Positions 1 through 64,000 of a stretch of 64,000 bases of DNA are shown here, piece after piece (positions within the stretch are counted from its first letter, which is position 1; each line of letters opens with the position of its first letter). The stretch is from Salpingoeca rosetta. Its lineage: Eukaryota; Protista; Choanoflagellata. The notes under the pieces are model-generated. The model ran no database searches. It saw only the letters and a list, made by a program, of their open reading frames with translations, and had not been told where the DNA came from. The stretch lies in assembly GCA_033442325.1 (NCBI GenBank), contig JAWQFM010000011.1, positions 136,116 to 200,115 of the forward strand, read 5' to 3'. A program made the position numbers and the translations under genes.

Positions 1-562
1 CTCGGATGCTGACCACTGCTGACTCGAATACATGCATGCTTGCGTCTGTTTGTCTGTTGTTCACGTTTCATCCAATGTCCCTTTCGTGCTGTTGACTGTC
101 CTCTTTCGTTGCTGAAGCGCTTTTTGGTTACATGGGTCTCCTTTTCCCTTCCGCTCATTCGCCTGTACGTGTGTGTGTGTGTGTGTGTGGTGCATGTGTG
201 TTGACAATAAACGCCCCCTTTCTCGTGACGGCCAGCGACAAGACACAGCACAAGCGCTTTCTGTTTGCGTGTTCATTGAGGCGAACAAGCAGGGTGTAGG
301 GACAAGATTGCAACGCCTAGCCTGATCCTATTGTACATCGTATGCACACACGGGTAGTTGAAAAGCAACATGACATCGCGAAATGCGGGCGAACAAGTGC
401 ATGGTCACGTATATCTAACCAAAGAGCGAGAGAAGACAACCGGTGCATACATGCGTGAGCTTGCAATCAGCATGGAAGCAACATATGCGCGGATGTGTTT
501 TGTACAATCAACATATGGAAACGGAGAGCATCTGTTCGTTCAAGTCGTCACAGTTGTTGTCG

Positions 563-5850
<5,288 letters not shown>

Positions 5851-6050
5851 GGCGTGTGCCGTGTGTGTGCTGTGTTGTGCTGTGCTGTGTTGTCGTGGGT
5901 ACGTGAAGGCGGCCAACAGTTCCGTTGTGTTGTTGTGTTGGTTCAAATCGATGGCGCGCAGCAGCAGGCGCAAAGAATAGTGCTACTGTTTATCGTGTCG
6001 AATAAGACGACATACGACACGCAAAAAGATGCAAACGAAGGTCGTTCCAC

Positions 6051-6092
<42 letters not shown>

Positions 6093-6162
6093 CACACACA
6101 CACACAACACACATAACACACACAAACACACATAACACACACACACACACAGAGCGTGTATG

Positions 6163-7225
6163 TTATGCAAGGTACTCGTATTCTGTGCGGACTTGACCTC
6201 GGCGAAGGTACTCCTTGTCAATCAGCGACTCAATCGATTTCTGCATGGTCAGATGTGACACGTTTGGTCGCGTGTGGTGGGTGAGGCATCACAAAAACGA
6301 GAGCGCGTGGGTTGGAGGAGAGATTGATGGAAGGGGGAGCTTGCTTACTTACACAACCTCGCACGCACACACAAACATACACAACATACCAACACACACA
6401 ACATACACACGCACACACAACATATACAACCTCGCACACACATAGACACACACGCACACACAACATCACAAACACACAACCTCACACACGCGCGCGCGTC
6501 CTGACCTTGATCATGCCGACGTCTGGCTTGAATCTCGACTGGAGCTGCTCAATGACCTCTTGCACGAGGGACGTGTGGCTGAGGCGCTTGCGCATCTTCA
6601 TGATGCGAACAATGCACGCCTCCATCACAAGCTTGCGGTCCTCCATCGCCATCTTGTGTGTCGTCTCAGACTCCTCCTTCTGCTCGCTCTTCACGGGCTG
6701 GTCAATCTTGATCTTCAGCTTCTTGTAGCTGTACTTCTCGTTCAGCGTCATCACCTCGTTCTGCACAAACAAGGGATGAAGAAGAAAACAGAAGAATGAA
6801 TGACAAGGAACGGAGAATGAACGGAGAACGGGCACATGGTCCACACCACCATGAGCGGCTTGAAGCACGCCCGGGTCTCGCGACAGGCACAGCAAACGAG
6901 GAGGCTCAAACCGATATTGCACGTCCAACGCAGACAGACACAGACACAGACACACAGACACACACACACACCTCTTCCTTGAAGATCTTCATCTTGCGGA
7001 GGTTGTCAAGCTGTGGCTTGAGGGATTTCTGGCACACGAGGGAGCAGGTGGCAACACGGACACATCGCACAGCGACACAATCAATCGCGCGAAACACGTC
7101 GTGGCGTGAGCGAGGCGCACACAGATGTTGCTTCAAGTGCTCCTGATGCGCGTACACTGGCAACACGCTCAACAAACAAACAAACAAACAAACAAACATA
7201 CACACACACACACCACACACACGAG

Positions 7226-7302
<77 letters not shown>

Positions 7303-8952
7303 CGCGCAAGACAAAGCGTATGACATCGTGCGCGGCTGCACCTCGTCAACGCCCGTTGCTTCGAGGATTTGGGAGCGGCTCATGCTCAGCTGCTGGTTAA
7401 ACAGCAGCAGCACAGCCATCTGGATCAGATTTGCCTGCGAGCACCAACGACACATGAGGCGGTTAATCACAGCTGTACAACCAACCATGGGGGCGCGAGG
7501 CCAACCAAGTCAAAGACCAACACCCACACCCACCCACACCCACACACACACTCACACACCCACACCCACACACACAGCGTAGCGCACCTGGAAGACGAAA
7601 GGCTTCTTGAGGTAGTGTGTGAGGAGCTCGCCTTTGCACAGCTGGTACGCCCACATGAGCTTGCGGCCCTGGTGCTCATTCTGCCGGCAGGATAGTGAAG
7701 CAAGGCAACGGGGGGGGGAGCAAGGAAAGGCAAGAGACATGAGCGAGTCGCCAGTTGGCGTCATCACCACCATCAGCAATATCACGACCCCCAGCAACAT
7801 GATCATCACCACCAGCATCGTGGCGCACCACGGGCGGCAATCAGACCTGGTAGAACATGGAGAAGCGCTCGAGGCAGCGGCCGAGGACCGGCGGGAGCGT
7901 GACGTTGAGCTGCGCCGTAAACGGCCACGAGTGGCTCGTCAGCACTTGCACGTAGAAGTCAACCTTCAGCGACGTGCCGGAGACGCGCAGGTGGTTCTTG
8001 AACTTGGTGTTGAGCTCGCGGCTGGTGCCAATGTCGTTGAACATGCGCTGCAGCTTGTGTGTGTACTCGTGCCCGCTGGCGGCCTTGAGCTTGGACAGGA
8101 ACATGGCCTCCGCATCGTCAGAGGCAGAGCCGCCCGTCACAAGCCGCTTCGCAAGGAACTTCTTGTAAAACTTCTCAAACACGTCCCGATCCTCAAGGTA
8201 CTGCACGGACAGAGTATGCCGGTGAACAGAAACGAAAAGAGGGAAACACGACACACATACGACACGACACACACACGACACGACACACACACACGACACG
8301 ACACACACACACACACACACACATACACACACACACACGACACGACACAACACGACACGGACACACACACACAGAGGCTCAAGGTATGGGGGTTAGAGCG
8401 CCTCTTGCCAGCACCAGCACCAGCACCATGGGGGAAACTCACGTTGAAGATGGTCATGACCTGGGCGAGACGGCGCTCCAGCTGCTCGCCCTCCACCTTT
8501 GAGCCGCGCTTCAGCAGCGAGTCGCAGTACTTGGCCAGCAGCTCGGGGCTGCGTGTCGAGTTGCGCCCGTTGGCCGTCACGGCGTTGCGGTTCACCACGT
8601 CCTTGAGCGCCTTGTCCATCGCCTCCACAAACAGCGTGTCGTTCTCAAAGGCAAGGTTGATCTGCTTCAGGTACTTCTCGTGCACCTGCAGCAGCGTCTC
8701 AACAAACTTGCGCGCATCCTCGCTCGACTGCACATGACATCGAAGCATTTTCATTGCATAGAAGCGGCAAGGGGCGATATGAGGCCGTGGTGGTGGCCGT
8801 GGCGGTGAGTGAGTGAGACGGTGAAAGAGTTGTCACGACAAAGACGACATTCAAGCCCCGGGAACAAGCACACAAGTCACGGGCCATCAAACGTCAATTA
8901 TCAGTCATCGTGACGACTGCGACAACGAACAGCATCAAAAGGAACACCGAAG

Positions 8953-9015
<63 letters not shown>

Positions 9016-10671
9016 ACGCACCGCGCCGAGTTTGCCGCAGGCGTCGATGGCGCTGCGCGCGTGCTGTGCAATGTGCTTCTCCACCTGGTCCCGCAGTGGC
9101 TTCAGCGTCTCCGGCACACGTCGCAGCAGCGTGTACAGCCGCTTCAGGTCTGCTCAAGGGCAAGCATGCATGCATGCACGCATGCACAGGGGGTGAGCCG
9201 AGTCAAAATAGTGCAAGTGGAAGAGGCCAGGCACAAGAGATGCACCAATGGAGGGAACAAGCACAAGGCAAGTCAAGTCAAGTCAAGAAGTTGCAGGTTG
9301 CCCTGCTTGTGCGCTCACACACAGACACACAGACATACACAGACATACACACAGACAAACACACCTTCGTCCTTTTCTGTTTCCAGGAGGACGGACGCTT
9401 CGTTGTTAAGGGCGTCCTGGTGCATCACAACAAGCACTTTGTTGCACTGCACACACGCAAGTTTGAGCCGCAGCACAAGGCGCAGGTGTTAGTGGACACG
9501 GATCAACTTCTCCCCACACACGCACACGCACACGTACACACTTGTGCACAAACGCCACATGCATGCCTCAGCGTCACCTGTAACCTGAACATGTTCATGG
9601 ACATTAGCGGTGGCAACACACCTCCTCTGCGACTTTGATGCCCGTGGACTCGTGCATAAACTGATGCACGCGGTCCTCTTCCTCTTCAACGCGCACCAGC
9701 GCCTGTACACAGAGGAATAAGCGAAAGGCCGAGGGGGAGGGGGATCAGGAAATCGTGCAGATAGCAGAACCAAAAGTGAAATGGCTTTACCAACGCGCAC
9801 ACACACACACCCTCACACACACACACACGACACCTGACCTTTTTGACAAAGTCTGCGAGGGAGCCCGCGTCTGCAAAGGAGATGCTCTCCTTCTGGTAAA
9901 AGGCGCGCGTCTCGGCGAGGTACGGCCTCTCAAAGTACTGCTCGTACACGTCCAGGTTCACTTTTGGCTTGAACTCAACGCGCCCAACAAGCCCTTGCAC
10001 ATTCTCCTTGTCATCCAAACCCATCGCCACTGGTGTGTGTGTGTGTGTGTGTTTGTGTGTGCATGCATGCATGCATGTGTGTTCATGTCGCGAGGGTAAG
10101 AAGGAGCATCAGCGAAAGTCAACCACACCCACTCACCCACCCCTACACCCACACAGAGCACGTGTAACCCCCCCCCCCAAAAAAAATCATCCGCCCTCTA
10201 CCGACCGAGGCTTGCTGTAAACGCCTTGAGGGCGCTGGTGCGGATCTGAACGCCGTTGCGGTCCTGGCGAACCATCTCAAGCGCGCTCTCGACAAGCTAC
10301 ACACACACACACACACGCACACATACAGGTGTGTGTGGGTGTGTTGTTCATGTGAGGAATGCACAGCAACACCAATGCGTGCAAACCAGAGAGACAGGTG
10401 CAAGAGGTGCTGTAAATGTTGCGCACCTTCTCGTGCAGGGGTTTGAAGAGGTATTCTCTCCAAACAAAGACGGTCAGCTGTAGGCGTGACAATTGGGAAG
10501 TCGCAAGAACGCAGAGGCAAGTGGAACCAGCGCATGGGTGAGGTCAGGGCAGGCACACTGAAATGTGCTTCATGTACAGCAGTTGCAAAGATGACACCCA
10601 AGGGCCTGATCCCGAAACCTCACGCACGGGTGTTCACACACACACACAAAGTGTACACACACACATAAGGT

Positions 10672-10720
<49 letters not shown>

Positions 10721-11720
10721 CACACACAGACTCAAGTGCGTACTTACACACACAACAAAACAAACAAACAAACAAACAAACAGGCACACAGCGCGTGCGC
10801 ACCGTGTAGATGTCAAAGTATCCGGGCATGTCTGCTTCGATGGCGCGGGGCACGCAGTGCTTGTTGAGGTAGCTGAAGATGTTGTCGATGATGGTGCGCG
10901 TAAAGTCGTACAGCCCCCACTCGTGGCGGTATGTGTTGAGCAGCTCCTCCCCGCGAAGCTGCGACAGCGCCTGTCCCACAAAGCCCACAGCAGGCAGCGC
11001 GAGGTAATGTGGTGGTGGTAGTGGTGGTGGCGACGGCGACCCACAGTGTGAGCGGAAGGGGACGTTGGGGGTGGACGGCGTGTGAGTGGACAGATGCGCG
11101 TTTTGACGAGGAGGAGGAGGAGGAGGAGCAAGCTTTCTCCCACATAGAGGAAGGCAAAACGCTTGGCATACGCGAACAAGGTGCGTGTGTGCGTGCGTGC
11201 GTGTGTGTGCTTGTGTGCTTCTCTGTTTGTTTGCGTGTGCTGTTGAAACATACGCTGAGCTTCTTCTTGTTGTGTTCAATGAGAAAGTCCTTGAGCTTGT
11301 CGTAAATGTCCTTTCCGTAAATCTTGTCGGCTGGTGTGGGTTGGGTGACATGAACGTGAGTGAAGCATGCATGCAAAAGCGTGCAGGCAGCCACGCACGC
11401 GCGCGCGCACATACACATAGAAACAGAAACACACACGCACACACAGACACAGACACACACACACACACACACACGCACACACACGCATGCACACAGACAC
11501 AGGGACGCGCATGGAGGGTCACCAACCGGACTGGGATCGTGCGCCAGCTTGCATGGCGCCCAGAGGCCTGGACCCCGAGGAGCTCTTTGTGCAGTACCCA
11601 AATACCTCACTGTACCACCACAGCACACAAATGATGAGCATGCGTGACGTCAATGTAGTGTCACCCGCACGCCAATTCGGCACACCCACAACACGAGAGA
11701 GTGAGTGTGTGTGTGTGTGC

Positions 11721-11767
<47 letters not shown>

Positions 11768-11973
11768 AAGGGGCTGACTGCAGCGTGGAGACGTGTGTGT
11801 TGGGGCATGTGGGTGTGGGAAGGCGCGTACTGGTAGAGTTCGATGTAGTCCGTCTTCTCGAGCGCCTTGATTGTGCCTGAGTTGCTGCTGGCACGAAGAT
11901 CCGCGTTGAGGATCTTGTCCAGCCCAAGACTGAGTACGGCCCATGTTTGTCGAATGTCGATGGTGGCCGCCAT
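6163..11973 (-). CDS. CUL1: Cullin-1 (SCF scaffold), multi-exon
   Basis: Starts [11 protein letters not shown] at 11973. Cullin motifs [35 protein letters not shown] and [34 protein letters not shown]. Neddylation motif [10 protein letters not shown]-terminus [12 protein letters not shown]...YEYLA with stop at 6165-6163. Confidence 0.9.
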
Positions 11974-13256
11974 CCTGGTCGACACACAACACACACACAC
12001 ACACACGGGGAGCAAAGCAGCGCAGGTTGTGGATGGGGCAGTGCCATGTGATGAGCGCTATCAATACAGTGCGCGAGTGGATATGCATCACTTGCGTTTG
12101 GTCAAGCGCAGTCTGCACTGGTGTGAACACTGAGTTGTGCCTCTAGCGTGGTGTGGTGATGTACATCATTTGCCGAGGGTGATGTGCATCATTTGCCGAG
12201 CACACGCTCTCGAACACTGAGCAACAGTGCCTGTTGCCCAAAGATTGCCTGGTGACGATGGCGCCAACACACACACACACACACACACACACACCTGGCG
12301 CGCGTTGGTTGTTGTGGACAAGACGCGGGAAGCGCGGATTATTGGTGCAGCAGAAGTCGTTGATCAATCTCTGTCACGGACACAGCAAGTGGCGTGAGTC
12401 GAAAAGAATATTGAAGAGCAATGAAAACGAAACACCGATGGCCACGTGCACACACTCTCACACATGCACAAGAAGACCAAGACCAATACCGCCAACACCA
12501 CCATCAACACCACCAGCATCGCCATGTGCCACAAGCGACAACGCGCGAGTGATCATCGTTGGACGGCCATGATCACAATGAGTAAGAAGGGTGCGCGCCA
12601 ACACCACGAGCAGGGCCAAAAAACATCCAAACAAGAACGCCACGACAGAGAGGCACAAATACGCGCCCGCAGCACAGAGGGCGCCAACATACACGTCCAC
12701 TAGTAGCATGGTGGTGCACGAGCAGCGAACGAACGGCGGTCACACAGTACCACGCACCTTTTCTTTTCGTTCTTTCCCTCCACAGACAAAGGCAGGGTGA
12801 CAAATCAGGCTGCTGGGGTGCGCGCGGGAAGACACAAACAACAAAAGCGAAACTGCCACAGAGCAACCGTCCCTTCTTGCCTTACCTTGCTTGGATTAAT
12901 TGCTGACAGCGACTTTTTTTTTCCGCCCTCTTGTTTGTTTGTGTTTGTGGAAACGGGTATTGGCGCGTGCATCGAACGGATGACTTCTGATTTTCTGGCG
13001 ATGCGTTGGGGAACGGTGTTCCTGCAGCAAGAATTGCTGTTGAGAATACTTAAAAAAATTCTTCACGGAGTACTCTGCAAAAACCGAATACTACCGAATG
13101 TCTTGCTTGTATTTTCAGAACGTGGTACTTTGGGTGTGAGTACTGAGTACCTCCCGCAGCAATTGACAGCAGTGTGCGGCGCATGTGCTGGCTGTGCCTT
13201 TTTCCCTCACCGCCCCAGCACCATCAACAACCTCCCTTCTTCACCCAGCAGCCACC

Positions 13257-15443
13257 ATGAGGTTGGTTTGGTGTGGTGTGGTGTGGTGGCGCGTGTGGTC
13301 AAAACCATATGAAGATGGGTGTGGAGCGATAGAGAGGGAGAGTAGGGGTGTGCGAGCAAGGGGTACGCCTGCGTGAAGTGAGGTGTAAGTGTGCACGAAG
13401 CGAGGTGTAAGTGTGCATGCGTGTGGCAGACGTGTGTGGCAGATCAACCACCACCAACAACAGCGCACACACTCGCACACACTCACACACTTGCACACAC
13501 TCACACACACTCGCGCGCGCACGCATCCACCACAGTGACAAGGCCCGCCCCACGGTGCCCGCCATGCACCTCAAGAAGAAGGCACGCAACCAGAGGATTG
13601 CCAAGACTCTGCGCGCGAAGAAGGCTGCGGAGACAAAGGTACAACAGCATGCCCACGCTGTGTGCGCAATGCACACGACAGCATGTCAGACAGAGGGCTG
13701 TGGTGGTTGGATTGGCCGGGCGGGCTGACGGGTGCTGCGTGACCTGATGGGGAGCGCTGATGCGCACGGTCGCGGTCAGTGCAAGCGGTGTGGCGGCGTG
13801 AACGGAGCAAAAGAACAGAGATGGAACAGAGATGGCGACACCAACCACAGCACCCGCAGCAACGCCGTCAACAGAGCCAGCAACCAACTAGCGACGGCGA
13901 CGATGGCCCCGCCACAGCCGTGAAGAGACGTGGCGAGAGACGCATGAACAGCATGTGCTTGGTGAAAACAGTTGTTGCCGCGATTGGCTGATTCGAGCGC
14001 TCGCAGTTCGAAGACCGCATCAGACGCACCGCGCCTTCTCGTGTGGAGCCCAGTTGATCTTACCCAAACGACATCAGCAGCAGTGGCGAGAGGGAACACA
14101 GCTTGAGACGCGGTTCCCGCGCTTTCATGAACGAGCAACTCCAGCGAGTCAGCCAACCAGCCAGCCAACTTTCTTCCACTGTTCCCCTTCTCGACACACC
14201 CACAACATACACATTTGTGCTTTCATTTGTGGTGTGAGCTTGTGAGTGTCGTTTGCTCATTCATGACATGCGCGTCGTACGACCCTGCGCTTTTCCATAC
14301 ACACACAGAGGCGCCTGAAGAACCGCCGCGAGATCATCAAGCGTGCTGCCAAGTACGAGAAGGAGTACGAGCACAACGAGCGCACCGCCATGCGTCTCAA
14401 CCGCATCGCCAAGAAGACCGGTACCTTCTACATTCCTGAGGAGCCCAAGCTTCTCTTCGTCATCCGCATCCGCGGGTACGTCTTCACTGAGCCACATAGC
14501 CGCGTGCGTGTGTATGTGACAGAGAGCTCGCGCGCAGTTGCTCGCTTCCTGCACGCATGTGTGCGGGCCCCACTCGATCACACACACACACACACACACA
14601 CAATGTCATATTTTGAAGTGCACAAGTCTACACCCCCGCTGTACCAACAACAACAGCAGCTACCCATCGTTTCACGCTTGCTGACCGCTTTGATGTTGTT
14701 TCTTGTCGTTTCTTGTGCATGTTGATGATAGTATCAACGGCGTGTCCCCTAAGGTGCGCAAGATCCTCCAGCTCTTCCGCCTGCTGCAGATCAACAACGG
14801 TGTCTTCCTCCGCGTGAACAAGCCCATCCTCAACATGCTTCAGAAGGTCCAGCACTACGTCGCATACGGGTACGTGGTCAAAACACTCCTTCGTTTGTGT
14901 GTGGTGTGTGTGTGTGTGCACTAAAAGGGCGTGTTGTTTCCAAGTTGGCCATAACAGCAGCAGCAGCAGCACCACCACCACCATTCCGCCGCTTTCTGCC
15001 AAAGCTCTCATCAACAACAACAACAACAACAACAACCAATATAATAACCTCAGTGCAACATTGCACATGCTTTGACGCGCTCAACTCACTGCTGTATCCA
15101 TCCCTTTGTGTCTCGACATTGCAGTTACCCCAACCTCAAGACTGTGCGCGAGCTCATCCTGAAGCGCGGTTACGCCAAGATCAACGGCCAGCGCATCCCC
15201 ATCTCCAGCAACGACGTGATTGAGCAGAAGCTGCGCAAGTGCGGCATCATGTGCGTCGAGGACCTCGTCCACGAGATCTTCACTGTGGGCCCCAACTTCA
15301 AGAAGGCCAACAACTTCCTCTGGCCATTCAAGCTCAACACCCCCAACGGTGGCTGGGTGAAGAAGGGCAACCACTACGTTGAGGGTGGCGACTATGGTAA
15401 CCGCGAGGACGCTATCAACAAGCTTGTGCGCCGCATGAACTGA
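13257..15443 (+). CDS. RPL7: 60S ribosomal protein L7 (uL30), 5 coding exons
   Basis: gccaccATG at 13257. Exon 1 ATGAG joins the exon at 13536 to give [10 protein letters not shown]. Motifs [66 protein letters not shown] and [19 protein letters not shown]. Strong codon bias. Confidence 0.97.
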
Positions 15444-16242
15444 GCTGTCTCAGGCCTGTCGGTGTCGGTGCTGTGTTGTCGTTGTGTCCTGGCTCGTTGG
15501 TTCATTCTCAGGTCCTTGGGTCTGTCATGCCTCTGAACGGTCATCAAAATCCAAGAAACTGTAAACGCAGACAACGGTTGAACCACTCCTGAAGTTGTTG
15601 TTTTGAAACAGGGGATGGGGGGGGGGCGGGAAGTGGGCTGGAGTAAGCCGGTACGCCACTCACTTTGTGACACACAGAAGGCAGCAACAAGCGCAAGCGG
15701 TTGTTGTTCGGGTGAACGTAAACGGATGATGAGACGCGCGACTCTGCACGCGTGCACAGGCTCAGGGTTGTTTGGAGGAAGCGTTTACATTCGACCGGTC
15801 TGCTTATCATCCAACAACGCAACAAAACTTAACGAACAGGCACGGAAGCGAGCGAGCCAGAACACGATATCACACTGATCACAAAACCTAACGCAACAAA
15901 CCAGACGACAGCAAGCAGCAGCGGCGACATGACATGGCATGGTGACATGACATGCTATGACGCACCAACGCAACAACACGGCAAAGAGAGAAAAGCAAGC
16001 AAGTGAACAAAGTACACGCAACAGCAAGCAAGAGAACAAGGGGAGCAATCCAACAAGCAAACGATACAACGAATCTAGAAAAAGCGAGCCAAGAGCCATG
16101 AAGCAACCAAAGCAAAGCAAGAAAGCAAGCAATATGAGTGTCAGTATGGTGGTCGTTAAGTAGAGTCCAGTCCAGTCAGGGGTGAGCCGAGGGCACACGC
16201 GACGCAAACGAATGGGCGCTGCGGAGCATCCCTCCCCACCGG

Positions 16243-16388
16243 CTACGCGTGAGCGGGTGTGACAGCATCGTGCTGCTCACTTTCTGCACCACCAGTTGTC
16301 GGCACGTCTTCCTCCTGAAGAACCAAACAAACCGGCGCAAACAGCGCGCAACGCAAGCGGAAACAAGATGTCAGCTGAGTCAACGAAG

Positions 16389-16460
<72 letters not shown>

Positions 16461-16848
16461 CGAACATCAACAGCAACAGCAACAGCAACGGGTCCGCTCA
16501 AAACCACACTTGCTCCCCCCCCCAACTGCCCATCAGTCCTCGAAGCAACTGACTGACCACTTCGTCCTCGACGCCAATCTCCATGTAGCCGTAGTCTTCG
16601 GAGCGCGTGTCATATCGACCATCCTCGTCATAGTCGCTGTCGTCGCCGCTGGCACCGCTGGCATCCACGCCGTCACGCTCCTCCTCCTCCTCCTCGTCTT
16701 CGCTCTCGCCCTCGTTCTCCGCCTCTGATATGACAGACAGGATTGCCATTGCATCGCGCGCATCGTCATTTGTGACGTGCACGGCGTGCTTCTCGCTGGC
16801 TAACGCCGCAGCACTGCCGTCCGCTTCCTCGCTGTTGTTCGCAGCAGA

Positions 16849-16914
<66 letters not shown>

Positions 16915-18552
16915 GCGTGAATACATGATCATAACGATACAAACAGGGGCAGAGAGGAAGGACGTGAGCATGCATACACACATGGTTAGAGGAGGCAGGA
17001 TTGTTAGCAAAGCCAGGACCCCCAATGCAACGTTCATGGACACGCGTTCCAACCCTTCCAAACACACACACACACACATACGCACCATGGCTGCGACGAA
17101 TGTAGTTGTTTTGCTCGTGGTCGTTGTGGTCGTTGTGCCCATGATATCCGACTGCGTTGCGTTTGACGTTGATGACATGGATGCAGCCACCACACCATCC
17201 ACGCCACGCGTTCCATTCGCACCACGCGTTCCATTCGCACCTGCCGCCTCTGCAACCACGACCCTCGCCCCTGTCGCTGTCGTGGTTGTAGTCGCCACCG
17301 CTGTTCCGTCGGACTGCGCAGTTGCCTCAAAGTGCGTTGTGAGCACCGCGCCCTCCCCAACTGCAACCGCACGCTGCGGAACAACAGATGTTGCGCGCGT
17401 CTCCACTATCTCCTCAATGCCACTGGCAATGGCGCTGAACGCAACAGATGCGGCAATGCGCTCAGCCATCTGCTCCAGCGTCTCCACCTGGCCCGCACGC
17501 TGCCCTGTGCCGGCCGGTGGGCTCGTGCTCACCCCGCTGTCCATGCGGTCCCCCTCCTCTTCCTCCTGCTCGCCCTCGATGTGCTGCTTGCCGCTGGTGC
17601 CGCCCTTGGATATGGCGGTTGGCACGACGATGCTGGCGGCGGGGGCGTGCTCCTTGTTGAACAGCACCACCACCGCAGACATGTTGTCGCGGCTGCCGAG
17701 GGAGAAGCACCGCTTGACAAGCGAGTGGCACACGTTGCCCAAGTGACCGGTTGTCTTGCGCAGCTGCTGCTGCACGTGGCGAACCGCGGTGTGGTTGTTC
17801 ATCACATCCCAGATGCCGTCGCAGGCAAGCAGCAGGAAGTCGTCCTTCTCCCGGCACCGCTCCACCACGGTGATGTCTGGCTCCGGCGACACCTTCTGCT
17901 GCAGCAGGCTCAGGTCCGATCGCATCTTGTAGTCAAAGTCACCAAAGGCGCGGGAAACGGCGAGGCCGCCGTCCACACGACCATTCAGCACGCACCCGCC
18001 CGCGTTGGTGATGCGCGCGCGCTCCTGGGAGAGCGTGGGCTTGTGGTCCATGGTTGCAAAGGCCAGCCGCCCTTCCCGTGCCAGCACGCTGCGGGAGTCG
18101 CCGACGTTGGCGAAGACAAAGTGGGTCGGGGTGATGAGCACGCTCGTGCACGTGCTACCGGAGCGGTCCTTGAGCACCTCCGGGTTGCGCACGAGCATCT
18201 GGTCGTGCTTGATGAACGACCGCCGCAGCGCCGCCTGTACCCCTTGGATGCTGTCGCGAACAGGCAGGATCTCGTACAGCACGGTGCCCGCGAGCTTGTT
18301 CCCGGAGATTTCTGCTACCTTCTTCCCCGCGTGCCCGTCCAGGACGGCGTAGAAGGCCCAGCCGTCGAGCCCGGGCAGCGTCGCCCGCATCACGTGCGCA
18401 TCCTCCATGTGCGCGCGCCAGCCTTGCATACAGGCCATGCCGTGCGCGAGGTGGTCGTGCGTGTGGCATGCGCTTGTGTGGATTTCTGTCTTTGGCTTCA
18501 GAAGAAAAGCCGAGCTTGTGCGGCGTGGCAGCCGCGACTCGGTTTGCCCCAT
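16243..18552 (-). CDS. Protein phosphatase 2C (PPM1A/PPM1B-like) with an acidic C-terminal extension
   Basis: MGQ start at 18552. Motifs MQGWRAHMEDAH, LDGHAG, NVGDSR, DHKP, LAVSRAFGDFDYK, LACDGIWDVM and GSRDNMS. Two downstream acidic exons at about 16846-16555 and 16315-16243. Confidence 0.92.
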
Positions 18553-19259
18553 AATAAGAAGAATAAGAAGGTATTGATCAGCTGCGCTGGCAATCGGACA
18601 CACAGAGACGCAACAAGGGTAGGCAAAGCCGAGCGCATGGACGCGAGTGAGTGAATGGGCGAGTGAGTGAATGGGCGAGTGAGTGAGTGGGGAGGCACAA
18701 AAACGTGGATCGTGGATCGTGGCTCGTGGCAATGGACGCAATGTAAGCGATGATGAGAGCATGACAACACAAGTGCAGATGACGGCAACTACAGATGAAG
18801 GCAACACAAGTCGAGCAAGAACAGGGCTTGCGCAAGCACAAAGACACGCACGCAGGCAGAGCTCGCAGCAAATTTTATGGTGTGCACCTTGTATTCAGTA
18901 TGAAGGAAAGGTACAAAAGCTGGTCATGCACGAGGGCGTGTCGTTGTCACGGCAGAACCCCAGGGTGGTGTGATCTTGGTGAAGATGTGCAGGAGGAGTG
19001 TGCATGTGTGCGTGCCTGTGTGTGTTTGTGCGCTCACCTTACAAACAACAACATGCCACCAACAACCGATGATTGGCGACGATCAGTGAATAACACGCGA
19101 CAATTTTCAGCACACAGATCGCCTGTGGTCAGTTTGTTTGGTTTGCGCGCAAGCCAGTCAGTGCGAACGTGGACACAGACAGTGAGGCGCACGCCGTCAC
19201 AGTCGGGGCTGCTGCTTGGTGGTACTTGGATCACTCGCACGATAGCCAACCAAACAGCG

Positions 19260-26926
<7,667 letters not shown>

Positions 26927-26962
26927 GGTGCACGACGCGAGCGTGTGTTTGCGTCCGCATAT

Positions 26963-27096
<134 letters not shown>

Positions 27097-27405
27097 TGCA
27101 CCACATTCTGTCCCTTTGTTGATAGATGAGGCATGGCTGCTGTTGCTGTTCATAGCGAGAGAGTATATGTACAAAGACGGTCATCACTACCACGGCACGA
27201 TAGACGCACCAAAGCACGCGCGAGGGAGGAGAGAAAGAGAAGAGGTGGGGGGTGTACTGCACATGGTGAGAGGAATAGTGGAAGAGAGACTTCAGCAGAG
27301 GTGATGGGCGATGGCTGAGGAAGGGCAGATGGCGGCGGTAGCGGTGATGGTCAGACAGGCCGTTGTAACTGGTGGCTGCGGTGACTGTAAGGTCATGTCA
27401 TGGTA

Positions 27406-27995
27406 CTACTTGAGCCAGAGCTTGAGTCGCCATGCACTGACGCCACTGAGGTAGTATCGTTCCAACAACTTGTCTCGCAGGAAGCCTAGGGACTCGTAGA
27501 TACGCAGCGCACCCAGGTTGCTCGTCTCTGCCTCGAGCACAATCTACGCAATGGACAGCCAGTGCGTGCGTGTGTATGTGTGTGTATGTGTATGCATGTG
27601 TATGTGTATGTGTGTGTGTGAGTTGGTTGAGCAGGGATTGGTAGCAGTCAGATGCAGTGGTCAGGTGTAGGTGATGCGAGGGAAGAGGAGGCATTGGCTG
27701 AGGATAATTCCCGACCTCGTCTGCGCCAGCCTCCTTCATTGCCTCCACGCTTGCCTTGACCAGCATGGTACCTGTCACGTACGCAAGTGAATCGTACATT
27801 AGATATTGGATGATGAGTGGTTCAGAGGCAAACACAAACAGCTGTCCATACTCATACATGCTCACGCTCTCTCACGCACTCAGTCACTCACACACACACT
27901 CACTCAGTCACTCACACACACACGCACTCAGTCACTCACACACACACTCACTCACACACACACACACACACACACACACGCGCGCGCACACACAC

Positions 27996-28056
<61 letters not shown>

Positions 28057-28469
28057 GATGCCCTTCTTGCGATGATCTTCGGACACTGCAAGCATGCCGA
28101 TGTACCCACGGAGCGGCCCACGCTTGTGCCGTGCCAATCTACAGATGACAGCACCGACAACCTCGCCCTCTACTACAGCCTGCGTGTGTGAATGTGGGCG
28201 GGTGCGTATGTGTCAGCGTTGCGTGCGTAGATGGGCGGGTTCACACCGAGCTGGTGAGCGCTGGCAGAGCTTGCAAGCAGTGTACGGGTGGATGGAGCCA
28301 GTGAACAAACAAAAGGACAGGGACTGACCACATGCGACAGCTTGCCCCAAGTGACGAGGAAGTAGCGGTATGTGTAGATGGAGTACGGCTCCGACAAGTG
28401 TGCTGCCATCAGCTTTTGGATGGCTGGCAGGTCGTTCTCATCCCTGTACGGCCGTATCTCCACAGACAT
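27406..28469 (-). CDS. NAA30: N-alpha-acetyltransferase 30 (NatC catalytic subunit, Mak3)
   Basis: [13 protein letters not shown]; [19 protein letters not shown]; [45 protein letters not shown]. Confidence 0.95.
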
Positions 28470-28704
28470 GGCGAGGGGTGTGCGGGAGCGTGAGTGACAG
28501 TGGAAGTGGAATAAGTGGGTTGTTGTTGTTGTCGTTGTCGTCTGTCAATGCGCATTTTTTCCGCTGCTGCTGCTGAGTCTTCCATTCCAAACGATTGTCA
28601 ACGTGCTCGCTCGCAGGCACACACACGCGTCGCTTCCACGAGCACAATCTCTTACCTCTCCACAGCTCTTGGCCTCTCACTCTTGCACGGGCTTGGGCAT
28701 CATC

Positions 28705-31842
<3,138 letters not shown>

Positions 31843-32117
31843 CTGAGACTGTGCACCTGTCTGTGCCTGTGTAAATACAAGCACAACATAACCACCTTTA
31901 GCATGAGTGAGAGAATGTGTGCGTCTATGTGTGTGTGTGTGTGTGCGTGTATGTGTGCGTGCGTGTGCGTGTGTGTGCATGTGATGAGAGAGAGAGAGAG
32001 ACAGAGAGCTGCTGGGAGGCTTCATCGCTTCGCCAAACACCAAACCAAACCAACAACAATTATTGCAGAATAAAAAATTGTGTACGGGTTTTATGTGTAT
32101 TTTTCACAACTGTCGGC

Positions 32118-33146
32118 ATGCAGGCACTGGTGGCGAGAACGAGGGGTGAGCGACGAAGACGAAGATGTGGAGTGTGTGTTGTGTATGTGTGTGTGGGGGG
32201 GGGGTTGTGGCCACGTTTGTTGTGGTTCGTTGTGGTGAAAGGAAGAGGAACCACAACACCCATTGTACGCGTGCGCGTTGTGTGTTGCGCATTTGTGTGT
32301 CGTTTGCTCGAGTGTGCGTTCACTTGTCGGTATGTGCTGTTCTCCTCTTCACTCATGCTATTGTTCTCACCATGTTCATCTCACCACCATTCATGTACAT
32401 CACCCAAAATGTCCAGTGCTAAGCGCGGCTCGCGTGCTGACCCAGCGACGCACTTGGTTTGGCTTTGGCCAGACACAAGAGTATGACACCAGCCCACCCA
32501 AGCCTTGGTTCGTTCATTCCTGACGTGTTGCTTTGGTCCTGCCGTACGTGTCCTCGTGTAGTGTCGTCAAGTGTGGTGTGCTTCTTCTGTGTCGGCGTGG
32601 TTTGTCTTGTTCTTCTTGTTCTTGTTCTTGTTCTTGTTCTTGCTTGTTCTTGTTTTGCTGTTGGCAGGCTGTGTCACCTGGCATGGTGGCATTACAAAGC
32701 ACAAATTGACAAAGCAATGTGACCTGTGGGCAGTAGTCAATGCACGTGCTGGCCTCAATCAATTCTCACCCCAACTCACGTGACCATCTTCCTGCTCCCT
32801 GCCTTTTGTTTCCCCGTTTCCTTTTTCCAACAGGTACCAACGCCATGCTCGGGATGACACGGACGAGTTTGACCGTTTCTCCACAGAAGAACGCAAGGAG
32901 CGCATTGCTCTGCGTCGGGAGGTACGCATTGCAGCGTTGGTGTTTGCGTTGTTTAAGTTGTTGTTGTTGTTGTGTCAGTGGTAGTGGTGGTGGTGTTCGT
33001 GTGCTGTCGTTTGTCGGTTGAAAGTGTTGGTGGTGGTGGTAGCGACCGGTGAGCATGGGCTTGCGTAGGTACTCGTCCTATGCAACTGAACCCGGCTTGA
33101 ACCGCTGCTTTTGCCCTTGCCCAAACAACCCATCCTGCGCTTTCTT

Positions 33147-33191
<45 letters not shown>

Positions 33192-33646
33192 CACACACAC
33201 ACACACACACACAACAACACACAAACACACACACACACACACACCATCGTGTGCAGATGATGGACCTGCAGGAGGACGGTGCTGACAGCACCAACTTGGA
33301 GGCGTACGCAGCAAAGGTTGCCGACCTCTGCATCAAGTACAACGACAGGTAAAGATGCGTTGCCATACTGGTGATGTAGATTGCATAGACCACCGCCCAT
33401 TGCTTCTACTCTGCTGCTTGCATGAGACAGTGACCACCTTGCCCTCGTTGCCTCACTCGTTGCCTCACTCCCTCTCTCGCGTTTTTCTTCCTCGCTCCCC
33501 TCCATCCAAAACACTCTCCTTTGCCCCTCCCTTGTTGTTGCAGGTTGGGTGCTGCGGCGTTGGTTGACAACAGCGACTTTGTGCAGTTGCCCGAGGTGAA
33601 CAAGGCTGCCCTTGAGGAGTTCCTGGAGAAGACCAAGTTCGACTAA
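32118..33646 (+). CDS. Small (about 135 aa) uncharacterised protein with a probable mitochondrial presequence, 5 exons
   Basis: Exons at about 32118-32145, 32417-32507, 32834-32921, 33257-33348 and 33544-33646 join in compatible phases with GT-AG introns. Product: MQALVARTRVLSAARVLTQRRTWFGFGQTQEYDTSPPKPWYQRHARDD...EEFLEKTKFD*. Last exons are strongly C/G-ending codon biased. Confidence 0.7.
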
Positions 33647-34251
33647 CCAGCCTTGCTTGCCAAGAAACTACTTTGGCTCTTTGCGTGCGTGTGTGTGTGT
33701 GTGTGTGTGTGTGTTTGGAGGGCTGTGTTGGGTTTCAGTGTTTGGTGATGCGAGGTCGGCCGTCGTTGTGTGCGTGTGTGGTTGTGATGGTGTGGAGATC
33801 AGGCTGATGGGGCGAGAGTGATGATGATGATGATGATGATGAAGATGGACGGTGAGGGATGTGTTGATTGACATGGAATGATGTGGCTCGTGATGTGGCT
33901 CGCTCGCCTCCCCTCGCTCGCGGGCTTGCTTTGGGAACATGATAAACAGTAGCGTAATGCCGATTTGATGCGAATTTATGTCGACCCACAATTCAAAAAT
34001 TGTGCCGGAGAACGCGCGCCGCCCTTTCAATTTAACCATCATCATCCAACCACTTGCCACACAGACACTTCTTGACCAGTCGGTCAACCCACCAACCAAC
34101 CACGCAAAGCAAGCCAGCAAGCAAGGGGGTGAGTGTTGTGACTTGATGGCCTCTTGGTCCGTTGAATTTGATTGCCTGTTTGTGTTTGTTGATCGGCCTT
34201 TGGCCGTGGTTGATTCGATTCCCTTGTTGTGTGTTCTTTGACCGCTGTTGT

Positions 34252-34357
<106 letters not shown>

Positions 34358-34492
34358 TTTTGTCGAATCACCCCACATACACGAACTCACACATGCGCAT
34401 ACAAATACACATACCACATGCACACTCACACCACACACCACACACACCACACACACCACACAAATGCACACACCACCCAAGCACACAAGACA

Positions 34493-35652
34493 ATGTCGGA
34501 CCAGCCACATGATGGACATGAGCAGCAACAAGAGGGGCGGCCTGGTGGTCGACCGCGTCCCACGCTGCCGACCTTCTCGTCACCGCCAAGACGGACAACA
34601 GCTGCTGCAACAGCACAGCAGATGCCCACAGCAGCACCCATCTACTTGCCACCATCGTCAACCTCTGCAGTGCCAGTGTCATCACCGCCATCATCATCAA
34701 TTGCAGGCGCAGAAGGAACAGCCACAACAGCAGTGGCGGCGGCGACGAGGGCAAGGCTGTCCATGATGGACAGTGCCGTCCCTTACGGCGCCTATCAACA
34801 GCAGCACCAGCAGCACCAGCAGCAACAGCATCCTGCAGATGAGATGAGCCGTGCAGACCTCGCTGCAATGATGTATGCTGCCTCTTCATCTGCGCCATCA
34901 TCGTCGTCCTCCGTGCTCGCTGGTGGTGCGGTGAACGTCGGCGGCTCCTCCCAACTGCCAGTCTTGTACCCAGGCATGCAATCACAGCACCCCCAGTACA
35001 ACCAGCGCATGCAAGCAGATGGCACCGCTGTGTCGCAGCCAACAGCTGCGGATATGCAAGCAGCCTTGCTGACAGCGCTGTCAGGAGGCCAGGCCACGTC
35101 CGTCCCATCTTCCGTGCCGCCGCAGCCCCAACTTGAACAACACGGCGGCGTCACCAGCATCCCTGCCGCCACTGCAGACAGCTATACTACGGCCATCAGC
35201 CTCGCCAGCCCAACGCGGCTGCAACAGAACATGCTTGCGCAGCAGACGTCGCCAGCCACATCTGGCCACACCGTCTACCTGCAGAGCCCAGGTGGCTGTT
35301 GTGAGCGCTGGAGCGGGTGTTGTTGCTGTTGGATGCTGTCGCTTGTTGGCGCTAGTGCGCGGACTGTGGTTGTGTATTCATGAACCAGGATTGGTCACCT
35401 CACACAGATGCACAGCAACATCAACACCAACACTTGCCGCTTGCTGCCGTTGCCTCACGCGCTGCACCATACACCATTGCATAATCTTCAGGCACATCTA
35501 CATACGTCACAAGCCCGCAATCACGTGCTGCTGCTGCTGCTGTGCACACGCCAAACTCCTCCAGCCCTTCGTCCGTGAGTGTCCACTCTGCATGTATGTG
35601 TGTGTGGGGGGGGGCGAGGTTTATTTTCCCGCACTTGGCTTCGCTTTGCTCA

Positions 35653-35749
<97 letters not shown>

Positions 35750-36478
35750 AAAACTCACACACACACGCCTGCTCTCTTCTGCCAGCAACATCTGCTGTTT
35801 CAACAGGTGATGCATAACGGCATGAGAAGGGCTTGCCTGAGCCAGCTGTATAAGCCCGCACAGCCTGCACAGTCTTCGCCACCACCGTCATCGACACAAC
35901 AGCAGCAGCAACAACAACAACAGGTGCAGCAACAACAGCAGCCGCAACAACAACAGCAGCAGCAGCAGCAGCCACAGATGCCGCAGCAACAACAGCAGAT
36001 ACCGCAACCCTACTCTGGTACAGCCAGCATGCAGTGGCGATGAAGGCCGTCATCATTGATTGTGCTATCATGTGCACGTGCGTGGTGTGTCATTGTTGTT
36101 GTGATCAGACACAATCGTGTGTTAGCTTGTTCACACACACACACACATCTCATCCATCATGTTGGGCTGTGTGCTGCTTCTTGCCTGCAGGCAATGGAAC
36201 TCCACGGGCAAAGCGTGCGCTGCTGTCCGATCAAACCAGGTGAGGATGAATCACAATAATGCACACACGTGTGCACACACACACACACATCTCGTTACTG
36301 CTTTGTGTTTCCTGTTTGCTTCTCCATGACTACCACCATGACTACCACCACCATCTTCATTATCATCACCATTATCACCATTACGCACCAGTGCCACTGC
36401 GAGTCCCACCACTGCCGGCGTCACGCCCGTCGGCCGCCCTCCACTGCGCTCGGTACGTTTCGTGTGTGGCTGGCTGGC

Positions 36479-36509
<31 letters not shown>

Positions 36510-36810
36510 GTCTGTCTGTGTCTGTCTGTGTCTGTGTGTGTGTGTCTGTCTGTCTGCTCCCTGTCTATCCCTTTCCGTCAATCTCTCTGTCTGCCCACGT
36601 GTCCGTGTTGGAGCCCTTCCTGTGCTTTGCCATCACACCGTGCCTAAACCTCACCACCGCCCATCCCCCCGCCCACTCCCTCGCTCTCATCCTTGATTCA
36701 CCAGTGTAACTGTGGCAAGTCGCGGTGCTTGAAGCTGTACTGCGAGTGCTACGCCGCCGGCACGTACTGCGGTCCCCAATGCAAGTGCACCAACTGCCAG
36801 AACAACCTCG

Positions 36811-36905
<95 letters not shown>

Positions 36906-38004
36906 TGTATGTGTGTGTATGTGTGTGTGTGCGTGCGTGTGCGTGCGTGTGTGCGTGCGCGTGTGTGTCTCTGTATGTCTGTGTGTGTGTCTGTGTGTAC
37001 CCTGTGTCTTCCTTCATCTGTCTGTACGTTGTCTTCCTTTATCTCTCTGCGTGCTTGCATGTCAATCACGCCCGAACTGACAACACGCATCCATCAATTC
37101 CGCCCCCACCCCCACACCACATCCACATGTTTGCTGCGCGGGGTGAATTGATTTCGCCCATCAGAACGAGGGTCGACGACAGCTTGCGGTGCTGTCGACT
37201 CTCGACAAGAACCCAGACGCCTTCCGCCCAAAGATTAAGCAGGAGGTGGGCTCTGCTGGCTTCGCTGTATGCTGCGATTGTTGTACCACACCGCCATGTG
37301 CCCACCTGAACCTGCACATGCACGCGTGAACACACATCCGAATTCTCGAGCAGTCGAACAGGAAAACAGTCAAACAGTCAAACACACACGATGCATGTGC
37401 ACGCTAACCTGACGCGTCCCCCGCTTTGCCTCAGACCACGACGAACCGGAAAGCAAACCACCTCCGCGGGTGCAAGTGCACAAAGTCCAAGTGTCTGCAG
37501 CGCTATTGCGAGTGCTTTCAGGCCGGTGTGCCCTGCACCAACAACTGCAAGTGCAAGAACTGCTGCAATCGTCCAAACAGCGACGCTTTCCAGCTCGCAC
37601 AGTCCCAGCGCGCCTCTGCAGGTGTGTTCCCTCGTACTTTTGAGATGTGTGTGTGTGTGTGTGTTTGTGTGTGTGTGTGGGGGGGGATTGGGTGGGTGTG
37701 CGCATGCGTGCCTGTCTATCTTTCTGTCTGCATCAGGAAACTCTCCATCCCCTTGCCCCACTCCATGTCTCACTTCCCCTTTACCACCCTCTCCATCGCG
37801 CTGTGACCCATGCCACTGCTACGATCAGACTCTGCGCAGCGGCTTGGCGACACGACTGCGGTCTCCACGCGCGGCAGTCAGGCCCTACACGCCTTTTCCC
37901 AGCAGCGCTTCTCCGAGATTTGCCAGGACCTCATCCACGTCGCAGAGGTGTGTGTGTTTTTTTTTTTTTTTTTGGGGGGGGGGATGTGTGTGTGTGTGTG
38001 TGTT

Positions 38005-38089
<85 letters not shown>

Positions 38090-38300
38090 GTGTGAGTGTG
38101 AGTGAGTGTGTGTGTGTCCGTGTGTCTGTGCGTCTGTGCGTCTGTGTGTATGGGTCTGTTTCTGTTCGTCTGCGTCTGTTCATCTGTCACATACTTTTCG
38201 CCTTCTCACTTGCGTCTGCGCGTGTGTTCAGGAATCGTCGGATCCGCAACGCGCCGTTCTATCGTGAGCGCACGCACACATGACAACACGCCATGCTGTC
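34493..38300 (+). CDS. LIN54: LIN54/tesmin-family CXC (CRC) domain protein (MuvB/DREAM DNA-binding subunit); 3' end uncertain, may run into the gap
   Basis: Q/S/P-rich N-terminus. CXC1 [33 protein letters not shown], linker [14 protein letters not shown]2 [37 protein letters not shown]. Confidence 0.85.
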
Positions 38301-38365
38301 TTCCTTGCGACTTCCACACGCCGTGTCCCCGCTTCGCTGCTGTCCTCCTTCTCACGCGTTGGCCC

Positions 38366-38455
<90 letters not shown>

Positions 38456-38478
38456 TACGTACGTACGTACGTCGTCGT

Positions 38479-39324
38479 NNNNNNNNNNNNNNNNNNNNNN
38501 NNNNNNNNNNNNNNNNNNNNNNNNNNNNNNNNNNNNNNNNNNNNNNNNNNNNNNNNNNNNNNNNNNNNNNNNNNNNNNNNNNNNNNNNNNNNNNNNNNNN
38601 NNNNNNNNNNNNNNNNNNNNNNNNNNNNNNNNNNNNNNNNNNNNNNNNNNNNNNNNNNNNNNNNNNNNNNNNNNNNNNNNNNNNNNNNNNNNNNNNNNNN
38701 NNNNNNNNNNNNNNNNNNNNNNNNNNNNNNNNNNNNNNNNNNNNNNNNNNNNNNNNNNNNNNNNNNNNNNNNNNNNNNNNNNNNNNNNNNNNNNNNNNNN
38801 NNNNNNNNNNNNNNNNNNNNNNNNNNNNNNNNNNNNNNNNNNNNNNNNNNNNNNNNNNNNNNNNNNNNNNNNNNNNNNNNNNNNNNNNNNNNNNNNNNNN
38901 NNNNNNNNNNNNNNNNNNNNNNNNNNNNNNNNNNNNNNNNNNNNNNNNNNNNNNNNNNNNNNNNNNNNNNNNNNNNNNNNNNNNNNNNNNNNNNNNNNNN
39001 NNNNNNNNNNNNNNNNNNNNNNNNNNNNNNNNNNNNNNNNNNNNNNNNNNNNNNNNNNNNNNNNNNNNNNNNNNNNNNNNNNNNNNNNNNNNNNNNNNNN
39101 NNNNNNNNNNNNNNNNNNNNNNNNNNNNNNNNNNNNNNNNNNNNNNNNNNNNNNNNNNNNNNNNNNNNNNNNNNNNNNNNNNNNNNNNNNNNNNNNNNNN
39201 NNNNNNNNNNNNNNNNNNNNNNNNNNNNNNNNNNNNNNNNNNNNNNNNNNNNNNNNNNNNNNNNNNNNNNNNNNNNNNNNNNNNNNNNNNNNNNNNNNNN
39301 NNNNNNNNNNNNNNNNNNNNNNNN
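38479..39324. other. Assembly gap (N run)
   Basis: Run of n. Confidence 1.
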
Positions 39325-39359
39325 CCGTCGTGTCGCTCTTTAGCAATCCCTGTTGAGCA

Positions 39360-39570
39360 TGTTGTGTTGTGTTGTGTTGTGTTGTGTTGTGTTGTGTTGT
39401 GTTGTGTTGTGTTGTGTTGTGTTGTGTTGTGTTGTGTTGTGTTGTGTTGTGTTGTGTTGTGTTGTGTTGTGTTGTGTTGTGTTGTGTTGTGTTGTGTTGT
39501 GTTGTGTTGTGTTGTGTTGTGTTGTGTTGTGTTGTGTTGTGTTGTGTTGTGTTGTGTTGTGTTGTGTTGT
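39360..39570. repeat. (GTTGT)n pentanucleotide microsatellite
   Basis: About 40 perfect copies of gttgt. Confidence 0.95.
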
Positions 39571-39689
39571 GTGCGTGCGCGTGTGTGTGTGTATGTGTGC
39601 GTGCGTGTGTGTGCGTGCGTGCGTGCGTGCGTGCGTGTATGTGTGTGTGTGTTTGACTGTACCAGCAAGGCATGCCAGCAAACACAAAA

Positions 39690-39898
39690 CTCAAGGGGAA
39701 ACGTGGCAGCCGACACAGTCATATGCAACGCCAACGCGGTGACGAACCAGATGTGGAGTGTTGATCCGCACAGCACGTAAAATACGGCAGCACGCGCGTT
39801 TGACCAGAAAATTGAATTTGGCGGCGCCTCCACAGACCAGCGCCGCATCGGCAGGCCTAAAGTCGGGGTTGGTTGGCGTGGGGGTGAGGGGGTAGATA

Positions 39899-39965
<67 letters not shown>

Positions 39966-40989
39966 TATGACAGCGCTTGCTCGTGTTGACGCTGCCATTT
40001 GCATTCACTGCACCTGATCGCAGTTTGTGAATGCACACGTATCCGGAATCAAACGCCTGTTGGGATCAACGAGAATGGGTAAAAGTGAGCAACAGTGAGC
40101 AGCAGTGAGCAGCAGCAGTGAGCAGTGAGAGTCAAGTCGAACACAGCAACTGTTTGCGAGTACAACCCACGAGCAACGTGTCGCTGTGCATTCTTACGGA
40201 GAGGAGGTGGTCGTTGTCTGCTGGCGAGATGGCGAGATCCGTGCATGTGCCCGGGAGTGACGCTGAAACAGCACATTGACATCGATTGTGGTTGTGGTGG
40301 GGTGCCATGACAGGCAGAAGTGAATGCGTGAAAGGGCGACGCAATAGGCTCTGCAAACTGTGAATGGGTGGCCAATTGAATGATGGTGTGGATGGTGTGA
40401 TGGTGTGGATGGTGCGCGTCACACCTCCAAGTTGCAGTCTGCGCGGCGCGGGTTTGCGGCCGTGGCGGGTGCAGTGTACGATGCATGCCTGATGGTGCCA
40501 ATATGCGATCGCAGTTGCGCTGTGAGGGAGTGACAGAAACGCAAGTGCGCTACCAGGAGGAAGCGCACACGAATACACATGCACACATGCGCACGCAATA
40601 CGCACGCACACGCGAAACACGCACGCTGTTTGTTCCGACGAAGAGGTGTCCCGGTTTGAGCGGATGAACAACGAGACACGTGGCAACGAGATCATCATGC
40701 TCCTGGTGTTTCGTGGTGATTGGTGGTGGTGAGAAGTGACGTTACAAAGTGCAGAACGAAAAGTAGTGATACAAAAAGCACATGTGCACGTGTTGTTCCT
40801 TGCATACGTACGTTAAATGCGTCGAGGACTGCGCTTTTGTTCATCTTCACAGATGCACCGGGGCGGAGGCCTTGGAGTGGTTCATGGTGATGGTGGTGGT
40901 GGTGGTGGTGATGGTGGTGTGGTGGTGGTGTGGTGGCGACGTGAGCCAAACAACAGCTGCAACAATACGAGGCAACGACACCCGTTTAC

Positions 40990-41081
<92 letters not shown>

Positions 41082-41691
41082 CTCGCATGAGCCGCATCGG
41101 CCGTGTTGCTGCGCACCAAGGTCGTCGAGCGATCCCGAGTTTGACGGATTTGAGACGAGCGCCGATGTCCACGTGATAATGCGACCGGCTGTAACAATGA
41201 ATCAGAGGGGCGGCGTTTTGTTGGGGTGGTGTCGCATGTGGTGGTGGTAGTGGTGGTGGTGGTGGTTATGGTGTGTGATGTGTGAGGAGAAGGGTGTGAC
41301 GCGGGGCATGGTGGGTACAGGAGGTGCGGCCAACCAACGGGCACAAAAACTTCACATATACACACACGAGTATACGCAGGCGCAGACATATACGCTCTCT
41401 CAGAACGCCGCATGTGCACTCACAAGAGTCGGCAGTGACGACTTGCATTGCGCCCGTGCCTGTTGCAGATGCAATTGGAAGGACAGCGATTACACTGTCC
41501 TCGTGCACGGGTCCATCAGACGCTCCATCCGACGTAAACGCAGGCAGAAACAGCGGCTGCGTTGCATCCGTAGACACTTGCGCGTTTGTGTCCGTCAAAT
41601 CCCACACAACCACGCCACTGCACATGTGTGTGTGTATGAGTGTGTGAGTAAATGTGTGTGAGAGAGAGTACATGAGCGTGCGTGCGTGCGT

Positions 41692-41771
<80 letters not shown>

Positions 41772-42485
41772 TGGTGGTGTGTGTGTGTAGTANNNNNNNN
41801 NNNNNNNNNNNNNNNNNNNNNNNNNNNNNNNNNNNNNNNNNNNNNNNNNNNNNNNNNNNNNNNNNNNNNNNNNNNNNNNNNNNNNNNNNNNNNNNNNNNN
41901 NNNNNNNNNNNNNNNNNNNNNNNNNNNNNNNNNNNNNNNNNNNNNNNNNNNNNNNNNNNNNNNNNNNNNNNNNNNNNNNNNNNNNNNNNNNNNNNNNNNN
42001 NNNNNNNNNNNNNNNNNNNNNNNNNNNNNNNNNNNNNNNNNNNNNNNNNNNNNNNNNNNNNNNNNNNNNNNNNNNNNNNNNNNNNNNNNNNNNNNNNNNN
42101 NNNNNNNNNNNNNNNNNNNNNNNNNNNNNNNNNNNNNNNNNNNNNNNNNNNNNNNNNNNNNNNNNNNNNNNNNNNNNNNNNNNNNNNNNNNNNNNNNNNN
42201 NNNNNNNNNNNNNNNNNNNNNNNNNNNNNNNNNNNNNNNNNNNNNNNNNNNNNNNNNNNNNNNNNNNNNNNNGGAAACGCTGGCAGCCGACTCAGTAATA
42301 TGCAACGCCAACGCGGTGACGAGCCAGATGTGGAGTGTCGATCCCCTCAGCACGTATAAGCCGGCAGCCCGCGCGATCGACCAGAATAATGAATTGGCGG
42401 CTCCCTCCACACACCAGCGCATCTTCGGCAGGTATCCCATTCTTCACACGCCCTATACCCCCCTCAAGGCACCAACCTGGGCCAT

Positions 42486-42561
<76 letters not shown>

Positions 42562-42830
42562 CGTGTGTGTGTAACTACAGCAACACCGACAAATTCCACC
42601 ACACCAACAAATACAACAGCATCAACAATTACAATCACATGTAAGCGACAAACCCGTGCTGTGTTCCTGCGACGAGCAAGTTTCCGTCGTGCCCGGCAAA
42701 GCAGCAGGACGTGGGCTGGCCCTCGCACGCTAACGGGATGAAAAAGAGGGGAATTGAGTGAACGAGAGAACGGTGCAATGTGGGCGAACAATGATACGAG
42801 AAGACACTGAGAGCCAACACACACACACAC

Positions 42831-42867
<37 letters not shown>

Positions 42868-44211
42868 GAGGACGCGTCGTGGAGCGGAGGGTGACGCGAC
42901 GTCCCAGAGAGCGACGAGACCAAGTGAATACATGCGCGTGGCGGGACCGCCGCTGCAGATGGTGGTCATCGATGGTGGTCGTTGATCGTGGTTGATGGTT
43001 CGAAGTAGTGTGTGAGAAGAGAGATGACGGCATACTTTGAGTCCAATCACAAACACGCGCACCGCACTGCACACACACACACACACACCGTTTGATGGGC
43101 GCGGGACTGTAGACGGTGGCAAGCATTTGCGGATTCGATGCACTGCTAACGGCGCTGGTGACGTGTCGCCCTGTTGTTGAAACGGAAGCATTCACATCAG
43201 CACATGGCAAGGGGCTCGCAATGTTGATACGACTGAAACGATCACGCCTGCAGAGAGCGTCACAAGTAATGGCACGCCTGCAGAGAGCGTCACAAGTAAT
43301 GGCACGCCTGCAGAGAGCGTCACAAGTATTGGCACGCCTGCAGAGAGCGTCACAAGTATTGGCACGCCTGCAGAGAGCGTCACAAGTATTGGCACGCCTG
43401 CAGAGAGCGTCACAAGTAATGGCACGCCTGCAGAGAGCGTCACAAGTATTGGCACGCCTGCAGAGAGCGTCACAAGTAATGGCACGCCGCTCATACACAC
43501 ACACACAATCACATACACACACGCGTTCGTGCACGGCACCTGCGAAGATGGGGGCAGCAGCAGCCATGTGTGTTGAGGAGGAGGAGAGGCCCGACACGCT
43601 GGTTGCATCGGCGCCATCGCCCTGCTCCAGCCGGCGAATCGCCGCTTCCTCGTCCAGCACAGCCGCGCACAGGCGTCCCATGCGCAGCACAAACGACTCT
43701 GGCAGTTGTAGGTGGTGGCGGCGTGCATGTGAGAGTGGACAACAGGAATGAGCAGGGAGAGGCAACGGCGCTTCGCGCGTGCAGAAACAAAACAAAGACA
43801 CACGAACACGCGCACAAAAGCACAAACACGGAACACGCACAAAAGTTCAAGCACACACACACACACGTACACACACGCACACACGCACACATACATACAC
43901 ACGCACACGCACACGCACACATACACACACGCCAGGCGCGCACCGTATTCTGAAGTTGTTGTTTCGCGTTTGAGGGCGTGTTTGCTCTCTTGTTGCTCTT
44001 CCTTTGTGAGCGGACGGCCAAACCCCTTCAAATCGCTCGGTGGATATTGGGTCCAGCACTCCTGCGTTTCCACTTCTTCCGTCTGCACGCCCTGGTCACC
44101 ACTGCACACGCGCGCGCGCACAATCGAGTTGAACGCGGCGCGTGAATGGTGGGAACAAGCGGTAAAATGAGGTGGAGAACAGCTCAACTCCGAGGAAATT
44201 ACCGCGACGGT

Positions 44212-44283
<72 letters not shown>

Positions 44284-44848
44284 CCACACACGTACAAGCA
44301 CGTGGAGGTGGTGCTTACATTTCGGGCGCGCACTGTGTAGCCGTCTGCGTGTAGCTGTCGTTGCCAAAGCTGCGGATGTAAAGCTCATACACGGATACGG
44401 GCGCGAGCTCAAATAGGTTGAACGATACAAAGTCCAGTTGCACCATGGATGACAACGCCTGGGCACACGGGTGTGTGTGTGTGTGTGTGTGTGTTGGGTG
44501 TAATCGTTGTGAGGCTCAGCAGCGATTGGGTACGTGAGAGCATCAATCCAAGGCAACATGTGCAACCCCGCCCACCTCACCAAGCATACACCCCTCCCCT
44601 CTCCTTTTCTCTCTCCACCAGCAGCGGCACCTTGAACCGTCGCATGGCCCGTGATCCGGCCACCGTGCCCTTTGCGCGCTTTGCTGCTCGGCTGAAATCC
44701 ATCTTCTTCACCCGCACATCTTCGCCCTCATAGTCGTCATTGTCGCCAGCAGCACTGCCCAGTTCAAATTTCCCGGCACCCGATGTGCCTTCCAAACCAC
44801 TCCCGTTGATGGGCCTGCCATGTTGTGTGTGCGCGTGTGCGTGCGTAC

Positions 44849-44941
<93 letters not shown>

Positions 44942-46347
44942 GTGTGTGTGTTGTGTGTGTGTGTGTTGTGTGTGTGTGTGAATGAAACACACTCTCTGCG
45001 ACCCATCCACAACCATGACCATCGTTGGTGCACGATGGCCAGGTCATTCCACCGGCACACAGCGCACACACAAGATACATGTACACACTCTCTTAAACAC
45101 TTTACCTGCGTGATCCTCGAGCGCCCTGGCGTGTTCGCAAGTTCTCTCGTCGCAACGCATCCAGCACCTGGAATGGCGATGGCGAGTGAGACATGGTGAA
45201 CAAGATGTACCGTGTGAAAGGAACGCATCATGGAACCGCACATAGCAACACAGAGCGCGCGCACACTCACACACGCACACACACTCACACTCACACACGG
45301 AACACACACAGACACACACGGAACACACACAGACACACACGGAACACACACAGACACACACATACACACACACACACACAACACAGCATATCACGCCAGA
45401 TCCTCTCCCCGAACCCCTCCCCCCCCCCTTTACTTCACCCCCCTCCTCTCCGACACCATGCTTCATCCAGCGCACCTCGACCATCTCGTCGTCGTCACCG
45501 CTAAGCCGCGGCTGCCCGGGACTGTACAGACGCGTGTTGCTGTCGTTTGGGGCAGCAGCACCATCCAGCGAGCGCAGATCAGAGTCTGAGTCCCGCACCC
45601 TGCGTGACCGGTTCACAGCATCCCACCCTTTGTCGCTGCCGCCTTGTTCGCCTTCCTCTTCTTCTTCTTCACCTTCCTCTTCATCATCCTCATCATCCTC
45701 GTCTTCAAAGTCGTCGTCGTATTCATAGTCCTCAAACTCATCATCCTCGTAGTTGTACTCATCATCACCACCATCATCACCGCCACCATCACCTTTGCCA
45801 TCACCATCTGCCCCCTGTTCGTCCTGCCCTGCTGATGTTGTGTCTCCCTGCTGCTGTGCTGCGTCCTGCTCTGCCTCCTCCAGCATTGCTCGGAGACGTG
45901 CCTGTGTTTGTGGTGGTGAAGCACGGCAGCGTGTGGATGAAGGGAGGCGACAATGCAGCAGGAAGGTGAAGATGCGTCAAAGCAAGCACGGCACTGGCCC
46001 AAATAACCACACCGGAGACCACTGCATACGCAACGCACCACAATGCGCACCACAATGCGCACCACAATGCGCACCACACACACAACGCGCCCGCACACAC
46101 ACACACACACACACAACGCGCCCGCACGCACACACACACAACGCGCCCGCACGCACACACACACACACAACGCACACGCAATACTCCACGCACCTCTCGC
46201 GCCTGTTTTGCCTGCTCTTCCCTGCTGATCGCCTGGGCGGCCTTCACCATCTCGGCAGCGCCACGACTCGACTCCATCGCCACGCGCTCATCCCGGCCAT
46301 CGCTGTCACCGCCACTGTCGCCACTATGACCCTCCTCTTCCGTATCG

Positions 46348-46378
<31 letters not shown>

Positions 46379-47210
46379 GACGCTGCGCTGTTGCTGTGTC
46401 GCCGGCGTGTGCGGAGTTGGACGGGCGACGTGCTCGCGCCTCCCGCGCATCCTCCTCCCCGTGCACAGCGGAGCTGACGCGGCTGCTGCCACCGCGCCCC
46501 TCCTTGGTGGGCCCCTCTGCCCGCAGACGCCCGGACCGGGAGCGGTGATGCCGAGACGACGAGTGCGCGCTGTCGTGTCGACTCCGTCGGTTGGCATCGT
46601 CGCGGGCATCCCGGCTGCGGTGACGCCGACGCCGTTCACCGTCGTCGCGCTCCTCGTGGTCTTCCGCCCCAGCGCGATCACGATGCCTTCTCTCCTTGTC
46701 GCGCCGTCGCCTGCGACGCTCGCTGTCGTCCTCGTCACCGCCATGACCGCCCTCACGGTCTTTCCTCCGGCGTCGTTCACGGTCCTTGTCCCTGTCTCTG
46801 TCCCGTCTGTCACCGCTGTCGCGATGCTTCGACGAGGACGACGCGGACTTGTGCTTGCGGCGTTCGCGACGACGGTCCTCATCGTCACCATCATCCGCTT
46901 CCCGATCTCCGCGATGATCGCGGGATCGTGAGGACCGCTTGTGTTCCCTGTCCCCTCTGTCCCGCCCACTGCGCTCGCGATGGCGGCGCTCCTTGTGCCT
47001 GCCGTTGCTGCGCTCCTCCTCGGCTGCCTCGCCCTCTGCGTCGCGGTGTGTGCGGCTGCGCCTGCTGCGCCGGTCCTCGTCCCCGCGCCCCTCCTCCGTC
47101 TTTCTTGAGCGGCGTGACGACGACGTTGCCTTTGACGAGCGGGAGCTCGCCTTGGCTGCCAGCGGGTTGGTGGACTTGCGCCCAGCACCTCTGCTACCCC
47201 TGCCACTCAT
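39690..47210 (-). CDS. DYNC2I1: Dynein-2 intermediate chain WDR60 (retrograde IFT); 3' end not resolved
   Basis: R/D/E-rich N-terminus from ATG 47210, then acidic YNYEDDEFEDYEYDDDF. VQLDFVSFNLFELAPVSVYELYIRSFG...GVQTEEVETQECWTQYP matches the recalled WDR60 block. WD40 blades LLVAGTQHG/VVVWDL, PAFTSDG, GLRPGASVKM and WSNARAAVFYV. Confidence 0.85.
41793..42272. other. Assembly gap (N run)
   Basis: Run of n. Confidence 1.
43243..43490. repeat. 30-bp minisatellite x8 inside a WDR60 intron
   Basis: Unit cacgcctgcagagagcgtcacaagta(a/t)tgg repeated 8 times. Confidence 0.95.
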
Positions 47211-47388
47211 CGCTGACAGTTGTGTGCGCTGTGTTTGTTGTGTGTGCCGTGTTTGTTTGGCTGCCGTCGTCCGTTGCAGCGGGGAAGTTGGCAACGGAGA
47301 TCTTTGTGCTGTCGGAGACGGCTGTGGTAGTTGTGGAAAATTTGTGGATGATTTACGGTGATTATCGTGCTGACACAGGCGAACGGAT

Positions 47389-50351
47389 ATGGCTGGTGGT
47401 GGTGGCGCAAGTGCACGGAAGGAGCTTGTGCGAGCTGTAGGCCTGTGCATGCTCTGGTACCTGGGCTCCATGATGAACAGCATCTTCAGCAAGAGGTGTG
47501 TGTGTGGGAGGGAGAAGGGAGAAGGGGGGTGTGGGCTGCGGGATGACGTTGATGTGATGATGCTGTTGCGTTTGCGTTTGCGTTTGCGTTTTTGCGTTAA
47601 TTGGTGGGTTTGTGACGATTTGTTCATGCAACATGCAGTGCAATGAAGGTGTTTCCGCGGCCCATCACCGTCACCATGGCGCAACTGTTGATGGTCAACA
47701 TCTGCTTGCCGTTTTTCCTGCCAAGCAAGGTGTGAGTGGGAGGGAGGGGGGAGGAGGCTGGGGGAGGGGATCTGTGTATGTGGACGTGTGTGTGTGTGAG
47801 TGTAAACGTGCGCGCGTGTGTGTGTGTGTGTGTGTGTGTGCGTGGTGCTCACGCGGGTTGATGCGTGCTACAATGGTGTGTCACGTGCTTTTAATTCAGA
47901 TGCCAAGGCTATCGCGAAAGGATTGGACCTCGTGGGTGATTCCACTGACGGTTCTCAAGATTGTGGTGAGCCTGTCATCACAGATCAGCATCCTCAAGGT
48001 CCCCGTCGCCTACGCTCACACAGGTACGCGCGCCTGCACACGCGATCTCTCACGCTTCACTTGGTGGGCTTGCTGCTCTCAATGCGAACACTCACAGTGG
48101 TGCTGATGTGATGTCTGCTGTTGGTGGTGTATTGCTGGTGTGCTCATTCCTTCAACGACGGGCGAACACCAGTCAAGGTAAAGCTGCACATGCGTTTGTG
48201 TGGAGTGCTCGGTCGCGTGTGTGGCCATGTGCGTGCGATTTGATGTGTGCACATGCCAGACACCACACTGGTAGCACCTTGGTTCATTCTGACAGTCGCT
48301 GTTGTTTCTGCGCTGTTCGCTTCGTTTTGGCAGGGCATGATGCCAATCTTCACGGTGTTTCTATCCAAGGTCTTCCTGAACCAGCACCACCCTCTCCTCG
48401 CATACATTAGCCTCATCCCCATCATCAGTGGTAATGCGTGTCATCATGTGTGTGCGTGGGGGGGGGGGCGTGTGTGTGTGTGCGTGGGGGGGCGGTGTGT
48501 GTGTGTGTGTGTGTGTATGTGTGTGTGTGCGTGTGTGCGTGGGTGTTTGGGTGCACTTCCCTGTCGTTTCGTATTCCTCTCATGCATGCTTGCATGCATC
48601 CATCTGCTGTCATTGCAGGCGTCGTTATTGCGTCGGTGACTGAGCTGCAGTTTGACCTGCTGGGCCTCATCAGTGCCCTCGTGGCCACGTTCACATTCGC
48701 CATCCAAAACATCTTCTCAAAGAAGGTCCGTGTTGCGTGTGTGTATGTGTGTGTGTATGTGTGTGTGTGTGTGCAGTGGAGTGTAGTGTGGTGTGGTGTA
48801 GTGTTTGGGGAGAAAGCGTGTCGTGGACACGGGAAAGGGGTGGCCGACTGTGCGTGTGTACTGCGCGCGAATACTCACGTGTCCACCATGCCACTTGCTT
48901 TCTTTTGTTTGTTTTTTTTCTTCGTAATTGTCTGCAATCACGGCAGGTGATGAAAAAGGGGGTGCATCACATCAGCATCTTGCTGCTTGTGAGTCAGAGC
49001 GCGTTTGTTGCGCTCCTGCCCTATTGGCTCTGGAACGAAGGCACAGACATCCTCTTTGGCGACACCTTTACCTCGCTCGGGGACCAGGTGAGGGCGGTGG
49101 TCGTCGGCTGTTGGCACCGTGGAGGGGTGTTTGGGGCATCTGTGCTGGCAGTCGTTGTGATCACATCACATCACGTCACGTCACGTCACGTCACGTCACG
49201 TGTGCTTGCACTCACATGCACACGCACATACATGCACACGCACATGCACACGCACATGCACATGCACACATGCAGGCGTTTGTGGTGCTCTATGAGATGG
49301 CGCTGTGTGGACTTTGCAGTGCAATTCAAACCATCGCTGCATTCACCTTTCTCTCATACGTCACGCCAGTCACTTACTCGGTGAGCTCAAGCACATGTAA
49401 CTTCATCACTTGCTCACCTGCTTGCTTGCTTGCTTGCAGGTACAACAAACCAAAGCACAATCCCGCTCGCCTTGTTACATAATTGATGACGTTCACTTGT
49501 TGTTGTGGGGCTGCAGGTTGCGAATGTTGCCAAGAGGATTGTGATTATCGTTGCGTCGATGCTGTTCTTCCAGAATCCCGCCACGCCCGCCAACATTGCC
49601 GGCATTGCCATCTCAATCGTGCGTGATGGTGGTGGTGGTGGTTGCGTTGGGAACGGATGTTTTATCACATGTGTGTCACTGAATCACGCAAGCTTGCCCA
49701 AGCTTACGCTCTCACACAAGCGTATACAAGCTCGCACCCACTCACGCACTCACACACACTCACACAAGCTTACGCACCCACACAAGCTTACGCACTCACA
49801 CAAGCTTACGCACTCACACAAGCTTACGCACTCACACAAGCTTACGCACTCACACAAGCTTGCGCACTCACACAAGCTTACGCGCCCACACAAGCTTACG
49901 CACCCACACAAGCTTACGCACCCACACAAGCTTACGCACTCACACAAGCTTACGCACCCACACAAGCTTACGCACCCACAAGCTTACGCACTCACACAAG
50001 CTTACGCACCCACACAAGCTTACGCACCCACAAGCTTACGCACTCACACAAGCTTACGCACCCACACAAGCTTACGCACCCACAAGCTTACGCACTCTCA
50101 CCCACACGCAATCACAGTGTGGGATTGCGCTGTACAACAAGTCGAAGCTGGATGAACGGCGACGAACACAAATGCAGCAGCAGCTCGCCATGGACGAGGC
50201 AAAGTGGGGCGGCGGTGGTGGTGGTGGTGGTGTCATGAACGGGTACAACGGCGCACACCACCAGCAACAGCAGCAGCCCTCGTTCTTTGCTAATCAACAC
50301 TACACCAGTGGTGGAAAGCGAAAGCCGTTTGGCCCGCTCCACGTCGTTTGA
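47389..50351 (+). CDS. SLC35E1: Triose-phosphate/nucleotide-sugar transporter family, SLC35E1-like
   Basis: [100 protein letters not shown]. Stop at 50351. Confidence 0.9.
49690..50100. repeat. 18-20-bp minisatellite (cacacaagcttacgcac[t/c]) in the last intron of the SLC35E1-like gene
   Basis: About 20 tandem near-identical units. Confidence 0.95.
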
Positions 50352-50607
50352 AGGGGATGGGTGATGGTGGAGGAGGGCGGGGGGGAACACTCGTGCGTCG
50401 TGAGTTGGTGTCACGCTAGCTTAGGTTGGTTGCAGGCGTTTTCTTTGCCTTTGCTCGTGTTATTAACATAAACGATGGATAACGGCGGCGGGAAGGGTGA
50501 GATGGTTGGATGTGGTGCGTGTATGACACACAAGAACTGTGTGGACGATTTGTGGTCATTTTCAGATGATTTTCGCACGCCTTGGAGGGAGAACAACAGA
50601 CAGAGAG

Positions 50608-53600
50608 ATGGCTTCGCAACAACAGCCAGAACAGCAGTAGTACGTGTGTATTGGCAGGGGCTCTGCTAGTAGTCTTCTGGTTGTGTGTCAGCCGTGTCCT
50701 CGTCATGAAGCCCTTGTTCCAACCCATGCCCTGCTAACCCTCCTCTTGTCTTGTGTCTTGCTATCTTTTCCACCTGTACATCCTCTTTACTTCTTTGTTT
50801 GGTGCTTGGTGTCTGTCGTGTGCTGCCATACTGCTCGTTCGTTGAGATGTGTTGGTTCTTTGGTTGGGCCAGTTCAAGTGCGTTTCTGCGTGTACTCACA
50901 CACTCACGTTGAACCTTCTGCTTGTGGATTGTGGATTGCAGTGAACTATGGTTCAAAATCCTCCTTGTTGGAGCCGTTGCTGGCAAGACCAATTTGATGG
51001 TGCGAATGATTGATGACCATTTTCAAGTAAGCTGCCAGCCTGGCCCATACGCGCAAGCACGAGAGTACTCGACCGCTTGTGTAGTAGGGTATTCTATACA
51101 ATTGAGTGATTGTGCACCACGACTCGAAGGCAATTGTGAGTTGGTCTCACTTTCCGCGACCTGTCCGCGATTCTTGACAGGGTTCCAACAAGCACACCAT
51201 GGGCGCCGATGTTGTAAGTCTTCGTTTTCCTGTCTTCAATATCTGACGCATTGCTTCGAGACACGAATAATGGACTTGCTACCATCCCTAGGTTGTTTCT
51301 TCACCTCGAATTCGTGTTCGTCCACAGGGGCTCCGACTGCTTGAGTTTCACGGCAAACAAATCTACCTGCAATTAGTACGTTCGACGATTTCTTCCTACC
51401 GATGTCCAATTGCGTGCTCTGATGCCATCTCTGTACACCCAGCCAGCGCTATAACATTCCTCACGTCCTCATACATGCAATGTTACATGTCTCACGCACT
51501 CTGCACTTCCCCTAATTTCTTCTAACATTGTGTGGACAGTGGGATACGGGTGCAAACGCTTCGTATTCGAGTCTCAAGCGAATTTATTTCAAACATGCAC
51601 GGGGTGCCTTCCTCGTCTACGACGTCACGGATCGCGTGAGGCATTCATAGTGTGCACATGTGGGCATTCGGATACTGCATTGTCTTTGTCGCACACAATG
51701 CCGGCATCGCCATTGTCACACAGGCTGATGCCAACGGTGGATCATGAATGCGTGCACAACATCCTCGCGCAGCGTCTCACTGAAGATTGGTACGTTTTGT
51801 GGTATCGTTTGATGACATGGTCACATGTCACCTCCATTTCTTGTCAACCTTTCTCCTTTCTCGCAGTCTACCTTTCGCGGAATTCTTGAAACCTTACAAG
51901 CAATACGCGCGTTTGCGGATCCCAAGTGCTGCGTGGCCCTGATTGGAAACAAGTGCGATCTCGAACACCGCCGAGAAGTGTCGTTTGAAGAAGGCCAGAG
52001 GTTCGCGATGGAGAATGGCCTCGTGTTTTTCGAAACGAGCGCGAAGACAGGCGAAAATGTGGAAAAAGCATTTCAGGAGCTCACAGCTCGCGTGGTGCAT
52101 CGGCTCGAAACAGAAGATCCACCAGCTGCGACACTGCACGACGCTTGCCGACAAGATACAACATTCAACAGGTTCAACGCTGTGTCGAGATTGCTCCACC
52201 TTGGCCAGGATCCAAACAGGCGCGATAGTCAGGTAGCTAGCAGTGCACGCATGTGCAGTTACGCACCAGACACCTGTGCCTTTTGAAGACAGTTTTAGGC
52301 ATGTACTCTGGGTGTTTCACAAAGCCACAGAATGCATGTATTCTTGTGCTTTGAGACCTGGCAGCAGACTCATTCGCTCATGACTCCCTGCGATTAATCA
52401 TTCAGGAGAGGCTTCCTCTACACATTGCGAGCGAAAGCGACGCGTCTGATGTTGTGCAGCTGTTGCTCAAGCACAGCGCCGATATCAATGCAAAGGATAA
52501 AGAGGTGTTGACCACGCTGTGCGTAGCAGATGCATGCATGTGTGTGTCTGTCTGTTCTTGTCTCTCTGTCGATACGCGTCTAATATTTCACCCGCTCGGA
52601 TTCACCACACCTCATTCCCTCGTGCTACTCCACCCCCACCAGGGATGGACGGCCCTCCACTACGCCGCGTTCAACGACCGTGCGGATGTCGTGCGCATAC
52701 TCCTGGAACAGGGCGCTGACACCACCATCAAGCACCGCTTTGTGAGTGAAGCATACAGCTGGTCGTTGCGACACCACGTGCTCTTGTTGTGTTAGTTGCT
52801 TGATGTGCGTGTTGAACTGGATCGCTGTCACCCAACCTCTTTTTTGTGTCAAATCTGCCTTCCTGTTCATGCCCCTCCCATCATCTGCTTTCGCCACACA
52901 CGCACGCACGCACACACACGCACACACACACACACACACGCACACACACACACACACACATACACACACATTCCATGCGTGATTGACAACAACAGCTGTT
53001 CGGCAAGACGGCTCTTGACCTCGCTGTCAGCCGTGGGCACAGTGATGTCATTAAGCTGCTTCGCAACCCGCAGGTGTGTGTGCTATGCTTGTGATGTATT
53101 GTTGTGTTGCTGTGTCATAAGCTCTGCTTGTTCAAACTCCATCATTCCCTCCTCCTCCTCCTCCTCCTCCTCCTACCACGCACATTCATTCTGTTGTGTG
53201 CACTTGCCCTGTTCACGCATATTTCATCTCACCTGCGCAGGCTGTGCAAGCACGACCACCATCTTCACCACAACCTGCATCCCTCCATGATGCCTGCAAG
53301 CACGGTGACACTGCGCGTGTGTCTGCACTCATTGACAAAGGCAATGTGGACGTATCCGAACAGGATACGCAGGTACGTGTTTGAATACACGGGTGTGTGT
53401 GTGTGTGTGTGTTGTCTCCATTCCCTGGTGCAGATGAACGCACCAGTGTATTCGCCAGACTTGTTGCCTTTGCTCATGCTTGTTTGCTATCTTGTTCACG
53501 TTGATCATGGCTGCTTGCATGTGCAGAGCGATACACCGCTGCATGTTGCCTGCAGGCACAATCACGCCGCTGTTGTGCAGCTGTTGCTGCAGAAAGGCGC

Positions 53601-56600
53601 CAACATCACCACAAAGAATAACAAGGTGTGGCATGTCGAACCGGACACTTTCACTGCACATGTTATGCATTCTGTGTGCATCTGCTGTGCAGTTTTGTGC
53701 GCGCGCCGCTGTATCAGCATTCGCGGGTCGTGCAGTGCATTGGTGCATGCGTGCACGAGACTTTGCACCGACACCGTGGGAATGTGTGTGTGTATGTATT
53801 TGTACTCACCCGCCAGACTGCCTTGTTGTGTCTGAATGATTGCAGGGTCAGACACCTTTGGATGTGGCAAAGGCAAGCGGTCACAAAGCCATTACATCCA
53901 TGACAGCGCTCCAACCCACAACTGCCACGACACCAAGCAGCGACAGCGACCAGCAACCACCTGAAGATAGAGATGAGAAGGGAGATGAAGAGGACCCGGC
54001 CACGGGTGAATTGGACGATGAGACGCAAGCCAGATTACAGCAGGAGAAGGTATATGCGTGAATGCGCGCGTATGTGCGTGCGTGTGCGTGGGCGCGTGAG
54101 TGTGCATGAGTGTGAATTCAATCGTGCACGCTTGCTTCGTCACTCCCTCCCTCTCTGTGCTTGCTTCCGTGCAATACGAGCTCGTACATCTCGTCTGACT
54201 TGCTCACCCAACATCACGCCACAACACACAGGCAAAGGAAGCGTACGTGGCAAACGTGAGGCGGATCATGCAGGAGATTGCCGAGCGGTGCGACCAGCAG
54301 ATGGCGGGGCGGGCAAAGCTGAACTTGGTTGGCCAGGGCCGTGCGGGGAAGACGACAACGCTCCGCTCTCTTCGGGGCTTGGGCTTCAATAAGGACGAGC
54401 ACTCGACCAAAGGCGCTGCAACGCACGACATGAATGTCACCGTGGATTCCATGGACGTTTACCAATGGAAGGTGAGCGTGAGAGGATGCGCTGTAAGTGT
54501 GGGTGCTTGCGTGTGTGTGGGTGCTTGCGTGTGTGTGTGTGATGTTCCAAAACATCATGCACGGGCTGATGTCGTGGCGGCGTTGTCACTTGGTGTTGTC
54601 ACACGATGCTGTGTGTTTGGCCTTTCACCAGAACGAAAAGCATTCCCTCCTCATCAACCACCACACTCTCAACACCACCTTCACTTCGCCTTCACCATTG
54701 CAGGCTGTGACTGGCTTTCTGTCTGAGGTTGCGCGGAGCCTGCGGGACACGGCGCTGGCGCAGGCGGGCGGTATGGACGCGGTGATGCGGATGAAGATGG
54801 AGGAAGCACATAGGCTGCGGGAGGAGCGCGTTGCACTGCAGCTCGTCAGCGAGACGGAAGCAGACGCACCGGTGGCGGCCAAAGGGGATGTGCATGGTGA
54901 TGAAGCTGGTCTTGATGCATCCGGTGAGCAGGTGCTGGCGAGCGGCAATGAACTTGGTGCACATGTCGTTGATGATGACGATGATGACGATGATGATGAT
55001 TATGATGATGACAGTGACGGTGGTGGAACTGAGACTGCTGATGCTGCTGAGCCCACATCAGCGTCATTGCCATCGCCACCCGCACTCGCAGCATCGTCTG
55101 CAGTGATGACTGCCGGTATGGGAACCGTGCCCAACATCTCAACTGAGGAGATTGAGAACGCGATCAAGGATCTGAATCTGGACACGACGTTCGGGGAGGG
55201 CAACGCCAGGGTGACGTTCAAAGTATTTGACCTGGGAGGCCAGTCCACCTTCTACATTTTCCACCCTTTCTTCCTCACCAAGTGAGTTACTGTGTGTGTG
55301 TGTATGTGTGTGTGTGTGTGTGTATGTGTGTGTGTGTGTGTCTGTCTGCGTGGGTACGTGCTGCCTGCTGCCTGCTGTCCACCGCTGCCCTCCCCACACC
55401 CTCCTCACCCCACTCACCCAACCCCATCTTCACTCTCCACACCCACACCAGGTACGCGGTGTACCTGCTGGTGTTCTCGATGGAGGACCTGCTGCACCAA
55501 GACGAGAGCAAGCGGGCAGAGACGTGGGAGTTTATGGAGCACTGGTTGTCTTCCCTCCACCTTCACGCCAAGGGCGCACCCGTCCTCATCGTTGGCACCT
55601 TCGCTGATGTGGTCAGCAAGCGTAAGCAGCACGAGAACATCTCGCGTGACATCTACAGCCGCCTGCGCCACAACCCGGCGTTCCCTGGCGTCATCCACAA
55701 CGACAAGCATGGTCTGTGGTTCTGGCCCGTCGACAACACCAAGTCCATCCGTGATCCCATGATCCAGGACCTGCGCCAGACCATCTCCTCCACAGCACTG
55801 GCGCAGGAGTACGTGAGCCAGGAGGTGGCTGTGCCCTACCTCCACCTCTACGACAAACTCCACGCCATCGCCCGCGACGAGAAGCGACCGCTGCTCACCT
55901 TTGACGACGTCGTGGATATTGCGCGCACGTGTGGGCTGCGCACACGCCAGGAGACAAAAGCCTGCCTGCAGTTCCTGCACCTGTACTCGATGGTGCTGTA
56001 CTACGACCACGTGCCAGGCATGGAAAACTATGTGATCCTGAGTCCGCAGTGGGCCGTGGACACGATGACGCGCGTCATCCGCAACTTTGACTTGCACCGT
56101 GACGAACGTGATTGGGAGGCGAGGGCCGTTGGTGCGCAGCTGTGGGACGACTTAGTTGATCGCGGCATCCTGCACCGTCGTCTGCTGGAGGTGCTGTGGA
56201 AGGATGTACGAGATGACTTGATTGAGCCCTTTCTCCAACTCATGATGGAGTATGGGTTGTGCATGGACTACACACCGCCCAGATCAGCAGAGAGCAGCGA
56301 CAGCAGCAGCGACAACTCTGTACATCATGATGATGAGCAGCAGCGCGAACACCAGCAGTATCTGGTGCCTGCCATTCTGCCGATGGTGTTGGACACGCCA
56401 TCAGACCTGCCTTCGTCCGTGACGTTGAGCGTGTGCGCAGCACAACACGTGCACAAGTACGCTGGGCACGAGCCCAACACGGCCTACATCAGCTTCCGCC
56501 TGACCCCGCGTGCTTCCGATGCCCACGTGAGTGCCGAGGACATGCAGCGAACATCATTCTTTCCCGAAGGCTTGTTTGCCGTGGTGCTGGCCCATGTCCT

Positions 56601-57025
56601 GAGATACATTCAACCCAGCACCTCATCCACGCCCATGTTGAGCCGCACCCACGTGGTTGTGTTTGTTGGCGAAGCCGAGGTTGAGCTGCAGCTTGTGCCG
56701 GCTGTAGGCGGGATCAAAATCAAGATTGCACAAGCACGTCCTCGCGCGCTGCTGCACATGCTTTGTGACATCATCGTTGAAGCCATCAGGCAGCGCTATC
56801 ATGACCTGAAGCCTTATGTCCTGCTGCCACATGACGACAAGACGCTGCTGTTCTTTGAGGACGTGCGTCGTCACCACAACAACAAGAGGGCACTTCGTGT
56901 TGGCCGCTCACAACTCTTGTCACCCGACGATCTCATCGCCAAGTACGGCCCTCTCCTGCCCGTCCTCGGCCTGCAGGAAAATTACGATGTCTTCATCAGC
57001 TACAGGTGAGTGAGTGAGTGAGTGA

Positions 57026-57061
<36 letters not shown>

Positions 57062-58242
57062 GTGTGTGTGTGTGTGTGTCTGTACCAACTGCCGTCTCTC
57101 TCTCACTTGCCCCTCACTTGACACATCCTCGCACGCACACCCCTTTCCCAAACATACCACAGGCAACGCGGCAACCGAGGTCTGGTGCTGACGTTGCACC
57201 CAAAGTTGGAGCACCACGGCTTGGTGGCCTTCGTGGATGTCAACAACTTGGAAACAGGCGTCAACTTCAAGCACGCGTGCTTGACAGCTCTTCAGCACAG
57301 CGTGGTCGCCTGCCCCGTTTTGTCTGTCGCTGCAATCCATCAGATGCGCTCGCTCGGCGACACTGACACGTGCGACAACGTGTTGCTGGAGTGGATGGCA
57401 ATGTTGGAGCTGCAGCAGCTGGCGCACAAGCACCCAGACAAGATCCGCCTCCGTCGCATCGTCCCTCTCTTTCTTGGCAGCGGCTGGCACGACAGCAACC
57501 ATACCATGAGTGTGGCGTCGGCGAGCGAGTACGATTCGCCCGAGTACATGAAGCGGCTGGCAGAGTCGCTGCCGGATGTTGTGAGTGAGAAGACTGCAGC
57601 ATCCCTCGATCAGTTCTTCACGCAGGTGCTGCACCTGCCGCCACCACAACAGCACAAGACCGTGCGCGAGACTGTGCTGTCTCTGTTTGACATTGACGGC
57701 GTCATGTCCTTTCAACGCCGAGTTGACCGAGGAGCGGATGCGGCAAGGTTTGCAGAGCAAGTGCGCCAAGTTGTCTCGGCTGGAAGCAGTAGCCGAGGTG
57801 TGCAGCGGCCCACCCAAACGTCGCAAGAAGCAACATCGTCGCTCCCTCCGTCAACCCAACCGGTATTGAGAGTGAGATATGGAGTATGCGTTATGTTTGA
57901 GCACTGCCGTTGTCTGTACTGTGAACACATACCCATGCTTTGCCTCACCTTGGCTGCCCAACCCTTCTTCGTGCATCTTTGTTTCGTTGTCCTCACAACT
58001 CTTGCCTGCAGGCACCTGCTGACGTGTCCACACTGTCTGCCGATCTCCGTGAGTGGCTGCAATCCGCTGACCTCCTGGCCAAAGTTGGGCCCGCCCTCAT
58101 TGGTGTTGGGGTGGAGAAAATGGACGACCTTGGCCGAGCAATGCGGTTGATGGGGGATGACTTCAAGGCAGAAATGAAGGCTGCTGGTGCCAAGCCGTTT
58201 CACGTTGCCTGTCTTCTTGAAGCCTTTGAAGCGGAGCAATGA
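50608..58242 (+). CDS. Roco-family protein: degenerate Rab-like GTPase + ankyrin repeats + Roc + COR + TIR + SAM-like (about 1,550 aa, 17 exons)
   Basis: Phase-compatible GT-AG exons: 50608-50639, 50942-51026, 51181-51213, 51328-51375, 51540-51635, 51867-52232, 52406-52504, 52643-52741, 52996-53073, 53241-53372, 53527-53625, 53846-54049, 54232-54471, 54704-55281, 55452-57005, 57163-57862, 58012-58242. Rab: FKILLVG, LIGNKCDL, FFETSAKTGENV. ANK: GWTALHYAA, TPLHVAC. Roc: KLNLVGQGRAGKTT, FDLGGQSTFYIFHPFFLT, PVLIVGTFAD. COR: VILSPQW, YLVPAILP, FPEGLF. TIR: YDVFISYR, DNVLLEW. Confidence 0.85.
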
Positions 58243-58484
58243 GGCTCTTGCTCGTGCATGGTTTAGTGGCGTTTGTTGCTGTTCCTTTTGCTCGCAAGCT
58301 TGCATGTTCATCACGATGCTGCCTTGCTTGCTTGCCCTCGTGTTGCGATCAGATCATTGTGTTTGTGTGTTTGAGCACCTTCCTGTGCATCGCTAGATCA
58401 GTGGCACATTCCGTACACTCACTTCAGTCAGCTCCTGCTTTCTCGCCTTGCATACACTGTTCGCGCACACTCTGAATCACCTTA

Positions 58485-58558
58485 TTGTTGTTGTTGTTTT
58501 GAAGTTGTTGTCGTTGTTGTTGTTGCTGCTGCTGTTGTTGCTGCTGCTGCTGCTGTCG

Positions 58559-58642
<84 letters not shown>
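58485..58642. repeat. (GTT)n/(GCT)n trinucleotide tract between convergent 3' ends
   Basis: Long gtt/gct run between the Roco stop and the TPC stop. Confidence 0.9.
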
Positions 58643-58810
58643 CATTTGATGTGACATGCATTGAAATGAACGTTTTTCCAAATGCACAACAGCAAGTTCA
58701 AGAAGACCTATTCCAGAAAGCAAAGTGCGATGCGCACACATACGCATTACACATACAGACACAACTACAAGTTCACACAAGCAAATAACAGCTGCGATTC
58801 CTGTTTGTGA

Positions 58811-58993
58811 TTATTCGAGTGCGAGCACGTCAAGTGGCACAAACAGGTCCTCCATCTCCACGCGAACTTCGCCAGAGGACATTTGATCCTCCCGTATCCA
58901 ATCCTTCAAGTCGTTTGCATCTGGCGTGCATGTGTGTGTGTGTGTGTGTGTGTTCGTGTTAGTGTGTGCGTGCGCATGATAGTGCGTGTGTTG

Positions 58994-59042
<49 letters not shown>

Positions 59043-60139
59043 CACGTGATGCAACGAGCAATTGACAGCACGTCATGCGAGCATCTCCACAGCACGCCAA
59101 CCGAGCATCTCCACAGCACGCAACGCGAGCATGTCCACAGCACGCCAAGCGAGCATGTCCACAGCACGCCAAGCGAGCATGGCCACAGCAGCACCACCAC
59201 TACCACAACTTGATAACGTACAGAGGAGGTCGTAGAGTGCCGTGTCCTTCTTGACTGCGCGGAAGTGCACAATCTCCGATTGCAGCGCAGGGTTGTCTTC
59301 AGACAAGAACTGTGTTGTATGATGATGATGATGATGACGACAATGGTGATTGGGCACGTGGTGGTGAGGTGGAACAAGAAGAAGGCGGTGGGAGGCGTGA
59401 GTCACTTTGATGACAGCATGTCCAATCAAAGCACACGCAAGCGCTGCTGCTCGTCTTACCACCATGTCGCACTCCCTCCTTCCCAACACACACACACACA
59501 CACACACAGAGCATTTCACTCGTGCTCACCTCGGCTGCTACGCTTCGCGGAACAGAGACCTCCAGCACCCGCAGCTTGTAGTTTGACGAATCCTGACACA
59601 CGCACGCAAACACAACATGGTCAGCAGTGCGTGCGTGTATATGCGCATATGTGCGTGTGTATGTGCATGTGTGTGTGTGTGTGTGTTGGTTGCATGTGAC
59701 AAGATTGGTGTTGCTGATCTCACCGGGTCTTTCGACGTTCGCTTGTCATACAACACTTGAAAAGCTGTTGATGCAGATGGAAGGTGGAATGTGAGGCGGA
59801 TGGCTTGCCAACGACTCACACACACACACAGACACACACAGACACAGACACACACAGACACACACACACACAGACACACACACACACACAAAACGCACGC
59901 ACCGTCGAGGACGAATGCAACGACGACATTGCTGACGACAATAACGGTGAGGAGATAATAGACGAAGAAGAACACGCGCGAAGCGGTTTGGTTTGTTGCA
60001 CACACGTGCGCCTCCATCTGAAACCGCCAAAAAACGACAGCCGTGAGTGCGCGGACCATGGGGTGCATCGTGCCAGTCCTTCATGTCCAGGCGTACACGT
60101 TCACGCAGCAATGCATTGCCCCAGGTTCGCCGATGGACG

Positions 60140-60183
<44 letters not shown>

Positions 60184-61406
60184 ATGCACGCACCGTGATT
60201 TGCCAGTTGTTGACGACCATGAGCATGAAGAGCGTGTTGTACGCAAGGAGGACATTGTCGAAGGACATGAGCTGGAAGTTGAGCCCACCAATGGATGTGT
60301 TACGGACAAGATAGTTGTCCAGGTGGCACGTGCGTGTGTCGCACGTGCCATTGTCGCACGGTCCCACGGGGCACTCGTCATTGTCACACTGCGACACGGT
60401 GTCATGGAACACTGCAGTGTGGGTGTGCAAGTGCGTGTGCAAATGGGTGTGTGTGTGTGCGCGAAAAGTGAGAAGAACGAGCAGTTGCCAACGACCACAC
60501 ACACACACACACACAATCCTCCCCCCCCCCAACACACACTCACACGCACAGCGCACCTGCCATGCCGATGGTTGCGAAGAAGTAGTAGACGCACAGCAGC
60601 GCAATGAAGAAGCGGGCCGCTTTCGGGTACAAGTACACAATCACTTCCACAATCTACAACGTGTGTGCGTGTGTGTGTTGTGTGGTTAAGGTGAGGTGGG
60701 GTAGACTTGACGTATGCAAGCTGGTGCAACGTCACACCACGCTAGCACGGAAAACAAGATCCAACCACACTCATCCACACACACACACGCACACATGCAC
60801 ACACACACACCTGTTTGAACGTCTTGTGTGTCCTGAAGATTCGGGCGAGGCGGAATGCACGTGCGATGGTGATGTAGATGCCAATGTCCGATTGGTTCGC
60901 CGCCAACTCAATCACAGCCAGCGACACGCTCACCGTCACAATCACAAAGTCAAACATGTTCCACCCATCTTGGAAGTACGCCTGTGTGTGTGTGTGTGTG
61001 TGTTTGGGAGGGATATGAGGGTGGGTGGATACGAGAGCAACAGAACAGAATGGTGTGCGTGGTGGTTACTGGTTGTTGATTGCAAACGTATGTTCAGACA
61101 TGCACAGGAAGCAAGGCCATGGAAAACACGCACGCCCTCCCCCAACCCACACACACAGACACAGACACACACACACACACCTTTGAACCAAAGCCGATGA
61201 GTTTGATGATGACTTCGAACAAGAAGAAGAACGAAAACAGCAGCTGATACTTGCTCTGTCATGCACGGCGACAACATGGCACGACAAGGTGAGGCGCAGA
61301 CGAAGGTGAGCAATAGGGCGTGTGTGAACGAGCGACTAGAACAACCCAAGGTTGTACACGCTCACACACGCACGCACACACACACACACAACCACAGGCA
61401 CGCACG

Positions 61407-61446
<40 letters not shown>

Positions 61447-62210
61447 CACACACACGCACGCACGCACGCAAGCACACGCACACACGTACGCACCACAGGG
61501 GTTTCGGGTCCCGAGTGGAGTGCAGCCTCCACCACGACGTAGATGAGGTTGGCCAAGATGACAGAGTTGATGAAGTGGTCAAACAGGCGGTACGACACCA
61601 GCTCGCGGATCTCTGTTGCGGAGGACAACGCGTCGTACATGTGAGCATGGGTATGGGGGGGGGGTGAGACGGAGAGCGCGAGCGCGCGTGTGTGCGCGTG
61701 TGTGCGCGTGTGTGAGGATGTGTATGCGCGTGTGTATGCGTGTACGGTATGCAACACTGAGACGGTGAAAACAGCGACGCCAATATTCATCCCATCAAAA
61801 CAAACAAACACACCAAACAATCGCATTACGTACTGAGTCTCCATTTGGACCAGCCTTTGGTCGGGGCGTATGTGTACTCGTGGCCAATGGTCTTGATGTA
61901 ATCAATGCGCCATCGCAGCTCGCACACCTCAAAGAAGCGGTAAAACTCCTCCTTGCTCACATACCCGTCAATGGTCTGACGTGACACGCAACAAGAGGGG
62001 GTGGTGGTGGTGGTAATGGTGGTGGTGGTGATGGTGGTGGTGGTGATGGTGGTGTTGGTGGTGGTGGTGGTGGTGGTGATGGTAGGTGTTGTGGTCACGA
62101 TTGTAAACAGTGGTACCGGAGCGAGTTACATCCATGGCATATATCAGGATTCCACTGAAACAAACCAGCTCACTCAAACACACACACACACACACAAGCT
62201 CTTGCAACGT

Positions 62211-62243
<33 letters not shown>

Positions 62244-62363
62244 CACACGCACAGACACAAACACACACACACACACACTTGAGCACACACCCTGTCGAGC
62301 ATGTTGAAGGAGAGGACGATGTCGCGCTGCTTGATGCGCGGATCGTAGCGCCGCACGATCCGC

Positions 62364-62432
<69 letters not shown>

Positions 62433-63780
62433 CGTCGTCGTCATACGTTGGCGAATGTTGGCATGTGTTTGTTTGTGGTGGCAGTGTGCATGAATTCTCG
62501 AGCCATGATAAACAAAGCAACAGGATCCACATCATCCACATCATCCACATCATCATCATCATCATCATCCTCATCATCATCATCATCACACAACCACAAA
62601 AGCATTCATGCCCCCCCCCAAAACCAAACACCACCACCGTCACCACCCACCAACTGCGTGCGTCACCTCGTATGCTGCAAGGTTGATGCCCCCCTCATCG
62701 GCCTGCAGGGCCTGGTCGTACGCCAAGCGCACGGCCTGGCGGCGGTGCAGGAAGATCGAGCGGTACTTGCGCTTCTCCGTCACCTGGTAGAAGTCAAACA
62801 CTGCACGCGCACGGTTGCGAGTTGGTTGGTGTTGGTTGTTTGGTGTTGGTGGTGGAGGGGAAGGGTGTGAGGCGGTGCGTACGCACACACCCACTCTCTC
62901 TTTCCGACTCTCTCTCTCTGTCTCTCTCTGTCTCTCTCTGTCTCTCTCTGTCTCTCTCTGTCTCTCTCTGTGCTGTCTTTCAACATCTCTTGTACTCGTT
63001 CCCTACCCTCTTGTCACCACCCTAGTATCACCACCATCTACGCCCCCCCCCCTCTCGCGACGACCGCAACGCACCAAAGGCGAGGAAGATGTTGGAGATG
63101 GTGTAGAGGCCGAGAATCAGGAACAGCACGAAGAAGATCGGCGCATAGCTTGAATACGTAAACGCTGCACACATGCACACGCACACACGCACACACGCAC
63201 GCATGTGAATGTGTCAGTGGTGGTGTGAGCGATGAAGCAAAACACAATGCCCACGCATCAAACAACATGTCCAAACAACAAAACAAATAAAACATGCAAA
63301 ACGTCACAAGAACACATTCAAAGGACTCAAGCAAGCCAAAACAACACCACCACCACCAACAACAACAACACCACCAACAACAACACCAACACCGCCAAAA
63401 CACACCACCACTCACCCGGCATCATGACGTCTGGGTAGTTTGCGGTGGTGACGAGGACAAAGAGGTTCACAAAGCTCTTCTCAAGGTTCACAAAGTTTGG
63501 CTCGTCCGGGTTTGGCGAGAAGAAGTAGTACGCTGGCAGTGCGTGTGTGAGTGAGCGAGCGTGTGTGTGTGTGTGTGTTGAAGTTGGCAGTGAGAGCAGC
63601 AAGCAATCCTGGCATCATCATACACAAACACCCTATCTCCCCCCCCCAGCTCATTCACACACACAAACAACCCCCCACCCACACACACACCGAGTACGGA
63701 GGAGATGAGGATGAAGAGGAGGAGGAGCACGGTCATCCAGCGGATGTACCACAGCGACTGCACAATTTGCCGCAGCACCC
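58811..63780 (-). CDS. TPCN1: Two-pore channel (TPC1-like), partial; 5' part lies beyond the window
   Basis: Pore [20 protein letters not shown], linker [32 protein letters not shown]3/S4 [11 protein letters not shown]...RAFRLARIF, pore [24 protein letters not shown]6 [14 protein letters not shown]. Stop at 58813-58811. The paralogue assignment is less certain than the family. Confidence 0.88.
59085..59190. repeat. 24-bp intronic tandem repeat (about 4 copies) in the TPC gene
   Basis: Variants of cagcacgccaagcgagcatgtcca in tandem. Confidence 0.8.
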
Positions 63781-63909
63781 TGGCACGCGGTGGAGGGGTG
63801 CGCGCGGCATGACGGGCGTGTGAGTATGTGGATGCACTCGAAATGACACAGCAGGCAAATCACATCACAGCAACACATCACACAACAAACATGATCACAC
63901 AACAAGGTT

Positions 63910-63941
<32 letters not shown>

Positions 63942-64000
63942 CCACCACACACACACACATACCACCCACCACACACACACACACACCACACAACACCACC

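What the first reader, a model, noticed from the sequence alone, without database searches (positions are those of the whole stretch)
50608..58242. Two-GTPase Roco protein: Rab-ANK-Roc-COR-TIR-SAM, a candidate innate-immune or cell-death receptor
Seen: 17 phase-compatible exons give one stop-free frame. The Rab-to-ankyrin junction lies inside a single exon (51867-52232: ...ETSAKTGENVEKAFQELTARVVHRLETEDPPAATLHDACRQ...), and the COR-to-TIR junction lies inside exon 55452-57005. These two fusions therefore do not depend on my splicing model. Known: Roco proteins (LRRK1/2, DAPK1, MFHAS1, Dictyostelium Rocos) have repeat-Roc-COR cores, LRRK2 is recruited and activated by separate Rab proteins through its N-terminal repeats, and prokaryotic LRR-Roc-COR proteins often carry TIR domains. 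Inference: here the Rab is covalently attached and the output is TIR plus SAM instead of a kinase. That gives a sensor, nucleotide switch and oligomerising effector layout like an NLR, with Roc-COR in place of NACHT/NB-ARC. I do not recall this architecture being described.
Basis: partly seen in the sequence, partly recalled or inferred. Interest (0 to 1): 0.92.

Follow-up and report, generated by a model that had tools for sequence, protein, structure and literature searches.

The report
Rab-ankyrin-Roco-TIR-SAM gene of a choanoflagellate
This is a real, expressed gene of the choanoflagellate Salpingoeca rosetta that joins a degenerate Rab-like GTPase, ankyrin repeats, a Roc-COR GTPase switch, a TIR enzyme domain and a SAM domain. 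It is an unusual member of a family of at least 35 immune-receptor-like genes, and that family and this protein record are already public.

Summary
**Observation: confirmed.**
- Seventeen GT..AG exons (window 50608-58242, + strand) give one open frame of 1556 aa.
- It matches NCBI XP_004994429.1 / UniProt F2U898 ("GTPase", Salpingoeca rosetta, 1557 aa), apart from a first-exon donor 3 nt further on.
- Stranded RNA-seq shows spliced reads at 9 of the 11 junctions examined, including ankyrin-to-Roc and TIR-to-SAM.

**Domains verified:** Ras/Rab, seven ankyrin repeats, Roc, COR-A, TIR_2 and a SAM fold.

**Interpretation: partly supported.**
- The Roc-COR-TIR chassis is not new. It has been described in bacteria and molluscs.
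- A 2026 preprint showed that the TIR of an S. rosetta paralogue, 74% identical to this one, makes cADPR through a glutamate that is conserved here.
- The genome holds at least 35 paralogous loci with swapped N-termini. A 602-bp tract is identical to another copy, which points to gene conversion.

**What is unusual is the N-terminal Rab.**
- It is Rab2/14/4-like, but its P-loop is one residue short and switch II reads DTGAN.
- Two other S. rosetta copies also carry a Rab.
- A Salpingoeca infusionum transcript carries a Rab1-like domain on the same chassis.

The scan had already noted the sister copy on other DNA (s1-432384). An immune or cell-death role is inferred, not shown. I rate this a new variant of a known kind.

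The parts
50608..50636 (+). Exon 1, start codon. The NCBI model ends this exon at 50639; both choices are in frame.
   Evidence: Not covered by reads.
50942..51026 (+). Exon 2, Rab-like strand 1 and P-loop. The P-loop GAVAGKT lies at 50970-50990 and is one residue short of GxxxxGK[ST].
51181..51213 (+). Exon 3, Rab-like switch I (HTMGADV)
51328..51375 (+). Exon 4, Rab-like strands 2 and 3
51540..51635 (+). Exon 5, Rab-like switch II. It reads WDTGAN (D..N at 51543-51557) instead of WDTAGQ.
51867..52232 (+). Exon 6: the Rab-like C-terminal half (NKCD and SAK motifs intact) runs without a break into the first ankyrin repeat.
   Evidence: Junction 6>7 has 3 spliced reads.
52406..52504 (+). Exon 7, ankyrin repeat 2
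52643..52741 (+). Exon 8, ankyrin repeat 3
52996..53073 (+). Exon 9, ankyrin repeat 4
53241..53372 (+). Exon 10, short linker and ankyrin repeat 5
53527..53625 (+). Exon 11, ankyrin repeat 6
53846..54049 (+). Exon 12, ankyrin repeat 7 and an acidic linker
   Evidence: Junction 12>13 has 5+7 spliced reads.
54232..54471 (+). Exon 13, Roc N-terminal part with the P-loop GQGRAGKT (54331-54354)
54704..55281 (+). Exon 14: an acidic insert of about 170 aa inside Roc, then the G3 motif DLGGQ
   Evidence: The insert is also present in the S. infusionum transcript.
55452..57005 (+). Exon 15: Roc C-terminal half, COR-A, COR-B and the first TIR strand
55816..56417 (+). 602-bp tract, 100% identical in DNA to the paralogue on contig C8, while the flanks differ at 8-25 positions per 100 bp. 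This is a candidate gene-conversion tract.
57163..57862 (+). Exon 16: rest of the TIR domain and a Ser/Thr/Pro-rich linker. The catalytic-type Glu codon lies at 57389-57391 (E1324 of F2U898).
58012..58242 (+). Exon 17: SAM domain and the TGA stop codon
   Evidence: Junction 16>17 has 13+11 spliced reads.

Best explanation
**What it is.** One expressed gene of Salpingoeca rosetta encodes a kinase-less Roco protein. The domain order is:
1. a degenerate Rab2/14/4-like G domain;
2. seven ankyrin repeats;
3. Roc, with an acidic insert of about 170 aa;
4. COR-A and COR-B;
5. a TIR that keeps the catalytic-type glutamate;
6. a SAM domain.

It belongs to a choanoflagellate family of at least 35 Roc-COR loci in this genome. 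Most of them end in TIR, with or without SAM. Their N-termini are swapped between RNI-type LRRs, ankyrin repeats and Rab-like domains.

**Most likely mechanism (inferred).**
1. The N-terminal module binds a partner or reports a disturbance.
2. That changes the nucleotide state or the COR-mediated dimer of the Roc-COR switch.
3. The change brings TIR domains together, probably helped by the SAM domain.
4. The assembled TIRs cleave NAD+ to cADPR, either as a signal or to deplete NAD+.

The role would be defence, cell death or stress signalling. In logic it is an NLR-like device built on a GTPase instead of a STAND ATPase.

**Shown:** the gene structure, expression, the domains, the conserved glutamate, the family expansion and the exchange between copies.

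**Inferred:** activation by the N-terminus, TIR activity of this particular copy, SAM-driven assembly and any immune role.
For: - **Gene model.** All junctions are GT..AG. The product is identical to the NCBI protein. Nine junctions have stranded spliced reads.
- **The two junctions not seen in reads.** Both fall inside domains (Roc and TIR). Both are continuous in a de novo transcript of S. infusionum; FLTK|YAVY is identical there.
- **Domains.** Pfam. The Roc-COR part hits LRRK2 and Chlorobium Roco structures at about 3e-9. The TIR model has mean pLDDT 87 and matches the plant NLR TIRs RUN1, L6 and RPP1, and SARM1, at probability 1.0. SAM is supported by profile and fold.
- **TIR chemistry.** This TIR is 74% identical over 219 aa to that of F2UB80 (P0157), which the preprint lists as active and producing cADPR, with catalytic E1118. 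The aligned residue here is E1324, in a column conserved in at least 90% of 25 homologues.
- **Receptor-family behaviour.**
  - 52 matches, at least 35 full-length, to exon 15 in the genome.
  - N-termini differ between copies.
  - Identity to paralogues is mosaic: COR-A 100%, Roc C-half 94-97%, Rab, ankyrin and SAM 35-58%.
  - A 602-bp tract is identical to another copy.
- **Published precedent for the logic.** PMC8195603.
Against: - No functional data exist for this copy.
- Expression is low: depth is about 1-15 with a quarter of each run read.
- Inside exon 15, many reads come from more highly expressed paralogues. At 56055, 56092 and 56253, every read carries another letter.
- COR-B is below the Pfam cut-off.
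- The SAM domain is not detected from this sequence alone.
- A SAM self-association test gave no verdict.
- The neighbouring genes are unremarkable: a TPT-family transporter lies upstream and there is no immune-gene cluster in the window.
- Roco proteins such as LRRK2 and DAPK1 also act in trafficking and the cytoskeleton, so the architecture does not prove defence.
Confidence: 0.6

Rival explanations
1. It is a housekeeping signalling or trafficking Roco, comparable to LRRK2 or DAPK1. The Rab-like domain and ankyrin repeats place it on an endomembrane or on the cytoskeleton. The TIR and SAM domains serve as scaffolds or make cADPR for calcium signalling. It has no role in defence.
For: - The ANK-Roc-COR core is the same as in DAPK1, and part of the ankyrin region hits the LRRK2 ANK model.
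- The closest Rab structures, Rab2, Rab14 and Rab4, are endosomal or Golgi Rabs.
- cADPR is a known calcium-mobilising messenger (general knowledge).
Against: - At least 35 paralogues with swapped N-termini and recent gene conversion are not what a conserved housekeeping regulator looks like.
- The Rab-like domain has no prenylation tail, a shortened P-loop and a broken switch II. Ordinary Rab-style membrane cycling is therefore unlikely.
Confidence: 0.2
2. The Rab-like domain is a decaying passenger. It came from an exon-shuffling event, has no function of its own, and the protein works like its ANK-Roc-COR-TIR-SAM sisters.
For: - The nearest copy in the C-terminal half (C8, P0168) has the same layout without a Rab.
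- The GTPase motifs erode stepwise among the three S. rosetta copies. C5 has a canonical P-loop and DSGGQE. C6 has a short P-loop and DTNGQE. This copy has a short P-loop and DTGAN.
Against: - The frame is kept through five small exons.
- NKCD and SAK, and most of the fold-defining residues, are kept. The Ras hit is 6.5e-52.
- Three copies retain a Rab, and S. infusionum carries a different, Rab1-like domain on the same chassis. That argues for selection to have a Rab there.
Confidence: 0.15
3. The locus is two adjacent genes, Rab-ANK and Roc-COR-TIR-SAM, wrongly merged into one model.
For: Junctions 1>2 to 5>6 were not examined with reads, and 14>15 and 15>16 were not listed.
Against: - Spliced stranded reads join the last ankyrin exon to the first Roc exon: 5 and 7 reads in two runs.
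- There is no in-frame stop, and no alternative junction was listed.
- The NCBI model is identical.
- S. infusionum has a Rab-Roc-COR-TIR-SAM open frame in one assembled transcript.
Confidence: 0.03

Closest known systems
S. rosetta Roco-TIR paralogues, e.g. F2UB80 (P0157, LRR-ANK-Roc-COR-TIR), whose TIR was assayed in bioRxiv 10.64898/2026.04.20.719644
   Same: - Same Roc-COR-TIR chassis.
- The Roc C-terminal half is 94-97% identical and the TIR 74% identical.
- The catalytic glutamate is conserved.
   Different: - This copy starts with a Rab-like domain instead of RNI-type LRRs.
- Its own TIR has not been assayed.
Sister copy on contig C6 of the same genome (scan note s1-432384) and the C5 copy (P0161, annotated without its Rab)
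   Same: - C6 has the order Rab-like, ANK, Roc, COR, TIR. Its Rab-ANK junction exon is 72% identical and its P-loop is also one residue short.
- C5 has Rab-like, Roc, COR, TIR, SAM.
   Different: - C6 keeps DTNGQE in switch II.
- C5 has a canonical P-loop and no ankyrin block.
- Identity along the proteins is mosaic.
Salpingoeca infusionum EP00049_P000833 (P0175)
   Same: Rab, Roc (with the same insert), COR, TIR and SAM_2 in one transcript-derived open frame.
   Different: - Its Rab is Rab1-like (1.8e-65 to Rab1A) with a canonical P-loop and switch II, but G4 reads AYAD.
- It has no ankyrin repeats.
Bacterial LRR-AP-GTPase(Roc)-COR conflict proteins (Kaur et al. 2021, PMC8195603)
   Same: - N-terminal repeats, a Roc-COR switch and a variable C-terminal effector that can be TIR.
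- Many paralogues per genome.
   Different: - Those are prokaryotic.
- No Rab-like domain or SAM was mentioned in the passages I read.
- No homology beyond the shared domains was tested here.
DAPK1 and LRRK2 (animal Roco proteins)
   Same: - An ANK-Roc-COR core.
- Sequence hits to LRRK2 Roc-COR structures at about 3e-9.
   Different: - This protein has no kinase and no death domain.
- Its output is TIR-SAM.
- The Rab is part of the chain rather than a separate partner.
SARM1
   Same: - A TIR of the NAD+-cleaving type plus SAM.
- SARM1 TIR is the best sequence hit in the PDB (0.0016), and SARM1 SAM is among the profile and fold hits.
   Different: - The domain order is reversed: TIR then one SAM, instead of ARM-SAM-SAM-TIR.
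- It is regulated by Roc-COR, not by an ARM domain.

Membership tests
Roco (Roc-COR) proteins | Roc GTPase domain with G motifs | tested here: met
   - Pfam Roc hit.
- LRRK2 Roc structures at about 3e-9.
- Motifs GQGRAGKT, DLGGQ and TFAD read.
Roco (Roc-COR) proteins | COR domain directly after Roc | tested here: met
   - COR-A at 9.1e-18, 65 bits against a cut-off of 35.3.
- COR-B reaches only 17.9 bits against a cut-off of 27, so that half is inconclusive.
Rab GTPases | Best matches are Rab structures over the whole G domain | tested here: met
   Rab2A 8.3e-41, Rab14 2e-40 and Rab4 about 5e-40, against Rab1A 8e-35.
Rab GTPases | Canonical P-loop GxxxxGK[ST] and switch II DxxGQ | tested here: not met
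   The P-loop is GAVAGKT, with a one-residue gap against Rab2A and Rab14 in the HMMER alignments. Switch II is DTGAN.
Rab GTPases | C-terminal hypervariable tail with prenylated cysteines | tested here: not met
   The last Rab helix runs directly into the first ankyrin repeat inside exon 6.
Catalytic (NAD+-cleaving) TIR domains | TIR fold | tested here: met
   - TIR_2 at 32.3 bits against a cut-off of 28.
- Foldseek probability 1.0 to RUN1, L6, RPP1 and SARM1, with target-normalised TM-score 0.6-0.76.
Catalytic (NAD+-cleaving) TIR domains | Catalytic glutamate at the conserved position | tested here: met
   E1324 aligns with E1118 of F2UB80, the residue the preprint lists as catalytic.
Catalytic (NAD+-cleaving) TIR domains | NAD+ turnover or cADPR production | not testable with these tools
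   Shown only for the 74%-identical paralogue (Table S4 of the preprint).
SAM domains | Five-helix SAM fold and sequence family | tested here: met
   - The family profile hits SAM structures (2.3e-6).
- 15 of 22 homologous tails hit SAM_2.
- The model has pLDDT 88, and SAM domains fill the top ranks: Z 7.9, rmsd 1.6 over 60 residues.
- This sequence alone gives no Pfam hit.
NLR / STAND receptors | NACHT or NB-ARC STAND ATPase | tested here: not met
   No such domain appears in Pfam at E up to 1. The resemblance lies in the layout only.

The most novel reading that the evidence does not exclude
The Rab-like domain is an integrated bait. Bacteria that choanoflagellates eat, or that infect them, inject proteins that modify host Rabs. 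A Rab copy wired to a Roc-COR switch and a TIR enzyme would report such an attack.

Three observations fit this reading:
- Two Rab types sit on one chassis: Rab2/14/4-like in three S. rosetta genes and Rab1-like in S. infusionum.
- The fold is kept while the GTPase chemistry erodes.
- The family behaves like a receptor family.

If true, it would be the counterpart of the integrated decoys of plant NLRs, found in the sister group of animals and built on a GTPase switch.
Probability: 0.2. Interest if true: 0.85.

Novelty: new variant of a known kind. Interest (0 to 1): 0.55.

Why it matters
[quoted passage not shown] A family of at least 35 Roc-COR-TIR genes with shuffled N-termini is therefore a good candidate for their cytosolic surveillance system.
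- **Links between known themes.** The Rab-bearing members connect three things that are usually studied apart: Roco proteins and Rabs (as in LRRK2), TIR NAD+ chemistry (as in SARM1 and plant NLRs), and the integrated-decoy idea.
- **Testability.** S. rosetta can be transfected and edited (PMC7314544 and PMC6333174 appear), so these questions can be tested directly.

Tried and rejected
- **SAM self-association** (complex prediction, two copies of residues 1484-1557). Score 0.01 and no verdict. This is not evidence either way.
- **Foldseek on the SAM tail alone**. Nothing significant; Shank2 SAM came only at rank 14. The exhaustive aligner did find SAM domains.
- **ESM Atlas feature search of the tail**. 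Scores of 0.84-0.88 with mixed families, so these are leads only.
- **A misreading I dropped.** I first read a continuous tblastn hit in the C8 paralogue as meaning that COR, TIR and SAM lie in one exon there. The open frame around its exon 15 is only 575 aa, and the DNA alignment runs through intron-like sequence.
- **Literature by accession** (F2U898, XP_004994429, EGD72606, and a guessed locus tag). No paper found. Searches for Roco plus TIR plus choanoflagellate gave nothing relevant.
- **Long proteins sharing the Rab-ANK N-terminus**. Apart from the protein itself, the search found an unrelated Rab-ANK-GTPase protein (P0180), a Roc...Ras protein (P0179) and a circularly permuted Ras. None has COR or TIR.
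- **Reads.** One call of 6000 letters was allowed, so exons 1-5 were not examined. Junctions 14>15 and 15>16 were not listed.
Full report
**1. The gene is real and is one gene**

- The + strand between 50608 and 58242 has short stop-free pieces in alternating frames, separated by stretches rich in GT/CA microsatellites.
- I read the sequence and joined 17 exons. Every intron begins with GT and ends with AG, and introns are 114-305 nt long.
- The joined frame is 4671 nt with a single stop at its end, giving 1556 aa.
- A search with exon 15 and a follow-up search found a public protein, P0170. It differs from my model only by one extra residue and one substitution at positions 9-11. That corresponds to a first-exon donor at 50639 instead of 50636.
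- P0170 is EGD72606.1 / XP_004994429.1, "GTPase [Salpingoeca rosetta]", UniProt F2U898.
- The window's genome is 55.4 Mb in 68 contigs.

**2. Transcript evidence**

I laid two stranded RNA-seq runs on window 52100-58099.

| Junction | Spliced reads (run 1 + run 2) |
|---|---|
| 52232>52406 | 3 + 0 |
| 52504>52643 | 1 + 3 |
| 52741>52996 | 4 + 7 |
| 53073>53241 | 5 + 13 |
| 53372>53527 | 4 + 6 |
| 53625>53846 | 1 + 6 |
| 54049>54232 (ankyrin to Roc) | 5 + 7 |
| 54471>54704 | 6 + 8 |
| 57862>58012 (TIR to SAM) | 13 + 11 |

- All these reads have first mates on the minus strand, as expected for a + strand RNA in the usual stranded libraries.
- Junctions 55281>55452 and 57005>57163 were not listed.
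  - Both introns contain microsatellites, and the tool says it skips such repeats.
  - Both junctions cut through a domain (Roc, then TIR).
  - Both are continuous in the transcript-derived protein of Salpingoeca infusionum, where FLTK|YAVY is identical.
- Depth is low.
- Between about 55100 and 56300, much of the signal comes from paralogues. At several places every read carries a letter other than the window's.
- Exons 1-5 were outside the single stretch I could lay.

**3. Domains**

Pfam on the whole protein:

| Domain | Residues | Result |
|---|---|---|
| Ras | 16-174 | 6.5e-52 |
| Ankyrin models | 188-400 | hits |
| Roc | – | 2.8e-33 |
| COR-A | 859-1038 | 9.1e-18 |
| COR-B | – | weak only |
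| TIR_2 | 1243-1353 | 32.3 bits, cut-off 28 |

- The sequence reads as seven ankyrin repeats in two blocks, mostly one repeat per exon.
- The Roc-COR part hits LRRK2 Roc and Roc-COR structures and the Chlorobium Roco at about 1e-7 to 3e-9.
- Roc carries an acidic insert of about 170 aa between its first strands and the DLGGQ motif. S. infusionum has an insert at the same place.
- An AlphaFold model of residues 1235-1557, built on 25 homologues, has mean pLDDT 87. Its first 225 residues match plant NLR TIR domains and SARM1 at Foldseek probability 1.0.
- The last 75 residues give no Pfam hit on their own. Three results still identify them as a SAM domain:
  - 15 of 22 homologous tails hit SAM_2.
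  - The family profile finds SAM structures, with ANKS1A at 2.3e-6 and SARM1 SAM at 5.6e-4.
  - The separate model (pLDDT 88, five helices) aligns best to SAM domains: p73 SAM at Z 7.9 and rmsd 1.6 over 60 residues, with most of the next 25 rows also SAM.

**4. The Rab-like domain is degenerate**

- Its best structural relatives by sequence are Rab2A, Rab14 and Rab4, at about 1e-40. Rab1 scores about 20 bits lower.
- NKCD and SAK are kept.
- The P-loop is GAVAGKT. HMMER has to open a one-residue gap against Rab2A and Rab14.
- Switch II reads DTGAN where Rabs have DTAGQ.
- The domain cannot carry a prenylated tail, because it continues into the ankyrin repeats within exon 6.
- It is therefore Rab-like in fold but fails defining Rab features.

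**5. It is one of a large, exchanging family**

- Exon 15 finds 52 matches in the genome, at least 35 of them full-length at 53-91% identity.
- Annotated members show several layouts: LRR-ANK-Roc-COR-TIR, LRR-Roc-COR-TIR, ANK-Roc-COR-TIR-SAM, Roc-COR plus a nucleoside phosphorylase domain, and others.
- About 25 S. rosetta proteins match the TIR-containing C-terminal region of this protein.
- Identity to the best paralogue varies strongly along the protein:

| Segment | Identity to best paralogue |
|---|---|
| Rab | 36% |
| Ankyrin | about 55% |
| Roc N-terminal part | 69% |
| Roc C-terminal half | 94-97%, to many copies |
| COR-A | 100%, to the C8 copy |
| COR-B | about 81% |
| TIR | about 81% |
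| SAM | 44% |

- At DNA level, window 55816-56417 (602 bp) is identical to the C8 copy. The flanks differ at 8-25 positions per 100 bp. I read this as recent gene conversion. An assembly collapse cannot be excluded without reads that are specific to each copy.

**6. Other Rab-bearing members**

- The Rab-ankyrin junction exon has a 72% match on contig C6, 3.3 kb upstream of a Roc-COR exon. It also has a 44% match on C5, next to another Roc-COR exon.
- The C6 copy has the layout Rab-like, ANK, Roc, COR, TIR. Its P-loop (GRDAGKT) is also one residue short, but its switch II is DTNGQE. This is the copy that the scan noted earlier (s1-432384).
- The C5 copy has a canonical P-loop (GDTQVGKS) and DSGGQE, but MKSD in place of NKxD, and no ankyrin block. 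Its annotated protein, P0161, lacks the Rab and ends in TIR-SAM_2.
- S. infusionum has a transcript-derived Rab-Roc-COR-TIR-SAM_2 protein. Its Rab is clearly Rab1-like: 1.8e-65 to Rab1A, against 3.5e-46 to Rab2A.
- So two Rab types sit on the same chassis in two species. Each copy has at least one deviant GTPase motif.

**7. What is already known**

- Kaur et al. 2021 describe bacterial proteins with rapidly evolving N-terminal LRRs, an AP-GTPase (Roc) plus COR, and at least 24 alternative C-terminal effectors including TIR. They treat the GTPase as the switch of a counter-invader system (PMC8195603).
- TIR plus ROCO proteins were listed in Aplysia (PMC9334734).
- A 2026 preprint (10.64898/2026.04.20.719644) reports a cADPR-producing TIR from S. 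rosetta, and the legend of its domain-architecture figure defines Roc and COR.
  - Its Table S4 gives F2UB80, residues 1034-1255, catalytic residue 1118, active, cADPR yes.
  - P0157, a 1352-aa paralogue, carries that stretch. The TIR here is 74% identical to it, and the glutamate aligns with E1324.
- I found no paper that mentions this protein or a Rab-fused Roco.

**8. Reading**

- The safest statement is that this is a Roco-family switch protein with a TIR-SAM output and a Rab-like plus ankyrin input. It belongs to a family that behaves like an immune-receptor repertoire.
- The mechanism I think most likely has three steps: input-dependent change of the Roc-COR switch, assembly of TIR domains with help from SAM, then NAD+ cleavage to cADPR.
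- Only the parts list and the conserved catalytic residue are shown. Everything else is inference from the families named above.
- The alternatives are a trafficking or calcium-signalling role, or a Rab domain that is a decaying passenger. They are not excluded.
- The two-gene artefact is essentially excluded.

**9. Verdict**

- I class it as a new variant of a known kind.
- The protein record and the family are public, and the sister copy was already noted by this scan.
- The Rab integration, seen in three genes here and, with a different Rab, in a second species, is the part worth following.

Noticed in passing
window 55816-56417: A 602-bp stretch of exon 15 (COR-A) is identical in DNA to the paralogue on contig C8, while the flanks differ at 8-25 positions per 100 bp. 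The likely cause is gene conversion. Copy-specific reads would be needed to rule out an assembly collapse.
   Followed up: partly
window 54704-55220 (exon 14): An insert of about 170 aa, acidic and of low complexity, including a run of Asp, sits inside the Roc domain between the first strands and DLGGQ. An insert at the same place occurs in S. infusionum and, poorly conserved, in paralogues.
   Followed up: partly
G000:C26:706915-709140 (+), outside the window: One 920-aa open frame holds a Ras-like stretch (36% to the Rab exon) and a TIR_2 match at 3.7e-12. This may be another small-GTPase plus TIR gene of a different family.
   Followed up: no
window 52891-52976, 53139-53184, 53383-53421, 54480-54545, 55290-55345, 57006-57080 and others: Nearly every intron of the gene carries a GT/CA or similar microsatellite. 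These produce long spurious open frames on both strands and made the reads tool skip some joints.
   Followed up: no
window 48438-49600 (+): The upstream neighbour on the same strand is a triose-phosphate-transporter-family gene (TPT, 1.1e-12). Just downstream of it, at about 49700-50150, a short-period repeat gives HKLT-type repeat frames.
   Followed up: no
P0001 (PTSG_02681) and scan note s1-431373, elsewhere in the genome: Other members of the family end in different NAD- or nucleoside-related domains. One has Roc-COR plus a PNP_UDP_1 phosphorylase domain.
   Followed up: no
P0180 (ENA contig, 1656 aa): An unrelated eukaryotic protein has an N-terminal Rab-like domain, many ankyrin repeats and a second GTPase of the MMR_HSR1/dynamin type. 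This is a parallel Rab-ANK-GTPase layout without COR or TIR.
   Followed up: no

Follow-up and report, generated by a model that had tools for sequence, protein, structure and literature searches.

RESULTS

A Rab-family domain heads an expressed Roco-TIR gene

The window analyzed here, a 64,000-nucleotide stretch of the Salpingoeca rosetta genome, carries on its + strand a gene for a protein of ~1,600 residues, in which a Rab domain forms the N-terminal head and is followed by ankyrin (ANK) repeats, a Roc-COR unit, and a TIR domain. Six exons covering 50608-52228 encode the head. They were delimited by RNA-seq splice joints from two stranded raw-read runs and from contigs of two other studies, all of them GT..AG. 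Exon 1 (50608..50639) carries the start codon (MAS..) at the 5' end of the gene, and its joint, 50639>50942, is present in RNA reads and in one contig; the N-terminal start MAS[Q/K]QQ is common to this copy (the window copy) and to a paralog, C6. Exon 2 (50942..51026) encodes beta1, a 7-residue P-loop, GAVAGKT (50970-50990), and alpha1, as read from the RNA joints, the translation, and the alignment, and exon 3 (51181..51213), placed by the joints 51026>51181 and 51213>51328 and by translation, encodes switch I, HTMGADV (51193-51213). Exon 4 (51328..51375), likewise bounded by RNA joints, supplies the interswitch beta2-beta3 (..GKQIYLQL), and its length of 48 bases is identical in its counterparts in C6 and in a further paralog, C5. 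Exon 5 (51540..51635; RNA joints) encodes a degenerate switch II and alpha2 (WDTGANASYSSLKRIYF, 51540-51590), then beta4, while exon 6 (51867..52228; donor joint 52228>52402 in RNA) encodes the Rab C-half with G4, GNKCD (51945-51959), and G5, ETSAK (52032-52046), and, from ~52131, the first ankyrin repeat. Pfam PF00071 (Ras) matched exon 5 at an E value of 2e-5 and the exon 6 open reading frame at 3.2e-19, so the resemblance to Rab proteins did not arise by chance.

Downstream, exons 7-12 (52402-52502, 52641-52741, 52996-53068, 53236-53368, 53523-53623, and 53844-54047) encode ankyrin repeats (Pfam Ank/Ank_2) and an acidic linker, with every joint represented in RNA. Exons 13-14 (54230..55281; joints 54047>54230 and 54469>54702, with the donor at 55281 inferred) encode a Roc G domain that is canonical, with GQGRAGKT as its P-loop, DLGGQ as its switch II, and a long acidic insert between them; the Pfam Roc match on exon 13 is weak (5e-4, below the cut-off) and lies upstream of COR on the same strand. 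One long exon (55450..57006) contains the remainder of Roc, both COR-A (Pfam 1.4e-18) and COR-B (8e-4), and, at its end, the first TIR strand, such that the Roc G domain directly precedes COR, as is diagnostic of Roco proteins. The 3' part (57185..58242), reconstructed by reading of frames, encodes the TIR domain (Pfam TIR_2 7e-4, below the cut-off) and a putative SAM-like tail.

Because one exon spans both the Rab C-half and the first ankyrin repeat, the fusion is certain. Exons 1-6 supply an ANK-Roc-COR-TIR protein with a true Rab-family G domain as its head, and this head is expressed. Its frame is open, its splice sites are intact, and spliced RNA is present, at a depth that is low across the Rab exons (no more than ~5 reads in either raw-read run).

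G motifs of the Rab head

The spliced translation reads GAVAGKT, HTMGADV, WDTGANA, GNKCD, and ETSAK. The P-loop, G-AVA-GKT, is one residue shorter than the Walker A consensus GxxxxGK[ST], and a MAFFT alignment places a one-residue gap at this position in the window copy and its sister C6 relative to all other Rabs. Among the 29 Ras-family loci of the genome whose P-loop was recovered, 27 have the canonical form, and only the window copy and C6 have the short one. The deletion is old and common to the two sisters. Switch I is only mildly changed, given that HTMGADV retains the Mg-binding Thr and the Gly. G3 departs further from the DxxGQ consensus: in DTGAN, the Asp is retained, the Gly position is Ala (a Gly/Ala exchange, DTGA versus the usual DTAG), and the catalytic Gln is replaced by Asn. 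G4 (NKxD) and G5 (SAK) are both canonical. Thus the P-loop Lys/Thr, switch I Thr, switch II Asp, NKxD, and SAK are all retained. Switch I, the interswitch, and switch II of Rabs contain conserved stretches typical of the family, the RabF motifs; judged by eye in the alignment, the window copy has lost the switch II/alpha2 stretches, which C6 largely keeps, and has retained LVYDVT in beta4 and part of the interswitch.

These readings agree with an earlier note made from the genomic letters alone. Its motif assignments are identical in the RNA-joined translation, its view of the head as a Rab-family domain that is authentic, though degenerate, and joined to ANK-Roc-COR-TIR is upheld by the Pfam match and by exon 6, and the loss of the DxxG Gly and the catalytic Gln that it described is evident in G3. 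As it also stated, there is no C-terminal prenylation motif: the Rab domain runs on into the ankyrin repeat, and no CaaX, CC, or CXC occurs at the C-terminus of the protein, which ends at 58242. The note had allowed that cDNA might restore canonical G1-G3 motifs. The RNA joints confirm the aberrant ones instead, and no base differences or indels between RNA and genome were reported in the Rab exons, which rules out sequence or splice error as their source; the short P-loop, contained in a single exon, is no splice artifact.

Paralogs and subfamily

The genome has at least 36 Roc-COR paralog loci (identity 53-91%), in only three of which, the window copy, C6, and C5, does a Ras-family match lie upstream of COR. 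C6 has the same Rab-ANK-Roc-COR-TIR layout as the window copy and likewise the short P-loop, and the two Rab domains, 59% identical, form a sister pair with support of 99. At switch II, C6 reads DTNGQE, with a full DxxGQ, keeps most of the Rab switch II/alpha2 sequence, and also retains the switch I Thr, NKCD, and SAK; only the window copy has lost the Gly and Gln of switch II. That C6 has kept these residues across a split with dS >2 suggests that the short P-loop is compatible with function. C5 lacks ankyrin repeats and has canonical G1-G3 motifs (DSGGQE at switch II), with MKSD as its G4, and the row closest to it is that of the genome's Rab1 gene (47%). The closest COR paralog of the window copy, C8 (91%), has no Rab exons and carries ankyrin-like repeats in the N-terminal slot. 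A single origin of the three Rab heads is absent from the best tree and is not rejected (p-AU 0.29).

Similarity searches were run with exons singly, and joined exons were used for the alignment, the tree, and dN/dS. All PDB matches of the head are Rabs, with the C-half scoring highest against Rab14 (67.7 bits), Rab4B (62.1), and Rab2A (62.0), as compared to ~51-52 bits for Rab11A. Named database matches are Rab-2A or Rab2/RabB-family small GTPases, and identity to a Rab2-like protein is 42%. By path length, the nearest tree rows are the genome's own Rab2 and Rab14 genes, and in the maximum-likelihood tree with the genome's own Rabs, the window-C6 pair branches as sister to the Rab2/4/14 clade with a support of 0. 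The resemblance to Rab2/4/14 put forward in the earlier note thus stands at the level of C-half matches and gains no backing from the tree: this group is the best-matching subfamily by sequence, and the position of the head in the tree is unsupported.

Beyond this genome, a search of exon 6 against 1.84 billion representatives returned ordinary or multi-Rab predictions only, where the representatives may be Rab-less paralogs, and the Rab+ANK+Roc layout is absent from its nine long matches. A word search, by a method blind to long proteins, retrieved only free Rabs, the named ones Rab2-type, at identities of at most 68%. A literature search for choanoflagellate Roco proteins with a Rab head or a TIR domain found nothing specific.

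Selection and gene conversion

Between the window copy and C6, a near-identical tract spans ~52800-56100, introns included (92-100% nucleotide identity), which reflects recent gene conversion, and this tract accounts for the identity gradient along the gene (ANK-Roc versus Rab). Outside it, divergence is deep. The Rab N-half has a dN of 0.47 and a saturated dS of ~2.3 (dN/dS ~0.2), the Rab C-half a dN/dS of 0.44 with a dS of 0.32, and the whole domain a dN/dS of 0.36, as compared to 0.33 in the COR-B/TIR flank (dN 0.36, dS 1.1); these ratios are rough, since they derive from a single paralog pair with saturated dS. In the aligned parts, N-half identity is 46% in exon 2, 58% in exon 4, and 47% in exon 5. 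On these estimates, the Rab head appears to be under purifying selection as strong as that on the rest of the gene, with the conservation of G4 and G5 being the weaker evidence, given that the low dS of their region may reflect refreshment by conversion from C6. The possibility that the head evolves faster than the rest of the gene is ruled out, because the conversion tract creates the gradient and the 3' flank is equally diverged. Nor are the fast-evolving switch surfaces envisaged in the earlier note supported: dS is saturated in the N-half, dN/dS there is ~0.2 and divergence even across exons, and the COR-B/TIR flank is as diverged. The sole sign of acceleration comes from conserved sites of the N-half, where lineage-specific changes number 12 in the window copy versus 4 in C6 (chi-square 4.0), a modest excess that fits relaxed constraint or adaptation as well.

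DISCUSSION

In sequence terms, the Rab head of the window copy is a candidate pseudoGTPase, a G-domain fold without its catalytic residues. The explanation that we favor, and to which we give about an even chance, is that it is a constrained, GTPase-dead, Rab-like interaction module occupying the N-terminal sensor/regulatory slot of the receptor. Such a head would no longer cycle as a GTPase, might still be nucleotide-bound and locked in one state, and would have been retained as a fixed protein-interaction module. From its N-terminal position, the head would determine the place or the timing of action of the canonical Roc-COR switch and the TIR output. It could do so by binding proteins that partner Rab2/4/14-like Rabs or, analogous to the binding of Rabs to the N-terminal repeats of LRRK2, by lying against the ANK/Roc-COR region of its own protein.

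Each of the other readings captures part of these data. The head could be a slowly decaying relic, whose ancestor was functional (and may still be so in C6 and C5) and which is now dispensable, drifting beside a selected ANK-Roc-COR-TIR unit. That the window copy alone has lost the Gly, the Gln, and the conserved switch II/alpha2 sequence fits such decay, as do the relative-rate excess and an intact C-half that may stem from conversion by C6 (dS 0.32 versus >2). We nevertheless regard a relic as unlikely, as no stop, frameshift, or lost splice site has accrued since a split of saturated dS, five introns are correctly removed in RNA, N-half dN lies far below dS, and the P-loop Lys/Thr, switch I Thr, and switch II Asp persist. 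That same constraint could also signal an active, atypical GTPase, in which the short P-loop and the Asn support nucleotide binding and hydrolysis is non-canonical, with a GAP or dimerization providing a residue in trans. Rap and the dimerization-activated G proteins offer precedents, the guanine- and Mg-binding residues are all present apart from the switch II Gly and Gln, and C6, whose P-loop is equally short, has a complete DxxGQ. Yet the Gly/Ala exchange eliminates the Gly of switch II, which contacts the gamma-phosphate through its backbone NH and whose replacement in Ras G60A blocks the switch, and the switch II/alpha2 sequence conserved among Rabs has been lost, which makes activity of this kind quite improbable.

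The earlier note favored an integrated decoy, in which the head mimics a phagosomal Rab targeted by bacterial effectors and tampering with it frees Roc-COR and turns on the TIR domain. The setting is suggestive, in that the protein belongs to a large and mosaic family of receptor-like makeup, whose N-terminal slot the head takes up (ankyrin-like repeats fill it in C8), the three Rab-headed members differ in their best matches (Rab2/4/14-like for the window copy and C6, Rab1 for C5), and, as bait domains often show, catalytic residues are gone and the fold is kept under selection; the excess of changes specific to the window copy could be added to this. Set against it, we found no positive or switch-focused diversification, with ratios of ~0.2-0.45, N-half exons evenly diverged, and a TIR flank that equals them. 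Moreover, known Rab-modifying effectors recognize the switch II sequence, which is the very part lost here, and its loss would weaken any mimicry of a canonical Rab. Ras, Rab, and GTPase also go unmentioned in the main text of a survey from 2025 on the integrated domains of plant NLRs. We accordingly hold a decoy to be very unlikely, and a broader version of the idea to be a long shot at best: the Rab-headed Roco-TIR genes of this bacterivore would be effector traps with built-in phagosomal or secretory Rabs (Rab2/14-like in the window copy and C6, nearest Rab1 in C5), tampering would be read by Roc-COR and relayed to TIR-made cADPR, and the window copy would be the most bait-specialized, non-cycling member. 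For now, the data document a pseudoGTPase-like variant well, and they do not amount to a demonstrated immune mechanism.

Whichever reading holds, a close unicellular relative of animals has joined a Rab-type domain onto an ANK-Roc-COR-TIR protein, and its genome offers three natural versions of the head: canonical G1-G3 (C5), a short P-loop with the catalytic Gln (C6), and a short P-loop combined with a dead switch II (the window copy). These constitute an allelic series for studying the mechanism by which a Rab surface governs a Roco switch and for learning whether a P-loop of 7 residues holds nucleotide. Should the bait reading prove true, the integrated-decoy principle would extend past plants, on a Roco rather than an NLR switch.

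Several known systems invite comparison. With the Rab2/Rab4/Rab14 group, the window head shares the G-domain fold signature, NKxD, SAK, and its best C-half matches, and it differs in its 7-residue P-loop, in lacking the DxxGQ Gly/Gln, the switch II/alpha2 sequence, and the C-terminal Cys, and in not being a free protein. PseudoGTPases of the Rnd and RhoH types bind GTP without hydrolyzing it; the window head likewise keeps the G-domain fold, has changes at the catalytic Gln and in the P-loop and switches, and is apparently retained by selection as an interaction module, and departs from them in its unusual change of P-loop length and in adjoining a second, canonical G domain within a Roco protein. 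As immune outputs, TIR enzymes are of ancient origin. A preprint whose figure abbreviations include LRR, Roc, and COR describes a Salpingoeca rosetta TIR that produces cADPR (10.64898/2026.04.20.719644). The combination of a degenerate domain, a switch, and a TIR domain in a large, recombining family parallels plant NLRs with integrated decoys (PMC9528084, PMC8294853). The switch in those receptors is NB-ARC, whereas here it is Roc-COR, in a family whose immune role is putative, and neither an effector, nor a paired helper, nor an adaptive signature was found. In animals, LRRK2 phosphorylates Rabs, a functional link between Roco proteins and Rabs. LRRK2 is also recruited by GTP-bound Rabs via its N-terminus, according to a review of Roco proteins whose three groups lack Rab heads and TIR domains alike (PMC6337361). 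Similar to LRRK2, the window protein places Roc-COR after ankyrin repeats, with a Rab-type surface adjoining the repeats; unlike in LRRK2, that Rab is covalent and degenerate, neither kinase nor WD40 is present, and the output is a TIR domain with a putative SAM-like tail.

Gene model and transcript evidence

Splice joints mapped over 50352-55700 with two stranded RNA-seq runs, together with contigs from two further studies, define the first fourteen exons of a gene encoding a Rab-like head followed by ankyrin, Roc, COR and TIR regions. All thirteen joints are GT..AG, in a eukaryotic source genome of 55.4 Mb and 68 contigs with GT..AG introns, and the + strand RNA is consistent with mate orientation. 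On the + strand, they delimit exons 1 (50608-50639), 2 (50942-51026), 3 (51181-51213), 4 (51328-51375), 5 (51540-51635), 6 (51867-52228), 7 (52402-52502), 8 (52641-52741), 9 (52996-53068), 10 (53236-53368), 11 (53523-53623), 12 (53844-54047), 13 (54230-54469) and 14 (54702 onward). Over exons 1-5, and over the part of exon 6 that precedes 52088, the RNA matched the window with no reported mismatch or indel. At 55185-55700, RNA reads lie 10-50 times as deep as in adjacent exons and show dozens of variant letters as well as loose ends; this pile-up fits reads from many paralogs of a multi-copy family, so the gene's expression is not readable from that stretch. Most introns of this gene and its neighbours (43000-58000) hold (CA)n/(GT)n microsatellites, and reads are cut at those of 52891-52976, 53139-53184 and 53383-53421.

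Two neighbouring features lie in the window. The upstream + strand gene (about 48100-50351, ending near 50351) resembles, by its hydrophobic exons, a sugar/phosphate transporter that crosses the membrane several times, and its region includes a tandem repeat of KLTHSH-type units in one frame (about 49700-50100). On the minus strand, a 683-residue open frame (45801-47852) with many Arg-Ser, Arg-Asp and Arg-Glu runs appears to resemble an RS-domain splicing-type protein.

Motifs and placement of the Rab head

The spliced translation from the RNA joints gave the same G1-G5 motifs that the earlier note had read from the sequence: on the + strand, P-loop GAVAGKT (50970-50990), switch I HTMGADV (51193-51213), switch II WDTGANASYSSLKRIYF (51540-51590), G4 GNKCD (51945-51959) and G5 ETSAK (52032-52046). 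The note's description can be sharpened at two points: the altered switch I still has its Thr and Gly, and switch II keeps its Asp, with Gly and Ala in exchanged positions and Asn in place of Gln. No CaaX stands at the end of the protein (58242), in agreement with the claimed absence of a C-terminal prenylation motif. Pfam Ras matched the exon-6 ORF (3.2e-19) and exon 5 (2e-5). Since exon 6 contains both the C-terminal half of the Rab and the first ankyrin repeat, the Rab-ANK fusion is independent of any splice call. Downstream, Pfam matched Ank, Roc, COR-A, COR-B and, weakly, TIR_2; the Roc is canonical (GQGRAGKT, DLGGQ).

The proposed Rab2/4/14 type fits the PDB entries that exon 6 matched best (Rab14, Rab4B and Rab2A), but its tree position lacks support. 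Specifically, in trees of 36 Ras-family loci of this genome, stitched with a local HMM, the window head and that of a paralog on contig C6 were sisters (support 99), and the pair, with long branches removed, was sister to the Rab2 (L021)/Rab14 (L046) clade with support 0. The C6 PDB ranking was similar, with Rab14 on top, and a word search matched free Rabs, three with the source name Rab-2A. An exhaustive representative search with exon 6, in which cluster representatives may be Rab-less paralogs, found nothing closer than ordinary Rabs and no Rab+ANK+Roc layout.

Rab-headed paralogs

Paralogs of the COR exon occur at 36 or more loci (53-91% identity), only three of which (window, C6 and C5) have an upstream Ras-family match, Roc itself aside. 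The nearest in COR (91%), on contig C8, carries ankyrin-like repeats and no Rab exon. In a genome search with exon 6, the C6 copy was 67% identical and the C5 copy 43%. The former shares the Rab-ANK-Roc-COR-TIR layout; in the latter (L016; G000:C5 about 804292-805550, minus strand), a short basic linker joins head to Roc, with no ankyrin repeats. In the tree, the Rab1 gene of this genome lies closest to the C5 head (47%), and monophyly of the three heads was not rejected (p-AU 0.29). Further, a complete intron-free Rab domain within a 920-residue open frame (L037; G000:C26:706642-707133), sister to the Rab1 gene (support 98), may belong to a further large protein with a fused Rab.

The P-loops of window (G-AVA-GKT) and C6 (G-RDA-GKT) show a one-residue gap against every other Rab in the MAFFT alignment; of the 29 Ras-family P-loops recovered from this genome, no others are short. 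The C5 head is canonical in G1-G3 (P-loop GDTQVGKS, switch II DSGGQE) but has G4 MKSD instead of NKxD, where window and C6 both read NKCD; all three copies keep G5 ETSAK and the switch I Thr. Because the short P-loop is common to window and C6, and C6 reads DTNGQE where the window reads DTGANA, the deletion predates their split, and the dead switch II is confined, among the three, to the window copy.

Divergence and gene conversion

Nei-Gojobori estimates for the single pair of window and C6 differed along the gene. For the Rab N-half (exons 2-5), dN was 0.47, dS about 2.3 (saturated) and dN/dS about 0.2; for the Rab C-half, 0.14, 0.32 and 0.44; for the ankyrin exons, 0.04, 0.09 and 0.45; for Roc exons 13-14, 0.011-0.012, 0.02-0.04 and 0.26-0.6; and for COR-B plus the TIR flank, 0.36, 1.1 and 0.33. 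In nucleotide alignment, about 52800-56100 (~3.3 kb; ankyrin exons, Roc and COR-A, on different contigs in the two copies) is 92-100% identical, introns included, versus 46-86% on both sides; this stretch was therefore homogenized recently, by conversion or recombination. How old the pair really is shows in the flanks, Rab head included. The window's COR exon is 91% identical to that of a third gene, on C8, and the Roc-COR family is a mosaic produced by gene conversion.

Interpretation of the Rab head

Most economically, these sequences can be read as a Rab-like module that is dead as a GTPase but remains under constraint. Nucleotide binding may be retained, because all binding residues are present except the switch II Gly, and because C6, with an equally short P-loop, long kept all other motifs; that the head is an atypically active GTPase is improbable. 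A mere relic is also unlikely, if the likeliest of the alternatives weighed here; at conserved N-half sites, with a Rab2/4/14 outgroup, the window has 12 private changes versus 4 in C6 (chi-square 4.0), and in the C-half 2 versus 3. Least probable is a decoy, which the earlier note had favored, with fast-evolving switch surfaces. By dN/dS between window and C6, the Rab head has not outpaced the TIR end, and divergence shows no focus on the switches: it is even across exons 2, 4 and 5 (46%, 58% and 47% identity in the aligned parts).

A constrained, GTPase-dead module would take the same N-terminal place in this receptor-like Roco-TIR protein that ankyrin-like repeats occupy in its closest paralog. 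A Roco review distinguishes three domain-topology groups, none with a Rab head or a TIR, and describes recruitment of LRRK2 by Rab via the LRRK2 N-terminus (PMC6337361). For S. rosetta, a 2026 preprint describes a TIR that produces cADPR; the figure concerned has LRR, Roc and COR among its abbreviations (10.64898/2026.04.20.719644).
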